Below, one piece after another: positions 1 to 64,000 of a stretch of DNA of 64,000 nt. The notes beneath the pieces are model-generated. The model ran no database searches and had not been told where the DNA came from. It was given only the letters and a program-made list of their open reading frames with translations. A program made the translations under genes and the position numbers. This DNA is from Candidatus Spongiisociaceae bacterium (lineage in GTDB: Bacteria > Actinomycetota > Acidimicrobiia > Spongiisociales > Spongiisociaceae), in assembly GCA_965219685.1 (NCBI GenBank), contig CBDCOH010000002.1, positions 896,001 through 960,000 of the forward strand, written 5' to 3'. Numbering within the stretch: the first letter of the stretch is position 1; every line of letters begins with the position of its first letter.

Positions 1-1172
1 CGGACGGGCCCGTGGCTGCCTACGTATTCAAGACATCCGGAGATCAGTACGTGGGACGTGTCAACACCTTCAGGGTCTTCTCAGGTTCGTTTACGCCCGA
101 CACGGTGGTGGAGAAGGCCGACGGGTCGAAGTTGAAGATGGCGAACCTGTTCTCCATGCAGGGCAAGGAACACTCCCCGCTGGATTCGGTGACCACCGGG
201 TCGATCGCCTCGGTGGCGAAGCTGGATGCGCTGCGGCTCGGCGACACGGTTCGCTCGGTCGGCAGCAGCGTGGAGATAGTCCCGGTCGAGGTTCCCCGAC
301 CGGTTCACGAGGTGACGGTCTCGCCCCGGTCGACGCAGGACGAGGACAAGCTGTCGACGGCTCTCGCACGCGCCCAGGAGGAGGATCCCACCATCCTCGT
401 GGATCGCAGGGCCGAGACCAAGGAGACGGTGCTGGCCGGCCTCGGCGAGGCGCATGTCGGGGTCACCCTGGCGCGGGTCTCGCGCCGCTTCGGGGTGGAC
501 CTGGACATCGGCGTGCCTCGTATCCCCTATCGCGAGACCATCCAGGGGCGGGCGGACGTCGAGGGCAAGCACAAGAAGCAGTCGGGTGGGCGCGGCCAGT
601 TCGGTGTCGCCTACGTCAAGTTCGAGCCCAACGTCCGTGGGGAGGGGTACGAGTTCGTGGACCAGATCAAGGGAGGCTCCATTCCCCGCAACCTGATACC
701 CGCCGTCGACAAGGGCATCCGCCAGGCCCTGGAACGGGGAATCCTGGCCGGTTACCCGGCGATAGACATCCGCGCCACCGTTTACGACGGGAAGTTCCAC
801 TCGGTCGACTCCGACGAGTTGAGCTTCCGCATGGCGGGGATCATGGCGGTGCGGGCCGCCGCGCCCCAGTTGCGCGCCACCATCCTCGAGCCGATCGCGG
901 TGGTCAACGTGCGTGTGCCGGAGGACTACATGGGCGATGTCCTGGGTGATATCAACGCCAAGCGGGGGCGGATCCTGGGGATGGACGCCGATGGCCGGAG
1001 CCGGGTACTGACCGCCGAGGTGCCGATGGCGGAGATGCAGCGTTACTCTGTCGACCTGAGATCGATGACGGGAGGGCGTGGATCGTTCGAGATCGAGTTC
1101 TCGCATTACGAACCGGCACCCCCCCAAGAGGTGCAGAAGGTCGTTGCGGCTGCCAAGTCGGACGACGACTAA
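1..1172 (+). CDS. Elongation factor G-like protein (EF-G2/FusA2 type), 5'-truncated by the window edge
   Basis: EF-G domains II-V: EEDPT, GLGEAH, PRIPYRET, KHKKQSGGRGQFG, DGKFHSVDSDE, LEP...GDINAKRG, LRSMTGGRG. The G-domain lies upstream of the window. No adjacent tuf/rpsG, which suggests a paralog. Confidence 0.9.
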   Translation, partial: DGPVAAYVFKTSGDQYVGRVNTFRVFSGSFTPDTVVEKADGSKLKMANLFSMQGKEHSPLDSVTTGSIASVAKLDALRLGDTVRSVGSSVEIVPVEVPRPVHEVTVSPRSTQDEDKLSTALARAQEEDPTILVDRRAETKETVLAGLGEAHVGVTLARVSRRFGVDLDIGVPRIPYRETIQGRADVEGKHKKQSGGRGQFGVAYVKFEPNVRGEGYEFVDQIKGGSIPRNLIPAVDKGIRQALERGILAGYPAIDIRATVYDGKFHSVDSDELSFRMAGIMAVRAAAPQLRATILEPIAVVNVRVPEDYMGDVLGDINAKRGRILGMDADGRSRVLTAEVPMAEMQRYSVDLRSMTGGRGSFEIEFSHYEPAPPQEVQKVVAAAKSDDD

Positions 1173-1198
1173 TCGAGTAGGAGGGTTGCCCGAAACTG

Positions 1199-2479
1199 AT
1201 GGATAGAGCGACGATCCAGGCCGACGACGGGGATCTCATCGACCTTCCGGTCGTCACCGGAACCGAAGGGGAGCGAGCCCTCGACATAGCACGGCTGCGC
1301 GGGACCACCGGACTGGTGACGCTGGATCCCGGATACGGGAACACCGCCGAGGCCACCAGCGCCATAACCTACATCAACGGAGAGGAGGGCATCCTTCGCT
1401 ACCGCGGCTACCCGGTGGACCAACTGGTGCGGGAGTCCTCGTTCCTGGAGGTCTGCTACCTGCTCGACCACGGCGAGTTGCCCTCGCGCACGGAGTTTGA
1501 CGCGTACGAGAGGGACATCCGCGGGCTGGCGGATCTGCCGTCGGGGATCGTCGAGGTGATCGGATCGTTCCCCGTCGATAGCCACCCGATGCAGAGGCTG
1601 GCATCCGCCATGGCGTTGCTGGGTTCCTACTTCCCGGTGGGCAGCGACCCCCTCGACTCGGAGGCAAACCAGTCGAGCATCGTCCGGCTGATCGCCGCGA
1701 TGCCGGCGCTCACCGCCTGGTCGTTCCGGAGCAGCCGGGGTATGCCGTATGTCGAGTCATGCCCCGAGCTGGGTTATAGCGCCAACTTCCTCAACATGAT
1801 GTTCGGACCGGAGGGTGAGGGGTTCGAGATCCTCGAGCCCCATATCCGGGCGATGGAGGCGTTGCTGCTCCTCCACGCCGACCATGGCCAGAACCTCTCC
1901 ACCTCCGCGGTCCGACTCGTCGGGTCCAGCCGCGCCGGCCTCTACTCAGCGATATCGGCGGGGATCCTCGCCCTGTCCGGCTCGCTTCACGGAGGAGCCA
2001 ACCAGAGGGTCATCGAGATGCTCGAGGACATCCGGGCCGCCGGCGGTGACACCCGTCTGTTCCTGGAGAGGGCCAAGGACCGGAGCGACCCCTTCCGCCT
2101 CATGGGATTCGGCCATCGCGTGTACCGGAACTTCGATCCCCGGGCGCAGTTGATCAAGGAGCATGCCAGAGGGTTGGTCGAGGAGCAGGGGAACCCCCTG
2201 CTGGAGATCGCGATGAGGCTGGAAGCCGAGGCGCTGGCGGATGACTTCTTCCTGGAGCGGAGGATCTACCCCAACGTCGACTTCTACTCGGGCATCATCT
2301 ACCGGGCCATCGGCTTTCACAGTGAGATGTTCACCGCCCTGTTCGCCCTCGGTCGGCTACCCGGCTGGTTGGCCCAGTGGAGGGAGATGATCGAGGACCC
2401 GAAGGCAAAGATAAAACGGCCGAGATCCATCTACACGGGCTACGCGAGTCGGGACTACGTACCGGTGGCGGATCGCTGA
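1199..2479 (+). CDS. gltA: Citrate synthase (type II-like)
   Basis: DPGYGNTA, GILRYRGY, HADH, HGGAN, LMGFGHRVY, YPNVDFYSG; SD AGGAG upstream. Confidence 0.95.
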   Translation: MDRATIQADDGDLIDLPVVTGTEGERALDIARLRGTTGLVTLDPGYGNTAEATSAITYINGEEGILRYRGYPVDQLVRESSFLEVCYLLDHGELPSRTEFDAYERDIRGLADLPSGIVEVIGSFPVDSHPMQRLASAMALLGSYFPVGSDPLDSEANQSSIVRLIAAMPALTAWSFRSSRGMPYVESCPELGYSANFLNMMFGPEGEGFEILEPHIRAMEALLLLHADHGQNLSTSAVRLVGSSRAGLYSAISAGILALSGSLHGGANQRVIEMLEDIRAAGGDTRLFLERAKDRSDPFRLMGFGHRVYRNFDPRAQLIKEHARGLVEEQGNPLLEIAMRLEAEALADDFFLERRIYPNVDFYSGIIYRAIGFHSEMFTALFALGRLPGWLAQWREMIEDPKAKIKRPRSIYTGYASRDYVPVADR

Positions 2480-2958
2480 TGGACGGGATCCGGATCCCGG
2501 AGGAGGTGGCGAAGGCCGAAGGCGTGCCCGAGGATCTGGATTCCGGCGTGCTGGGACCCTACCGTTTCCCCTCGCCGGTCCGCCGGCGAACCGCGGCGCT
2601 CGTCTACGTGGCCGGAGCCGTTCTGAGCGCGCTCGGCGCTCTGGCCGGGCTTCCCTCCGGGCTCTGGGCGATCTCGGCGGCGTTCCTCGTGGTGGCCTTC
2701 CTGCATGACCGTGCCGCCTGGCCGCTGGCGATCGAGCAGGAGGACGCGCTGACCACCGCTGCCGCCCAGGTTCCGTTCGCGGTCGGTCACGCGTCCGCCG
2801 CCCTCGGGTTCGTGGGTATGCGATCCCGCCCGGTGTGGAACGTGATCGTCTACTCGGTGGAGGAACCGCCCGCCCGGCGGGCGCTGGTACGTCTCGATGC
2901 CACGACCGGGACGAGACTCGACAGTCCCTACGTGGAGGAGATCGAACCGCCCGACTGA
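2479..2958 (+). CDS. Hypothetical membrane protein (2 predicted TM segments)
   Basis: ATG overlaps the gltA TGA (TGATG); hydrophobic stretches; high GC3 codon usage. Confidence 0.75.
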   Translation: MDGIRIPEEVAKAEGVPEDLDSGVLGPYRFPSPVRRRTAALVYVAGAVLSALGALAGLPSGLWAISAAFLVVAFLHDRAAWPLAIEQEDALTTAAAQVPFAVGHASAALGFVGMRSRPVWNVIVYSVEEPPARRALVRLDATTGTRLDSPYVEEIEPPD

Positions 2959-2967
2959 GCCGGGGCT

Positions 2968-3144
2968 GTCGGACACGGGGGTGCGAAACGCGCGCCCCGC
3001 GAAAACGCGCTCGTCGGCTCGACCCCTTCGGGCCCTCCCCCACGGCCACCACCAAGGGTCGGATCCACAGCCGGGCGTCGCTACCTTGCCGGCCCGAAGG
3101 GCCGGAAGCCCGCCCGGTTCTTCCCGTGTCGTCGGCTGTCCGAC
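2968..3144. other. Highly self-complementary intergenic element (candidate structured RNA or MITE-like repeat)
   Basis: Nested stems: GACACGGG 2972-2979 / CCCGTGTC 3123-3130; GGGGTGCG / CGCGCCCC 2978-2998; CGACCC(C)TT / AAGGGTCG 3020-3061; CCGGGCG / CGCCCGG 3071-3117; CCGGCCC-GAA-GGGCCGG 3089-3105. Confidence 0.4.
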
Positions 3145-3317
3145 CGGGTTCGACCTCGGGGACGCCGGGGTCCGATGATGATCGACGCATCCGGAGCTGC
3201 GGCGATGTATGTGCTCACGGCATCATTGATTGTGCAGCGGGGCTGTGACAAACGGCCACCACCCGCCGCAAGGTCGGAACCCGGTCCGGAGAATCCCGGG
3301 CCGTACGGTGGTCGGGA

Positions 3318-5249
3318 TCAGTGCGGCGGCCGGGCAGCCGAGGAGAGCTCTCCCAGCACCTCATCCAGCGGAACTCCCCGGCGGTCGCGTTTGGCTCCCC
3401 GGAGCCGTAGGCCGACCGTTCCGGAGTCGACGTCGTCGTCTCCGACCACCAGCACGGCAGGCACCTTCCGGGTTATCGCCCGGCGGACTTTCTCCCCGAG
3501 CTTGCCGGGTCCGGTCTCCCGTTCGACCCGCAGTCCCAGGTTCCTCAACGACTCCGCAACCCTGGTCGCGTAGGGTTCGTGGCGGTCGGCCACCGGTATC
3601 ACCACCGCCTGGACCGGCGAGAGCCACATCGGGAATGCACCGGCGTAGTGCTCGATCAGGACCCCCAGGAACCTCTCCACGGATCCGAACTTGGCGGAGT
3701 GGATCATCGCCGGGCGCTCGCGCGTGTCCCCCCGGGTGACGTACTCGAGGCCGAAGCGTTCCGGCAGGGAGAAATCCACCTGGATCGTGGACATCTGCCA
3801 GCGGCGCCCGATCGCGTCGCGGACGTGAACATCGATCTTGGGACCGTAGAAGGCGCCCTCCCCCTCGGCGACGGTGTGCGGAACGCCGACCGAGACGAGG
3901 GCGTCTCCGAGGGCCCGTTCGGCCAGTTCCCACAGGCCCAGGTCGCCGACCCACTTGTCCTCGGGCCGGGTGGCCAGTTCTGCCTCGAACTCCTCGAAGC
4001 CGAAGTCCCGCAGCAACTGGAGCACGAAGTCCAGGTGCAGCAGGAGCTCCGACGGCAGCTGCTCGTGTGTGCAGAAGGTGTGGGAGTCGTCCTGGGTGAA
4101 GCCGCGCGCCCGCAGCAGGCCGTGGACGACGCCCGACCGTTCGTAACGGTAGACGGCCCCCAACTCGGAGAGCCGCATCGGCAGTTCGCGGTACGAACGG
4201 GCCGAGGACCGGTAGATCAGGACGTGGAAGGGGCAGTTCATGGGTTTGACGCGGTACTCGTCGTGGCCGTCCATCTCCATCCCCGGGTACATGTTCTCCG
4301 CGTAGAACTCGAGATGGCCGGAGGTGTTCCAAAGTTCGGCTCTGGCCAGGTGGGGCGAGTTGACGAAGTCGAAGCCGAAGGCCTCGTGGACCCGACGGCT
4401 GTAGTCCTCGACCTGGCGGCGCAGCATCCCGCCGTTCGGGTGCCACACGGCCAGACCCGGTCCGAGGTCCTCGGGGAAGGAGAACAGGTCCAGTTCGCGT
4501 CCCAGCCGCCGGTGGTCACGCCGGGCCGCCTCCTCGATCCGGTGCAGGTAGGTCCTCAGGGCCTTCGCCGACTCCCATGCCGTGCCGTAGATGCGCTGGA
4601 GCTGGGGCCGATGCGCGTCGCCCCGCCAGTACGCGCCCGCCGTCCTCGTCAACTTGAACGCCTTCAGCCGGCCGGTGGACGGCAGGTGCGGGCCCCGGCA
4701 GAGGTCCACGAAGTCATCGTTGCGGTATACCGAGACCGCATCGGCGGACTCGACCTCGGACTCGTCCACGGACAGGATGATCTCGGTCTTGAAAGGATGG
4801 TCACGGAACAGTTCGAGGCCGGCCTCGACCGACAGTTCCTCCCGCACGAATGGCTGGTCGGCGCCGACTATCCGGTGCATCTCGGCTTCGATCCGCTCCA
4901 TGTCCTCGGGGGTGAACGGCCGGCCGATGTCGAAGTCGTAGTAGAAGCCGTCGGTTATGGAGGGCCCGATCGCGAAGGTGGAACCATCGAACAGCCGCAG
5001 CACCGCCTGCGCCAGGATGTGAGCGGCCGAGTGGCGCATGACCGCTCTCCCCTCCTCGGAGGAGTCGGTGATGACCGCGAACCGCCCCCCTCCCTCCAGC
5101 GGGCGGTCCAGATCCATCGATACACCTTCCACGGAGACGGCCACGGCCGCCTTCGCCAGCCGCCGACCGATCGACTCGGCGACCTGGCGCCCGGTTGTAC
5201 CGCGTTCGTGAAGGGATGTGGTGTTGTCGGGGAGGATCAACTCGATCAT
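3318..5249 (-). CDS. thrS: Threonine--tRNA ligase
   Basis: TGS domain, RHSAAH, DLCRGPH, RDHRRLG, KPMNCP, RGFTQDD, GAFYGPKID, anticodon-binding domain. Confidence 0.98.
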   Translation of the reverse strand: MIELILPDNTTSLHERGTTGRQVAESIGRRLAKAAVAVSVEGVSMDLDRPLEGGGRFAVITDSSEEGRAVMRHSAAHILAQAVLRLFDGSTFAIGPSITDGFYYDFDIGRPFTPEDMERIEAEMHRIVGADQPFVREELSVEAGLELFRDHPFKTEIILSVDESEVESADAVSVYRNDDFVDLCRGPHLPSTGRLKAFKLTRTAGAYWRGDAHRPQLQRIYGTAWESAKALRTYLHRIEEAARRDHRRLGRELDLFSFPEDLGPGLAVWHPNGGMLRRQVEDYSRRVHEAFGFDFVNSPHLARAELWNTSGHLEFYAENMYPGMEMDGHDEYRVKPMNCPFHVLIYRSSARSYRELPMRLSELGAVYRYERSGVVHGLLRARGFTQDDSHTFCTHEQLPSELLLHLDFVLQLLRDFGFEEFEAELATRPEDKWVGDLGLWELAERALGDALVSVGVPHTVAEGEGAFYGPKIDVHVRDAIGRRWQMSTIQVDFSLPERFGLEYVTRGDTRERPAMIHSAKFGSVERFLGVLIEHYAGAFPMWLSPVQAVVIPVADRHEPYATRVAESLRNLGLRVERETGPGKLGEKVRRAITRKVPAVLVVGDDDVDSGTVGLRLRGAKRDRRGVPLDEVLGELSSAARPPH

Positions 5250-5415
5250 CAACGTGGACTCTGGTCGAGGATGACCCCAATCGTAATCGCTCTCCGTTCT
5301 CCGTCAGTCAGCCGGCGTCCCTACCGAGTCCCCGCGGAAGGGCGGTCGCCGCTCCCGTCCCAGGGCCGCCGGGCGAACGTGGCCGGTTGCCGGACTCGGG
5401 TAGCCGGTCCGTGGT

Positions 5416-6300
5416 TCAGGGGCCAGCGGTCCAGCGGTAGGCGCGATCGGTGTGCTCGGTTACGAAACCCAGGGTCCGGTACAGCTGTATTGCTGCCTCG
5501 TTGGATGAGTCCACGTACAGAATGGCCCGGGTCGCGCCGCGGCGCCTGGCCAGGTACCGGAGCCCGTCGGAGGCCACGGCTCGGCCCAGACCGCGTCCCT
5601 GCACTGCAGGACTGACCGCTATTGCGTAGATCTCGCCCACCTTGTCCCCTTGCGAGGTCGCCTCGGGATGCAGTTTGGTCCAGTTGAACGCCACCATCCG
5701 ATCGGCCACCCAGGCCGTGCGGATGCCGGAGGGATCGAACCACGGCAGGGCCATCCGCTGTTCCAGATCCCGGGAAGTCCATCCCCCCTGTTCCGGGTGC
5801 CCGGCGAAGGCCAGGTTGTTCAGTTCGATGAGGGCGCCACGGTCACGTTCCGGATCGAAACCTCTGAGCAGCACGCCGTCGGGCGGGTCCGGGTCGAGTG
5901 CCACGGGCAGGTCCGCGGCCATGCGATGCAGGAGTCGCTCGGGCTTGACGAGGGCGGGTGGGGGCTCGACACAGGCCGAGTGGACCCAGAGCACGACCTC
6001 GCCGACTCCCCGGGCCGCCAGGAGGTCCAGGACCTTCCCCAGGAACCGACCGTAGTCCTCCGAACCGGCCGCTACCTCGAGTGTCCAGGTGCGGCGGTCG
6101 GGGTTGGGAACCGTGAAGCCGTACGCCGCCAACTCCCCTTCCCGCTCGCCCGCCACCCCGATGCCCGGGCCGTCCGGTTGTGCCATGGCCGACAGCAGTA
6201 CCTCGCCGAACGGCGGAACTCCCTGCAGGCCCTCCAGGCAGCCGATCAGGCGCCCGAGGTCGGGTCGCAGTTCCTGCGGCGCAGCGAAACGCAGTTCCAT
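5416..6300 (-). CDS. mshD: Mycothiol acetyltransferase (tandem GNAT)
   Basis: LNNLAFAGHPEQGGW, PWFDP, FNWTKLH, GEIYAIAV, QGRGLG, LYVDSSN..A..LY..LGF are MshD-type motifs. Confidence 0.9.
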   Translation of the reverse strand: MELRFAAPQELRPDLGRLIGCLEGLQGVPPFGEVLLSAMAQPDGPGIGVAGEREGELAAYGFTVPNPDRRTWTLEVAAGSEDYGRFLGKVLDLLAARGVGEVVLWVHSACVEPPPALVKPERLLHRMAADLPVALDPDPPDGVLLRGFDPERDRGALIELNNLAFAGHPEQGGWTSRDLEQRMALPWFDPSGIRTAWVADRMVAFNWTKLHPEATSQGDKVGEIYAIAVSPAVQGRGLGRAVASDGLRYLARRRGATRAILYVDSSNEAAIQLYRTLGFVTEHTDRAYRWTAGP

Positions 6301-6624
6301 GGGCAAAAGGGTACGCGAGCCGCCTCCCCGGCGAGTTCCGGACGACCCGCGCGGCGGCGTAGAGGGAGGGTCGACGATGGCGTTGGGGGCGTCCGCGCCT
6401 CGAAAGGTCCGTGATGGAGGGCCGTGCGGTCACTATCCTCGGTAGTCGACCGGAGACATGAGGGGCTTGGAGTGGCAGGCTCGGATCAAGACTTTCCCCA
6501 AGGCGAGGAATCCCGACCGGCAGGCAGCCGTCGTTCCTTCTTGCGCAGGGCGGAGCCGACCCCCGTGACCGAAGCCATGGTCACGCCCCGTACCCGTCCG
6601 GCAGAGTCCGAGGGGCGGCCGCCC

Positions 6625-7407
6625 ATGACCATCCGTTTCTGCCACTCCTGCGGTACGCGCACGGAGCCCGGTAGCTCTTACTGCCTCGCCTGCGGCGTTC
6701 GTTTCGGGGCCCCGGTCCGCGCCGGTGAGGCCACGCCAGCCCGTCCGGAGCACACCGCCCGAGCGCGGGCCGGCGATCCGCCGGTCGCGGGCGTCAGCGA
6801 ACCGCCCTCCCCCGGTTGGGACGGACAGGATGGCGTGGAGGATTTGGCCCAGTCCGGATCGAACACCCAGCGGGTGCTTCGATCAGCGCTCATCAGCATC
6901 CTGGTCGTCGCGGTTCTGGTAGTCGGGTACGGAACCCTGCGCAGCGGGGAAGAGCCGGCTCCGGCAGCGACCGAGGAGACGTCGCCCACCACAACCGAGC
7001 CTGACGCCGACTTGGAGTTCAGAGCGTATGCCGACCTGGTCGGGGTGCTCGGCGACGACGTGGCCGACCTTAGAGTGAGCGGTCGCCAGATCAACGACGA
7101 CTGGGACGGTCGGATCGCCGACTACGACACGACAGTCGGCCGCATGTCCTCGCTGATCTCGAGAGCGGGCCTTCTCCCCATCCGGTTCAACGGCTTCACC
7201 CGTCCCGCGGACGCCGATAGGTTGACCCACGAGCGCATGGCCGAGTCGCTGGAGACGCTGGTCTCGGCGGCGGAGGGCATGATGGCCGGTCTGGAGTCCA
7301 CGGACACGGGAGAGATACGCCTTGCGCAACTCGCTCGATTCGAGGCGGCCGCGGCGGAGTTCGGGTCGCTGGCGGACGAGGTCGAGCGCGCCACCGGCTC
7401 GCGTTAG
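6625..7407 (+). CDS. Zinc-ribbon domain membrane protein
   Basis: FCHSCG-x8-YCLACG, Pro-rich linker, one TM (LISILVVAVLVVGYG), helical C-terminal domain. The ORF is open from 6424, so the start could be earlier (e.g. GTG 6472). Confidence 0.75.
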   Translation: MTIRFCHSCGTRTEPGSSYCLACGVRFGAPVRAGEATPARPEHTARARAGDPPVAGVSEPPSPGWDGQDGVEDLAQSGSNTQRVLRSALISILVVAVLVVGYGTLRSGEEPAPAATEETSPTTTEPDADLEFRAYADLVGVLGDDVADLRVSGRQINDDWDGRIADYDTTVGRMSSLISRAGLLPIRFNGFTRPADADRLTHERMAESLETLVSAAEGMMAGLESTDTGEIRLAQLARFEAAAAEFGSLADEVERATGSR

Positions 7408-7536
7408 ACGAGTAGTTCCGGGCTATCCGGCTGAAGGATCACACTTGATCGTCCGTACGACGATGGACACCGCACCGTGACTGGAGCACGTCGGTCCCTC
7501 CTTCCGCTGGTCCCCCGTCGTCTGTTTTGTGAGGCC

Positions 7537-7564
7537 CCCTCGGAGCGACCGGACGCTCGGAGGG
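7537..7564. terminator. GC-rich hairpin between convergent genes
   Basis: CCCTCGGAGCG-accgga-CGCTCGGAGGG, one mismatch. Confidence 0.4.
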
Positions 7565-7595
7565 TGGCTCCGGAGGTTGCGGGCGGCAGCCCGGA

Positions 7596-8522
7596 CTACC
7601 GGGTCCGGACCCGACCTGCGCGACGGCGGCGGTGAAGGGCGGGAAGAGCCTCGCGGGCTCGGGCCTGGATCATGACCGCCGCCAGGATCATGAAACCCCC
7701 GACGATCGTGGTTGCCGCCATCGTCTCCCCGAACGCCCACCACACCCATAGCGGCGCGAATACCACCTCGGTCATGGCGATGAGGACCAACTCGCTGGCG
7801 CGGACATGGCGCGAACCGGCCGTGTACAGGGCCAGTCCCCCCGCCAGGGCCACCCCGCCGAGATAGAGCGCGACGAGGGCGTCACCGGCGCTGATCGTCG
7901 CTCCCCCTACCAGCGGACCGGTGACGACCAGGGTCACGACTCCCGAGAGCAGCACTGCCGGAAGCATGTCCGAGTTTCTCCCACGGCGTTGGAACACGGA
8001 GAAGGCTGCGAACCCGAGCGCACCGCACAAGGCGAGGATTATCCCGGCTACGTTCCCGGACACGGTCCCGGTATACGTCATGACGCCGAGGCCGGCGGCG
8101 GCTATACCCATTGTCCACCAGTTGGTTCTCGTGATGGGTTCCCGCAGCACCATCCAGCCGAGCGCCCCTGCCATCACCGGGGCGGCGCCGAGGATCAGGG
8201 TCGCCTCGGCCACCGTGGTGAGGGAGAGCGCATACACGAAGCTGATCGACGAGAACGAGAGGGCGGTGGCGCTGACCAACCCGTTGTAGCCGATGCGGGT
8301 GAGGTTCCGTGCGAAAGCGCCCGGATTGCGGGCGGCGATGAGCACTCCGAGCACCACGACCTGGGCGATGGCCCGGTAGAACAGGATTCTCCAGGTGCCG
8401 GCCTCGTCCATGAGCCGGACACCCAGGCCGAGGGTGCTCCATAGAAGTCCGGCGGTGGCCACCATCGCCACCCCCCGGGGCCGGGCGCCGAGGTTCCGGA
8501 TTGTCGGAGCCGACAGAGGCAC
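7596..8522 (-). CDS. DMT/EamA family transporter
   Basis: About 10 TM segments in two EamA repeats (LLWSTLG...FYR...TTVAEA...LREPI; E-VVFAPLWVWWAFGE). Start inferred at GTG 8522. Confidence 0.88.
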   Translation of the reverse strand: MPLSAPTIRNLGARPRGVAMVATAGLLWSTLGLGVRLMDEAGTWRILFYRAIAQVVVLGVLIAARNPGAFARNLTRIGYNGLVSATALSFSSISFVYALSLTTVAEATLILGAAPVMAGALGWMVLREPITRTNWWTMGIAAAGLGVMTYTGTVSGNVAGIILALCGALGFAAFSVFQRRGRNSDMLPAVLLSGVVTLVVTGPLVGGATISAGDALVALYLGGVALAGGLALYTAGSRHVRASELVLIAMTEVVFAPLWVWWAFGETMAATTIVGGFMILAAVMIQARAREALPALHRRRRAGRVRTR

Positions 8523-8536
8523 GGCTACCGGCCGGG

Positions 8537-9364
8537 CTACGCGCCGGGTCCGATGCGGGACCGGATCCAGGCCCCGATGTCCTCGACTATCTGCTCTCCG
8601 GCCGCTTCGTTGATCGAGGCATGGCGCAAGCGCGGGTACACCCTGCGCTCGACGCCGGGGAGTGCTCCGAGCCCTTCGCTCACCTGTGGAGGTACGAGGC
8701 TGTCGGCCCCGCCGTGGAGGACCAGGGTCGGTGCGTCGTACAGGTCCAGCGATCGTCCTACCCGTTCCATGCGGTCGAGAAGGATGTCCCCCAGGCGAAC
8801 GGTGGTCCGCCTGACGCACAGTGGGTCCCTGCGGTAGTGCTGCGCCACCTCTGGATCGATGAACAGTTCCACAGGGTTGATGGGATTGGCGAGGGTGAGA
8901 CGCGGTACCGATCCGGCGAGCAGGGGCGCCCCGATCCGTTTCCAGGCGGGAACGACCGCGTCCAGCGCGGGTGCGTTGAGCACGACCAGGTCCGGTTGCC
9001 GGTACCGGGAAAGCGTGTAGTCGACGACGATCAGGCCGCCGATGGAATGCCCGAGCAGTACGACCGGCAGGTTCCTTTCGAACAGAGGTACCAGATTGTC
9101 CAAGACCTGATGGAGGTAGGTCGACCAGTCCTGGATGTCGGCGCGGACCCCTCCGGACGCGCCGAACCCGACAAAGTCGAAGGCGTACGTGTCTATTCCC
9201 GCCGCGGCCAACCTCGAGCCGACCTGCTCATAGCGACCCGAGTGCTCGGCCAGGCCGTGGACTATGAGGAGCGTCGCCCATGGTTCGGAAGCTTGCCATC
9301 GACGGCGTAGCTCGGTTGTCCCGGCACGGGTCGTAACGATCTGCATGCTGCTGCTCGAGGTCAT
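8537..9364 (-). CDS. Alpha/beta hydrolase (monoacylglycerol lipase/lysophospholipase family)
   Basis: VHGLAEHSGRY, GFGAS, GHSIGG nucleophile, HGGAD, RH..INE. Confidence 0.92.
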   Translation of the reverse strand: MTSSSSMQIVTTRAGTTELRRRWQASEPWATLLIVHGLAEHSGRYEQVGSRLAAAGIDTYAFDFVGFGASGGVRADIQDWSTYLHQVLDNLVPLFERNLPVVLLGHSIGGLIVVDYTLSRYRQPDLVVLNAPALDAVVPAWKRIGAPLLAGSVPRLTLANPINPVELFIDPEVAQHYRRDPLCVRRTTVRLGDILLDRMERVGRSLDLYDAPTLVLHGGADSLVPPQVSEGLGALPGVERRVYPRLRHASINEAAGEQIVEDIGAWIRSRIGPGA

Positions 9365-9561
9365 GGAAGGTTCTCCCGCCGGGTGCCGGATCGGTACTTC
9401 GTACGTGCCTTCCTCCAAGTGTACGTCCTCCAAGGCACCAAAGGCTGGAGAGGGATGCGTTCCGGGTGATCCGTTCGGCGGTGAGGCCGCGCCCGGACTA
9501 GCCATCGATCTGCCGGTACAAATGCGCCGCTGCCCGCAAACCCGTCAGCCGGCGAGGCCGG

Positions 9562-9987
9562 TTAGTGCACGCCTGCGCTGGTGAGCCGAACCACCCGGGG
9601 AGCTCCGGGCCCGCGGGTCGGGGTGCGCGCTGGCCCGTCCGCGCCGTCCAGCAACCCGTACTTCGCAACCAGGTGCAGGTAGTCGCGCTGGTAGAGGATC
9701 CTGATGCTTATCTCCGGATACAGCTCGCGGAGACGGCGAACCTTGCGGTTCTTCTTGGTGACCAGCTTCTGGTTCATCGTCGTTATCTCGATGTAGGTGT
9801 CCTCCGCCGGGAGGTAGAAGTCAGGGGTGAAAAGTTTGGTCGGTCGGCCTTCGTGGTCCCACTGGACAGGGAATGAGCGTGGCTCGTACTCCCATGCGAC
9901 GCCGTAGAAGTCAAGTAGCCGAGCGAGGTGAAGTTCGCTCTCGTGGGCGAAGCCCGCCAGGGCCGTCGAACGGGCGTGGGGGGTCAG
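9562..9987 (-). CDS. Conserved hypothetical protein with PD-(D/E)XK-like nuclease motif; probable CTG start
   Basis: Manual translation extends the tracked 71-aa ORF upstream: FAHESELHLARLLDFYGVAWEYEPRSF...FTPDFYLPAEDTYIEITTMNQKLVTKKNRK. No ATG/GTG/TTG lies between this block and the in-frame TGA at 10057-10059; CTG 9987-9985 overlaps the upstream TGA. Confidence 0.75.
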   Translation of the reverse strand: MTPHARSTALAGFAHESELHLARLLDFYGVAWEYEPRSFPVQWDHEGRPTKLFTPDFYLPAEDTYIEITTMNQKLVTKKNRKVRRLRELYPEISIRILYQRDYLHLVAKYGLLDGADGPARTPTRGPGAPRVVRLTSAGVH

Positions 9988-10502
9988 GTTGCCGTGGCCT
10001 CCGCTTCGGTTTCTACTTCCGCCGGCCGAGCCCGGGTCGGGAACAGCTCCAGGATCTCACCTTCCAGGTCCCGCTGGACCTGTCCGACCGCGATGGCGAA
10101 CACGCCCTGGCCGCGGCGGAGTATGTCCATCAGGTACTGCTGCGTCTCGTCGGAGTTGTCGCTCGTCCAGATGTCTATGCCGTCGGATAGCAACGTCGAG
10201 TCCTTGAGGGGATCCTGCTCGTCTATCTCGGACCGCAGCCATTCGATCGCCTTGCGTATCTTGGCCAGGCTGATGCCCGTGTCGCGCAGCCGCTTGATCA
10301 CTCGCAACTGTACGAGATCGGTGTACGAGTAGAGCCGCTGGGTGCCAGAACCGCGGGCGGCCCGGAGGGATGGCATGAGAAGACCCGTCCGTGCCCAGTG
10401 ATCGAGTTGCCGGTAAGTGATCCCCACCAGCTTGCATACCTGGGGAGCCCGGTAGCCGTTGCGGTCCGCTTGATCCCCCTCACCGGTGATCGGTTTACCC
10501 AT
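9984..10502 (-). CDS. MerR family regulator (Rv1830/McdR-like)
   Basis: GYRAPQVCKLVGITYRQLDHWARTGLL.PS...GSGTQRLYSY.D...GQGVFAIAV. Confidence 0.93.
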   Translation of the reverse strand: MGKPITGEGDQADRNGYRAPQVCKLVGITYRQLDHWARTGLLMPSLRAARGSGTQRLYSYTDLVQLRVIKRLRDTGISLAKIRKAIEWLRSEIDEQDPLKDSTLLSDGIDIWTSDNSDETQQYLMDILRRGQGVFAIAVGQVQRDLEGEILELFPTRARPAEVETEAEATAT

Positions 10503-10663
10503 CAATCGTCCTCCTGGCTCGATGCACGGCGGGTTGCTCGCTTCAACCCGCCACTCCTGAAAACCGACCACGGTCGGGCGAGGGCTTACAGCGTCGTAAT
10601 TACACCCTGGTCAGAGCGAACGATAGACGATCAGGCCGCAACTATCAACGGTTTCTGTGGAAA

Positions 10664-10705
10664 ACTGGTGACTGGTGACTGGTGACTGGTGACTGGTGAC
10701 TGGTG
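10664..10705 (+). repeat. Heptamer tandem repeat (ACTGGTG)x6
   Basis: Six perfect copies, followed by GCCCGG. Confidence 0.97.
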
Positions 10706-10756
10706 GCCCGGCGCTGTAAGCGCGTCCTGGGTCTTGGGTGCTTACCCATGTGGGCC

Positions 10757-11095
10757 TCAATGGCCCAGGAGGATCCGGGTTACTCGCTGAACCTGTTGGC
10801 TTGCAGCAGGTCCCACGACACCTAGGCGGCGAACGAGGCGACCCCGATTGACCGATCGGATAAGTTCACACTGGGCGAAGCTGGTGTGTTTCAGGCCGGT
10901 GGCGGTGTTCGGATCGATTTCGACATGGAGTGACAGGCCGCGATCGGTGGTCGTCAGAGGAACGATGATCGCGAACGGAAACCCACTACCGAACGTGTGT
11001 GGTGGACCCACTACGAGCGCGGGCCGACACCACGCCGGTTCCCCGGGATACGGATCACCGAAGTCGACCAACCAGAGTTCATCAACCGATGCCAT
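10757..11095 (-). CDS. Type II TA toxin, MazF/PemK family
   Basis: ELWLVDFG...GEP...RPALVV...IIVPLTT...SFAQCELIRSV...RL...LG. Confidence 0.92.
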   Translation of the reverse strand: MASVDELWLVDFGDPYPGEPAWCRPALVVGPPHTFGSGFPFAIIVPLTTTDRGLSLHVEIDPNTATGLKHTSFAQCELIRSVNRGRLVRRLGVVGPAASQQVQRVTRILLGH

Positions 11096-11318
11096 CGGCC
11101 ACATGGGTAGCTTCCGCCTCGTCCAGATAGGCGGTCCATGCTGCTTCGTCCTTCCGAAGTTCCTCGAGTTCTCGAACCACGCGCTTGGCGAAGCGCTGGC
11201 GACTCAGCGCCTCCGCGGCATCGCGAACCGTCTGCCCGACGGATGTCCCGGCTAGTTTGCTCATCCGCACCAAGCGCGCGTGAGTTTCCCTATCTACTCG
11301 AATCGTCGTGCTATCCAT
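11082..11318 (-). CDS. Type II TA antitoxin (ribbon-helix-helix-like)
   Basis: MDSTTIRVDRETHARL N-terminus, acidic C-terminus ending ADGIG; overlaps the toxin start. Confidence 0.85.
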   Translation of the reverse strand: MDSTTIRVDRETHARLVRMSKLAGTSVGQTVRDAAEALSRQRFAKRVVRELEELRKDEAAWTAYLDEAEATHVADGIG

Positions 11319-11329
11319 AGTGCGGCTCA

Positions 11330-11350
11330 AGTATATGTCTTGTAGACGTA
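11330..11350 (-). promoter_or_regulatory. TA promoter -10 box and candidate operator
   Basis: TATACT on the minus strand (11330-11335) overlapping the imperfect inverted repeat TATGTCT-tgt-AGACGTA (11334-11350). Confidence 0.5.
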
Positions 11351-11507
11351 GTTGTATAGGCCGGAACTCAGTTGTGGATGAAATGGCGTACACCGATCGA
11401 GGCGAGATCGCTCAGCGCCGAGGGATGTCTTGGCCTCGGCCGCCGGACCGCGTTCCCGTCGCATAGATTCTGGTCATGCGGATCAAGGCCAATGGACGAT
11501 GGGTAAC

Positions 11508-11535
11508 CCTGGCGCCTGGCGCCCGGCGCCTGGCA
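11508..11535 (+). repeat. Degenerate heptamer repeat (CCTGGCG)x4
   Basis: cctggcg cctggcg cccggcg cctggca. Confidence 0.85.
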
Positions 11536-11610
11536 ACGTGGAAGGCGTTCACTGCGTCGTCCGCCGCCTCCGCCGCCCCTCGGCGTAACCCCAGACCCAA
11601 ACGGTGCTAC

Positions 11611-11693
11611 GGAGGATGGTGTAATCCAATCTAATGGTAACTACCGATTGCCGGCTATAGACTACAGACTAACGACTAGCAACTAATCATCTA
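11611..11693 (-). repeat. AT-rich TAG-heptamer element, copy A (inverted homolog of 14257-14341)
   Basis: Minus strand: tagatgat|tagttgc|tagtcgt|tagtctg|tagtcta|tagccgg|caatcgg|tagttac|cattaga...accatcctcc. Confidence 0.75.
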
Positions 11694-11703
11694 AGCATAC
11701 CGG

Positions 11704-11931
11704 CTACTCGACTGTGACCACGTCCGTGAACGGGGAACAGCCGGCCTTGTTGCATGCCCGGGCCTTCCAGCTGGTGCGGTACAGGCCGAGGAGGCCTCGG
11801 TTGGGATCGATGTCGAAGGACTGGGCTTCCAGCGGAGCGTTGACATATACGAGCAACTCGAACGAGCTGTCGGGGTGGGAGCCCTTCCAGAGTTCATAGT
11901 AGGTTGCCTCTTCCACTGCATCCCAGGTCAC
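11704..11931 (-). pseudogene. Fibronectin type III-like domain fragment
   Basis: TWDAVEEATYYELW...KARACNKAGCSPFT matches the Fn3 pattern. No signal peptide, first strand missing, in-frame stop at 11950-11952. Confidence 0.55.
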
Positions 11932-11987
11932 GTTTCCGACACACCGACATCACTCAGGCCACTGGCTCGTGGCTGGTGAAGGGCCAA

Positions 11988-12473
11988 TCAGGTCTTGAAG
12001 TCTTCCGGAGTCAGGTCTTCGAGGAACTCCCTGAAGCGTTCGACCTCGGCTTCCTGCTCCTCGTCCTTTATCTCGATGCCGGCGTCGTCCAGTACCTGGG
12101 GAGTGGCGTAGAGGGGGGCGCCGGTCCGAGCCGCAAGGGCGATCGCGTCCGACGGCCGGGAACTGACATGGTGCTCCTCGTCGTTCTGGTTGAGGACCAG
12201 GTCCGCGTAGTAGACGCTGTCGCGTAGCTCGGTGACGGTCACCCGCGCTACCTGGGCTCCGAGCACCTCGGTAGTTATCCGTAGCAGGTCGTGGGTGAAG
12301 GGTCGCGGTGTGGTCACGCCTTCGAGTGCGTACGCGATGGCGGTCGCCTCCATCGCCCCGATCCATATCGCCAGATAACGCTTACCACGGGTCTCGCGAA
12401 GCAACACGATCGGTTGGTTGGTGGGGTACTCGATCCGCACCCCGATCAGATCCATCGGAACCGTGTCGCTCAT
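11988..12473 (-). CDS. Bifunctional nuclease family protein (DUF151, Rv1829-like)
   Basis: GVRIE.P.NQPIVLL, IWIG..EA.AI, RPFTHDL, SRPSDAIALA, EVERFREFL....PEDF. Confidence 0.95.
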   Translation of the reverse strand: MSDTVPMDLIGVRIEYPTNQPIVLLRETRGKRYLAIWIGAMEATAIAYALEGVTTPRPFTHDLLRITTEVLGAQVARVTVTELRDSVYYADLVLNQNDEEHHVSSRPSDAIALAARTGAPLYATPQVLDDAGIEIKDEEQEAEVERFREFLEDLTPEDFKT

Positions 12474-12493
12474 GGAGTGAGACTATCACCACC

Positions 12494-13048
12494 TCAAGGG
12501 TGCGCAAGCGACAGCAGGGCCGAAGGGTCGGCATCGAACCGTTCGAAGTCGAGGATTGCCCACAGGGATCGGAGGTTTCGCCATCGGCCCTTCCAGTCGA
12601 GTCCGTATCCCACCAGGAATTCGTCACCCACCTCGAAGCCCCGGTAGCCGATCTCGAGGTCGACGATCCGCCGCGACGTTCTGTCGAGGAGCGCCACAGT
12701 CTGCAGGCTTGCGCAGTTGCGGGCCTCGAGCGTCCGGCACAGGAGTTGGTGGGTGAGTCCGGTGTCGACGATGTCCTCCACGATGAGTACGTGGCGATCC
12801 TCCAGGTTGGTGGCGGTGTCCATCGCCAGGCGGACGCGGCCACCGTGACCGAACCGCGTCAGAGCCAGGAAGTCGGTCTCGCAGTCGATCGCGATCCCGC
12901 GCACCAGGTCGGCATGGAAGACCAGGGAGCCCGAGAGAACGCACACCAGGACGGGGCGGAGTCCCCGGTAGTCATGGCTGATGCGCTCGCCCAACTCGGT
13001 GACCCGTGTCTCGATGTCCCGCTCTGGCACCACCTCGGTGGCGATCAT
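12494..13048 (-). CDS. hpt: Hypoxanthine phosphoribosyltransferase
   Basis: VLIVEDIVDTG PRPP loop; FLVGYGLD...WRNL. Confidence 0.9.
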   Translation of the reverse strand: MIATEVVPERDIETRVTELGERISHDYRGLRPVLVCVLSGSLVFHADLVRGIAIDCETDFLALTRFGHGGRVRLAMDTATNLEDRHVLIVEDIVDTGLTHQLLCRTLEARNCASLQTVALLDRTSRRIVDLEIGYRGFEVGDEFLVGYGLDWKGRWRNLRSLWAILDFERFDADPSALLSLAHP

Positions 13049-14196
13049 CGGCCGGCCAGCCTGGCTGTGATCCAGTCCCAGTAGCGCACGCTCCAGGTGA
13101 GTACGTCCTCGACGCCTGGAAGCTCTGATCGCCGCTCGACCTCTATCACCTCGACGGAGGCGGGTTCCTCCTCCGGAACCGGATCCGGTGGTGGCTCGGC
13201 TGCCGGCACGAGGGCAGCACCGTTGCCCTCGACCGCCACCTCAGGCTCCGGAGCGATCAACAGCTCGAAACTGCCCTCGGTCGGCGGTCCGATCCCGCTG
13301 ATCAGGGGTCTAGGGGCGGTGGAGGCGACGGGTACGAGGGTCATGGCGCCGAATTCGGCGAATCCGTAGTCCAAGAGGGCAGTGGCGTCCGCGAAGTGGT
13401 CGTCGGAACCCAGTACCACCGCGTAGAGGCGCCTCCGGTCGCGCTCCGCCGCTGCAACCAGAGTGAGAAGCGCCTGGTTCGTGTAGCCCGTCTTGACACC
13501 GATGGCTCCGGGGTAGCTGCCCAGAAGTTCGTTGCGGTTGATCGCCACCCTCGGCTCGCCGTCCGGGTCGGCCGGGAGGTTGGCGCTGCGGGCCTCGACG
13601 AGCCTGGCGAAGTCCGGGTCGTCCATCGCGGCCAGCGTAACGGTGAGGAGGTCACGGGCCGAGCTGTAGTGGTCGGGGTGGTCGAGGCCGTGAGGGTTGA
13701 CGAAACTCGTGTTGCCTAGACCCAACTCCGCGGCCTTGGCGTTCATGAGTCCGGCGAACCCGGCGACCGTACCTCCAACGTGTTCGGCCAGCGCTACCGC
13801 GGCGTCGTTGGCACTCTGAAGGAGCAATGCCGCCAGCAGGTCCTCGACGGTCCACGGTAGCTCCCCGGGGACCAGGCCGATTTCGGATTCCCCCGCCAGG
13901 TCGGCTCGTGAGGTTATCTCCACCGTCGCATCCGGTTCGGCCTGCTCGATCACCACGAGGGCGGTCATGATCTTGGTCGTTGACGCCACCGCCCGCCGCA
14001 TGTCGGGACTGTTCGCGGCCAGGACATGGCCGAAGGTGTCGTCGTACAGTATCCACGCCTTCGCCGTCACCTCGGGCGGCGGAGGCGCCAGCAGTCCGTC
14101 TTCGGGAGGCAGGGTGGCCCAGCCGCGGGGAGTACCACCCATGGGGGCGACGAAGATGGCCAGCACCACCAGGAACAGTGCTACGAGACGTCGCAT
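13045..14196 (-). CDS. D-alanyl-D-alanine carboxypeptidase (peptidase S11)
   Basis: Signal peptide, ASTTK (SxxK), SANDA (SxN), NPHGLD, VKTGYT. Confidence 0.93.
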   Translation of the reverse strand: MRRLVALFLVVLAIFVAPMGGTPRGWATLPPEDGLLAPPPPEVTAKAWILYDDTFGHVLAANSPDMRRAVASTTKIMTALVVIEQAEPDATVEITSRADLAGESEIGLVPGELPWTVEDLLAALLLQSANDAAVALAEHVGGTVAGFAGLMNAKAAELGLGNTSFVNPHGLDHPDHYSSARDLLTVTLAAMDDPDFARLVEARSANLPADPDGEPRVAINRNELLGSYPGAIGVKTGYTNQALLTLVAAAERDRRRLYAVVLGSDDHFADATALLDYGFAEFGAMTLVPVASTAPRPLISGIGPPTEGSFELLIAPEPEVAVEGNGAALVPAAEPPPDPVPEEEPASVEVIEVERRSELPGVEDVLTWSVRYWDWITARLAGR

Positions 14197-14256
14197 TAGG
14201 AGGGTGTCGAAGGCCCCCGTGCAAAGGGGTTCGCCCGGTAGTTCACACTTTCAGAC

Positions 14257-14341
14257 TAGATGATCAGTTCCTAGGCAGTAGTCTATAGAGGCTAGTTGAT
14301 AACCGGTGGTTAGCGTGAGATCAGGTCAGTTACCATCCTCC
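14257..14341 (+). repeat. AT-rich TAG-heptamer element, copy B
   Basis: tagatgat|cagttcc|taggcag|tagtcta|tagaggc|tagttga|taaccgg|tggttag|cgtgaga...accatcctcc; colinear with the reverse complement of 11611-11693. Confidence 0.75.
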
Positions 14342-14366
14342 CAAGTTGCAGATGTTTAGCACAGCG

Positions 14367-14414
14367 TCACCATTCACCATTCACCATTCACCATTCACCA
14401 TTCACCATTCACCA
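14367..14414 (-). repeat. Heptamer tandem repeat (TCACCAT)x~7, i.e. (ATGGTGA)n on the minus strand
   Basis: Six perfect copies plus one partial, abutting the stop codon at 14416-14418. Confidence 0.97.
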
Positions 14415-14415
14415 C

Positions 14416-15111
14416 TCAGTCCTCGTCGAGGATTGTCCTCAGCTCCGCGAGGAACAGCAGGTCGTTGAGTCGACGCAGCGCTTCGACACCTCTCCTGGTG
14501 GTTTCCGCAGCATGTCTCCGGGCTTCGGGGCTGCGGTTCCGCCGCATGGCGACCGTGAGTCCCCCGATCAACTCGATGTGGCGGACGGCCGCGTTGCGGA
14601 TCATGCGCAGATGACGGGGTTCCAATCCTTGATCGATGAGCGCCCTGCACTGGCGTGCAATCGCCAGATCCCGATTCGTGAACCTGGGGATCCCGTGCTC
14701 TTCCCTGGGCCTGATCAGGTTGTGGCTCACCAACTGGCGGATCTGTTTCCTCGAGAGATCCGCCTGAGCAGCGATGTCCTGGAGTTCCAAGACGTGGTCG
14801 TCCGGCGCGGAGCCGGCTTCCGACCCCTCGGTTTCCGGTTCCTCGATGACAGGGGCTGGCCCCTGCGACCATTCGGCCAGTTGCGACTTGATCACCTTCA
14901 GCGGGAGGAAGTGGTCGCGCTGCCGCTGGAGTATGAACCGGAGCCGCTCTATGTCCTCCGGGCTGAATTGCCGGTAGCCCGCCGGTGACCTGGCCGGCCG
15001 GATCATCCCGCGCGACTCCAGAAACCGTACCTTGGACGTGGTGAGGTCGGGGAACTCCTCCCTGAGCAGGTCGGTGACCCTACCGATCGAGACGGAGGGG
15101 GCGTCGTTCAT
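14416..15111 (-). CDS. MerR family regulator (FtsR/Rv1828-like)
   Basis: SIG.V...L..EFPDLT.SKVRFLE..G.I.P.R...GYR.F...QRDHFLPLKVIK; second domain GLEPRHLR; ATG overlaps the FHA gene stop. Confidence 0.92.
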   Translation of the reverse strand: MNDAPSVSIGRVTDLLREEFPDLTTSKVRFLESRGMIRPARSPAGYRQFSPEDIERLRFILQRQRDHFLPLKVIKSQLAEWSQGPAPVIEEPETEGSEAGSAPDDHVLELQDIAAQADLSRKQIRQLVSHNLIRPREEHGIPRFTNRDLAIARQCRALIDQGLEPRHLRMIRNAAVRHIELIGGLTVAMRRNRSPEARRHAAETTRRGVEALRRLNDLLFLAELRTILDED

Positions 15112-15545
15112 CGACCCCGTGCCACGAGCAGATGGAAGGTCCCGATCATCAGGCGGTCGCCGGGTTTGAGCGAGGACTTCTCGACTAGTCGGTCGTTGAC
15201 GTAGCTGCCGTTGGTGGAACCCAGATCCTTGAGGGACAGGCCGCTGGAATCGAGTTCGATCCGGCAATGCCGCCTGGAGACCGTGATGTGATCCAGGGCC
15301 ACATCGCTGTACGGGTGCCGACCCACCCGGGTGATTCCGGGAGCCAGCAGCCAGGTCCGGCCGGCTTGCTGGCCCTTGTGGACCACGAGGGCGTACGCGG
15401 GGGTGCCCGACAGGTCCGGCCCCTCCTCGGCGATGGTCCGTTCCGGCTCACGATGCGTGGCCCCGGGATCGAGCACCATTGTGGCGTCTGTGTCACCGGC
15501 GTTCTGAACGACAGGCTCGTTAGATTGGGGATCGTTGGCTGGCAT
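15108..15545 (-). CDS. FHA domain protein (GarA/OdhI-like)
   Basis: GRHP.SD..LD..TVSRRH, DLGSTNGSYVN; N-terminal DTDATM segment; conserved position upstream of the MerR gene. Confidence 0.88.
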   Translation of the reverse strand: MPANDPQSNEPVVQNAGDTDATMVLDPGATHREPERTIAEEGPDLSGTPAYALVVHKGQQAGRTWLLAPGITRVGRHPYSDVALDHITVSRRHCRIELDSSGLSLKDLGSTNGSYVNDRLVEKSSLKPGDRLMIGTFHLLVARGR

Positions 15546-15572
15546 GTGACGATTGTAGTTGTGTATGAAGTG

Positions 15573-15600
15573 AATCCGACGCCCTTTTGGCCGTCGGATG
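15573..15600. terminator. Hairpin upstream of the FHA gene
   Basis: ATCCGACG-gcc-aaaa-ggg-CGTCGGAT on the minus strand. Confidence 0.4.
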
Positions 15601-15766
15601 ACCACCTGTTCCTTGCGCATGAGTTGTTGTGTCGGAGAAGCCCCCACTCCTTTGTCGCGGACGGGACTACTTCGACTCCATAGGGGTCTCCTTTGCTTCT
15701 GGAACTACCCGACGGAGACCATGAATGCGCGCCGACGACGATGCCCTACGCTGACGAAGCGCACCC

Positions 15767-16381
15767 CTACCCGTCGGAGCGTCGGGCGCGGTGCTGCTGT
15801 ACCGAACGGCGCATGTCGCCCGCGTACTGCCAGGAGACGATCAGGTACAGGATCAGGCCCGTGACTCCCGTCGCTGCTCCCAGCAACTGCCAGAAGCCCG
15901 GGAAGAAGCCGGTATGGGCCAGGTAGTAGAACGGCACCGCACAGAAGACGAAGACGGTGGCGGCCTTGCCGAGTTGGCGTACGGCGACCTTGATCCGCAG
16001 AGTGACCAATAGGTACAGGGCCACGGCGCCTATTGCGGCCTCCCGGGCCAGGAGCGGCCAACCCAGCCACGGAGGAACTACCCCGGCGGCGAGTCCCCCG
16101 ATCACCGACGACGCCACTACCAGGCGGTCGGCGAGCGGATCCAGGAACTTGCCTATCTCCGAGACCTGGTCCAGTTTGCGGGCCAACCACCCGTCGAGGT
16201 AGTCCGTCCAGGCGATCACGCCGAGCATCACGGCGGCCAGGCCGGGATTGTCCCGCCCTAGCAGCACCCACAGGAACAGCGGGATGGCGGCGATGCGGAG
16301 AGCTGAGATCAGGTTGGGGACGGTCCAGAGCCCTCGGTCGGTATCCAGGCTGGAGGGGGACGCTGCCTCGTCGGTTCTCAG
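15767..16381 (-). CDS. CDP-alcohol phosphatidyltransferase (PgsA2/cardiolipin synthase-like)
   Basis: WTVPNLISALR, DYLDGWLAR...SEIGKFLDPLADR. Start is either CTG 16381 (behind AAGGAG) or TTG 16411. Confidence 0.92.
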   Translation of the reverse strand: MRTDEAASPSSLDTDRGLWTVPNLISALRIAAIPLFLWVLLGRDNPGLAAVMLGVIAWTDYLDGWLARKLDQVSEIGKFLDPLADRLVVASSVIGGLAAGVVPPWLGWPLLAREAAIGAVALYLLVTLRIKVAVRQLGKAATVFVFCAVPFYYLAHTGFFPGFWQLLGAATGVTGLILYLIVSWQYAGDMRRSVQQHRARRSDG

Positions 16382-17385
16382 TTGCCGACTCCTTCCCCGG
16401 CGCGGTAGCAAGATACCAGGTGGCCGGGACTGACCTCATCGAAGGGCGGGTGATCGTTGGAGTGGCAGACGTCGGCGGCGAGGGGACACCGCTCGATGAA
16501 GCGGCACACGGGCGGTGGGTTGATGGCCTTGGAGATTCCCCCCCGGATGTCGGCGCTCTCCCGGCGGTGGGTTGGATCCGGAACGGGAACCGAAGCCAGC
16601 AGAGCCCTCGTGTAGGGATGCTGCGGGTTGCCGAGGATTTCCTCGGTCGCGCCCATCTCCACGATCTTGCCCAGGTACATGACCGCGATGCGATCGCACA
16701 TGTAGCGCGCCACGGCCAGATCGTGGGTGATGTACAGGTAGGAGACGTTCAGCCGCTCCGCCAGCTTCAGCATCAGGTCCATGATCGAGATCCGGATCGA
16801 CACGTCGAGCATGGAAGTGGGCTCGTCCGCTACGACGAAGGACGGATCGACCACCAGGGCCCGGGCGATGGCCACCCGTTGCCGCTGCCCGCCGGACAAC
16901 TCGTGCGGGTAGCGGAACAGAAAGGTCGATGCAGGGGTCAGCCCGACCAGTTCCAGAAGTCGCATGGTCCGCTTCTCGCGTTCGCCTATGCTCCCGATCC
17001 GCTGCACGGTCAGTGGTTCCGCGATCGTGTCGTAAACGGTCCGACGCGGGTTCAGCGACTCGAACGGATCCTGGAAGATCATCTGCACCCGCCGCCGGAA
17101 CCGTCGGAGGTCTTCCTTGGCGGCTATTCCGGCCATGTCGACCATCTCGCCGTCCTGCTCGAGCATGATCCGTCCTGAGGTGGCCTCGAGTAGCTTGACC
17201 AGCAGCTTGCCGGTGGTGCTCTTGCCGCAACCCGACTCGCCAACCAGCCCGAGGGTCTCCCCCGGGGCGATGTCGAAGCTGATCCGGTCCACGGCGTGGA
17301 CGTGCTCGGTCGCGCTGCGGAAGGCGTTGCGTGAGATCGGGAACTTCTTGGTCAGGTTCTCGACGCTCACCAGTGGCCGGGTCAT
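16378..17385 (-). CDS. Oligopeptide/dipeptide ABC ATPase (OppF/DppF)
   Basis: GESGCGKS, QMIFQDP, YPHELSGGQRQR, DEPT, HPYT, C-terminal CRF..RC...C cluster. Confidence 0.95.
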   Translation of the reverse strand: MTRPLVSVENLTKKFPISRNAFRSATEHVHAVDRISFDIAPGETLGLVGESGCGKSTTGKLLVKLLEATSGRIMLEQDGEMVDMAGIAAKEDLRRFRRRVQMIFQDPFESLNPRRTVYDTIAEPLTVQRIGSIGEREKRTMRLLELVGLTPASTFLFRYPHELSGGQRQRVAIARALVVDPSFVVADEPTSMLDVSIRISIMDLMLKLAERLNVSYLYITHDLAVARYMCDRIAVMYLGKIVEMGATEEILGNPQHPYTRALLASVPVPDPTHRRESADIRGGISKAINPPPVCRFIERCPLAADVCHSNDHPPFDEVSPGHLVSCYRAGEGVGN

Positions 17386-18815
17386 GCCTGTACGCCCTTG
17401 CGTATCCGGACCGGGACGCTCGTCCAGTTCCAGCAGGCTACCCCGTAGCCGGACTGCGGGTCGATGACCTCCATGATCGGGTTCTCCTCGCGGCAGCGCT
17501 GGTCGGCGAATGGGCACCGGGGGTGGAACCGGCAGCCGGCGGGCGGGTCGATGAGGTTGGGCGGTTCGCCCTCGAGGGGCGCCAGCACGCGGCGGGGCCC
17601 GGTCACCGACGGCGTGGAACGCAGGAGCAGGTAAGTGTACGGGTGGCGGGGCCGGGAGAACACGTCCGCGGTCGGTCCCAGTTCAACGAGGCGACCGGCG
17701 TACATCACTCCCATCACCTCGGTCACCTCGGCGATGACCGCGATGTCGTGGGAGATGTAGATGATGCTCATCCCCAGCGAGGTCTGGACCTTCTTCAGTT
17801 CGTGCAGGATCTGGTCCTGAACGATGACGTCGAGGGCGGTGGTGGGTTCGTCGGCGATGATCACCTGCGGGTCGCACGAGAGAGCCATCGCGATGACCGC
17901 CCGCTGCCTCATCCCGCCCGAGAACTCGTGCGGGTAGCGATCCACCATCGCCCGGCTCAGCCCGACCAGATCGAACAACTCACCGATCCGATCCCGGATC
18001 TTCTCCTCGGTCAACGCGCCCCCGAAGTGGGTGACCATCGCCTCCCGGATCTGCTCGTAGACGGTGTAGACGGGGTTCCACGCGTTCATCGCGCCTTGGA
18101 AGACCATGGCGATGTCGGACCAGCGGCGGGTCCTCATCTCGTCCTCGCTCACGTCGAGGAGGTCGGCCCCGTTGAGACGTACCGATCCGCCTCGAAACTC
18201 CGCGTTCTCCGGCAGCAGCCGCAGGAGCGACATCGCGACCGAGGTCTTGCCGCAACCGGACTCCCCGACCAATCCCAGAGCCTCCCCCTTGTGCAGCACG
18301 AAGCTGACCCCGTCGACCGCGGAGACCCATCCTTCGCTGGTCCTGTAATGCATGCTCAGGTCGTCGACCTCCAGCAGAGGCGCGCCGTCCGATGCGCCCG
18401 CGGCCCCATCGCGGGCTTGAGAGCGGGCGGAACGCAGGTGGGAACCCACCCGGCCCGCGGTGTGTCCACCCAGCGCGGCGCCGGAGACGAAACCGAGCGC
18501 ACGCACGATGACCGTTCCGATGGCCAATTCGCCTCCGACGGCACCCCAGACCACCTCCACGGCGAACAGGCCCAGCGCGGCCATCATCCCGTGGGTCGGG
18601 CGCCGATGACCGGCCGCCAGGCCGCCGACCAATGCTCCTACGAACCCGGGCAGCAGGAGGGCGACCAGAATCACCACGTACCCGGGCCGGTACTCGTCCT
18701 CCGGCGGGGTTATCCACCCTCCCAGCCACCAGTTCGACAGCGCCATCACGGCGGTGCCGAGGAGGATCGCCACCAGGTTCAGCCGGGGCTGGCTGGTCTC
18801 CGCGGTCCCGCTCAT
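17382..18815 (-). CDS. Oligopeptide/dipeptide ABC ATPase (OppD/DppD) with N-terminal ~130-aa membrane domain
   Basis: GESGCGKT, YPHEFSGGMRQR, DEPTTALDV; 3-4 hydrophobic segments precede LLEVDDL in frame; SD GGGGAG before the ATG. Confidence 0.9.
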   Translation of the reverse strand: MSGTAETSQPRLNLVAILLGTAVMALSNWWLGGWITPPEDEYRPGYVVILVALLLPGFVGALVGGLAAGHRRPTHGMMAALGLFAVEVVWGAVGGELAIGTVIVRALGFVSGAALGGHTAGRVGSHLRSARSQARDGAAGASDGAPLLEVDDLSMHYRTSEGWVSAVDGVSFVLHKGEALGLVGESGCGKTSVAMSLLRLLPENAEFRGGSVRLNGADLLDVSEDEMRTRRWSDIAMVFQGAMNAWNPVYTVYEQIREAMVTHFGGALTEEKIRDRIGELFDLVGLSRAMVDRYPHEFSGGMRQRAVIAMALSCDPQVIIADEPTTALDVIVQDQILHELKKVQTSLGMSIIYISHDIAVIAEVTEVMGVMYAGRLVELGPTADVFSRPRHPYTYLLLRSTPSVTGPRRVLAPLEGEPPNLIDPPAGCRFHPRCPFADQRCREENPIMEVIDPQSGYGVACWNWTSVPVRIRKGVQA

Positions 18816-18891
18816 CCGGACTCCCCCACCGGTCGCGTGCGTCCCGCCCGTCCGGGCGACCGGCCGGCGGACAGCAGGGCGGTGAACTCCC

Positions 18892-20148
18892 TCATCGCTT
18901 CCTCAGCCTGGGATTGATCACCTCGTCCATGGCCCGGCCGACCAGGAAGAAGGCGGCTGCGAGGAGCGACACGCACAGTCCGGCCGGGAACACCAGCCAC
19001 CAGAATCGCATGCCGGTGAGGAAGTATCCCTGGTTCCTGGCCAGTTCGATCATCAGTCCCCAACTCATGTCGATGTTGAGCAGACCGAGGAAGGAGAGAA
19101 TGGCCTCCGTCTGGATGGCGGCGGTGACAGTGAACATCATGTACAGGAAGCTGAGCGGCATCACGTTCGGTATCACATGGATGACTATGACCCGGAGCGT
19201 GGAACCGCCCGCCACACGGGCGGCCTCGATGAAGGGCTTCACCTTCACCGCCAGAGCCTGCGACTTGAGGACGATGGCCACCCCGCCGAAGCCCGACAGC
19301 ACGCCGATCAGTAGGGCCAGGTGCCACAACTGGAAGCGGAACACCGAACTCATCACGATCAAGATGGCGAGGCCGGGGAGCATCAGCAGCAGATCGGCCA
19401 GGCGCATGAAGAAAGAGTCGACCCAGCCGCCCAGGTATGCGGCCACCGCGCCGACCGAGGTTGCGAAGATGACCGTGACCAGCGCGGCCACCAATCCCAG
19501 CAGGAACGCTCCCTGCGCGCCCTTCATGAGTTGGGACAGGATGTCGCGCCCGAGCGGATCCGTGCCGAGCCAGTGACGACCGTACGGACCGGTGGGTTGC
19601 TCGCGGATCTCGGCGATGTCGCCGATCATAAGGGGAGATCCGTCGGGGTTGGAGTAGAGGAGCGCCTCCCGGACCGACATCTCCGTGGCCGGATCCGTGA
19701 CCTCGTTGACCACCGTCCTGTACAGGGTCGGGGGGTTCGCCTCGTTCCCGACGACCGGGTGGTAGGTGCCGGTGTCCCACACCCCACCTAGTGTCACCGC
19801 TGCTACGGCTAGCAGAGCGCCGGTGACTCCGACCGTCAGCGGGAGCGTGAGCCTCCGCTCGTAGCGCAGGCGCCCCAGCAGGGGCCAGGTCAGCCAGGCC
19901 ACGGCCGGCCAGATCAGCAGGAACAACGCTGCGCCCGAGTACCAGCGCAGGCCCGACATCAGGACCGGATGTATGAGGGCCATCAGCCCGAAGAACAGGA
20001 TGATGGCCAACCCCACGACTCCGACCCGGTTGGCTCGGAACAGGTTCCAGTTGTTGGTCACGCCGGCCCACACCAGGTTGGCCCGGATCCTCCAGAGCGA
20101 ACCGGTGGCGGGCAGATCGGTGGCCGGAGCTTCCAGCAGATCAGTCAT
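18892..20148 (-). CDS. Peptide ABC permease (OppC/DppC)
   Basis: HWLGTDPLGRDI, EAARVAG, EAILSFLGL, INPRLR. Confidence 0.95.
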   Translation of the reverse strand: MTDLLEAPATDLPATGSLWRIRANLVWAGVTNNWNLFRANRVGVVGLAIILFFGLMALIHPVLMSGLRWYSGAALFLLIWPAVAWLTWPLLGRLRYERRLTLPLTVGVTGALLAVAAVTLGGVWDTGTYHPVVGNEANPPTLYRTVVNEVTDPATEMSVREALLYSNPDGSPLMIGDIAEIREQPTGPYGRHWLGTDPLGRDILSQLMKGAQGAFLLGLVAALVTVIFATSVGAVAAYLGGWVDSFFMRLADLLLMLPGLAILIVMSSVFRFQLWHLALLIGVLSGFGGVAIVLKSQALAVKVKPFIEAARVAGGSTLRVIVIHVIPNVMPLSFLYMMFTVTAAIQTEAILSFLGLLNIDMSWGLMIELARNQGYFLTGMRFWWLVFPAGLCVSLLAAAFFLVGRAMDEVINPRLRKR

Positions 20149-20167
20149 CGGTCGCGTCCCCGCATCG

Positions 20168-21343
20168 TCACTCCCCCGTCACCCTGATCCGGGGGTCGAG
20201 GAACATGTAGAGGATGTCCACCACCAGGTGCCCGACCATGGCCATGACGCCCACGAACGAGAAAGCGGCGATGGCCAGGTTCAGGTCCTGTCCCACCACC
20301 GACGTGAACAGCAACTCGCCCATGCCGGGCCACGAGTAGACGGTTTCGGTGATGATCCCGCCGTCGATGACGGTTGCCACGGCGATCACCAGGCTGGTGG
20401 TCACCGGGAGCAGGGCCGTGCGGGCGGCGTGGCGGTCGCGCACGGTCTTCTCGGCCAGGCCCTTGGCCCGGGCGGTCAGGATGAAGTCCTCCCGCATGGT
20501 CTCGAGCATGGAACTGCGGGTCAGGAGCATGATCCCGGCGAAGCTGATCAGCGTGATGGTTATGACCGGGAGGATCATGTGGTGAAGGATGTCCCCGGCG
20601 TACAGGCGCCGGGCCGATCCGAAGTCGCTCAGGTACCAGAACCAGATCATCACCAGGGCCAGCGCGCCGTATCCCATCCACACCGTCCGCTTCCGCAGGG
20701 CCGCGTCCCTGATGCGGCGGGACAGGATCCACAGGGTGAGCGCCACTACGCCGCCCACCAGCAACACCCCGAATATCACCATGAACACGTGGTTGGAGCT
20801 GAAGGGAGCGTCCACCCACTCCTCGGGGTCTAGGAACTTGTTTATCGGCACCACGTCGGCGTAGAAGGCGAAGAACCAGATCAGCATCAGCGCGAACCAG
20901 GGGTAGAAGACCGTGTAGAGAAACACGCTGCCGATGGTTATGGCGTGCTCGCCCCGCCGTCCCCGCCGCCAGGCGATGAACTTCCCGGCTACGAAACCGA
21001 GCAGGTAGTAGCTCACAAGCACCGTCAGGAACAGCACCAGGGTTCTGGGCAACCGCTCCAGGATGATGTCCGACACCGGCCGCGGGTACTGGAGGAACGA
21101 GAACCCGAAGTCGCCGCGGAAGAAGTTCCACATGTAGCTGGTGTACTGCTCCCACAGGGGCTTGTCGAGGCCGAGGCGCTCGATGGCCAACTGCGCCGCC
21201 TCGGGCGGGATATTGGGGTTGGTGGCGAACCGCTGCTTGACGGTGTCGCCGGGCAGGGCGGTGAGCAGCAGGAAGGTCAGCGTCAGGAAGATGACGAACA
21301 GGACGAACATCTGCGCGGCACGCCGCGCGATGTAGCGCATCAT
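20168..21343 (-). CDS. Peptide ABC permease (OppB/DppB)
   Basis: LGLDKPL..QY, GDFG.S, TARAKGL, ETVYSWPGMG, LDPRIR. Confidence 0.95.
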   Translation of the reverse strand: MMRYIARRAAQMFVLFVIFLTLTFLLLTALPGDTVKQRFATNPNIPPEAAQLAIERLGLDKPLWEQYTSYMWNFFRGDFGFSFLQYPRPVSDIILERLPRTLVLFLTVLVSYYLLGFVAGKFIAWRRGRRGEHAITIGSVFLYTVFYPWFALMLIWFFAFYADVVPINKFLDPEEWVDAPFSSNHVFMVIFGVLLVGGVVALTLWILSRRIRDAALRKRTVWMGYGALALVMIWFWYLSDFGSARRLYAGDILHHMILPVITITLISFAGIMLLTRSSMLETMREDFILTARAKGLAEKTVRDRHAARTALLPVTTSLVIAVATVIDGGIITETVYSWPGMGELLFTSVVGQDLNLAIAAFSFVGVMAMVGHLVVDILYMFLDPRIRVTGE

Positions 21344-21403
21344 CTCACTGCCACCTCAACCTCGTGCCTCCGTTCCGCCTCGTGGTCTCGCGTCCGAGTG
21401 GGG

Positions 21404-21437
21404 GCGGCGGGAGGACCTGGCCGGTCCTTCCCGCCGC
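21404..21437 (-). terminator. Stem-loop after the SBP gene (mRNA stabiliser or partial terminator)
   Basis: GCGGCGGGAGGACC-tggcc-GGTCCTTCCCGCCGC. Confidence 0.6.
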
Positions 21438-21452
21438 TCTGTCTTCGGTCGC

Positions 21453-23675
21453 CTACTGGGCCAGATTGACCGCTCCGGGCAGCGCCTGGAAGTTCTGCAG
21501 ACCGTCGAGAGTGGTCGTGCTCGGGAACTCCAAGGTATTCCGGAAGGCCTCCAGCACCGGGGTGGTGAAGAGGACCACGTACGGGACATCCTGGGCGAGC
21601 ACCGCGTCCATCTCACGGACGAGCGCAGCCGCGGCGTTGATGTCGGTCTCGGCCTTCAGTTGGTCCGCCATCGCGTCGAACTCCGGGTTCGCGTAGCCGG
21701 GGATGTTGAAGCCGCCGGCGGTGGCGGAGTCGGCACGCGAGTCGAAGAAGTCGGCCACGTAGTCCGGGAAGATGGTGAGACCCCATCCGAGGATGTACAT
21801 GTCCCAGTCCACCGGCCCGAACACCTTGTCCACGATCACCGAGAAGCCGGTGGGTTCCGCCGTCAGGGGGATGCCGAGGTCGTTGGCCCAGTCGGCGATG
21901 AACAGGCTGTAGGTGGCCCGTAGCGGATCGTATCCCGGCCCGGGGGCCAGCAACTCGAGGTCCCCGACCGGCGTGCCGTCAGGACCCCGGAGGCCCTCAC
22001 CCTTCGGGATCACGTCCAGGTTGTCGGGGTTCCACTGCGGCTCGACATCCCACGTCCAACCGGCGTCCTTGAGGATCTGCACGGCCGAGTTGACCCGCTC
22101 CTCCTGGCTCTGTCCCGCGCACCAGGCATCGAGGTCCGGGTTGGCCCAGAACGCGTTGCCGGGAGGCACCATGGAGTTCAGCGGGATGGCCACGCCCTGT
22201 AGCACGTTGGTGGCCATGAACTCCTTGTCGATCATGCAGGCCATTGCCTGGCGGAAGGCCACGTCCGACCCGGGGAAGCTCCGGGTGTTGAAGGCCAGGT
22301 AGCGGAAGCCGTTGGATGAGTTGGAGATCACATCGAGGTCCCCGGCTTCCAGCACCGTGGACTGCAGACCACGCTGGAGACCCAGCGGGTTGAGCAGGAA
22401 GTCCACCTCTCCGTCACGGAGGGCCAGGACGGCAGCATCCTGGGTGTCGTACACCGAGTAGATGGCGTCGCTCACGTACGGTCCGCCGATCGAGTCGGCG
22501 ATGACCTCGCCGGACGTATCGCCCACCTGCCAGTTCACATCGCCGGAGAAGGTAACACCGCCGGTCGAATAGGCGGTGGTCTGCGCTCCTTGGTCGTTGG
22601 CGTTGGCGTTGGCGACGCTGCGGGCGAAGGCTCCCGGCTCGCGGCGATCGAAGACCATGCTCCCGCCCGACGGCGCGCCTTCCCCGGACACGGCGTAGAG
22701 CTCGCCGGCGTCGCCGGATGCGGCAACGTGCGGCCCCCAGTGGGCCTCGGAGAAGATCGGGGACTGGGCTGCTCCGAACTGCCACTGGGCCAGACCGGGC
22801 TGGGAGCTCCATGTGTAACGGACTGTGTTGTCGTCGACAGCCTCGACGGAGATCAGGCCCTCGGCCCCCTCGTTCTCCTCCGTGTCGGGGTCGTCGTCGC
22901 GGGCCATCGGGAGGGCAGAGAACCAGTTGCCGCCCATCTCGAGGTTCTTGACGGCGTTGAAGGTGAAGGCCACGTCGTTGGCGGTGATCGGAGAGCCGTC
23001 GCTCCAGACCAGTCCCTGTCTCAGGTTGACGTCGATCACCCAGTTGTCGCCGGAGGCGGCGCCGAGCGGAGGTTCGACGTCGGCTGCGAGGTTCGGGACC
23101 ACCGTGTAGCTCGGGAATGTCGATCCGTAGAGGCTCGGTAGAGCCGTCGACAGCACGTACTGGTTCCAGACATCGGCCTCTGTATCGAAGTAGGCCCACG
23201 GATTGTCGGTGGTCGGATCACTGAAGATGGCCAGCTTGTAGGTGAACGGAGCGTCCTCCGGCATCGCCTCCGGTTCCGTCGTGGTGGGCGCGGCGGCTTC
23301 CTCCGCCTGGGCTGCCTCGGCGGCCTTCATGGCCTCCTCGGCTGCCATCTCGGCATCCTCCAGGGCTGCCTCGGCTTCGGCGAGGGCTCCAGCGAGTTCC
23401 GCCTGGGCTGCCTCGTCGCCTTCCATGGCCTCTGCGGCAGCCGCCTGGGCGGCTTCCAGGTCGGCTTGGGCCTGGGCCAGAGCGGCCGCGGCTGCGTCCG
23501 CCTCCGCCTGCGCCGCATCGGCCTGCGCCTGTGCTGCGGCGGCTTCCGCCTGTGCCTGAGCCTGCGCTGCCGCATCCTCCGTCTCTTCGTCTGCTCCGCA
23601 GGCGCCGGCGAGCAGGGCCACCAGGGCCGCGAGCGCTAGCCAGCGTAGGGATCTATGGATCGGTGAAGCCTTCAT
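21453..23675 (-). CDS. Family 5 (peptide/nickel) ABC substrate-binding lipoprotein with Ala/Glu-rich N-terminal stalk
   Basis: Lipobox LAGAC; LRQGLVWSDGSPITANDVAFT family-5 signature; YLAFN, FRQAMA, GYANPEFD. Confidence 0.93.
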   Translation of the reverse strand: MKASPIHRSLRWLALAALVALLAGACGADEETEDAAAQAQAQAEAAAAQAQADAAQAEADAAAAALAQAQADLEAAQAAAAEAMEGDEAAQAELAGALAEAEAALEDAEMAAEEAMKAAEAAQAEEAAAPTTTEPEAMPEDAPFTYKLAIFSDPTTDNPWAYFDTEADVWNQYVLSTALPSLYGSTFPSYTVVPNLAADVEPPLGAASGDNWVIDVNLRQGLVWSDGSPITANDVAFTFNAVKNLEMGGNWFSALPMARDDDPDTEENEGAEGLISVEAVDDNTVRYTWSSQPGLAQWQFGAAQSPIFSEAHWGPHVAASGDAGELYAVSGEGAPSGGSMVFDRREPGAFARSVANANANDQGAQTTAYSTGGVTFSGDVNWQVGDTSGEVIADSIGGPYVSDAIYSVYDTQDAAVLALRDGEVDFLLNPLGLQRGLQSTVLEAGDLDVISNSSNGFRYLAFNTRSFPGSDVAFRQAMACMIDKEFMATNVLQGVAIPLNSMVPPGNAFWANPDLDAWCAGQSQEERVNSAVQILKDAGWTWDVEPQWNPDNLDVIPKGEGLRGPDGTPVGDLELLAPGPGYDPLRATYSLFIADWANDLGIPLTAEPTGFSVIVDKVFGPVDWDMYILGWGLTIFPDYVADFFDSRADSATAGGFNIPGYANPEFDAMADQLKAETDINAAAALVREMDAVLAQDVPYVVLFTTPVLEAFRNTLEFPSTTTLDGLQNFQALPGAVNLAQ

Positions 23676-24091
23676 GGAATCGTCCTCCCCCCTTTTGGGT
23701 TCGCCTTTTTTCGTTTTTCAAACGATCTAGCAAGTCTATTTGACGAATGTGATCGCTCGTTGAAGAAGGCAGCTTTTTCTTCACGGGAACGCGCTCGGTC
23801 AGGATGCGTAAGGGCCTTGACCTGGGGTGTTGATCGTCCGCACGGTGCAGTGCATCAGCGATTTCCCGCCTTTGCGAACGTCGTACTCGTTCGCTCCGAT
23901 GCGATTGATCATGCCAAGAGCCGCACAGAGTCTCTGGGCCAACCTGTGAAAGCTGTGTGAGTGAATTGTCGCGTGCTTTCTGATATACGAATGACTGTTT
24001 GATTCGTAAAGCCTTGTCCTCCCCCTATACCTTGCGTGAGGGGGAGGACTCGTTCCGGGTTCATGGAACACTGCTGGTACACTTGGCCAAT

Positions 24092-24168
24092 CGGGCTGTG
24101 GCGCAGCTTGGTAGCGCGCTTGACTGGGGGTCAAGAGGTCGTGGGTTCAAATCCCGCCAGCCCGACCA
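24092..24168 (+). tRNA. tRNA-Pro (anticodon GGG)
   Basis: CGGGCTG/CAGCCCG acceptor stem, anticodon arm CTTGA-CT-GGG-GG-TCAAG, GGTTCAAATCC T-arm, encoded CCA. Confidence 0.98.
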
Positions 24169-24183
24169 GCGTGTCCGACGCGG

Positions 24184-24327
24184 TCAACCGATCCAGCGGA
24201 TGAATGCGACAACTCCTTGGACGAGGCGCCACCCGAGGTAGACGACCGCTAGCACAACCATCAACTTGAAGCTGAAGGGGGTCTTCGGAGGCGGTCTCCC
24301 GCCGGGCTGTCCCCCGCTGCCGGTCAA
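24184..24327 (-). CDS. Small single-pass membrane protein (~47 aa)
   Basis: TTG overlaps the der TGA (TTGA); PPPKTPFSFKLMVVLAVVYLGWRLVQGVVAFIRWIG. Confidence 0.6.
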   Translation of the reverse strand: MTGSGGQPGGRPPPKTPFSFKLMVVLAVVYLGWRLVQGVVAFIRWIG

Positions 24328-25652
24328 CGGGTCCGCGACCGTGCGCCGCTCCGGCGGACGACGAGGTGTACCGGCGTTCCGGTGAAGTCGTACGTCTCGC
24401 GGATCCTTCGCTCCAGGTAACGCAGGTAGGTCCGATCGAGTTGTCCGCCCTTCACGAACAGTGCCACGGTGGGAGGGGCCGTCCCGGACTGTGTGACGTA
24501 ACGGACTCTGGGGCGACGCCCCTTCCTCAGCGGCGGTGGGTGCTCGGCTGTCCACTCCGCTACCAGACGATTGAGAGTTCCCGTGGGGATCCTCCGGGCC
24601 CGGTTCGCCAGCACCAGTTCCAGGGCCGGACCCAGGCGGTGCATCCGGGCACCGGTCAGCGCCGAGATACGCAGGACCGGCGCCCAGCCGGCGAAACCCA
24701 GCCGGGTACCCACCTCCCACGATGTCCGCTCACGCCGTTCCCGGTCGGCCGCGTCCCACTTGTTCAGAAGGACGACGACCGAAGCTCCCGAGCGGGCCGC
24801 TTCCTCCGCTATTCGTTGGTCCTGATGGGTGACACCGTCGAGACCGTCCACCATGAGCAGGGCGGCGTCGGCCCGTCGGAGAACGTCACGCGCTCGGAGG
24901 ACCGAGTAGAACTCCACGTCCTCGCTGATCTTCGGCTTACGGCGCATTCCGGCGGTGTCGATCAACCGGTAGGGCGCGCCGTCCAGCCGGATAACCACGT
25001 CGATCGGGTCGCGGGTGGTGCCGGGTGTGGGCGAGACGACCACCCGCTCCTCCCCCACCAGGCGGTTGAGCATCGTCGACTTGCCGACGTTGGGACGGCC
25101 GACGATCGCGACATCGGGGGTCCGGGTTCCGGTCTCGTCGTTCGGAGAGGCGGGAAGCCGCCCGGTGACAAGATCCAGGAGGTCGGCCACTCCCGTGCCG
25201 TGGATGGCCGACATCGGCACCGGGTCTCCGAGTCCCAGTCGGCCGAACGCTGCGGCCTCTATGGCGACCATGTCGTTGTCCGCTTTGTTCGCCGCGACCA
25301 CGACCCTTTCCCCCACCGGCCTCAGAAGGTCGGCGACCGCCGCATCGTCGGTCGAGATGGTTCCCTGGGCGTCGATGACGAAGATGATCATGTCGGCTGC
25401 GGCGATTGCCGCCTCCGCCTGGACGCGTATGTCCTCCACCAACTCGGCGTCGATGGCCCGCTGCCATCCGCCCGTGTCGACCACCGTGAAGGATCGCCCG
25501 TTCCACTCCGCCTCCAACTCGCGGCGGTCCCTGGTGACGCCGGGTTTCTCCTGGACCACCGCGGCCCGCCGACCCACGATCCGGTTGACCAGGGTCGACT
25601 TGCCGACGTTGGGCCGCCCGACAACGGCTACGACGGGTTTGGCATTACTCAC
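24324..25652 (-). CDS. der: Ribosome biogenesis GTPase Der (EngA)
   Basis: Two G-domains (GRPNVGKS x2, DTGG/DTAG, NKAD/NKWD) and a KH-like C-terminus ending FTGTPV. Confidence 0.97.
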   Translation of the reverse strand: MSNAKPVVAVVGRPNVGKSTLVNRIVGRRAAVVQEKPGVTRDRRELEAEWNGRSFTVVDTGGWQRAIDAELVEDIRVQAEAAIAAADMIIFVIDAQGTISTDDAAVADLLRPVGERVVVAANKADNDMVAIEAAAFGRLGLGDPVPMSAIHGTGVADLLDLVTGRLPASPNDETGTRTPDVAIVGRPNVGKSTMLNRLVGEERVVVSPTPGTTRDPIDVVIRLDGAPYRLIDTAGMRRKPKISEDVEFYSVLRARDVLRRADAALLMVDGLDGVTHQDQRIAEEAARSGASVVVLLNKWDAADRERRERTSWEVGTRLGFAGWAPVLRISALTGARMHRLGPALELVLANRARRIPTGTLNRLVAEWTAEHPPPLRKGRRPRVRYVTQSGTAPPTVALFVKGGQLDRTYLRYLERRIRETYDFTGTPVHLVVRRSGARSRTR

Positions 25653-25780
25653 AAAGACCGTTCGTTCTCGCGGGTACACGGTCACGATACCGGCGCTGCG
25701 GGCAGTGCCGAACCGGGGTCGTTAGGTCCTGCCCGGGCGGTTTCCGGTGACGGCAACGGTCAGGGGTAGTATCGGAGGCG

Positions 25781-26851
25781 ATGTCTCAGCCCGGTCTCTC
25801 GCCCTCCCGGCGCCCCACCAGGGTACTTCTCGCCGAGCCGAACGGTTTCTGCGCCGGGGTGGACATGGCGATCAAGGCGCTCGTATGGATGGCGAAGATC
25901 TTCGAGCCTCCCGTCTACTGCTACCACGAGATCGTGCACAACCGGTTCGTGGTCGAGTCGTTCGAGCAGGCCGGGGTGGTGTTCGTGGATTCGGTCGACG
26001 AAGTGCCGGACGGCGCTCCCGTGATGCTGTCGGCCCATGGATCCGCTCCGGAGGTGCTGGAAGCAGCCAACGACCGGGCAGGGATCGTGGTCGACGCCGT
26101 GTGCCCGCTGGTGACGAAGATCCATCACGAAGTCAAGAGAGCGGCCGCGAAGGACTTCGACATCCTCTTCGTGGGTCACGAGGGTCATGACGAGGCGGTG
26201 GGCACCCTGGCCAGGGCGCCCGGTGCGATAACCCTCGTCGAACCCGAGACCGGGCTGGCATCCTTCGAGCCCAGGAACCCGGACAAGGTGGCTCTGTTCG
26301 CTCAGACCACCCTCGGGCTCCACGAGTGGAAGGCGATGGAGGCCGAAGCCGGTCAGCGCTTCCCGAAACTGGTTACGGCCCGCAAGAGCGATCTGTGCTA
26401 CGCGACCACGAACCGCCAGGACGCGGTGCGGGCGATGACCGGGGAGTGCGACCTGATCCTGGTGGTGGGTTCGGTCAACTCGTCCAACACCCAAGCGCTG
26501 GTCCGGACGGCCAACGTGATGGGGACGCGAGCGTACAGGGTCGACAATGTGGACGGGATCAGCGAGGACTGGCTCGAAGGCGCCGACGTGGTGGGTGTGA
26601 CTGCGGGGGCCTCGGCGCCCGACTACCTGGTGCGGGAGGTCCTCGAGCGGCTCGATCCCGTCGAGGGTTGGCACCTGTTCAGCGTCGCCGACGAGCAGGA
26701 GTACTTCCCCCTACCCCCCGGGCTCCGCAAGTTCGTCGGCGCGCTGACCCAGGGGATGGAGTTGGGCTTCACCTCCCGTCCAGGAGGCAGGGGTCCGATC
26801 GAACAGGACCGCCACCTGGGACCGATGTCGGCGCTCGACTCACTGCGGTGA
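25781..26851 (+). CDS. ispH: 4-hydroxy-3-methylbut-2-enyl diphosphate reductase
   Basis: GFCAGV, HEIVHN, SAHG, DAVCPLV, GH.GHDE, QTT, CYATTNRQ, SSN, TAGASAP. Confidence 0.97.
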   Translation: MSQPGLSPSRRPTRVLLAEPNGFCAGVDMAIKALVWMAKIFEPPVYCYHEIVHNRFVVESFEQAGVVFVDSVDEVPDGAPVMLSAHGSAPEVLEAANDRAGIVVDAVCPLVTKIHHEVKRAAAKDFDILFVGHEGHDEAVGTLARAPGAITLVEPETGLASFEPRNPDKVALFAQTTLGLHEWKAMEAEAGQRFPKLVTARKSDLCYATTNRQDAVRAMTGECDLILVVGSVNSSNTQALVRTANVMGTRAYRVDNVDGISEDWLEGADVVGVTAGASAPDYLVREVLERLDPVEGWHLFSVADEQEYFPLPPGLRKFVGALTQGMELGFTSRPGGRGPIEQDRHLGPMSALDSLR

Positions 26852-26873
26852 CCTGAACCGGGCAGGCCCGCCG

Positions 26874-27560
26874 TCAAGCAGCCGGGGAGGGTCGTATTCC
26901 CCGCTCCCCCGCCAGGTTGAGGACCGCCTCCACCACGCTCCGGACGTCTTTGTCCGAGGTGTCGATCACGATCGCGTCGCCGGCGGCCATCATGGGCGAG
27001 GCTCGCCGCGTCGAGTCGAGGTGGTCCCGCCGGGCGAGATGCCGCTGAGCGGTCCTCACCGGGATGGCCTGCTGGCCTGCCCTCCTGAGAGCCCTCACCT
27101 CCGGGAGAGCCTTGAGGAAGACCTTCAACGGAGCATCCGGGAACACCACGGTTCCGATGTCCCGCCCCTCCACGACCGCCCGGTTTCCTCGGGAGACCAG
27201 CCACTCACGCTGCCGGCGGGCCAGGAGCAGCCGGACGCCGGGGAGTGTCGAGAGCCGGCTCACCTCGGCGGTCACCGCGCCGGTCCGGATGGCCTCGCTC
27301 ATGTCGATGCCCTCGACCAGCATCCTGCCGTCGTCGTACTCAAGGCCGGAGCCGGCGATCACCGGCATGACCGAGGCGTCGCTGGAGAGGTCCAGTTTGT
27401 GCAGCATGGCGACCAGGGTCGCGGCCCGGTAGTAGGCGCCGGTGTCCAGGTGAGCACAGTTCAACTCCTCGGCCACCGCCCGGGACACGGTGGTCTTGCC
27501 GACCCCTCCGGGTCCGTCCACCGCGATGACGAATTCGGCCGGAGTCGGGGTCCCGCTCAC
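26874..27560 (-). CDS. cmk: Cytidylate kinase
   Basis: IAVDGPGGVGKTT, LDTGAYYR, EGRDIGTVVFPDA, RRDHLDS.R. Confidence 0.96.
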   Translation of the reverse strand: MSGTPTPAEFVIAVDGPGGVGKTTVSRAVAEELNCAHLDTGAYYRAATLVAMLHKLDLSSDASVMPVIAGSGLEYDDGRMLVEGIDMSEAIRTGAVTAEVSRLSTLPGVRLLLARRQREWLVSRGNRAVVEGRDIGTVVFPDAPLKVFLKALPEVRALRRAGQQAIPVRTAQRHLARRDHLDSTRRASPMMAAGDAIVIDTSDKDVRSVVEAVLNLAGERGIRPSPAA

Positions 27561-28810
27561 AGGGTCTCCAGCATGTCGAAGAAGCCCGGCCAGGTCTTGG
27601 CGACGCAGTCCGGGTCCTCTATGACCACGCCGGGCTGGACGAGGCCGGCCACCGCGAACGACATCGCCATGCGGTGGTCGTCGTAGGTTCGTATTCGCGC
27701 CGGTCGGAGGCCGCCCGGGGATATGGCGAGGTGATCATCCCCGGTCGTCACCCGGGCGCCCAGCCGGTTCAGTTCGTTCTCCAGGGCGGCGAGGCGGTCG
27801 GTCTCCTTGATCCGCAGGTTGGCGATGTTCGTGAAGAGGCTGGGAGTGCATGCGAAGGCCGCTACCACCGCCAGCCCGAGGGCGGCGTCCGGGCAGTTGT
27901 TCAGGTCGGCCTCGACGCCCCTCAGGCGGGGCGGCCCCTCCACGGTGATGCCCTCCGGAGCGGCCGCCACCCCGCAACCCATCTTCGCCAGCACCCCCAG
28001 GGCTGCCATGTCGGCCTGGGTGCTGCTGGGGTCTATGCCCGTCACGGTGATGGCGGCGCCGGTGATGGCCGCGGCGGCCCACGGGTAGACGGCCGCCGAG
28101 GCGTCCGCCTCCACGGCGAAGGTCGTGGACCGGTACCCGGTCGGCGGTACGGTGATGGACCCGTCGTCCTGCCACCGGGGCTCGGCCCCGAAAGCGGCCA
28201 TCACCTCGAGGGTGGTCTCCAGGTACGGTCGCGACACCACGTTGTCCCCGAGGTCCAGGGTGACCGTGCGCCCGGCCCGCGGGGAACTGAGCAGCACCGC
28301 CGAGACGAACTGGCTGGATCGCGATCCGTCGATCGGGATCCGTCCACCTGCCAGGCCGCCACCGGCGACCCGGACCGGGGGGAACTCCCCGCCGCGTTCC
28401 GCCTCGACCGTGGCGCCCAGAGCCCTGAGGGCTGCCACGAGGGGGCCGATGGGGCGTTCCCGCATGCGGGCGGTTCCGTCGATGACGCTAGGCCCGTCGG
28501 CCAGGGTCGCGACCGCGGTTATGAAACGGGCGGTGGTTCCCGAGGCCCGCGCATCGAGGTGGCCCCCACCCCTGGGCACGCCGTTCGAGTGGATCTCGAA
28601 GCTCCGCCCGCCGGTTTCGACGCCGATCCCCAAGCGCCGGAGACACCGGACCATGGCGTCGGTGTCGTCGCTGCGGAGGGGGTCGACGACAGTCGACCGG
28701 CCCTCGGACAGAGCCGCCGTGACCAGGGCCCGGTTGGTGATGCTCTTGGAACCCGGAGGTCGCACGGTCGTGTCCCGCACCTCCCGGGGCCGAACCTCGT
28801 ACCCGTTCAC
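27557..28810 (-). CDS. aroA: 3-phosphoshikimate 1-carboxyvinyltransferase
   Basis: PGSKSITNR, ASGTTARF, MRERP, SSQFVS, LRIKETDR, YDDHRMAM, KTWPGF. Confidence 0.97.
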   Translation of the reverse strand: MNGYEVRPREVRDTTVRPPGSKSITNRALVTAALSEGRSTVVDPLRSDDTDAMVRCLRRLGIGVETGGRSFEIHSNGVPRGGGHLDARASGTTARFITAVATLADGPSVIDGTARMRERPIGPLVAALRALGATVEAERGGEFPPVRVAGGGLAGGRIPIDGSRSSQFVSAVLLSSPRAGRTVTLDLGDNVVSRPYLETTLEVMAAFGAEPRWQDDGSITVPPTGYRSTTFAVEADASAAVYPWAAAAITGAAITVTGIDPSSTQADMAALGVLAKMGCGVAAAPEGITVEGPPRLRGVEADLNNCPDAALGLAVVAAFACTPSLFTNIANLRIKETDRLAALENELNRLGARVTTGDDHLAISPGGLRPARIRTYDDHRMAMSFAVAGLVQPGVVIEDPDCVAKTWPGFFDMLETL

Positions 28811-29574
28811 CCCGACATCTCCCTGTCCGCGCGATGGCGGGTCGCTCCCATCGCGTGCCTGTAGAAGGCTCTCACCTCGCCGACGTCGAGACAGCGCCAC
28901 TCGCCCGGCGCCAGAGCCCGGTCGCGCAACTGCCCGATCGACGTGCGATGGAGGCGCACGACGCGGAAGCCCAGTGCTTCCCACAGGCGCCGGATCTCCC
29001 GGTTGCGGCCTTCGCTCATCGACATCTCCAGATGGGAACGGTGCCCGTCCGATCCGACTTTGCGCACGGCGACCACCCGCGCCGGCCCGTCCTCCAAGTC
29101 GATCCCGCGGCGGATCCGGGCCAGGTGCCGAGCAGTGGTGGGGCCGTCCACCAGCACATCGTAGGTCTTGGCGATCCCGTACCGGGGGTGGGTGACGAGG
29201 TTGGCGAAGCCGCCGTCGTTGGTGAGGAGAAGCAGCCCGGTCGTGTCCGCGTCCAGCCGGCCCACCGGGAACACGCGGGGGCGGGAAGGCACCAGATCCA
29301 CGACGGTCGGCCTGCCCTCCGGGTCCCGCGTGGTGCTGATCACCCCTAGCGGCTTGTGAAGAAGGTAGTAGACCAGGTCCGGGTTCACGGGGAGCCTTAT
29401 CCCGTCGACCAGTACCTCGGCCGAGGTGGGATCCACCCGCTGCCCGGGGCGTGCGATCCGGCCGTCCACCGAGACCCGACCCTCGACGATCAGGCTGTCG
29501 GCGCCCCTGCGGGAGGTCAAGCCGCTCCGGGCGATGACCTTCTGGAGCCGTTCAGCGTTGGTCGGCGGGGTCAC
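28807..29574 (-). CDS. rluB: rRNA pseudouridine synthase (RluB/RsuA family)
   Basis: S4 domain ERLQK...SRR, VGRLDADTTGLLLLTNDG, EGRNREIRR; follows scpB. Confidence 0.92.
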   Translation of the reverse strand: MTPPTNAERLQKVIARSGLTSRRGADSLIVEGRVSVDGRIARPGQRVDPTSAEVLVDGIRLPVNPDLVYYLLHKPLGVISTTRDPEGRPTVVDLVPSRPRVFPVGRLDADTTGLLLLTNDGGFANLVTHPRYGIAKTYDVLVDGPTTARHLARIRRGIDLEDGPARVVAVRKVGSDGHRSHLEMSMSEGRNREIRRLWEALGFRVVRLHRTSIGQLRDRALAPGEWRCLDVGEVRAFYRHAMGATRHRADREMSG

Positions 29575-30127
29575 CGGAGAAAGTGGATGGGCGGTCGAGT
29601 GACTCCGCCACGTCGGGCGGCGGCATGTGGTCAGCCAGTGGGGGCAACCCGGCCAGGGATCCGAGTCCGAGAGCCTCGAGGAACGCCGGGGTGGTGGAGT
29701 AGACGGCCGGGCTGCCGGGCGTGGGGAGCCGACCGGTCGCCTCCACCAGCCCGCGCCGGTTGAGCGTGCGCAGCGCGGAAGCGGAGTCCACGCCGCGCAG
29801 TTCGGAGATCTGGCCGAGTGTGACGGGCTGCCGGTAGGCGACCACGGCCAGCACTTCGAGGGCGGCGTTGGACAGGCGGGCCGCGGTTCCCGTCGTCGAG
29901 AACCTCTCCAGGTAGGGCAAGGCCTCAGCCTTGGTGTACAGGCGCCATCCTCCGGCCACGTAACGAAGCACCACTCCCCGATCCTCGTCCGCCAGCCGAT
30001 CGGCCCAAGCAGCCAGTTCGGCCTTCACCTCGGCCAGCGGCACTTCCAGTACCTGGGCCAGTTCACCCTCCGGGATCGGTTGCTCCGCAACGAAGAGGAT
30101 CGCTTCGAGGGCTGCCCTGGGATTCAT
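29552..30127 (-). CDS. scpB: SMC-Scp complex subunit ScpB
   Basis: LEAILF, VAGGWRL, LS.AALE.LA.VAYRQP, RGVDS, TT..FL...GL.SL..LP. Confidence 0.95.
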   Translation of the reverse strand: MNPRAALEAILFVAEQPIPEGELAQVLEVPLAEVKAELAAWADRLADEDRGVVLRYVAGGWRLYTKAEALPYLERFSTTGTAARLSNAALEVLAVVAYRQPVTLGQISELRGVDSASALRTLNRRGLVEATGRLPTPGSPAVYSTTPAFLEALGLGSLAGLPPLADHMPPPDVAESLDRPSTFSGDPADQR

Positions 30128-30894
30128 GCGCCGTTCCCGTAGGCGACCGGCAACTCGGCGGGCGCGCCGCGGATGCGCCGCACCGAAATCTCGGACGGAT
30201 CGTTCTGGGCGACCGACACCACCCCCCAGCGGGCCAGTTCCAGCATCGCCAGGAAGTAGGCGGCCACCTCGACCCTCCGGGTGCAGTGGGCGACCAGGCG
30301 TTCGAAGGTCGATTCCAACTCCGCGACGATGCGAGTCCGGATCTCCTCGATGGCGTCGCCGACCGACGGCAGGTCCAGGTCGAGATGGTCCATCTCCACC
30401 TCGGGTTCGGGAAGGTCGGTGCCGGCCATTCCGTCGATCAGGGCGGCCAGGGTCTCGGGAGTGACGCCCGCCGGCAGGGCCGGAGTCCGGGGTCGTGGCA
30501 GCTGCCGGTCGATGCCCACCGAGCGGCCCACGTGGCGTCCGGCCTCCGTGAACCGGTGCCTCAGCACGGTTGCCACGTCCTGGAAGGTGAGCAGGGTCAA
30601 CAGCCTCGCGAGGAGCCGGTCCCGCTCGTCCAGCAGGGCGAGTTCCTCCTCCAGGTCGACCTCCTCCTCGTCGGGGAGCAGGAACCGGGCCTTGAGGTGG
30701 ATGAGGATGGCGGCCATCAGGACGAACCCGGATGTGGTGTCGAGGCCTGGGTCTCGCTCGTGGAGCGCCTGGAGGAAGTCGTCGACGATGCCGGTGATTC
30801 TCACCCTGGTGATGTCGACGTGGTTCCGGCCTACCAGTTGCAGCAGCAGGTCGAACGGACCGTTGAAGACATCGGTTCTCACTTCGTACGTCAC
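30124..30894 (-). CDS. scpA: Segregation and condensation protein ScpA
   Basis: F.GPFDLLLQL, FVLMAA.L..LKAR.LLP, FLAMLEL. Confidence 0.95.
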   Translation of the reverse strand: MTYEVRTDVFNGPFDLLLQLVGRNHVDITRVRITGIVDDFLQALHERDPGLDTTSGFVLMAAILIHLKARFLLPDEEEVDLEEELALLDERDRLLARLLTLLTFQDVATVLRHRFTEAGRHVGRSVGIDRQLPRPRTPALPAGVTPETLAALIDGMAGTDLPEPEVEMDHLDLDLPSVGDAIEEIRTRIVAELESTFERLVAHCTRRVEVAAYFLAMLELARWGVVSVAQNDPSEISVRRIRGAPAELPVAYGNGA

Positions 30895-30990
30895 AGGCCA
30901 CTCACTGGTCGCTGGTACGGCACCGGAGACTCGCCTCACTCAATCGGGGTTATGCCATCGTAGGTGGAAACGTCCGTGACGGACGGTCTT

Positions 30991-31512
30991 TCAGGGACGG
31001 GCGGCGGCGCGGCGCGGCCACGGCGGTCCCGCCCGGTCGGCGGCCTGCAGGACAGCCCAGTCCTCCGGCGATATCCCGCCGGGTCGACCCCCGTGATGAT
31101 GGCGTGCATAGGCCACGACCAGGGGTTCGGCGCCCGCTCGGGCCAGTTCGGCGGCGCCGAGCCTGCCGTGGTCCAGGTAGGCGGTCGCCCTCGGCGTGGA
31201 ACGGTTCAACGCTCCGCACAGCACAGCCCACGACCGTCCGACAGCGCCGAGACCGCTGTGGCGCTTGCCGATGTCGTGGAACAGCGCAGCCCGGACCACG
31301 TCCCTCCGATCCCGGCAGGCCGCGAGCACGCGGCGCGCGGACGCCAGGGCGTGGCGCTGGTCGGCACGCGGCTGTGCCCAGAACAGGGCGCGCTCCTCCG
31401 GCGAGAGTAGGTACTGCGCCACCTCGGCCTGCTCGCTCGGCGACAGGCGGCGGGACGACACGACGTCCAGCAAGCGGGCCGCCAGGTGGAGCGGTCGGGC
31501 GACGGGCCCCAT
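30991..31512 (-). CDS. HD domain protein
   Basis: DQRH...AALFHDIGK...H...HH...AD. Confidence 0.82.
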   Translation of the reverse strand: MGPVARPLHLAARLLDVVSSRRLSPSEQAEVAQYLLSPEERALFWAQPRADQRHALASARRVLAACRDRRDVVRAALFHDIGKRHSGLGAVGRSWAVLCGALNRSTPRATAYLDHGRLGAAELARAGAEPLVVAYARHHHGGRPGGISPEDWAVLQAADRAGPPWPRRAAARP

Positions 31513-31564
31513 CAGGAGTTGCGTGGATCCGGTCGGCTCACCGGGACCCTGCCGGGACGGTGGC

Positions 31565-31906
31565 TTAACGCGCGGACTTGCAGCGGACGCAGCGGCGGGA
31601 GATGGGCCGCGCCTCCATCCGCTCGGGCGGGATACGGGTTCCGCATGAGGAGCAGACGCCGTAGGTCCCGTCCTCGATCCGGGCCAGGCAGGCGTCGACC
31701 TGGTCGAGACGGGTCTTCAACGAGTCCACGATCCCCAGCACCTCGGTCCGCTCGGCGGTGGTGGCCGCCGCGTCGGCGAACCCCTCACCGAAGTCCAAGT
31801 CGCGGCGGAGGTCACCCGACTCGTCCGCGCCGAGTTGCGACAACTGGTGCACCAGCCGATCCCGCTCCTCCAGCAGTATCTCCCGGGCTGCCGAATGGTC
31901 GACCAT
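31565..31906 (-). CDS. TraR/DksA C4-type zinc finger protein
   Basis: Coiled coil with ADAA tip; GTYGVCSSCG..IP.ER.EA.P....CVRCK. Confidence 0.9.
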   Translation of the reverse strand: MVDHSAAREILLEERDRLVHQLSQLGADESGDLRRDLDFGEGFADAAATTAERTEVLGIVDSLKTRLDQVDACLARIEDGTYGVCSSCGTRIPPERMEARPISRRCVRCKSAR

Positions 31907-31939
31907 TTCGAACCCTCTCGATGGTTGAAGGTCTGTGCT

Positions 31940-32821
31940 CTATCGCAAGGCTCTTGGATGGGTCTCCACGTAAACCTCGTGGAGGTGCTGGAGCGACATG
32001 CGCGTGTACACCTGTGTTGTTGAGACACTAGCGTGGCCCAGGATTTCTTGGACGGTGCGGAGGTCCGCTCCCCCCTCGACCATGTGGGTGGCGGCCGAGT
32101 GGCGCAGCACGTGCGGTGATATACGGGTCTGCGGTATGCCCACCGCCAGGGCGTGCTTGCGGACGATGCCGAAGACCCCTTGGCGGGTCAACCGTCCCCC
32201 CCTGGCGTTCAGGAACACCGCCCCCGGGTCCTCCCTCGCGCCGCACAGTTCGAGGCGGACGGGCAGGTATGCCCCGATCGCTTCCACCGCGGGCCGGCCC
32301 AGCAGGACCAGGCGCTGCTTGTTCCCCTTGCCGGTAACCATGGCGCTGTGGGTGTCCAGGTCCAGTGCCACCAGATCGAGCCCCACCAGTTCGCTGACAC
32401 GGACCGCGGTCCCGTACATGGTCTCCAGCATGGCGCGGTCCCGGATGCCCAGGTTCGTATCCGCAGGAGGCGCCTCCACGAGGCGGATCGTCTCGTGCAC
32501 CTCCAGCGCCTTGGGGAAACTCATCGGAGTGCGCGGGGTCTCGGTGAACCGGGTCGGGTCCTCGTCCGTCTCGCCCTCGGCCACCAGGAACCGGTGGAAA
32601 CCCCTGACCGCGGCCAGCTTGCGGGCGATGGTCGCCGGACGCATCCCCTGTTCGTACAGCGAGGCCAGGAATCCGTCCACCAACTCCGGCGTGGCCGCCT
32701 CCTCCTCCAGATACTCCAGGTAGCCGGCCAGGTCACGCCGGTAGGCCGAGATCGTGTTGACAGCCAGCCCCCGCTCGACCGCCAACGCCGTCAGGTAACC
32801 GTCGACTCGGTCGATCAGCAC
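31940..32821 (-). CDS. xerD: Tyrosine recombinase XerD
   Basis: ERGLA.NT..AYRRDL, RDRAMLE, GKGNKQR, SPHVLRHS.ATH, QEILGH, TTQVYT; conserved position near scpAB. Confidence 0.93.
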   Translation of the reverse strand: MLIDRVDGYLTALAVERGLAVNTISAYRRDLAGYLEYLEEEAATPELVDGFLASLYEQGMRPATIARKLAAVRGFHRFLVAEGETDEDPTRFTETPRTPMSFPKALEVHETIRLVEAPPADTNLGIRDRAMLETMYGTAVRVSELVGLDLVALDLDTHSAMVTGKGNKQRLVLLGRPAVEAIGAYLPVRLELCGAREDPGAVFLNARGGRLTRQGVFGIVRKHALAVGIPQTRISPHVLRHSAATHMVEGGADLRTVQEILGHASVSTTQVYTRMSLQHLHEVYVETHPRALR

Positions 32822-32939
32822 GTTGGTCGTGTCCTCTGCTGCATTGCTCCGTGCTCGGGAGACCTCGGTCTACGGCTCAATGCTACGAGCCATAGGCTGC
32901 TTGTGTCTGTCGATTGACGGTGCCGGTTGAAACGAGGAC

Positions 32940-33953
32940 TCAGTGGCGACGCACCCTCCGGGCGGGCGCGGGGCCTGTGTCCAAGTAGTCACTTCGGACG
33001 GAGGGGTGGCGGCTTCCCGGTGGCGCGGTCGCACGGGGAGGCTCCACGAAGATGTTCTCGTGGTGCCAGTTCACATAGTTGATATCGGGTGGGTGGTAAG
33101 CGGCTTGCGGCCTCCGCATCAGTCTGCCCGCCAATGAGATAACCGGCATCCGCGTTGTCCCATCGCTTACGATCATGTGCTGGCTGACTTGTATCCGCAG
33201 ATCCTCGTCGAGGCCCATCGCTCCCCGGTCGAACAGTCGATGATGCAGGACACAGAGGGCGATTCCGTTGTCCGGATCGTCGGGCCCGTTGAAAGAACGC
33301 ATCTTCACGTGGGCTGCGTCGATAGCCACTGCGGCACCTCTGAGACTTCCATCAAACCCGCAGAATGCACAAGAGTTCTCGTATGCAAGAAGAACCGTCC
33401 CTCTGAAGCCGGGGGCTCTCTTGGGTGGGACCGGCACCACGACATTTGCGAGTCCAACCTCTTCGAGTACCTCGCTATGTAGCGTTTCGGGAAACGCGGT
33501 CAGTAGCTCATTGACCACTTGAGAACGCAGGTTCGCGTCCTCAAGAGCCTTCTCGAAGGTGGGGGCGAACCGGCCGGACACTCGTCGCCTGCGTAGGAGC
33601 GAGACCTTCAGCTTCTCATCTTGTCTCATCTTGGTGACGTCTTCACCAGACGCCGTTTCCACTCTCCACAGTTCCCGGTCGCTACCTAGGTAAACGAAAG
33701 GATGCTGAGGCTTGGGATCGGAGCTTGCGAACCGGTGCTTGTCCAACAGTGCCCTGAGCGGCTCCTCCGCATCGCGAAAGCTGATCCGCGTCGGTAGACC
33801 ATTGGCCTTGCGGCCGATCACCCAGAGAAGCAACAGTGGCTTGTAGGGGGCACGCCTGTCCTCGGTTCCGTATCGACCGATTGACCCGACCCTGGCCACC
33901 CAGTCCTGAATGTCTGCCGCTCCCGACACGCGACCGGCGACCTCTTTACCCAA
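32940..33953 (-). CDS. HNH endonuclease with N-terminal SBD-like domain (phosphorothioate-dependent type IV restriction enzyme-like)
   Basis: RAPYKPLLLL ... HPFVYL..D..LW N-terminal domain; FR..VL.AY..CAFCG, DAAHVK, NGIALCVLHHRLFDRG, WH; visibly lower GC than neighbours. Start uncertain. Confidence 0.8.
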   Translation of the reverse strand: MGKEVAGRVSGAADIQDWVARVGSIGRYGTEDRRAPYKPLLLLWVIGRKANGLPTRISFRDAEEPLRALLDKHRFASSDPKPQHPFVYLGSDRELWRVETASGEDVTKMRQDEKLKVSLLRRRRVSGRFAPTFEKALEDANLRSQVVNELLTAFPETLHSEVLEEVGLANVVVPVPPKRAPGFRGTVLLAYENSCAFCGFDGSLRGAAVAIDAAHVKMRSFNGPDDPDNGIALCVLHHRLFDRGAMGLDEDLRIQVSQHMIVSDGTTRMPVISLAGRLMRRPQAAYHPPDINYVNWHHENIFVEPPRATAPPGSRHPSVRSDYLDTGPAPARRVRRH

Positions 33954-34057
33954 CCTGGTTCCTCAAGAAAGAAAACGATCAGGCCCGACCCTACCAGTAC
34001 GACCGTATCGTCCTTACTTCGGCTCCGATCCACCGCAAAAACGTGTGTTGGTAGCGT

Positions 34058-34078
34058 CACGGCGCCGTCGGCGCCGTG
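34058..34078. repeat. Perfect 10-bp inverted repeat
   Basis: CACGGCGCCG-T-CGGCGCCGTG, just downstream of DUF1295. Confidence 0.6.
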
Positions 34079-34100
34079 CATCACGAAGCGGCGGCGGTGC

Positions 34101-34898
34101 TCACCGTCCCTGCCGGCGAGGTGGTCTCGGGATGAAGGCGCTGGTCCTCCGGGCGTATGCAGCGTAGCCCGGACGTCTCTCGCCGATGGTGCGTTCCAGC
34201 AGCGCCACGCCCGAGACCCGCAGCAGGAGGACGGTCATGACCAGCGGTCCGGCAACCGTCCACTCGGCGCCGGCCGTCAGGGCCGGGAGATAGATCCCCC
34301 ACCAGACCAGGCAGTTGCCGAAGTAGTTGGGGTGGCGGCTGTAGCACCAAAGACCCCGGTCCATCACCCGGGCGCGGTTGTCCCGGTCGGCGAGGAATCG
34401 GCGCAGTTGGCCGTCCGAGATGGCCTCGAAGGCGAAGCCGGTTCCCCACACGACCATCCCGGCCCAGTCGATCCAACCGAGCGGGTGCCCACCCACATCG
34501 GTCAGTACTGCTTGTACGGGCAGCGACACGACCGTTACCAGTGCGCCCTGCAGCAGGAACACGATCACCAGGCTCCACCACGCGAACGGCCGCCAGCGCC
34601 GCCGCATCGCCACGTACCGGTAGTCCTCCGGCGCTCCCCACTTGCGCACCGCCAGATGAGCCGCGAGCCGGATCCCCCAGACGGAGACCATCGTGAGCAT
34701 CAGGACGGATCGTCCGGCAGAGCGATCGCCCTCCCCCCAGATCCACATCGCCCACGCCGCGGCGACGAACACCACCGGCCAGATCGGGTCGACGATGGAA
34801 ACGTCCCGCTTGCGGAGGCTCACCAGCCAGGTGGAACCCATCAGCGCCGCAGCCACCATGCCCGTAATGACCGTCCCGTTGAACATGGTGGCCCTCAT
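34101..34898 (-). CDS. DUF1295 / steroid 5-alpha reductase family membrane protein
   Basis: SIVD..W, WGIRL, ED.RY, E..SD.QL..F, GLW.YSRHPNYFG, VSGV.LLE, Y...TSAF.P. Confidence 0.92.
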   Translation of the reverse strand: MRATMFNGTVITGMVAAALMGSTWLVSLRKRDVSIVDPIWPVVFVAAAWAMWIWGEGDRSAGRSVLMLTMVSVWGIRLAAHLAVRKWGAPEDYRYVAMRRRWRPFAWWSLVIVFLLQGALVTVVSLPVQAVLTDVGGHPLGWIDWAGMVVWGTGFAFEAISDGQLRRFLADRDNRARVMDRGLWCYSRHPNYFGNCLVWWGIYLPALTAGAEWTVAGPLVMTVLLLRVSGVALLERTIGERRPGYAAYARRTSAFIPRPPRRQGR

Positions 34899-35138
34899 GG
34901 GTCGGCGATCCTACCCATCGTCACCCGATGCAGGGTGATGCGTCGTCGACAAGGGCAACCTTAGAGCCAGCGTCTCTGCTCACCGGCCCCCTCCGCGAGG
35001 TCCGCGATCCATTGCGCTGGGAGCGTAAGCGTCAAGAGCATCCGCAGTACTCTCTTCTATGTCGCGGGGGTCACCGCCCTATTGGGTCCGGCCAACTGGC
35101 TGTTGGCTGTCCCAACGAGCCGTGACCCCGGCTTGCAG

Positions 35139-35178
35139 TATACACAAAGCTTAAAGTTACAGTCAAAGGTTGAGGTTC
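35139..35178. promoter_or_regulatory. AT-rich promoter/operator region between divergent DUF1295 and photolyase genes
   Basis: TATACACAAAGCTTAAAGTTACAGTCAAAGGTTGAGG in a high-GC background. Confidence 0.4.
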
Positions 35179-35295
35179 GACTTCCGACCTGCCGCCGACG
35201 CCGGTGTCTTCCTGAGTGTTCCCCGGCCGATAGTCGTCCGGCCGCCACCCGCATAGGCCTGCAGCCCGATAACGTTGCAACCCATCGTGGGACAG

Positions 35296-36702
35296 ATGGC
35301 TTCTAGGGCGTTGGCCTGGTTCAGGCGTGACCTGCGCCTTGATGACAACCCGGCCTGGGCCGCGGCGACCAGGTACGACCAGGCCGTGGCGCTGGTGGTG
35401 ATCGAGCCGGCGCTCCTAGCCGCGGCCGGCCCTTTCCGCAGGCAGGCCTACCTGTCGGCGGTGGCCGGGCTGGACCGATCGCTGCGATCCCTGGGCGGGC
35501 GTCTGAGGGTGGAGGCCGGTGACCCGGCCGAGGCCGTTCCCCGGGTTGCGGCCGATGTTGGAGCGGACACCGTGACCCTCAACTCCGATGTGACCCGGTG
35601 GTCCGCGCGTCGGGACCGGCGGGTGGCCGGCCGGCTAGCACGTCCACCCCGTTGCTTCTGGGGGACGCTGGTGCATCCGCCCGGTAGCGTGCTCACCGCG
35701 AAGGGCACCCTCTCCCGGGTCTTCACCCCCTTCCACCGTCGATGGGTGCAGATGCCGTTGCGGGAGCGAGCTCGGCCCGACCCGGTGGAGATCCTGAGCG
35801 TTCCGGAGGGTTCCAGGCTCGACGACATGCACGGCATGTTCGACAGCCCGCCGCCTCCGCCCTGGGGTGAGGAGCAGGCCCTGGAGCGGTTGGAGACCTG
35901 GTTGGGCCAGGTGGACCGTTACAACGAAGACCGTGACTACCCCGACCGGGAGGGGACCTCCGGCCTGTCCGCCGCACTCCGTTTCGGTCTCCTCTCCCCC
36001 TCCATCCTCGTTGGCGCGGTCGGCAGCCACACGCCGGGCCGGGCCGCCTATGTCCGCCAGGTGGCATGGCGCGACTGGTACGCGCATCTGACCGCTGAGA
36101 ATCCCGACATCGACCGGGCGGCGCTGCGTCCCGAATACGAGCGGATCTCCTGGACCTCCGGTCCCCGCGCCGACGCCGCCTTCGAGGCCTGGCGGACCGG
36201 CCGGACCGGCTATCCGATCGTCGACGCCGCCATGCGGGAGTTGGCCGCCACCGGGCGCATGCACAACCGGCTCCGCATGATCGCTGCGTCCTTCCTCGTC
36301 AAGGACCTGCTCATCGACTGGCGGAGGGGTGAGCGATGGTTCCGCCACCTGCTCGCCGACGGGGACATCCCCCAGAACGCCGGGAACTGGCAGTGGGTGG
36401 CGGGCACCGGGCCCGACGCCGTTCCCTACTTCCGGATTTTCAACCCGGTCACCCAGAGCCGCCGGTTCGATCCCCGGGGTGACTACCTACGCCGCTGGTT
36501 GCCGGAACTGGCCGGGCTCGACAGCAAGGCCATCCACGCACCCTGGCTGGCCGGGCCTCTCGAACTGGCAGCGGCCGGAGTGACGTTGGGGGTCAGCTAC
36601 CCGGAGCCGTTGGTCGATCACGCGGAGGCCCGCCGGCGCACCCTGGCCGCCTACCGGACGGCGCTGAGCGAATCCCGGACTCCGGCGGAGGACATGCCGT
36701 GA
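35296..36702 (+). CDS. phrB: Deoxyribodipyrimidine photolyase (class I)
   Basis: WFRRDLRLDDNP, TSGLS..LRFG, GRTGYPIVDA.MR, HNRLRM, N.GNWQW, YFRIFNP. Confidence 0.93.
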   Translation: MASRALAWFRRDLRLDDNPAWAAATRYDQAVALVVIEPALLAAAGPFRRQAYLSAVAGLDRSLRSLGGRLRVEAGDPAEAVPRVAADVGADTVTLNSDVTRWSARRDRRVAGRLARPPRCFWGTLVHPPGSVLTAKGTLSRVFTPFHRRWVQMPLRERARPDPVEILSVPEGSRLDDMHGMFDSPPPPPWGEEQALERLETWLGQVDRYNEDRDYPDREGTSGLSAALRFGLLSPSILVGAVGSHTPGRAAYVRQVAWRDWYAHLTAENPDIDRAALRPEYERISWTSGPRADAAFEAWRTGRTGYPIVDAAMRELAATGRMHNRLRMIAASFLVKDLLIDWRRGERWFRHLLADGDIPQNAGNWQWVAGTGPDAVPYFRIFNPVTQSRRFDPRGDYLRRWLPELAGLDSKAIHAPWLAGPLELAAAGVTLGVSYPEPLVDHAEARRRTLAAYRTALSESRTPAEDMP

Positions 36703-36767
36703 GAGATGGCCGCCCGGCTGTCAGAAGCCGATCATGCCACCCGTACGGGAATCGGGGCGGATCCCCG

Positions 36768-39428
<2,661 letters not shown>

Positions 39429-40223
39429 TCACCGGCCCGGACCTTCCCTGGACTGCGGCTGCGGGAGTCCGGAGGTCCGGGCGCCGGTGATGAAAGCCAC
39501 CAGGTCGTTGTGGGTGACCTCGCTGACGTCGACCTCGGCGGTCTTGCGGCCCCGGCGTAGCACGACGGCGGTGTCGCACACTGCCGTGACCCGGTCCATG
39601 TTGTGGGTGATTAGCAGCACCGCCACGTCCGACTCCCGAAGCCCTCTGATGAGGTCCAGGACCCGTCGGGCCTGCTCGACGCCGAGCGCGGCGGCCGGCT
39701 CGTCCAGTAGAACGATCCGCTGGCCCCAGGCGACCGCCCGCCCGATGGCGATGGCCTGCCGCTGACCCCCGGAGAGCTGGCCGACCGGGCGCCGGAGCGA
39801 CGGGATGGTTATGTCGAGGCGGGCCAGGGTTCGCCGGCACTCGTCGTGCATGCGCTTCTTGTTCAGAAGCCCCATCCGCGACCCGAGCCACCCGCCCCGC
39901 GTGTACTCCCGGTTCAGGAACAGGTTCTCCGCCACGTTGAGCGTGTCGATGAGCGACAGGTTCTGGTGGACGGATTCGACGCCCAGGGAGCGGGCCACGT
40001 CCGGAGACGGGATCCGGTGTTCCGCGCCGTCGATGCTTATCGTTCCCGAGTCCGGCTGGTAGATGCCGGCGATGCACTTGACGAGGGTCGACTTCCCGGC
40101 TCCGTTGTCGCCCAGCAGCGCCGTCACCCGCCCCCGGTGGAGCTCGAGCGAGACCCGGTCGAGAGCCTGGACCGCCCGGAACGCCTTGGACAGGTTCCGG
40201 ACCTCCAGCGCGGGAGGGGTCAT
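39429..40223 (-). CDS. Monosaccharide ABC ATPase (single NBD)
   Basis: GDNGAGKS, LSGGQRQ, LLDEP, ITH; ATG overlaps the upstream TGA. Confidence 0.93.
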   Translation of the reverse strand: MTPPALEVRNLSKAFRAVQALDRVSLELHRGRVTALLGDNGAGKSTLVKCIAGIYQPDSGTISIDGAEHRIPSPDVARSLGVESVHQNLSLIDTLNVAENLFLNREYTRGGWLGSRMGLLNKKRMHDECRRTLARLDITIPSLRRPVGQLSGGQRQAIAIGRAVAWGQRIVLLDEPAAALGVEQARRVLDLIRGLRESDVAVLLITHNMDRVTAVCDTAVVLRRGRKTAEVDVSEVTHNDLVAFITGARTSGLPQPQSREGPGR

Positions 40224-41425
40224 CCTTCCCTCTCCGGCATCGGGTCGCCCAGGGTGTTCCAGATCCCGGCCACCGCCGGGCGGGCGGATCCGGCACCGGT
40301 CACGCCCACCACCAAGGCGCGGGTCACGAAGGCCTGAACCCGGAAGCCGCAGATCACCGTGTCGCCCTCCTCGACGGTGCGGGAGGCAGGTGGGTGGAGC
40401 CTCGCGTAGTAGTCGATGCCGGCCGGGTCGGGCATGTCGAGCGGCACCGGTTCGGTGCCCGCATCCTCGGGTGCGGTCGCCACCAGCGCCCTCGTGTCGT
40501 AGGGATCGAAGACCGGATCGACGTAGAAACCCCCGCCGAAGCAGAGCGGGACGCCCTGGTGCAGGTGGGCTATCTCCGTTAGGTACAGGGCGGCGGGCTG
40601 CTCGGGAAGCTCCTCGACCGCGTGCAGCGGGGTGGAACCTGTGAGGCCGTGGCCGGGCTCCACCTGGGTGGCGCCGATGTCCGCCAGCAGGTCGAGGACC
40701 CCGGTGGAGGTCGTGCCGGGTGCGTTCACCTCGATGCGGGTGCCGTCTCCGATCATGGCGGCTGCCACCTCGACTCCCCTGGCGAGGGTTCCGACGTTGG
40801 CGGTGGGGGCAACCTTCCCGGATTCCTTGTCGTAGAGCAGGGCCGGGAATGTGGTGAGGCCGGCGAAGCGCATCCCCTCGAGTCCGTTGACGAAGTCGAT
40901 GGCGGCGGCCAGCTCGTCGATGTGGAACCCCCCTTCGTGGCCGGGGTAGAAGATGTCGCCGTCGTTCCATATCCTGAGCAGGACGTTCTGGGTGCGCCCC
41001 AGCTTCGCAACCGCCCGCGAGGCCTCCGAAGCCTTGTTACGGGAGAAGATGGTCCAGTAGTCGGGCGCCAGGCCGGCGGCTTCCCGGGTCTCCGCCCTCG
41101 CGATCTGGACGAGGTGCCCGAGGTTGCCCAGCCGGTGCCCGCCGGCCACGATCGGGCGGGCGCAGGCCATGTCGACGGCCACGTACCCGTCGGCGCCCCC
41201 GCGGGTGATCGCCTCCAGCGCACCGGCGGCACGGCCCAGTTGCTTGCTCATCGCGTACACGGTGAGACCCCGGCGATGGGCCTCCGCGGAGAAGTGGCGC
41301 GTGTTGGACTCGATCGCGTCGAGGTCCAGCACATAGCTGTTGGGAGGGATGCTCCCCTCCTGGTGGAGGCTGATGGCGGCCTCCACGAAGGGCCGGTTGC
41401 GCGTCAGCAGCTTCTTCAGGAACAT
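40220..41425 (-). CDS. YhfX-like PLP-dependent enzyme (alanine racemase N-terminal fold)
   Basis: MFL..L..RN..F..AA..L.Q.G.I.P.SYV.D.D, YAMSKQLGR (PLP Lys), GHLVQ, Y.GHEGGF, TTFP, NAPG, EPGHGLTG, FR.QAFVTR. Confidence 0.88.
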   Translation of the reverse strand: MFLKKLLTRNRPFVEAAISLHQEGSIPPNSYVLDLDAIESNTRHFSAEAHRRGLTVYAMSKQLGRAAGALEAITRGGADGYVAVDMACARPIVAGGHRLGNLGHLVQIARAETREAAGLAPDYWTIFSRNKASEASRAVAKLGRTQNVLLRIWNDGDIFYPGHEGGFHIDELAAAIDFVNGLEGMRFAGLTTFPALLYDKESGKVAPTANVGTLARGVEVAAAMIGDGTRIEVNAPGTTSTGVLDLLADIGATQVEPGHGLTGSTPLHAVEELPEQPAALYLTEIAHLHQGVPLCFGGGFYVDPVFDPYDTRALVATAPEDAGTEPVPLDMPDPAGIDYYARLHPPASRTVEEGDTVICGFRVQAFVTRALVVGVTGAGSARPAVAGIWNTLGDPMPEREG

Positions 41426-41431
41426 GGTCGC

Positions 41432-42430
41432 TCAACTTTCGCTCGGTGCTCGCATGCTGAGGGCCACCGCGAGAATGATGATCACCCCGCGGGCGATCAG
41501 CTGGTCCGCCACCTCCAGGCCCATCAGGATCAGCCCGTTGTTGAGCATCGCCATGATGACCGCTCCGGTCACCGCCCCTGCGATCGAGGCGCGCCCTCCG
41601 AACAGGCTGGTGCCGCCGATGACGACCGCCGCGATCACGGTCAGCAGATCGTTCTCGCCGAGGTCGTGGCGGCCGATGGCCAGCCTGCCGGCCAGCAACA
41701 CCCCGGCGAAGGCGGCGCCGGTGGCGCTCGCCACCAGCGCGCTCACGCGGATGCGGTCCGTGTTGAGACCCGACGCCTTGGCCGACTCCCGGTCGGATCC
41801 CGTGGCGAGCACGTGGCGTCCCCACCGCAGGTGGTGGAGGGCGAAGTGGCCCAGCGCGAACACGATGATCGTCCAGACGACCAGGGACGAGACCGGGCCG
41901 AGCGAACCGGCTCCGAAGAGAGCCGAGAAGGTGTCGTCCCGGATCGGCATCGACTGGAGGTTGTTCATGTTCCTGGCAACCCCGCTGATGATGCCCAGCG
42001 TTCCCAGGGTGACCAGGAAGGAGGGGATCCGGATCTTGACGGTGATGAGACCGTTGAACAGGCCCACCACCACTCCGGTGGCCACCGCGGCGAGGGCGCC
42101 GGCCAGGAACCCGTGATCCCCTACCACCGCCGCGGCCACAAGGGACGAGAGCGCAACGGTGGACCCGACGGACAGGTCGATCTCCGCCGACGCCAGGGCG
42201 AAGGCCATCCCCACCGCCATCACCGCTATGGGCGCAGCCTGGCGGCCGATATTCAACAGGTTGGAGCCGCTGAGGAAACCGTCGTCCCACAGGACCAGGG
42301 CGAAGACGGCGAGGATCGATACGAAGGCGAGATACACGACGTACTGCCGAAACCCGCCGTCGTCGCCCTGGCGCGTCCGTAGCCGTATCGAGTTGGTCAC
42401 GGCTCGTAGCGGTTTAGGGACCGCCTTCAC
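41432..42430 (-). CDS. RbsC-type sugar ABC permease
   Basis: EIDLSVGS, IPSFLVTLG, GR...ATG....A..SGL, IAAVVIGGTSL.GG. Confidence 0.95.
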   Translation of the reverse strand: MKAVPKPLRAVTNSIRLRTRQGDDGGFRQYVVYLAFVSILAVFALVLWDDGFLSGSNLLNIGRQAAPIAVMAVGMAFALASAEIDLSVGSTVALSSLVAAAVVGDHGFLAGALAAVATGVVVGLFNGLITVKIRIPSFLVTLGTLGIISGVARNMNNLQSMPIRDDTFSALFGAGSLGPVSSLVVWTIIVFALGHFALHHLRWGRHVLATGSDRESAKASGLNTDRIRVSALVASATGAAFAGVLLAGRLAIGRHDLGENDLLTVIAAVVIGGTSLFGGRASIAGAVTGAVIMAMLNNGLILMGLEVADQLIARGVIIILAVALSMRAPSES

Positions 42431-42466
42431 TTCCGTCAGTTCCTCGGGACACTCGGGACCCTCAGC

Positions 42467-44665
42467 TTATCCGCCTAGGGCTTGCATGACTTCGGTTGGT
42501 GGGTCGGTTGCTAGGGATTGGCGGTAGGCGTCGACGATGTTGTCGGCGGTGACTTTGATGGCGGGGACGACGACGAAGGGTGGTGCGGGTTTGCCGATGA
42601 GTCCGTAGGCGCCTTCGAGGGCCATGGTGCGGCCGAGGGCGTAGGCCTCGTCGGCGGCGATCCCGACGATGTTGCCGCCTTCGACCAGGTCGAGGGAGAC
42701 GTTGGTGTCGAGGTCGAGGGTTACCACCGCTACGTCGGAGGCGCCGGCTGCTCGCAGAGCGGCGAGGACCCCGTCGGCGGGGCCGGCCGACCAGGGGGCG
42801 TATATGCCGTTGAGGTCGGGGTTGCGGGTCAGCAGCGACCCGGCGATCTCCTCGGCGGCGGCCGGGTCGGCCAGGCCTTGGGAGTCGACGATCTCGATGC
42901 CGGGATAGGCGGCTTCGATCCACGCTTTGAACGCCTGGTCTCTCTGGTTGGTGACGTAGTAGGCGGCGTCGTGGAATATGAAACCTACCTTGCCCTGTCC
43001 TCCCAGCGCGTCGGCCAGCAGGTCGGCGGCTGCCATTCCCATGGCGGCGAGGTCGTCGGTGACCACCCCGACGTAGTCGGTTCCGTGGACGTATCCCTCG
43101 GGCACGTTGCTCAGGAACACCAACTGGACGCCTGCTTCGACGGCGGGACGGAACGCTTCGGCGCCCGATACGGGGTCGAGGACCAGGCTGATGATGATGT
43201 CGGGGTTCTGGGCCATGACGGTTTCGACGTCGTTGGCCTGCTGGGCCGCGTCGAACTGGGCGTTGGTCTCGGCGATGACCTCGATCCCCAACTCGGCGAA
43301 CGCGTCTCTGGCGCCCTGGCTGACCGCGTCGGTGAACGCTCCCGCCGTGTGCCACAGCAGCGCCGCTGTGTAACCACCCGCCTGCACCTGGCCGATCTCG
43401 TCAGCGCTCAGCGCTATCTCAGCCGAGGGCGTAGCCGCCTCACCCCCCGGCCCCTGAGTCACCGGCGCCACCGGCGCTTCGCCGAGGGCTTGCATGACTT
43501 CGGTTGGTGGGTCGGTTGCTAGGGATTGGCGGTAGGCGTCGACGATGTTGTCGGCGGTGACTTTGATGGCGGGGACGACGACGAAGGGTGGTGCGGGTTT
43601 GCCGATGAGTCCGTAGGCGCCTTCGAGGGCCATGGTGCGGCCGAGGGCGTAGGCCTCGTCGGCGGCGATCCCGACGATGTTGCCGCCTTCGACCAGGTCG
43701 AGGGAGACGTTGGTGTCGAGGTCGAGGGTTACCACCGCTACGTCGGAGGCGCCGGCTGCTCGCAGAGCGGCGAGGACCCCGTCGGCGGGGCCGGCCGACC
43801 AGGGGGCGTATATGCCGTTGAGGTCGGGGTTGCGGGTCAGCAGCGACCCGGCGATCTCCTCGGCGGCGGCCGGGTCGGCCAGGCCTTGGGAGTCGACGAT
43901 CTCGATGCCGGGATAGGCGGCTTCGATCCACGCTTTGAACGCCTGGTCTCTCTGGTTGGTGACGTAGTAGGCGGCGTCGTGGAATATGAAACCTACCTTG
44001 CCCTGTCCTCCCAGCGCGTCGGCCAGCAGGTCGGCGGCTGCCATTCCCATGGCGGCGAGGTCGTCGGTGACCACCCCGACGTAGTCGGTTCCGTGGACGT
44101 ATCCCTCGGGCACGTTGCTCAGGAACACCAACTGGACGCCTGCTTCGACGGCGGGACGGAACGCTTCGGCGCCCGATACGGGGTCGAGGACCAGGCTGAT
44201 GATGATGTCGGGGTTCTGGGCCATGACGGTTTCGACGTCGTTGGCCTGCTGGGCCGCGTCGAACTGGGCGTTGGTCTCGGCGATGACCTCGATCCCCAAC
44301 TCGGCGAACGCGTCTCTGGCGCCCTGGCTGACCGCGTCGGTGAACGCTCCCGCCGTGTGCCACAGCAGCGCCGCTGTGTAACCACCCGCCTGCACCTGGC
44401 CGATCTCGTCAGCGCTCAGCGCTATCTCAGCCGAGGGCGTAGCCGCCTCACCCCCCGGCCCCTGAGTCACCGGCGCCACCGGCGCAGCCGGCTCCGCAGG
44501 CGCCTCCGCCATGGTCGACGGGGCCTCGGTGGTGGTGGTGGCCGCCCGGGTGGTGGTGGTCTCCTCGGCGACCTCGTCACCGCCACAGGCCGCGGCCAGC
44601 AGGCCGAGCACCACCATAAGGGCCATGAACGTCCGCCGCTTGGGTGTCCTTGTTCTTGTCTTCAT
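42467..44665 (-). CDS. Sugar ABC substrate-binding lipoprotein (RbsB/PBP1 type) with two identical tandem domains
   Basis: SD GGAGGA, lipobox LAAAC, Thr-rich linker, then two copies of a ~333-aa PBP1 domain. Confidence 0.92.
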   Translation of the reverse strand: MKTRTRTPKRRTFMALMVVLGLLAAACGGDEVAEETTTTRAATTTTEAPSTMAEAPAEPAAPVAPVTQGPGGEAATPSAEIALSADEIGQVQAGGYTAALLWHTAGAFTDAVSQGARDAFAELGIEVIAETNAQFDAAQQANDVETVMAQNPDIIISLVLDPVSGAEAFRPAVEAGVQLVFLSNVPEGYVHGTDYVGVVTDDLAAMGMAAADLLADALGGQGKVGFIFHDAAYYVTNQRDQAFKAWIEAAYPGIEIVDSQGLADPAAAEEIAGSLLTRNPDLNGIYAPWSAGPADGVLAALRAAGASDVAVVTLDLDTNVSLDLVEGGNIVGIAADEAYALGRTMALEGAYGLIGKPAPPFVVVPAIKVTADNIVDAYRQSLATDPPTEVMQALGEAPVAPVTQGPGGEAATPSAEIALSADEIGQVQAGGYTAALLWHTAGAFTDAVSQGARDAFAELGIEVIAETNAQFDAAQQANDVETVMAQNPDIIISLVLDPVSGAEAFRPAVEAGVQLVFLSNVPEGYVHGTDYVGVVTDDLAAMGMAAADLLADALGGQGKVGFIFHDAAYYVTNQRDQAFKAWIEAAYPGIEIVDSQGLADPAAAEEIAGSLLTRNPDLNGIYAPWSAGPADGVLAALRAAGASDVAVVTLDLDTNVSLDLVEGGNIVGIAADEAYALGRTMALEGAYGLIGKPAPPFVVVPAIKVTADNIVDAYRQSLATDPPTEVMQALGG
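42477..44485. repeat. Direct tandem duplication, ~1001 bp x2, period 1008 bp
   Basis: 42477-43477 and 43485-44485 read identical by eye, and the ORF track shows identical peptides offset by 1008. Confidence 0.95.
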
Positions 44666-44685
44666 TGTTCCTCCTCCGGCTGCCC

Positions 44686-45948
44686 TCACGCTGCTTGCTC
44701 CACCCCGCACCAGGACGCCACGAAATGCGCCAGGGTGCGGGTCGCGGAGATCAACTCCTGGATCGGGAGCCGTTCGAATGGGGTGTGACAGGTCGATATG
44801 TCTCCGGGAGCGAAATAGACGCCGGGGATCCCGGCCGCCCGGAGCAGTGGCTTTTCGGACCAGTACGGAGCGCCTTCGAGACGGGCGCCTCCACCGGTTG
44901 TGCGTTCGATGGAGTCCACCAACGCGCGGACCCCCGGATGGTCGGGCGGGACCTCGTCCGGGGTTCCCCCCACTCGGTGATCCCGGGGGGCTGAGAAGAC
45001 CACCTCGGCTGAGACTCCGTGGTCGTCCGAGACCGCCGCGGCGACTTGCCGCAACGCGTCGGCCTCCAGGTCGAGGTCGTCGCCGGGCAGCAGCTTCTGG
45101 ATGAGCGACAGCCGGAACCGGCCTGGAACCGCTATGTTCCCCCCCGACTCGACCGAGGTGACGAGGAGGAAACGCTCACCGAGAAGCTCGTGGGGCGGGC
45201 CCTTGCGCAGCGTCTCGTCGCGATCCCACAGCGCGCTGAGCAGGGAGTGGCCCGCACGGAGCGCGTCCACGCCTAAGTCCGGGGTCCCGAAGTAGGCCGA
45301 CCTGCCAGCGAGCGTGATGTCGGCGATCAGGAATCCCATCTGGGCGGTGTAGACCGCCCCGGTGGTCGGCTCGGTGTAGACGGCGAAGTCCGGCGGGTTG
45401 CCGGGGCCGCCGAACAGGTGGTCGACACCCGCGCGCATCCCGAGCGAGAGCCCGCTACCGGGCTGTCCCGACTCCTCGTCGCATACGAGCAGTCCCGTGA
45501 CCGGGCCGGCTACGCGGTAGCCCGCCCGACCAATTGCTCGCATGGCCTCGATGATGGAGCATATTCCCGCCTTCTGGTCGGTCACGCCGCGGGCCCATAT
45601 CTCGCCGTCGACGATGGTCCCGGCGAAGGGATCGGCTCGTTCGGTCCCGCTCCACTCGCGCACCCAGTCGTCTGCGTGAACGGTGTCGAGATGGCCGGCC
45701 AGTACCAGCGAGCGTCCTCCCGCCGGTCCGGCCTCCGCGTAGACGTTGGGCCGTCCCGGTTCTGCCTCGACCAGGCGCACCCGGCTCCAGGGGCCTTCCT
45801 CCATCCGTCCCCTGACCCATTCGGCGAAGTCGGTCTCGTCGGGCGTGACGCTGGGGATCCGCACCGCCTCCAGCACCAGTTCGACCAGAGCCTCCCCATC
45901 GACGGCCGCGGCGACTTCGTCGGCCGGCGATCGCGGGTTCGGGGTCAT
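44686..45948 (-). CDS. M20 family amidohydrolase (ArgE/DapE-like)
   Basis: LAGHLDTV, ARGVTDQKAG, CDEE, TEPT, CHT. Confidence 0.9.
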   Translation of the reverse strand: MTPNPRSPADEVAAAVDGEALVELVLEAVRIPSVTPDETDFAEWVRGRMEEGPWSRVRLVEAEPGRPNVYAEAGPAGGRSLVLAGHLDTVHADDWVREWSGTERADPFAGTIVDGEIWARGVTDQKAGICSIIEAMRAIGRAGYRVAGPVTGLLVCDEESGQPGSGLSLGMRAGVDHLFGGPGNPPDFAVYTEPTTGAVYTAQMGFLIADITLAGRSAYFGTPDLGVDALRAGHSLLSALWDRDETLRKGPPHELLGERFLLVTSVESGGNIAVPGRFRLSLIQKLLPGDDLDLEADALRQVAAAVSDDHGVSAEVVFSAPRDHRVGGTPDEVPPDHPGVRALVDSIERTTGGGARLEGAPYWSEKPLLRAAGIPGVYFAPGDISTCHTPFERLPIQELISATRTLAHFVASWCGVEQAA

Positions 45949-47138
45949 CGACCCAACCGCCCCTTCACGAAGGTGGACCTCACCGAGGCACGGGCCGTGG
46001 AGATCGCTCCGATGAAGGCGGCCCGGTTCCCGAGTGCCGAAGCGACCAGTTCCGGTGTGTCGTCGAGTTGGCCCTCCAGCTTCGAGCGCACCTCTTCCAC
46101 GAAGATGGGGTTGGAACCGACTCCTCCCCCGAAGACGATCCGGGCCGGATCGTTGAACCAGCAGAGCCAGGCCACCGCGGACGCCATCGCCTCGGCGGCG
46201 ATGCCGAGGGCCCCGGACGCGGCCTCGTCACCGAGAGACGCCGCGAGGAGGAGTTCCGAAACCTCGGCATCGCGTTCGAGGCGGGAGGGACGGCCGGAGT
46301 CCACGGCTTGGCGGAACTGTCTCCGGATGGCCGGGGCGGAGGCGACATCCTCCAGCGTGAGCCGGGCCGGGCCCCTGCGGCCGGGTCCGAGGATGTCTAT
46401 CGACCCGAGTTCTCCTGCGGCTCCGTGTCCGCCCCGGTATAGCCTCCCGTCCATCACCAGCCCGGCGCCGATCCCGGTGCCGATCGAGATGGCGACGAAG
46501 TCGAGTCCGGCCTGATCATCCATGGCTTCGGCTTCCGCCACCGCGGCCAGATTCACGTCGTTCTCGATGGTGACCGGCACTCCGAGCCGCCTGGAGAGTT
46601 CGTCGCGGATGGGTAGATCGGCGAACCCTGGGAGGTTGGGGGACATCTCCACCCGGTCCAGCCGCGGGCGGTACACGCCGGGAACGCCCACGCAGCCGGA
46701 CTCCAGGAGGTGACCCCTGTGACCGAGGTCCCCGAGCAGGCGGGTGGTGGTCCTCACTACGGCTTCCACCGCGGCCCGGGCATGGGAGGCCGTCTCGATG
46801 CGATCCTCCGCCAGTACCCGTCCGAGGAGGTCGGCGACACCCACGATGATCTTGGTGGCGCCCATGTCCACCCCCACCACCAGCGCGGCGTCCGGAACCA
46901 GGGCATAGGGTGCGGCCGGACGTCCGATCCGGCCCTGGGAGGGCTCGGGAGGGATGAGGCTCACCACGCCGGCGTCCTCGAGGTCGGACACCAGGGCTGA
47001 CACGGTGGGCTTCGACAGCCCGGTCCGGCGGGCGAGGGTGGCGCGGGATACCGGGAACGGGGCAGCCTGCATGAACTCGTCGAAGACCGCCTGGCCGTTG
47101 CGCAGGCGGAGTGCCCAGGAGCCGGATCCGTCGATCAT
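45945..47138 (-). CDS. ROK family transcriptional regulator
   Basis: N-terminal HTH (SRATLARRTGLSKPTVS), VGVDMG, GVPG, ENDVNLAA, GTGIGAG, GAAGELG. Confidence 0.93.
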   Translation of the reverse strand: MIDGSGSWALRLRNGQAVFDEFMQAAPFPVSRATLARRTGLSKPTVSALVSDLEDAGVVSLIPPEPSQGRIGRPAAPYALVPDAALVVGVDMGATKIIVGVADLLGRVLAEDRIETASHARAAVEAVVRTTTRLLGDLGHRGHLLESGCVGVPGVYRPRLDRVEMSPNLPGFADLPIRDELSRRLGVPVTIENDVNLAAVAEAEAMDDQAGLDFVAISIGTGIGAGLVMDGRLYRGGHGAAGELGSIDILGPGRRGPARLTLEDVASAPAIRRQFRQAVDSGRPSRLERDAEVSELLLAASLGDEAASGALGIAAEAMASAVAWLCWFNDPARIVFGGGVGSNPIFVEEVRSKLEGQLDDTPELVASALGNRAAFIGAISTARASVRSTFVKGRLGR

Positions 47139-47334
47139 CCGCCGACCGGCTCACGGTACGACCGGCAGACGCCGCATCGCGAAGCAGATCTCCTGTTCCG
47201 GCCGTTCGGTCCGTACCTCAAGGTTCGGGTTCCGGACATCATTCGCATCTCCGTGATCCATCTGACGCACGCCCGGGTCTCAGAACCGGGCCCGGTCTTG
47301 CCGACTCCCGGGGCACATTCTCACCCTGTGCGAG

Positions 47335-47359
47335 TTAGTTTGTCAAACTATCTTACTAA
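47335..47359. promoter_or_regulatory. Candidate ROK/XylR-type operator
   Basis: 25-bp TTAGT-TTGTCAAACTATCTT-ACTAA, containing the palindrome TAGTTTG-T-CAAACTA, ~200 bp upstream of the ROK gene. Confidence 0.65.
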
Positions 47360-47795
47360 TTTGTTTCTCGGTTTCGGACATCCATCTCCTGGATCGGGAG
47401 GGGGCATCGGACGGAGCGGGGATCCACCGAGGATCCACCTCTCACCTGGTGCGGGCAGGGAGAACGCGAAAAACGCTCGACGCTCCGCCTCGGCCGAGGG
47501 GCCCTCCCCCGCCGCCACCTCCTTGGGTCAGGGCGCGTCCCCTTATCCCCTGTCGGGGTCGGCCTCGACTATGTGATCCCAGCCACGGTCCGGTCGGCAC
47601 CGGAACCGGACCGCTGGTGGTTTGCAGCTACCCACCAGTGTGCGGCAGGGGTGTGACACGGCTGGTCCCGCTGTGGTGGCGGTCGCACTCTCAAGCGAAG
47701 GGTCGTGGACGACGGTCCGGCCATCCGGGGTGGGGCTCACGGGGGAAGCGGACGCTCGGATCGTTCCCGGCCGGGTCGCGTTCCGGTCCCCGGGG

Positions 47796-49400
47796 TCAGT
47801 CCGGGGCCGGGTGGCGGTCCGCTCGAGCCAGGGCGCGGAGTTCGCGCGCGTGGCGGCGGCCGCGGTCGGAGTCCGGCAGGCCCGACAGCATCCGGGACAG
47901 TTCCCGGATTCGCTCGTCCGAGTCCAGGGTCCGGGCCGTGGCGGTAGGGCCGTCCCTCTCCACGACGATGTGCGTGTCGGCATAGGCGGCTACCTGCGGC
48001 AGGTGGCTGACGCACAGCGCCTGGCGGTCCCGGGCCAGGCGGGCCAGCTTCGCTCCCATCGCGAGAGCGGTGGTCCCTCCGACGCCCGCGTCGATCTCGT
48101 CGAATGCAACCAGGCGGGCATCCCCGGAACCGGACGCGAGGCGGAGCGATAGGACCAGCCGGCTCAATTCTCCCCCGGACGCGACCCGCGCGACCGGGCC
48201 GGGCGCCAACCTGGAGTCGGAGGAAAACCGCAGATCCACCGTGTCCGCGCCGGCGCGGCGAGGAGGCGCCGCCCCGATGTCCAGGTGGATCAGCGGATCG
48301 CCGAAACCGAGATCGCGGAGATGGCCCACCGCGCCGTCGACGATCCGGGCTGCCGCGGCCTTGCGCTCCTGGCGGAGGGCGCCGCCCGCCTCGTCCAGCC
48401 GGCGGGTCGCCTCGGCTAGTTCGTTGTCGATGGTGGCGGCCCTCCCGAGCAACTCCCCGACTTCGGCATGGCGGGCGCGTGCCGAGTCTCTGAAGGCCAG
48501 GATCTCCTCGATCCCTGCTCCGTATTTGCGGCGCAGGTCGCCGAGAAGGGCGAGCCGCTCGTTGACCGAGGCGAGGGTCCGGGGGTCGGAGTCGATGTCC
48601 TCCCAGGCCTCCCTGGCGGTGGTCAGGGTCTCGGTGAGGATGGCGTCGACGCTCTCGATCATCTCCAGGAGGCCGTCCTGACCGGGATCGAGGTCACAGG
48701 CGCGCCGGATGGCTCCGACCGCGGGCCCGAGCCGGTCCCGCGCCGCTGACAGGTCCCGGCGTGCTCCGGCCAGCAACTCGCCGATCTCCTCCGCGTTGCC
48801 GAGCCGGTTGGCCAGACCATCGAGTTCCTCGTCCTCCCCGATGCTGAATCCGGCCTCCTCGATCTCACCTATCTGGTAGATCAGGAGGTCCTGCTCGCGT
48901 TCCAGGGCCCGCAGGTCGCCGCCCAGCCGGGCCGCCGCCGACTCCAGTTTCCTGACCTCTTCCCAGGCCGCCCGGTAGGTTGCCACCCGGTCGGGCGACC
49001 CAAGCCGCAGGTCGATGAGAGCACGGAGTGCGTTGGCGCGGATCAGCGAGAGCGGATCGTGCTGGCCGACGATCTCGACGGAGCCTTCCAGGCGTTCGGT
49101 GAGGACCCTGGCCGGCACCATCGCACCGTTGATGTACGAGCGGCTCCCCCGGGCGTGGACCCGGCGCGACACGATGAGTTCCTCGCCGTCCAGTAGGAAC
49201 CGCCCCTCGACGGTGGTCTCCGAGGCGTGCGGTCCGATAAGGGTCGCACGGGCGGGCGCCCCCGTCAGGAGTCTCAGAGCGCCCAGGAGGAGGGTCTTGC
49301 CGGTGCCTGTCTCTCCGCTCACGACCACCATCCCGGGGCCCGGCTCGACCCGCGCCGCGGCGATGATTCCCAGATTGGTCACGGACAGTTCGTCGAGCAC
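47796..49400 (-). CDS. recN: DNA repair protein RecN
   Basis: SGETGTGKT, VGQHD, coiled coil, ASGGELSR, FDEIDAGVGG, SHLPQVAA. Confidence 0.96.
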   Translation of the reverse strand: MLDELSVTNLGIIAAARVEPGPGMVVVSGETGTGKTLLLGALRLLTGAPARATLIGPHASETTVEGRFLLDGEELIVSRRVHARGSRSYINGAMVPARVLTERLEGSVEIVGQHDPLSLIRANALRALIDLRLGSPDRVATYRAAWEEVRKLESAAARLGGDLRALEREQDLLIYQIGEIEEAGFSIGEDEELDGLANRLGNAEEIGELLAGARRDLSAARDRLGPAVGAIRRACDLDPGQDGLLEMIESVDAILTETLTTAREAWEDIDSDPRTLASVNERLALLGDLRRKYGAGIEEILAFRDSARARHAEVGELLGRAATIDNELAEATRRLDEAGGALRQERKAAAARIVDGAVGHLRDLGFGDPLIHLDIGAAPPRRAGADTVDLRFSSDSRLAPGPVARVASGGELSRLVLSLRLASGSGDARLVAFDEIDAGVGGTTALAMGAKLARLARDRQALCVSHLPQVAAYADTHIVVERDGPTATARTLDSDERIRELSRMLSGLPDSDRGRRHARELRALARADRHPAPD

Positions 49401-49403
49401 CGG

Positions 49404-50225
49404 TCAGGCCAGCGAGAACTTCTGCTTGACCGTGGTGGGGAAGGATCGTTCGACGAGGCTTACGAACGAGACCCGACCCGCCCCCTCGACCTCCACCACC
49501 CCGCCGGGTTGGACAGTGGCGATCTCGATGCCGTCGACGCCGACACCCACCGATCGGTCCTCCACCACCTCGAAGCTGAGCCGGCGTCCGGGTGGGAAGA
49601 CCATCGCCCGCGAGAACAGAGAGTGCTGGGCGACCGGTGTCATGACCAGCGCATCGAGAGCCGGATCGATCAAGGGCCCGCCCGCTGACAGGTTGTAGGC
49701 CGTCGAACCCGTCGGTGTGGCTATCACCACGCCGTCCGCCCGGTAGGTGACGAACGGTTCCCCGTCGATCGCCACCGCCAACTGCACGGTGCGTTGGTTC
49801 TGGACCTTCTCGATCACCACGTCGTTGAGGCCGAGCACCGGTGAGGACCCTTCCACCGACGCGGCCAGCAGCATCCGCTCGGTCGTGAACCACCTTCCCA
49901 ACGTCAGGCGCTCGAGCAGGAAGGGAAGGTCGTGGGGGGCGCCCTCCGCGAGGAACCCGAGACGGCCGTCGTTGATCCCGAAGATGGGGGCCCCGCTCCC
50001 CCGGCCTATCCGGACCGCCTTCAGGACTGTTCCGTCTCCGCCGATCGCCACCACCAGGTCGAGTTCGGAGCGGGGTTCGAATCGCGTGGCCGGCAGGTCG
50101 AGGGCGTCGGCCGCGTCCGGGGAGGCCACCACATCAACACCGTGGCCGCGGGCCTCCGCCGCCAGTTCGCCGGCCAGGCCCATCGAGTGCTCCCGGCCGA
50201 CATGCGGAACGAGTGCGATCCTCAC
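49404..50225 (-). CDS. nadK: NAD kinase
   Basis: GGDGT, GRLGFL, LND, DG...ATPTGSTAYNLSAGGP. Confidence 0.95.
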   Translation of the reverse strand: MRIALVPHVGREHSMGLAGELAAEARGHGVDVVASPDAADALDLPATRFEPRSELDLVVAIGGDGTVLKAVRIGRGSGAPIFGINDGRLGFLAEGAPHDLPFLLERLTLGRWFTTERMLLAASVEGSSPVLGLNDVVIEKVQNQRTVQLAVAIDGEPFVTYRADGVVIATPTGSTAYNLSAGGPLIDPALDALVMTPVAQHSLFSRAMVFPPGRRLSFEVVEDRSVGVGVDGIEIATVQPGGVVEVEGAGRVSFVSLVERSFPTTVKQKFSLA

Positions 50226-50995
50226 CGGGCGGCCTCCCTCACGGTGTGGGCGGTCACCCGGTTGGCGCCGTGGCGGAACAGGCCGATGACCTCCCGGTTG
50301 CCGTTGGCGCCCTCGATGGGGGAAGGGGTCACCGCCACCGCTCCCAAACCCGCCCCGGCCAGGCCCGTGATGGTGTCGAGCACGGCGCCGGCGCGGGTCC
50401 GCCGGTCTCTGACCACGCCGCGCCGGTCCACCGCCCCCCGGCCGGCCTCGAACTGGGGCTTGATGAGCAGCAGGTAATCGCTGCGACCATTCCCCAATTC
50501 CACCAGAACGTGGCAGATGGTCCGTAGCGAGATGAACGAGACGTCCGCGACCACCAGGTCGAACGGCGCTCCGAGAGCTTCCGGGTCCGCGTATCGGATG
50601 TTGGTGCGTTCCACCACGGTCACCCGGGGGTCGTCGCGCATCCGCAGATGGAGTTGGCCGTAACCCACGTCCACGGCCACGACGTGGCACGCTCCGTGCT
50701 CCAGCAGGCAGTGGGTGAAGCCACCCGTGGAGGCGCCCACGTCGATCGCGCGGCGGCCCTCCACGTCGACATGGAACTCCCGGATGGCCGCTTCCAGCTT
50801 GAGACCGCCCCGGCTGACGTAGCGGGGTCCGTCCTCGACCATGCGCACCGCCGTTGCTCCATCGACCATGGTGGCCGGCTTCGGCAGCGGGGTTCCCGTC
50901 ACCACCACCCTCCGCTCGCGGATGGCGCGGGCCGCTGCCGCCCGCGAGTCGACCAGGTGCCGGCGGACCATCTCGACGTCGAGCCTCCTCCTCAT
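50222..50995 (-). CDS. tlyA: TlyA family rRNA 2'-O-methyltransferase
   Basis: S4 domain, YVSRGGLKL, DVGASTGGFT, DVSFISL, KPQFEAG, SPI.G..GNRE. Confidence 0.96.
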   Translation of the reverse strand: MRRRLDVEMVRRHLVDSRAAAARAIRERRVVVTGTPLPKPATMVDGATAVRMVEDGPRYVSRGGLKLEAAIREFHVDVEGRRAIDVGASTGGFTHCLLEHGACHVVAVDVGYGQLHLRMRDDPRVTVVERTNIRYADPEALGAPFDLVVADVSFISLRTICHVLVELGNGRSDYLLLIKPQFEAGRGAVDRRGVVRDRRTRAGAVLDTITGLAGAGLGAVAVTPSPIEGANGNREVIGLFRHGANRVTAHTVREAAR

Positions 50996-51234
50996 GGGTC
51001 CTCGCCGGGGGGAGAAGCTGCGGTCGGTGCGAACGATTCCAGGATCCGGCGCGCCCGGGGAGCGTCGGTGCCTTCCAGCCGGGCGGCCAGCAACTCGGCG
51101 AGCGCGGCTGCCGGCTCCGGGGTCTCCGCCGGATCGGCCCTCTCGATTGCTTCCAGGTAGCGGGCCACCGACTCGTCGGTCACGACCGCTGGTTCCCCGC
51201 CGGGTTGTGGCATGGCGTCGCCGTGTTGCTCCAT
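50992..51234 (-). CDS. Small hypothetical protein
   Basis: Stop overlaps the tlyA ATG; acidic helical content (LEAIERADPAETPEPAAALAELLAARLE). Confidence 0.55.
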   Translation of the reverse strand: MEQHGDAMPQPGGEPAVVTDESVARYLEAIERADPAETPEPAAALAELLAARLEGTDAPRARRILESFAPTAASPPGEDP

Positions 51235-51403
51235 GACCGCATTATTGCGCTTCGGGCCGCCATGTACAGCCCCTCGGGGCCGCTGGATGTCCCGTTTGCC
51301 ACCGGTGACGGTCAATAGCCGGTCGGCTCCCGTATGATCGTTGTGCGCAGCGGAGTCCGCGCCCCTGACCCGAAGGGGAAACCCGACCCCCCGGAACACC
51401 GAA

Positions 51404-52156
51404 ATGATCCCAATCAGAGACATCAACCCCTCCCTCAGAACCCCGGTACTCACCTTTCTGCTGGTGGCGGGTTCGGTGGCGGTCTACTTCTTCGTCCAGC
51501 CCGGCGAGCCGGGAGCGGAGATCGAGTTCCTGTACCGCCAGGCGGCCGTGGCCTGCGAGTTGACCACCGGCGAGCCGCTGTCCCTCGACGAGATCGTCGA
51601 CGGGCGCTGTGTCGACGGAACCGAGGCGCCCCTGTATCCCGACAAGTCCCCGCTCGTCAGCGTCGTGGTGTCCATGTTCCTCCACGGCGGGCTGGCGCAC
51701 CTGGTCGCCAACATGTGGAGCCTCCTGCTGTTCGGCAACAACGTCGAGGACGCCTACGGTCGCTTCGGCTACCTGCTCCTGTATCTGGTGTCCGGCGTCG
51801 TGGCAACCGTCGGCTTCGTCGTCCTGAACCCCGACACGACGGTACCCCTCGTCGGCGCCTCCGGCGCCATCGCCGGGATCATGGGCGCGTACCTGGTCCT
51901 GTTCCCCCGCGCCAGGGTGGTGAGCGTATTCCCTCTGCTGTTCTTCATCCCGTTCACCATCTCGGCCGGGTGGTACCTGATGGTGTGGCTCGCCGGCCAG
52001 TTCGCCTTCACCGCCGCCGACTCGGCGATCGCCTGGGAGGCCCATGTAGCGGGTTTCCTGTTCGGCGTGCTGGTGACCCTGGTCGGCCGAGGTCCGCTGC
52101 TGCGCCGCTTGGCCCGGCTGGAACGCAAACGCCTGGCCCGGCTCGGGTACGGCTGA
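51404..52156 (+). CDS. Rhomboid family intramembrane serine protease
   Basis: MIPIRDINP, SMFLHGG..H...NM, FGNNVED, GASGA, AW.AHV.GF. Confidence 0.95.
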   Translation: MIPIRDINPSLRTPVLTFLLVAGSVAVYFFVQPGEPGAEIEFLYRQAAVACELTTGEPLSLDEIVDGRCVDGTEAPLYPDKSPLVSVVVSMFLHGGLAHLVANMWSLLLFGNNVEDAYGRFGYLLLYLVSGVVATVGFVVLNPDTTVPLVGASGAIAGIMGAYLVLFPRARVVSVFPLLFFIPFTISAGWYLMVWLAGQFAFTAADSAIAWEAHVAGFLFGVLVTLVGRGPLLRRLARLERKRLARLGYG

Positions 52157-52232
52157 GCAACTTCCACCCCGCCACGAGGCGCCCGGCGTCTGTCTCGTGA
52201 AGGCCCCCTTGGCGAGAAGTGAACCTCAGACA

Positions 52233-52276
52233 ACCATTCACCATTCACCATTCACCATTCACCATTCACCATCCAC
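52233..52276 (-). repeat. Heptamer tandem repeat (ACCATTC)x~6, i.e. (ATGGTGA)n on the minus strand
   Basis: Five perfect copies plus one degenerate, abutting the stop codon at 52277-52279; same unit as 14367-14414. Confidence 0.96.
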
Positions 52277-55200
52277 CTAGAGCATTTCGTCGCTTCGGCC
52301 GTTGTCCACGGTCGTAACGGGAGGGGCGGGATCGGAGGGGGCCTCCGACGCTTCCCTGTGGAAGAGGTCTTCAGGAGTGTAGGGACCGGCCAGGTCGTGC
52401 CGGACCGACATGATCGCCAGGTCGCCGCCCGTCAGATTGCAGACATGCGACGCCTTGACGGGGACGTCGCCCGGGGGCGCGATCAGGGCTGAAGGCCACC
52501 ATAAGCTGGGCGTAAGAGAGCGGTCCGCGTCCTTGAGCGCCTCGGGTCGGAAGTAGGAGTGCGATACCTCGGACGTGGTCCGCGGCGCAACGGCGCCGAG
52601 GAAGTCCTCCAATGGTTCACCGCCCACCTCCGAGGCTTGGAGCGTCCCGCGCTGGCGATATACCCACTCGGCGGCCGCTGCCTGATCCGACTCGACCAGG
52701 GCGCGGCCCAACTCCGAGTCGTAGGTGCCAAGGCTCATATCCCGTAGGAAGCGCCAGCGCCCGCTTACGTGGGCGCGCCCGTCGGCTTCGACACTCGAGA
52801 CCTCCCGAGGATCCTGGTCGGGCCGGAGGATTCCCGTCGGATCCGAACCTACTTCGATCGCCCGTAGATGGCGGTAGGCGTCTATCGCCACGTCGTGACG
52901 CTTCCGCAGCCAGCCCGGTCGGGCGAGGCCGCTCATCATGCGAGCCCGCATGGCGGTGGCTCCCAGGCTCGTGACCCGGAAGGAGCGGTTCTCGGCCTTA
53001 CCCACTCCCAGGAGCATGTCGTAGCCGGATCGTTCGTCATCCGGCGTCCGCGAACCGAATGGCTTCCACAGCACCGTGGCCCAAGCTCCGGCCGAGGCGA
53101 CGAACTGCTCGAAAGCCTCGGCCGCGCGCCACGCCGCGTCAAGGGCTGCGACTATCCCACGTTCGAGGTCGGCGACTTTGGCCCTCTCCCGGTTATCGCG
53201 GCGGAATCCGTCGATCCCCATGGCTAGTAGCAGCAGCAGGATGACGAACAAGATTCCCGCCTCGTACCACCACAGTTCTCCGAACCCCTCTCGACGGCGG
53301 AGCCCGTACCAGCCGTTGTCACGGGCGATCAGGCCGATCAGTCCGAATACGCCGTAGACCATCGTGAAGAAGATCAGCATCCTCACCTGACGGAACGTCT
53401 CCATCGACCTGAGGGCGGGCCGGTCGAGCCGGATGGCCAGGACGACGGCGTAGTTGACCAGCGCCACCGACAACCCGAACGCGGACGCATCGTCTATGTT
53501 CGCGTCACCGGATACGAGCAGCCCGGCGAGCACTCCGGTTAGAGCAGACCAGCCGGCGATCCTGTTTAGCGCCGGTACCTCCCGCGAACGGGCTGAGGAG
53601 GGTGGGCTTGACGATGGCCCTGGATGGTCGGATCTCTCCGATGTCGGGTCGCCCTGCGCCGCTCCGGTAGCGATCGTCTCCCGATCCTCGTCGACCGTGT
53701 CGTCTTCAACCGGACCGTGCCGAGATCCGGCCGTGTCGGCAGCGGGCGTGAGTGGCCCGAACCGCAACACCACCGCCCGGGAGATCGCGGCGATCGCCAA
53801 TGCGTAGACGGCCGTGACCAGCCCCCAGGCCCAGGCGCGAGGCGTAGAGGACAGTGAGGTTATCCCCAGGACCTCCACGCCGCCGGATAGGACCAGCAGC
53901 CCCGTGATCGCCAGCACGATGAGCCCGGAGGTTACGATCGCGGTGGCGGAGAGCGCGGGAACCGGGTCGACTTCGAACACGTCGCGTGCGCGCCCGACGA
54001 GGCGTTGGAACTCCGCCCGGTTGCGGCGCTCCACTTCGCGCAGGTGAGCGCCGACGCGGCCGAGCAGCGAGGCGGGTACGCGTTTTGTCGCATCCGAGCG
54101 GATCTCCGCGGCGTGGGCGTCGATGTCGGCGGGAGCGATCAGGCCTATCTCGGTGATGACAACGTTGCGTCCCTTCAGCTGCGGCGAGGCCATGTCGCCG
54201 GGTGCCTGATCCCCGTCGACCAGCGAGAACACGGCCTTTCCGAGATCGGTCCAGATCTGTTGGTCGATTTCCACCCCGCCCTCTACCGCACGGCGTTGTC
54301 TCACCGCGGCTACCACGGTCTCGGGGTCCACGGGGTCAGCCGTGGTCCGGTCGTCACCGGACGGCATGTCCCGCCAGATGACCCGTAGGATCGAGTCCTG
54401 GCCGGCCGCGTCCTGCAGTATGCGGCCGGTGGCGTCGCGGAGCGCGGCCGTCACGTCGCTGAATACGGCGAACGTGTACCGGAGACCGCCCAGGATCCCG
54501 GCGCCCAACAGGCGGAGGGTGTCCGCCAGCCCCAGTCTGCGACGGTAACGCTCGGGTTTGTACTCGAACAGCAGGCTGTCCAGGTGGGAGACCATCCGCC
54601 GGCGGGCGTCGGTGAGGGTCTCGCCCGGGTACGGCGCCTCGGCGCAGTCCCTGGGTACCGGCGCCCGGCCTCCGTGGTTGGCGGCGGCGGCAAGCGTGAC
54701 GGCGGGGATCTCCGCTATCCGTGCGAACGAACGGGCCAGATAGACTTTGGCCTGGCCGTAGCCGATCGGGCCCCTGTCCAGGGACTCCACGGGCGCCTCT
54801 TCCATACCCGACCACATTCCGAGCGCGGTGGCCACCTCGGCCGCGATATGGGATGCGAACGTATCGGATTGCGGATCGGCGAGGGGAACACCCAACATCG
54901 CTTCGGTCCTGCGGTCCTCCGGGATGATGACCAGGTTGGCGTCCACTTCCGGCGAGAAAAACCCTTCGGGCGCCGCTAGCACTCCCCCGGCCCCGGGATC
55001 GCGTCGTGGCGACCAGATCCGTACCTCGACCACGCGCATTCCCTTGGGCTTGAGCGCCTCGATCTCGCCCGCTATGCGCTCGGCGGTCGACGACACGTAG
55101 GTAGTGCTCTCGATGTCCGGGCCGACCAGAGCCACCACGTGGACCAGTTCGAACTCCTCGCGGGCCAGTGTCTCAAACCACCGGCGGTGTTCCACTCCGT

Positions 55201-55348
55201 CCCGGCCGATGTCCATGTCGGGCCCGTCGTCGATGCAGGCGACGAAGGGTTGCACGAGACCGGCCCGCACCCACTCGGTGAGCCGTTGGACAGCGGCGGT
55301 CGTCGACTTGTCGTTGGCCGCCACGAGGAGGCTGCGGCGCGCGCTCAT
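52277..55348 (-). CDS. Large polytopic membrane protein, 1023 aa, partner of the tubulin-like protein
   Basis: ATG overlaps the tubulin-like gene TGA; soluble N-terminal region, about 6 TM segments centrally, coiled coil, soluble C-terminal region. Confidence 0.85.
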   Translation of the reverse strand: MSARRSLLVAANDKSTTAAVQRLTEWVRAGLVQPFVACIDDGPDMDIGRDGVEHRRWFETLAREEFELVHVVALVGPDIESTTYVSSTAERIAGEIEALKPKGMRVVEVRIWSPRRDPGAGGVLAAPEGFFSPEVDANLVIIPEDRRTEAMLGVPLADPQSDTFASHIAAEVATALGMWSGMEEAPVESLDRGPIGYGQAKVYLARSFARIAEIPAVTLAAAANHGGRAPVPRDCAEAPYPGETLTDARRRMVSHLDSLLFEYKPERYRRRLGLADTLRLLGAGILGGLRYTFAVFSDVTAALRDATGRILQDAAGQDSILRVIWRDMPSGDDRTTADPVDPETVVAAVRQRRAVEGGVEIDQQIWTDLGKAVFSLVDGDQAPGDMASPQLKGRNVVITEIGLIAPADIDAHAAEIRSDATKRVPASLLGRVGAHLREVERRNRAEFQRLVGRARDVFEVDPVPALSATAIVTSGLIVLAITGLLVLSGGVEVLGITSLSSTPRAWAWGLVTAVYALAIAAISRAVVLRFGPLTPAADTAGSRHGPVEDDTVDEDRETIATGAAQGDPTSERSDHPGPSSSPPSSARSREVPALNRIAGWSALTGVLAGLLVSGDANIDDASAFGLSVALVNYAVVLAIRLDRPALRSMETFRQVRMLIFFTMVYGVFGLIGLIARDNGWYGLRRREGFGELWWYEAGILFVILLLLLAMGIDGFRRDNRERAKVADLERGIVAALDAAWRAAEAFEQFVASAGAWATVLWKPFGSRTPDDERSGYDMLLGVGKAENRSFRVTSLGATAMRARMMSGLARPGWLRKRHDVAIDAYRHLRAIEVGSDPTGILRPDQDPREVSSVEADGRAHVSGRWRFLRDMSLGTYDSELGRALVESDQAAAAEWVYRQRGTLQASEVGGEPLEDFLGAVAPRTTSEVSHSYFRPEALKDADRSLTPSLWWPSALIAPPGDVPVKASHVCNLTGGDLAIMSVRHDLAGPYTPEDLFHREASEAPSDPAPPVTTVDNGRSDEML

Positions 55349-58300
55349 AACAGTTCCGGCCTTCCCGAGTCGTCACGCTCCAGGCAGAACTTGATATTGG
55401 TGAGTTCCTGAGTGACGAGGTCGGCGATCCCCAGCCACGCGATGCGGGTGCGCTGGTCACTCCCGCGATCCTCTGCGATCTGCTCGTCGTACAAGTCGAC
55501 CTGTCTTCCCAGCAACTCGATGGCGTCCCGTCTGCGAGAGCGTTCGTCCCCGCCCCTGATCACGGGACTCCTCACCCCCGCGGTGTTTCCTGTCGCCAAC
55601 CAATTGGATAAGACCCGGCTGGGCCGCGTGAAGGCCTTCAGGTCCGGTCCTCTCGCACCCGGTGATCGGCCCCACTCGACCAGGCGCGCGTAGGGCCCCA
55701 GGAACTTACCCGCGTCCTTCCGGTCGGCGGCGACCGGGAACGCGAGGCACAACCCTTCCAGCAGCGAGGCGAGGACGTTCCACGGCTGGCCCCCCACCGG
55801 CAGCGTCGGCTCGAACCGGAGAACACCGTGTTCGGTGGTGATGGCCACGGTCCGGTCCTCGATCTCGACCAGGCCCAGCATCCTGCCGATGAACCACCCC
55901 CTGATCAGGGCGCTCAACATCGGCCGAGGGATCGGAGTGGCCCTGGACAGGGCCCGCGATCGCCGGGCGTTCCAGAAGCTGACCAGATTGGACGTGTCGT
56001 GTTCCTTCCGCCAGGCGTCGGCGATGGGCTTCGTCAACGAGTCGAAGCACACGGGATGGAGGGCGCCTCCGAGCGATGTGTAGACCGCCACTCTGGTCTC
56101 CCGTTCGGACTGGTTGATCGTCTGCTCGACGGCCTCTGCGTCCCTATCGAGTTGCGGGAGGAGGTATTCACGAACGAGTGGCTCGACCGGGAGGCCGGCG
56201 ACCGGGATCGGGCTGGTCACCGGACGGATGCGCAGATCGGAGCCGGGATGTACCTGCTGGACCATCTCACGGTCGACCGAGACCAATGGCTCGGCCGCCT
56301 CGAAGGCCTTCTCCAGGCACTTCCGGAACCGTTGGTCTCGGGGAGCCCGCACCGCAGGCGGTAACGAGTCCGAGAGATAGCCCCGCAGGCCCAGCGCCAG
56401 GGTCTCTTTCCACGTCGAGCCGTCGGTGCGCAACCAGGCGCGGGCCCGGCTGAGAATGTCGTCCCGGCTGATACGCACGGTGAACGAGGCCCTCCGCGGC
56501 GCGGCGTCGCCCGCCGCGAGCCATTCCGGTGCGGACCATGCCGAATCGGGCAGCATCCAGGGCTCCATGACGCTCTGCTCGGCCTCACCGGTGATCACGG
56601 TCCGGCGGACCTTGGCCCAGGCCTCCTCGAGTCCGGTCGTTCCGGCCGAATCCATGGTGTGTTCTTCGAACAGCCGGGGGAAGTCTTCCGGATCTATGAC
56701 CAGCATGGTGCTCGCGCCGGGCTGCAGCGCGTCGGGAACGAGCCGGTCGGACGCGGGATTGTGGCGGGGCCAGTCATCGATCGGCGTTGAACCCGCTTCG
56801 CTCCTATCGGCTTCCACCGCCTGACGCAGAGCGTCGTAGGCGTGTTCGATCGCCTCGCGGAGCGGCTGGAGCACCCCGTCGCGCAGGTCCGCGAGCAGCC
56901 GGGAGGCGATGAGACGATGGTCGGCGTTGTAGGGATGCACCAGGCCGGTCTGGATCGCCTTGCCGATGGCGTTGCGGACTCCTTCGTGGTCGGCCGGGAG
57001 GGTGCCGGGACCCATTCCGATCGCGTCCAGGACGTCGGATCGCAGGTGTCCCGCCCATGCCAGTTCCTCCTGGCGCTCCGATTCGAGTTCTTCGGCCACG
57101 TGCTCCATCTCCGCGTCGGCCTTTGCCAGGAGTCGCAGCGCAACCTGCGCTCCATAGTCCGCGACGTTCGCACCCACAACCTTCACGATGCGGTCGGTGA
57201 TGTGTTCCACCCACTTCAAGGCCTCGTCCCGCAGCCGGTCGTCCAGTTTCTTCAACACGCCCGCTCGCCGGACCTCCACACCCTCCACGATGCAGTCCAC
57301 CCAGCGAAGCGCCCGGGCTTTGGAACCGACCTCCTCCGATGCTTCGTACCGGACCTGGTCCGCTACATCCCTGAAGACCGCGTCGAGTTCCGCATCCTGA
57401 AGCCCGATGGAGTCCAGAACCTGGTTGTTGTCGCGTCCCCGCTCGTTGATGCCGCATCTCCTGAGAAACCGCGTGAAGGCATCCTCTGCGAGATCCTCCA
57501 CGATCTCAGCGGTGGTGTGGTTCTCGTAGCGTCGCTGCTTCTTCGCCGCCCGTACGTAGTCACCGAGCAGGAACTCGATCGCGTCGCGGGTGATCCGCTG
57601 TTCGGCATACGTTCCGAGACGGCCCACGCCGAGGTCCACCTCGGCGAATCCGAGCGCCTGGATGGCCCCGTAGTACTTCGGCGGATCGGGCAGCATCAGT
57701 GTGTCGCCGCCAGAGGTGGGGAAACTGCCGGCGGAAGCCTGCCAGTTGGCCTTCATGTACACCGTGAAGTCGTCCTGCATGCGCCGGTCGGTCATCACTG
57801 CGGCCAGGCAGCGCGCCATGAAGCGATATGCGGCGAGTTGGTCGCCGAAGCCCACCCCTTTGGTATTCGTGTGCCCCACCAGGTAGGGGAAGGCCGGCCC
57901 GGAGCGCTGCTGGACCGCGCCGCCACCGGGTGGCGTGAACTCTCCGTCGCCGTAGTAACCGTGCAGCATCTCGGCCAGCGCCGCCGCGGTGTTCGGATAC
58001 ACGCCCCGGCTCGCCGCCTCAGACAGATCGACGAACACGTCAGCCGAATACAGGATGCCGATCGACTCGTCCATCCACGAATCTCCGTCGACCCTCAGGA
58101 TGTCGCACACATCCATCAGGATGCCTGCGCCGGTCCCGCCTGCCAGGGAGGACACGACGATCACCGCGGGCGTCGCAGCAGACTCTCCGGCCAGAGATAC
58201 GCCGTATGCCCGCTCGGCGAGTTGGCGGAGCTGTGCCATGGCGCCCGCGCTCAGCAAAGCCTGGTTCTTCATCCTGATGCGCTTCTGGATCTCGTCGGCG

Positions 58301-58677
58301 CGGAACAGGCCAAGCACGCGGCCCACCGCCCGGTACTGGCCGGCTCCGGCTTCGATGGGAATGCGCATGTAGTCGGAATCGAACAGCCAACCGCCGAAGT
58401 CGTGATCCTTGCGCTCGAGGCTGTCCACCATCGTTCTCAGGTCTATGCCCGGCCGCGCCAGTCCCAGGTACTCGTCGGCGTCCAGCAAATCAGGCCCGCC
58501 CGGAAGGACCGGTGTGTCTTGGTGGACGGGAGTGTCGATGTGGAGTAGCTGCCAACCGTCGGGCATTCCCTGGTCCCAGCCGATCTCACGGAACCGTTCT
58601 TCGAGGGTCTGCTTCAGGTAGCGCAGGGTCTTGCCACCTGAGCCGCCGAGGCCGATGATCAGGAACTGTTGCAGCAC
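55345..58677 (-). CDS. Divergent tubulin/FtsZ-like GTPase (Tubulin_2 / FtsZl1 type), 1110 aa
   Basis: FLIIGLGGSGGKT (T1), IDT, GAGQYRAVGR (T3), SSLAGGTGAG (T4 signature); SD AAGGAG before the GTG; long helical C-terminal extension. Confidence 0.9.
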   Translation of the reverse strand: MLQQFLIIGLGGSGGKTLRYLKQTLEERFREIGWDQGMPDGWQLLHIDTPVHQDTPVLPGGPDLLDADEYLGLARPGIDLRTMVDSLERKDHDFGGWLFDSDYMRIPIEAGAGQYRAVGRVLGLFRADEIQKRIRMKNQALLSAGAMAQLRQLAERAYGVSLAGESAATPAVIVVSSLAGGTGAGILMDVCDILRVDGDSWMDESIGILYSADVFVDLSEAASRGVYPNTAAALAEMLHGYYGDGEFTPPGGGAVQQRSGPAFPYLVGHTNTKGVGFGDQLAAYRFMARCLAAVMTDRRMQDDFTVYMKANWQASAGSFPTSGGDTLMLPDPPKYYGAIQALGFAEVDLGVGRLGTYAEQRITRDAIEFLLGDYVRAAKKQRRYENHTTAEIVEDLAEDAFTRFLRRCGINERGRDNNQVLDSIGLQDAELDAVFRDVADQVRYEASEEVGSKARALRWVDCIVEGVEVRRAGVLKKLDDRLRDEALKWVEHITDRIVKVVGANVADYGAQVALRLLAKADAEMEHVAEELESERQEELAWAGHLRSDVLDAIGMGPGTLPADHEGVRNAIGKAIQTGLVHPYNADHRLIASRLLADLRDGVLQPLREAIEHAYDALRQAVEADRSEAGSTPIDDWPRHNPASDRLVPDALQPGASTMLVIDPEDFPRLFEEHTMDSAGTTGLEEAWAKVRRTVITGEAEQSVMEPWMLPDSAWSAPEWLAAGDAAPRRASFTVRISRDDILSRARAWLRTDGSTWKETLALGLRGYLSDSLPPAVRAPRDQRFRKCLEKAFEAAEPLVSVDREMVQQVHPGSDLRIRPVTSPIPVAGLPVEPLVREYLLPQLDRDAEAVEQTINQSERETRVAVYTSLGGALHPVCFDSLTKPIADAWRKEHDTSNLVSFWNARRSRALSRATPIPRPMLSALIRGWFIGRMLGLVEIEDRTVAITTEHGVLRFEPTLPVGGQPWNVLASLLEGLCLAFPVAADRKDAGKFLGPYARLVEWGRSPGARGPDLKAFTRPSRVLSNWLATGNTAGVRSPVIRGGDERSRRRDAIELLGRQVDLYDEQIAEDRGSDQRTRIAWLGIADLVTQELTNIKFCLERDDSGRPELL

Positions 58678-58737
58678 GGTTGCTCTCCTTGGTTGGATCC
58701 GGATTTCCCGGGCGCGGGCTGCCGGACGCGGGTTGGT

Positions 58738-61134
58738 TCACTCATCGGGCGCCGTCTCTTCCGGCGCCGGGATACTCGCGAGCGCATCCCTGACATAGCC
58801 GGCGAACTGATCCTCGGTGGGGGTGGAAGGGTCGACCGGCGCTATCACGACCCCGTGATGCGGCGCGGGTCCCGACACGTCTATCAGGACGATGGGTTCG
58901 TGGAGCCGACGTTCCGATCGCAGGTCGGGCGACCGGTCCGAGACGTTGGTGGCATCGCGGCCCGAGCCGACCACGCCGACGAAGCGGCGCCCTGCAAGTG
59001 ACAGCCGGACGTAGGGAGGGCGCCAGGGTCGCCATGGCGTCTTACGTACAGCGCGCAGGTCACCCGCCTGGAGAGTGCTAGGCGAGTGGCGCGCTCTCCG
59101 GAGCTGGGCCTCCGACAAGTCGGACACGAGCGTCCATCCGTCCGCCACACGGAAGGTTGTGTATCGCGTGCGCCGGGGTCGCCGGATCCGACCTGCGACG
59201 CGGTTGATCCCGTAGAGCCACCCCCATATGAGCGCCAGGAGGAGGGCGAGCATCGCCGCGATGAGGATCGTCTCGACGGCCACGTTGCGTGGATGGTCGA
59301 AGCTGACGGATACCGCTAGCGGTACCTGTCGTGTCAGCCCTGCCGGGTCCGCGGGGTCGGTGACGTACGCGAACAGGAGTATGTGGTCGTCCGGTGTCTG
59401 GACCGAGCGGTCGAGACGCACGTGCAGTTCGACGGGCTCGGGGTCGCCGGAGGACCAGGCAGTTGCTCCGTCCGGGAAAGACAGTTCGATTCCGACCGGG
59501 ATCCCGTCGGTGCCCAAGATGGGATCGACCGGCAGCAGCCGTATCTCTCCTTCCCGGCCGTCGGCCTCGATGACGATGGGGATGGCGAACTCGGTGGCTT
59601 CGATGGATCCCAACGCCGGCTCGGTGACCCGGAGTATCGGTCCGTCGGGAAGATCGACCACCGTGAAGGTGACCGATGCCGTGGCGGGATCGGAGTGTTC
59701 GGATACGAGGCGGACTTCGAAGGTGTGGTCTCCCACGGCGAGTGGCGGCGACCGGAACCGTCCCGAGCCGATGCGTGGGGGCGTGATCAGCACACCGTCG
59801 AGAACGAAATCGAGAAACGGTTCGTCGACCTCGGCAAGCTGCGCCGCCCCGGTCAGGAGCGAGAAGTCGATGGGTGTGTCAGGAAATATCGGGCTGGTCT
59901 CGATCCGGATGGAGAGGGTCGGAACTTCGAGGACGACGGAGCCACAGACCTCCTCGACTCCTTCACCATGGACCTCGGTCGAGGTGTAAGGAACCTCGGA
60001 ATAGTCGAGAACGATCCGGCGGGCTCGGTCGCCGTCCTCGAGACGGTGAGCGGGATGGTTGGTGGACAGTTCCGGGGAGTCGCCCTCCGCTACCACCACC
60101 GCGGATCGGACGAACGCCGGAGCGATCCCGTCCGGCAGTCTCCCGTCCCACAGGATGCCGTCGTGGGAGGCGACGGTGAGCCAGGGCCCGGAGAGGTCTT
60201 CGCAGGCCCGCGATGGGGGCATGGTGGTGGTCGTGGCCACGGTCGTAGTAGTGGTCGGGAGGGTCGTGGTGGTTGGCGTAGTCGTTGTGGGAGGTGGCGG
60301 CGGCTCTACGAACTTGAACTCCGGCTGTGTGGTCGTCTGCAGGGCGATGTGATCCCCGCAACGGCCCTGCTCCATCATTTCGAGAAGGGTCTTGGTATCG
60401 CCGGATGGAGGGTCCCCCACGTAGAAGAGACGGATGTCGATGCGGGCCCCGAGTTGCGCGAGACGACCCGAGAGGTTCTCGTAGCCAGGTGCGACTGTGC
60501 TTTCCCGGGACTCGTCGCCGCAAACCGCGGGGATCAGGAGATCTGCGACATCGTTGCCGATCCGCCGGCTGGTGAGCGGGCGTTCCAGGCCGTCGTAGGG
60601 TCGAGGTGTCCGGTCACCCCTATGAGCATCGCTGAGATCGTGAAGTCCGTCGGTCAACCACACGACCCGATGGCAGTCGGCTGACCAATCGAGATCGAGC
60701 AGTCCGTATAGGGCGGACACGTAGTCGGTGTTCAGGTCGTGGTCACCGAACCGTTCGATCGTGGACACCACGTCGTCGTTGCCGCTCGCCTTGAGGTCGG
60801 TGAACTCGCGACGCAGTTCGAAATCGGTGCCGAAGGTGGCCAATCCGAGGCGGACCCGCAGTCCCGCCTCCACGGACCTCTCGAGGGAGGCCACGTAACG
60901 CTTGGCGGCGGCGATCCGCTGGCCGTCCGGGTCGTTGGTACGCAGGGACTGGGACTCGTCCATCAGTATCAAAACGTCCCACGACCGCGCCTCGGGAGGG
61001 CAGAACGCGTCCGCTCTCACAGGATCCTGATCCTGACCTCCGGAGGGAACGGCGACCATGGTGCTAGTCGTCACGGCGATGAGAACGGAGATGGTGAAGA
61101 CAATCGGGCGACCGGGACGGGCCGCCTGGTTCAC
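58738..61134 (-). CDS. Exported, membrane-anchored vWA domain protein
   Basis: Signal-like N-terminus; MIDAS DESQS...NTDY...LTDG; Pro/Thr linker; beta-rich domains; TM near aa 620; basic cytoplasmic tail; GTG overlaps the upstream TGA. Confidence 0.88.
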   Translation of the reverse strand: MNQAARPGRPIVFTISVLIAVTTSTMVAVPSGGQDQDPVRADAFCPPEARSWDVLILMDESQSLRTNDPDGQRIAAAKRYVASLERSVEAGLRVRLGLATFGTDFELRREFTDLKASGNDDVVSTIERFGDHDLNTDYVSALYGLLDLDWSADCHRVVWLTDGLHDLSDAHRGDRTPRPYDGLERPLTSRRIGNDVADLLIPAVCGDESRESTVAPGYENLSGRLAQLGARIDIRLFYVGDPPSGDTKTLLEMMEQGRCGDHIALQTTTQPEFKFVEPPPPPTTTTPTTTTLPTTTTTVATTTTMPPSRACEDLSGPWLTVASHDGILWDGRLPDGIAPAFVRSAVVVAEGDSPELSTNHPAHRLEDGDRARRIVLDYSEVPYTSTEVHGEGVEEVCGSVVLEVPTLSIRIETSPIFPDTPIDFSLLTGAAQLAEVDEPFLDFVLDGVLITPPRIGSGRFRSPPLAVGDHTFEVRLVSEHSDPATASVTFTVVDLPDGPILRVTEPALGSIEATEFAIPIVIEADGREGEIRLLPVDPILGTDGIPVGIELSFPDGATAWSSGDPEPVELHVRLDRSVQTPDDHILLFAYVTDPADPAGLTRQVPLAVSVSFDHPRNVAVETILIAAMLALLLALIWGWLYGINRVAGRIRRPRRTRYTTFRVADGWTLVSDLSEAQLRRARHSPSTLQAGDLRAVRKTPWRPWRPPYVRLSLAGRRFVGVVGSGRDATNVSDRSPDLRSERRLHEPIVLIDVSGPAPHHGVVIAPVDPSTPTEDQFAGYVRDALASIPAPEETAPDE

Positions 61135-61547
61135 AACGGCCACTCTCTGGCGATCCGGACGGCGATGAGGTAGCCGCAGAGAAGGGCTCCCACGACTGAT
61201 GCGAGGAGGGACAGCCTGGCCAGGATGGTGGGTCTCCACCACCGTTCCTGCCACCTCGTCCGCTCGCGGAACCTTCCCAACTGGAACAGGGCGAAGCCCG
61301 GGAGCGAGAAGACGAGGACCGCCAAGATCCCGCCGGTTGCTCGCTGGAACGCCTGGTCACCGACTCTTCCGACCTCGTCGGCGGTCAGGGCTGCGGCTAC
61401 AGCCATAGAGGTACCGAGCAACGACACCAGGAGCCACAAGACCCATCGCGCGCCTCGCGGTGGCCGACGGTGAAGGTTCCTTCGCGGGTTTCTGGATCCG
61501 GCCTCCCGCTGCCTGGATCGCGGGTCGGACTCGAACCTATAGCTCAT
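61131..61547 (-). CDS. Small membrane protein (3 TM), first gene of the vWA-tubulin operon
   Basis: Three hydrophobic segments; stop overlaps the vWA start. Confidence 0.7.
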   Translation of the reverse strand: MSYRFESDPRSRQREAGSRNPRRNLHRRPPRGARWVLWLLVSLLGTSMAVAAALTADEVGRVGDQAFQRATGGILAVLVFSLPGFALFQLGRFRERTRWQERWWRPTILARLSLLASVVGALLCGYLIAVRIAREWPL

Positions 61548-61679
61548 GGCAGGTGGAGTTCCTGCGGTTGCTTCGCTGATGTAGTCACCGGAGTCGGCAC
61601 TGATATGTAGGTCTGTTCACCCTAGCCAGATTTGTAATTCGCGACACTCTACTCCCGGTGGGGGGTGACCACAACCGCG

Positions 61680-61800
61680 TTCCGGCTGGCTCGGTGGCCG
61701 GTGATTCTGGTTGGTCTGTGGCTGGTGGCCCGGGGTCACTCTGGGAAAGACCTGACCGCCGACAACTTTGCCGAGCCGTTGCCTGGTACCTGGCGCCTCG
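61680..61800 (+). repeat. Degenerate heptamer-like repeats at the right border of the tubulin cluster
   Basis: TGG/GGT-periodic tract ending CTGGTGGCCCGG (61722-61733, identical to 10700-10711), then gcctggt acctggc gcctcgt. Confidence 0.45.
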
Positions 61801-61805
61801 TAAGG

Positions 61806-63167
61806 TCAGCTGTCGGCGCGCGCGGGGAGGCGTTGGATGATCACGTCCAGCAGCTCTGCGGTCAGTCCGAGCGAACGAACCCCGATGCGTTCGTCGTTGC
61901 CGTGGAACATGCCCAGGAAGTCGCTGAACGGCACCCGGTCGTCGAAGAGGCCTACGCCGTAGGCCTTGACTCCCTTGGCCCGGAAGAAGCGGGCGTCGGT
62001 CGTGGCCGGTGTCATCGCCGGCACGACCCTCCGGCTCCCGGTCAGCGACTCGTAGGCGTCTCCGATCGCCTCCCAGAGTGGTCCCTCGGCGGCCGATGAG
62101 TTGGCCGGGTAATGGATCACCTTCTCTACGTCGACCTCGTCGTAGAGGGGTCCGAGCACCTTGCGGAGGTGGTCCTCCACGACCTGCTCCGTCTGGCCGG
62201 GCAGGACTCTCATGTCGAGCGTCGTGTCGGCCCGGTCGGCGACGGTGTTGGCCTTGGCTCCCCCGCTGACCAGGTTAGGACTGAGGGTCAGGTGGGTGCA
62301 GGCATGAACCCAGCGCGCCAGCAACGGATCCTCCACCGCCATCCGATCGATCTCGAAGTCGATCCGGTCGGGATCGAGGAGGGCGGCTACGCGTTCGGCG
62401 TCCCATCCGATCCCCTCCACGAACATGCGCCACTCGGGTGTCAACTCGACGGGGCTACCGGAGCCGGCGAGGGCGACGATGGCTTCGGCCACCTTGACCA
62501 CCGCGTTGTCCGTCCCGTAGGGCTGGCTGCCATGCGACGGGACCCCCGCACCGTGTAGGATCCTCCAGCAGGGTCCCTTCTCGGCGACCTTCACCGGATG
62601 GACGGGGGGTCGGCCGGGCTCGCGGACGGACGGGTAGGCGATCTCGGTCAGGACGTAGTCGCACTCGAGCATCTCCGGCCGGTTGTCCATGATCCAGCCC
62701 GCCCCGAGCCCGCCTCCCTGCTCCTCGTCCGCCACCCCCAGATACAGCAGATCACCCGCTGGCCGGCGGTTCCCCAGCAGGTAGGGCTTGAACACCACCG
62801 CCATGGCGGCGGTCACGTTAAGCATGTCGACTGCTCCGCGGCCCCACACCATTCCGTCCACGACCTCCGCCCCGAACGGGTCGACCGACCATCCCTCCTC
62901 GGTTACCGGCACCACATCGAGGTGTCCCATCAGCAGGAGGGCCGGCGCACCGGGGTCGGTACCCGGGACCCGGTAGACGATGCTCTGGCGCCCCGGCGCA
63001 GGCTCCATCACCTCGCCGGAGACGCCGAAGTACTCCTCGAGGGTCGCCACCGACCTTGCCTCGTGGCCGGACTGGGGCGTCCCGTCGTTCACGCAGCGGT
63101 TCCGGATGAGGGCTTGAAGGAGTTCGAGCACCTCGCCCTGCCTGCTCGTGATCGCGGCGTCGCTCAT
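61806..63167 (-). CDS. M20/M25/M40 family metallohydrolase
   Basis: MGHLDVVP, WGRGAVDML, ADEE, TDARF, FHGNDE. Confidence 0.93.
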   Translation of the reverse strand: MSDAAITSRQGEVLELLQALIRNRCVNDGTPQSGHEARSVATLEEYFGVSGEVMEPAPGRQSIVYRVPGTDPGAPALLLMGHLDVVPVTEEGWSVDPFGAEVVDGMVWGRGAVDMLNVTAAMAVVFKPYLLGNRRPAGDLLYLGVADEEQGGGLGAGWIMDNRPEMLECDYVLTEIAYPSVREPGRPPVHPVKVAEKGPCWRILHGAGVPSHGSQPYGTDNAVVKVAEAIVALAGSGSPVELTPEWRMFVEGIGWDAERVAALLDPDRIDFEIDRMAVEDPLLARWVHACTHLTLSPNLVSGGAKANTVADRADTTLDMRVLPGQTEQVVEDHLRKVLGPLYDEVDVEKVIHYPANSSAAEGPLWEAIGDAYESLTGSRRVVPAMTPATTDARFFRAKGVKAYGVGLFDDRVPFSDFLGMFHGNDERIGVRSLGLTAELLDVIIQRLPARADS

Positions 63168-63577
63168 ATCCCGAGCTTCTCCAACAGGTCGTACATCGTG
63201 GGGGTCAGGGTCAGCGACCGCAGTTCCTCGAGCGGCACGAAAGCCGCCGCTGCTGCGTCGTCCCCCGCGGCCAGATCGCCGCCCACCACCTTGCCCGCAT
63301 AGTCGACGATCACCACATGATGCTCAGGGGGATCACCCTCCCCGAGCGCCTCGCCGAGCCACACCACCCGTCCGAGTTCGACCTCGAGACCGGTCTCCTC
63401 CCTGATCTCGCGCACCGCGGCCTCGGTGAGGGGTTCCCCGTACCGGACCTTCCCTCCTGGTACGGCCCACGATCCCACCAGAGGCCCGCTGCCCCGCTCG
63501 ACCACCAACATCCGGCCGCGGTCGATGACGACCACCCCCACCCCGACCACGGGAGCCCGCTCGTCGGCGGCTGTCAT
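63164..63577 (-). CDS. NUDIX hydrolase
   Basis: Nudix box GGKVRYGEPLTEAAVREIREETGL. Confidence 0.93.
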   Translation of the reverse strand: MTAADERAPVVGVGVVVIDRGRMLVVERGSGPLVGSWAVPGGKVRYGEPLTEAAVREIREETGLEVELGRVVWLGEALGEGDPPEHHVVIVDYAGKVVGGDLAAGDDAAAAAFVPLEELRSLTLTPTMYDLLEKLGI

Positions 63578-64000
63578 CGGTTCGCCCTGAAGGTCGCTCC
63601 GATCCGGCGCCCGCCGTCGGGCCGGTCGCTGTGGTGCATCACGATCGAGCGCGCCGAGAAGCCTCCCGCCTCGAAGAAGTTCTTGGCGAGGCGGTGTCCG
63701 GGCAGCACGTGGGCGTCGAACAGTTCGTGGCCCAGGCTGCGAAAGTCGTCCATCAGGGTGTCACGCATGATCTCCCCGACCCCTACGCCGCGGGCCTGCT
63801 CCTCCACGAACACCAGCCTGATCGCCGCGATCATCGTGTTGCCCTCGTGGGCGAGCATGGACTCGGAGCGCCCGTAGATGAAGCCCAGCGGGTAGCCGTC
63901 GACCTCACCCAGGTAGAGCCTGGAAACGCGGTCGTCGATCCGGGCGAGCAGGGACTCCTCGACCGGTTCCTCGAGGCCGTCGGCGCGGGGCCACATGGGA
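63574..64000 (-). CDS. GNAT family N-acetyltransferase, 5'-truncated by the window edge
   Basis: VFVEEQARGVGVG, PGHR.AKNFFEAGGF. Confidence 0.85.
   Translation of the reverse strand, partial: PMWPRADGLEEPVEESLLARIDDRVSRLYLGEVDGYPLGFIYGRSESMLAHEGNTMIAAIRLVFVEEQARGVGVGEIMRDTLMDDFRSLGHELFDAHVLPGHRLAKNFFEAGGFSARSIVMHHSDRPDGGRRIGATFRANR

Follow-up and report, generated by a model that had tools for sequence, protein, structure and literature searches.

ORF calling and translation of the window, that is, of the whole stretch of 64,000 nucleotides that was analysed, showed four co-oriented genes on the minus strand between positions 52277 and 61547. The cluster is an FtsZl1-vWA operon, a type already known from computational prediction and not in itself new. 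The features of the locus are listed below in the order of their coordinates.

51341-52156, plus strand: rhomboid gene (PF01694, E 3.7e-31), one flank of the cassette
52277-55348, minus strand: gene 4, membrane protein of 1023 aa with no Pfam family, candidate membrane-embedded pseudo-tubulin
52334-53011, minus strand: gene 4 residues ~780-1005, alpha/beta C-terminal part, which structural alignments join with residues 1-265 into one tubulin-like head
53198-53965, minus strand: gene 4 residues 462-717, membrane region, modelled with six helices, loop 533-590 disordered
54554-55348, minus strand: gene 4 residues 1-265, N-terminal portion of the predicted head, Rossmann-like by the secondary structure of its model
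55345-58677, minus strand: gene 3, FtsZl1 (Tubulin_2) GTPase, 1110 aa, cytoplasmic
55708-56295, minus strand: FtsZl1 residues ~795-990, predicted second (activation) domain, after a T7-like E-P-L-V-x-x-D loop
57538-58677, minus strand: FtsZl1 residues 1-380, nucleotide-binding domain, loops T1, T3 and T4 intact
58738-61134, minus strand: gene 2, membrane protein with a vWA domain, 798 aa when started at the GTG at 61134
61131-61547, minus strand: gene 1, membrane protein of 138 aa (ORF, translation, hydropathy)
61548-61805, minus strand: upstream spacer from the M20 stop to gene 1, presumed promoter region
61806-63167, minus strand: M20 peptidase gene, the other flank of the cassette

The stop-start overlaps described in the first-pass annotation were confirmed, the GTGA at 61131-61134 being read in the sequence and the overlap at 55345-55348 following from the ORF coordinates, as does the gap of 60 bp (58678-58737) between the vWA gene and FtsZl1. 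The longest frame of gene 2 extends over 58738-61254 (838 aa). A database protein of 801 aa proved to be the window's own vWA product, from which we infer a start 9 nt further upstream, at 61143, which also overlaps gene 1. A consensus scan of the minus strand of the spacer 61548-61805 found no sigma-70-like site, and the promoter is thus presumed. As had been stated from the letters alone, no kinase, FHA or small GTPase gene was detected by Pfam among the four genes or the flanking genes, and the operon does not encode the division FtsZ, a canonical PF00091 gene being present elsewhere in the genome.

The description of the cassette as inserted between the rhomboid and M20 peptidase genes was confirmed by the four same-genus genomes examined, in all of which these two genes sit 173-1035 bp apart. 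The operon is a horizontally inserted, single-copy element at a variable chromosomal site, which in one sister genome is occupied by a PIN and ribbon-helix-helix toxin-antitoxin pair. Heptamer repeats had also been reported to border the cassette on both sides. Tandem Repeats Finder showed a single array only, at 52233-52277 (ACCATTC, 6.4 copies), and no period-7 signal was found in the upstream spacer (0.29, versus 0.97 for the array). The heptamer occurs throughout the genome, with 428 and 411 matches to a three-unit pattern versus 0 and 0 for the control; another heptamer array lies within the window at 14372-14413, and both genomes that share the insertion lack an array at the same junction. 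The repeats were rejected as cassette borders, the one array being part of a genome-wide repeat.

The HMM search with PF13809 (Tubulin_2) matched gene 3 with an E value of 2e-42 and 146.1 bits, far above the cut-off of 27, over residues 6-367 and profile positions 1-355 of 356, which substantiates its assignment to FtsZl1; the same family was recovered in gene 3 by the whole-genome search. The protein contains the FtsZ-tubulin superfamily signature S-L-A-G-G-T-G-A-G (residues 177-185) and three glycine loops, G-L-G-G-S-G-G-K-T at residues 9-17, G-A-G, and G-G-T-G-A-G, named T1, T3 and T4 after the FtsZ literature. Residues G9, G11, G12, S13, G14, G15 and T17 of the first loop, as well as G111, A112, G113, G180, G181, G183 and G185, are invariant in all 60 sequences aligned. 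In the T7-like loop, P797 and L798 are invariant (60/60) and D802 is found in 54 of the 60.

In the structural model of FtsZl1, residues 380-795 form a long helical insertion, with helices at 389-624, and the C-terminal part, with strands at 817-954, is mixed, then helical. VIA-align matched the model to the tubulin superfamily over residues 2-897 for CetZ, FtsZ and TubZ and 2-987 for tubulins, with 276-362 residues aligned; the domain borders were deduced from these ranges, because the tool gives the first and last aligned residue only. The tubulin fold proposed for the N-terminal domain was thus borne out in the model, which shows both domains of a complete tubulin fold, apparently set apart by about 400 residues of helical insertion. 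Hydropathy showed no transmembrane segments in FtsZl1 beyond the glycine-rich loop, versus five to six in gene 4, as expected from the earlier description of the GTPase as cytoplasmic and of the fourth protein as polytopic.

The six helices of the membrane region of gene 4 lie at residues 468-487, 501-530, 594-615, 618-641, 649-674 and 690-761 of the model, and the loop 533-590 has a pLDDT below 50; the loop between TM5 and TM6 contains four K+R and fits poorly with a six-helix N-in/C-in topology. Residues 1-265 are devoid of glycine-rich loops and contain a conserved A-N-L-V-x-x-P-E-D-R stretch (N138 in 58, P143 in 62, D145 in 65 and R146 in 53 of 65 sequences), which by our own placement would stand at the position of the T4 loop. 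The C-terminal part has strands at 785-792, 946-951, 964-967 and 977-990; K784 is found in 63/65 sequences, and W813, P843, R864 and P952 are invariant. A protein with an FtsZl1-like layout, six membrane helices in place of the helical insertion and no GTP-binding loops would be a membrane-embedded pseudo-tubulin, and this is what we predict for gene 4 from its model.

The alternative that gene 4 is no relative of tubulin was weighed against this prediction. It would then be a lineage-specific membrane scaffold or transporter with a Rossmann-like N-terminal domain that is merely similar, and FtsZl1 would be bound to the membrane in another way. Every sequence comparison was negative, which speaks for this alternative: in hhalign of the gene 4 family against the FtsZl1 family the probability was 0.1% when whole proteins were compared and 0.2-0.6% when the N and C parts were, and none of 45 members of the gene 4 family matched a tubulin Pfam model at E <= 0.5. 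Foldseek likewise found no match at E <= 0.001, the best rows being weak ones to small GTPases (Rab, G-alpha) and DJ-1 at E ~0.09-0.2. By VIA-align, in contrast, the 12 best of 48,161 chains all belonged to the tubulin superfamily, with ranges (3 to 1004-1013) that include the C-terminal 230 residues and 220-272 residues aligned, compared with 124-176 for dehydrogenases; the split fold is here deduced from these ranges, from the number of residues aligned and from the secondary structure. In the FtsZl1 model, too, an insertion separates an N part from a C part, and gene 4 directly follows FtsZl1 in all 29 loci retrieved through it. As leads only, language-model features place Tubulin_2 clusters closest among the named ones, with a score of 0.77 and, for the Atlas clusters of gene 4, scores of 0.80 and 0.78. 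We consider a gene 4 unrelated to tubulin unlikely, with an appreciable chance nevertheless of being correct.

Gene 2 matched VWA_2 (PF13519) in Pfam with an E value of 9.2e-8. In order along its product come a signal/anchor, the vWA domain with its MIDAS on the extracellular side, a Pro/Thr linker, an ectodomain rich in beta structure, a single transmembrane helix and a cytoplasmic tail of about 150 aa, which is conserved in the alignment. Hydropathy places the transmembrane segments at residues 50-71 and 655-684 of the 838-aa frame. The five MIDAS residues D99, S101, S103, T176 and D202 are invariant in 10/10 aligned sequences, as are several cysteines; these results uphold the outward-facing vWA domain with a complete MIDAS of the first-pass annotation.

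The product of gene 1 has a cytoplasmic, arginine-rich N-terminus beginning M-S-Y-R-F-E-S-D-P, with 11 K+R in residues 1-34, followed by three predicted transmembrane helices (35-57, 70-93 and 106-134, hydropathy). When all six-frame ORFs of at least 60 aa from 16 loci were scanned for [FYW][EDQ]F[ED][FYLSW], 13 hits were obtained, every one of them N-terminal, in gene 1 homologues (7) and in a trypsin-like protease (6) that forms the fifth gene of sister cassettes. A short N-terminal peptide motif is common to two membrane partners in sister cassettes, and it varies by clade between an F-E-F-E-Y type and an N-V-P-I-P-G type.

Co-conservation of the four genes was confirmed at related loci. 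Their order, with the small transmembrane protein first, then vWA, FtsZl1 and the 1023-aa protein, is identical in 8/8 close loci and is kept in all 24 of the 29 retrieved loci that have enough upstream DNA for the full order. Relative to the closest of the genomes that share the insertion, genes 1-4 had dN/dS values of 0.29, 0.22, 0.14 and 0.20 (dS 0.67-0.80), and the flanking M20 and NUDIX genes 0.14 and 0.08 (dS 0.82 and 1.2); purifying selection acts on all four genes. The soil clade of relatives has a beta-propeller lipoprotein. The organism is known from metagenome bins only.

The distribution of the cassette bears on its role. It is present in 9 of 24 genomes of the same family, in 0/16 from other families of the order and in 7 of 150 other genomes of the class; within one genus two cassette lineages occupy different loci, with FtsZl1 57-59% identical versus 71-81% for the flanking housekeeping proteins, and one copy seems broken. 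Such patchy spread, together with insertion at a site held elsewhere by a toxin-antitoxin pair, speaks for an anti-phage or anti-invader conflict system as in Kaur, Burroughs, Iyer and Aravind 2020 (eLife 9:e52696, PMC7159879), where section 29 groups tubulin-vWA neighbourhoods among GAP1-N2-type GTPase-centric conflict systems with an actinobacterial tubulin theme, a description that the first-pass annotation did not take into account. NTP-dependent assembly would then be a threshold switch, set off at the surface or envelope and leading to growth arrest or membrane damage. This would be a rival for the role of the cassette and not for the assembly mechanism. The anti-phage role, a candidate in the first-pass annotation, gained nothing from the defence models of PADLOC-DB 2.0.0, which matched none of the four proteins at E <= 0.1. 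Also against it, the GTPase and GAP1 that define the published system are missing from the cassette, none of the four core genes has a recognisable effector domain, the remaining neighbours at the locus are housekeeping genes, and the vWA ectodomain shows no sign of diversifying selection (dN/dS 0.20, versus 0.19 for the tail). On balance we hold a conflict role to be rather improbable. Very unlikely, finally, is a host-adhesion module of sponge-associated bacteria, in which host matrix would be the ligand of the vWA ectodomain and the cytoplasmic proteins would do no more than organise that protein: by their record titles the closest loci come from metagenome bins of Candidatus Spongiisociaceae and other Acidimicrobiia, and an ankyrin-repeat gene adjoins the cassette in one sister genome, whereas the same four-gene core recurs in a clade of 13 rows of the FtsZl1 tree titled as soil and other non-sponge bins, only the 9 of 24 genomes above carry it in the sponge-associated family, and nothing links the ectodomain to a host ligand.

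The best explanation overall, which we favour with moderate confidence, is an FtsZl1-vWA operon cut to its conserved four-gene core, with a membrane assembly based on a pseudo-tubulin. The pseudo-tubulin head of gene 4 would lie beneath the membrane as a fixed partner, cap or nucleator for the GTP-dependent assembly of FtsZl1. The vWA protein would bind an extracellular ligand through its metal site, its conserved cytoplasmic tail would couple binding to FtsZl1 assembly, and the small three-helix protein of gene 1 may dock by its N-terminal acidic-aromatic peptide. The outcome could be work done locally on the membrane or envelope, or else a response to an event at the surface in the manner of a switch. 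Anchoring by the polytopic protein and signalling from vWA to the GTPase, both already part of the first-pass annotation, are steps that we infer. A bolder version, which we put forward tentatively and think more probably wrong than right by some way, makes FtsZl1 and the six-helix protein an active/inactive tubulin-like pair, with a membrane-integral seed resembling gamma- or alpha-tubulin and a vWA ligand that makes the GTP-driven polymer grow or collapse. If true, the pair would be a bacterial counterpart of integrin-to-cytoskeleton coupling, and the tubulin fold would tolerate an insertion of 400-500 residues, coiled coil or membrane domain, between its halves.

FtsZl1-vWA operons are widespread and have been experimentally unexplored since 2010; a literature search found no experimental study of them, in agreement with the first-pass annotation. 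The locus is a clean natural minimal version of the type, with four genes and without kinase, GTPase or protease. Should both structural predictions hold, namely that the tubulin fold of FtsZl1 is complete though interrupted and that its neighbour is a membrane-embedded copy blind to GTP, a concrete, testable wiring plan would result, made up of a GTPase subunit, a dead one fixed in the membrane, a vWA receptor that crosses the membrane and has a folded tail, and accessory proteins tagged with peptides. Empty sites, the sister cassette with the protease and the soil clade with the beta-propeller lipoprotein are natural comparison sets.

Active/inactive tubulin pairs and nucleators (alpha/beta-tubulin, BtubA/B, gamma-tubulin) offer an analogy, with tubulin-fold proteins encoded side by side and one of them without a working catalytic or nucleotide site, as is predicted here, and BtubA and gamma-tubulin both occur in the structural matches of the gene 4 and FtsZl1 models; the present partner differs in having no nucleotide loops at all, six predicted membrane spans and no sequence similarity to its neighbour. 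The tethering of FtsZ by FtsA and ZipA through a short terminal peptide is a further analogy, with short conserved terminal peptides on disordered, charged linkers beside the membrane. In the present case gene 1 and, within sister cassettes, the trypsin-like protease bear such a peptide at their N-terminus, and it is thus carried by membrane proteins and not by the tubulin-like protein.

The vWA/FtsZl1 predicted operons of Makarova and Koonin 2010 (Biol Direct 5:33, PMC2875224) share with this locus a giant FtsZl1 (~1000-1100 aa; relatives of gene 3 are 1009-1197 aa long) whose N-terminal domain is tubulin-like, whose long middle is helical or coiled-coil and whose C-terminal part is alpha-helical. 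Also shared are a vWA gene next to it in the predicted operon, with its MIDAS intact and with signal/TM segments, membrane partners specific to the lineage, and a conventional FtsZ elsewhere in the genome. Their products were proposed to form a membrane-associated complex. The Ser/Thr kinase, diverged P-loop GTPase and OmpA-family genes, frequent but not obligatory there, are missing here, Pfam having found none of them among the four genes or the genes that flank them in the window. That paper could find no counterparts of T6-H7 or of the FtsZ/tubulin C-terminal domain in FtsZl1; our model suggests, on the contrary, that the C-terminal domain is present after the long insertion.

Like the systems of Kaur et al. 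(PMC7159879), the cassette has one tubulin gene, to which an alpha-helical, uncharacterised C-terminal part is fused, and a vWA protein that is bound to the membrane and has an ectodomain rich in beta strands. The setting close to the membrane is shared as well, and so is the idea of regulated NTP-dependent assembly. The cassette differs in lacking what defines those systems, the GTPase(s) with N-terminal zinc ribbons together with GAP1 and the FNIII-HRDC protein: the four cassette proteins gave no P-loop GTPase match, the statement on GAP1 likewise applying to the cassette, no FNIII-HRDC gene is present in it, and Pfam found no FNIII, while gene 2 has the vWA domain, beta-rich ectodomain and TM helix. 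The HRDC domain of soil relatives is part of a UvrD helicase. Whereas Kaur et al. describe two tubulin genes in Firmicutes and one in Actinobacteria, a second, cryptic tubulin-like protein is predicted here.

The cassette at 52277–61547 consists of four minus-strand open reading frames, as follows:

Gene 1, minus strand, 138 codons: small protein with three predicted transmembrane (TM) helices, whose stop shares GTGA at 61131–61134 with the GTG start of gene 2
Gene 2, minus strand, 798 codons (838 in the longest frame): vWA protein
Gene 3, minus strand, 1110 codons: FtsZl1
Gene 4, minus strand, 1023 codons: membrane protein of no family

According to the ORF coordinates, genes 2 and 3 are separated by a gap of 60 bp, and the gene 3 stop overlaps the ATG of gene 4 at 55345–55348, in agreement with the co-oriented, overlapping arrangement described in the first-pass annotation. 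The window's own gene 2 product is 801 aa long in the database, which would place the start of this gene 9 nt more upstream, likewise overlapping gene 1. Pfam searches matched gene 3 to Tubulin_2 (PF13809) with an E of 2e-42 (146 bits versus a cut-off of 27, residues 6–367) and gene 2 to VWA_2 (E 9.2e-8), confirming the tubulin-like and vWA assignments made from the sequence. No Pfam family was found for genes 1 and 4, NCBIfam gave nothing further above cut-off for the four proteins, and none of the four (0/4) matched in PADLOC. In a scan for transcription signals, with counts at or below chance, nothing promoter-like was found on the strand carrying the operon, and neither of the two terminator-like sites bounds the cassette.

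The cassette is flanked by a convergent rhomboid gene on one side and by an M20 peptidase gene, followed by a NUDIX gene, on the other. The proposed insertion between rhomboid and M20 was supported by all four same-genus genomes examined, in which the pair adjoins (173–1035 bp apart) with no cassette between its members; three of these genomes carry a cassette elsewhere. The rhomboid was ruled out as a functional partner, being convergent with the cassette and adjoining M20 already at the empty sites. The content of the site varies: one genome (L026:7944–8563, G005) has a PIN and ribbon-helix-helix toxin-antitoxin pair there. A shorter stretch similar to part of this pair was observed in the rhomboid–M20 spacer of another genome (L027, G006), and a 404-aa ankyrin-repeat ORF lies between rhomboid and cassette in a third (L021:1683–2897, G007).

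Heptamer repeats had been reported to border the cassette on both sides, which did not hold. A single array was found near it, at 52233–52277, and the spacer upstream of gene 1 showed no period-7 signal. A second array is located in the window at 14372–14413, and a search of the window's genome with a three-unit pattern, allowing up to 2 mismatches, gave 428 + 411 matches versus 0 in the control. Tandem GGTGAAT/ATTCACC arrays, some with more than 20 units, are scattered across this genome. The array is absent from the equivalent junction in both genomes sharing the insertion; being a genome-wide repeat missing from these junctions, it was discarded as a cassette border or attachment site.

Within the same family, 9/24 other genomes contained an FtsZl1 relative; the figures were 7/150 for other genomes of the class and 0/16 for genomes from other families of the order. 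The family model likewise matched control genomes, those of Corynebacterium glutamicum and Deinococcus radiodurans. All four genes were collinear in 8/8 close loci. FtsZl1 is spread over two frames in one of these, and in another the vWA gene is present as two ORFs; both are gene breaks or assembly errors. In the closest relative (L021/L039, G007:C38; 96% identity) FtsZl1 is in two frames, with one TGA inside a match, which reflects either a pseudogene or an error in the assembly. A pattern search for the gene 4 family in species-representative genomes gave 29 loci, nine of them already in the comparison set. With local HMMs, FtsZl1 was detected directly 5' of gene 4 in 29/29 loci, and the full order gene 1, vWA, FtsZl1, gene 4 in all 24 loci with sufficient upstream DNA, the other five lying at contig ends; the four genes are thus co-conserved, as the first-pass annotation had expected. 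Two bins titled Acidimicrobiia and Chloroflexi (L048 and L049) have identical FtsZl1 rows and matching cassettes, and one of them probably has a wrong label or bin. Compared by a Nei-Gojobori script with the most closely related genome sharing the insertion, genes 1–4 had dN/dS values of 0.29, 0.22, 0.14 and 0.20, respectively, and their dS was close to the values in the flanking genes. Purifying selection acts on each of the four genes, which have diverged in step with their flanks.

An FtsZl1 tree was built from 22 full-length rows, seven of the 29 loci being left out for short or split FtsZl1 ORFs. The window paired with its same-site relative (100/100). The sister group of this pair consisted of six cassettes from different loci, each with a fifth gene, and the outgroups comprised a single marine bin and a clade of 13 rows whose record titles were of soil type. 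Between the two cassette lineages FtsZl1 identity was 57–59%, against 71–81% for the housekeeping proteins encoded in the flanks in these genomes. Since FtsZl1 is less identical than the housekeeping proteins, the cassette, which is accessory, moved or was differentially lost. One same-genus genome has a second, far more divergent cassette (L020, G006:C1:2541400–2556500). It comprises a vWA protein of 1134 aa, a Tubulin_2 gene appearing as two ORFs, of 376 and 888 aa, and a gene 4 relative of 908 aa (E 3.9e-14 with a local HMM).

The fifth gene of the sister lineage encodes a membrane-anchored Trypsin_2 peptidase with a single TM helix, in whose sequence His, Asp and Ser motifs can be recognised. 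It is located 3' of gene 4 on the same strand in 6/6 sister loci (L013–L018), which are the only ones among the 29 to have it, and it is duplicated in one of these genomes (L017:12748–15264). No close copy was found in the window's genome (best E 1.6e-7). The window form as a cassette that lost its protease was disfavoured by the restriction of the gene to the sister clade, with outgroups devoid of it; a gain in the sister clade is the simpler reading, and the four-gene form of the window looks like the plain core of the operon. Other genes follow gene 4 elsewhere: a Beta_propel (PF09826) lipoprotein gene in five soil-clade loci, two of which were scanned, and, in another family of the order (L034:2–2206, minus strand, G107), a DUF6884 + DUF7662 ORF absent at the other loci examined.

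The gene 1 product has an arginine-rich N-terminus, with 11 K+R in its first 34 residues, and three hydrophobic helices. Its homologues open with M-x-F-E-F-[ED]-Y (M-S-Y-R-F-E-S in the window), and the trypsin-like proteins open with the same motif. Among all six-frame ORFs of at least 60 aa from 16 loci, the corresponding regular expression gave 13 matches, all at the N-termini of gene 1 homologues or trypsin-like proteins. In the soil clade, N-V-P-I-P-G-G replaces this type of motif. These N-terminal peptides were read as putative docking peptides.

The gene 2 product shows, in order, an N-terminal signal/anchor, the vWA domain, a Pro/Thr linker, a beta-rich ectodomain, one TM helix and a tail; in three relatives a duplicated beta-rich module takes the place of the linker. 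The MIDAS residues D99, S101, S103, T176 and D202 (838-aa frame numbering) were invariant in 10/10 sequences, as were several cysteines. After the TM helix come R-I-R-R-P-R-R and a tail, some 150 residues long, that is conserved; the tail alignment is shallow (10 rows), and a word-based search with it gave two proteins only. From topology rules, the arrangement of signal/anchor, TM helix and R-I-R-R-P-R-R would place the vWA domain outside and the tail in the cytoplasm.

FtsZl1 has no TM helix, and its T1, T3 and T4 loops were invariant in 60/60 relatives. Its structural model was confident (pLDDT 89.6, pTM 0.81), and the 24 Foldseek rows at E ≤ 0.001 were all FtsZ, CetZ or gamma-tubulin, so that the tubulin fold anticipated from the sequence was recovered. 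The structural match ranges ended at 873–899 (FtsZ, CetZ, TubZ, PhuZ) or 981–987 (tubulins), not near residue 380. These ends, together with helices at 389–624 and strands at 817–954 of the model and with P797 and L798 (invariant) and D802 (54/60), suggest that the second tubulin domain, which would bear a T7-like loop, is located past a helical insertion some 400 residues long; its borders are estimated from alignments that report ranges only. Makarova & Koonin 2010 (PMC2875224) were unable to detect this second domain.

The gene 4 product opens with about 460 soluble residues, continues with a membrane region at 462–717 that includes a disordered loop, and closes with some 300 soluble residues. 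A conserved C-terminal leucine follows a variable acidic tail in 9/9 aligned orthologues (52277–52282 in the window). According to its model (pLDDT 83.1, pTM 0.68), the layout appears to mirror that of FtsZl1, with an N part, a long insertion and a C part, the insertion holding six predicted membrane helices; the charge of one loop fits this topology badly. The protein lacks glycine loops, in place of which A-N-L-V-x-x-P-E-D-R is conserved. Among named language-model feature clusters, those of Tubulin_2 were nearest to gene 4, with lead-level scores, and Foldseek returned no match at E ≤ 0.001. We consider that gene 4 is probably a membrane-embedded, tubulin-like protein devoid of GTP-binding loops. 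Gene 4 and FtsZl1 are not supported as homologues at the sequence level, as profile-profile comparison found nothing and the tubulin Pfam models matched 0/45 gene 4 family members. A P-loop at the gene 4 N-terminus (A-N-D-K-S-T) was ruled out, the likeness being faint and not conserved among orthologues.

In the mechanism that we favour, this membrane-fixed pseudo-tubulin would partner the GTP-driven assembly of FtsZl1, and the assembly would be coupled to the outward-facing vWA receptor encoded by gene 2. A complex prediction of gene 4 residues 1–460 + 720–1023 with the vWA tail (685–838), run without controls, gave no answer (score 0.00 versus a mark of 0.32) and bears on this mechanism in neither direction. 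Envelope work and conflict are both candidate biological roles.

The operon is real, conserved and accessory. A literature search, in which subscription journals were thinly covered, found neither experimental work on the FtsZl1 family nor a published membrane-embedded dead partner. In Santana-Molina et al. 2023, Tubulin_2 proteins served only as an outgroup. Kaur et al. 2020 (PMC7159879) assigned the tubulin-vWA neighbourhoods found in Firmicutes and Actinobacteria to conflict systems centred on GTPases, and Makarova & Koonin 2010, who defined FtsZl1 together with its vWA operons, proposed a role in membrane remodelling. The operon type is thus already known, and the window's cassette is a new member of it.
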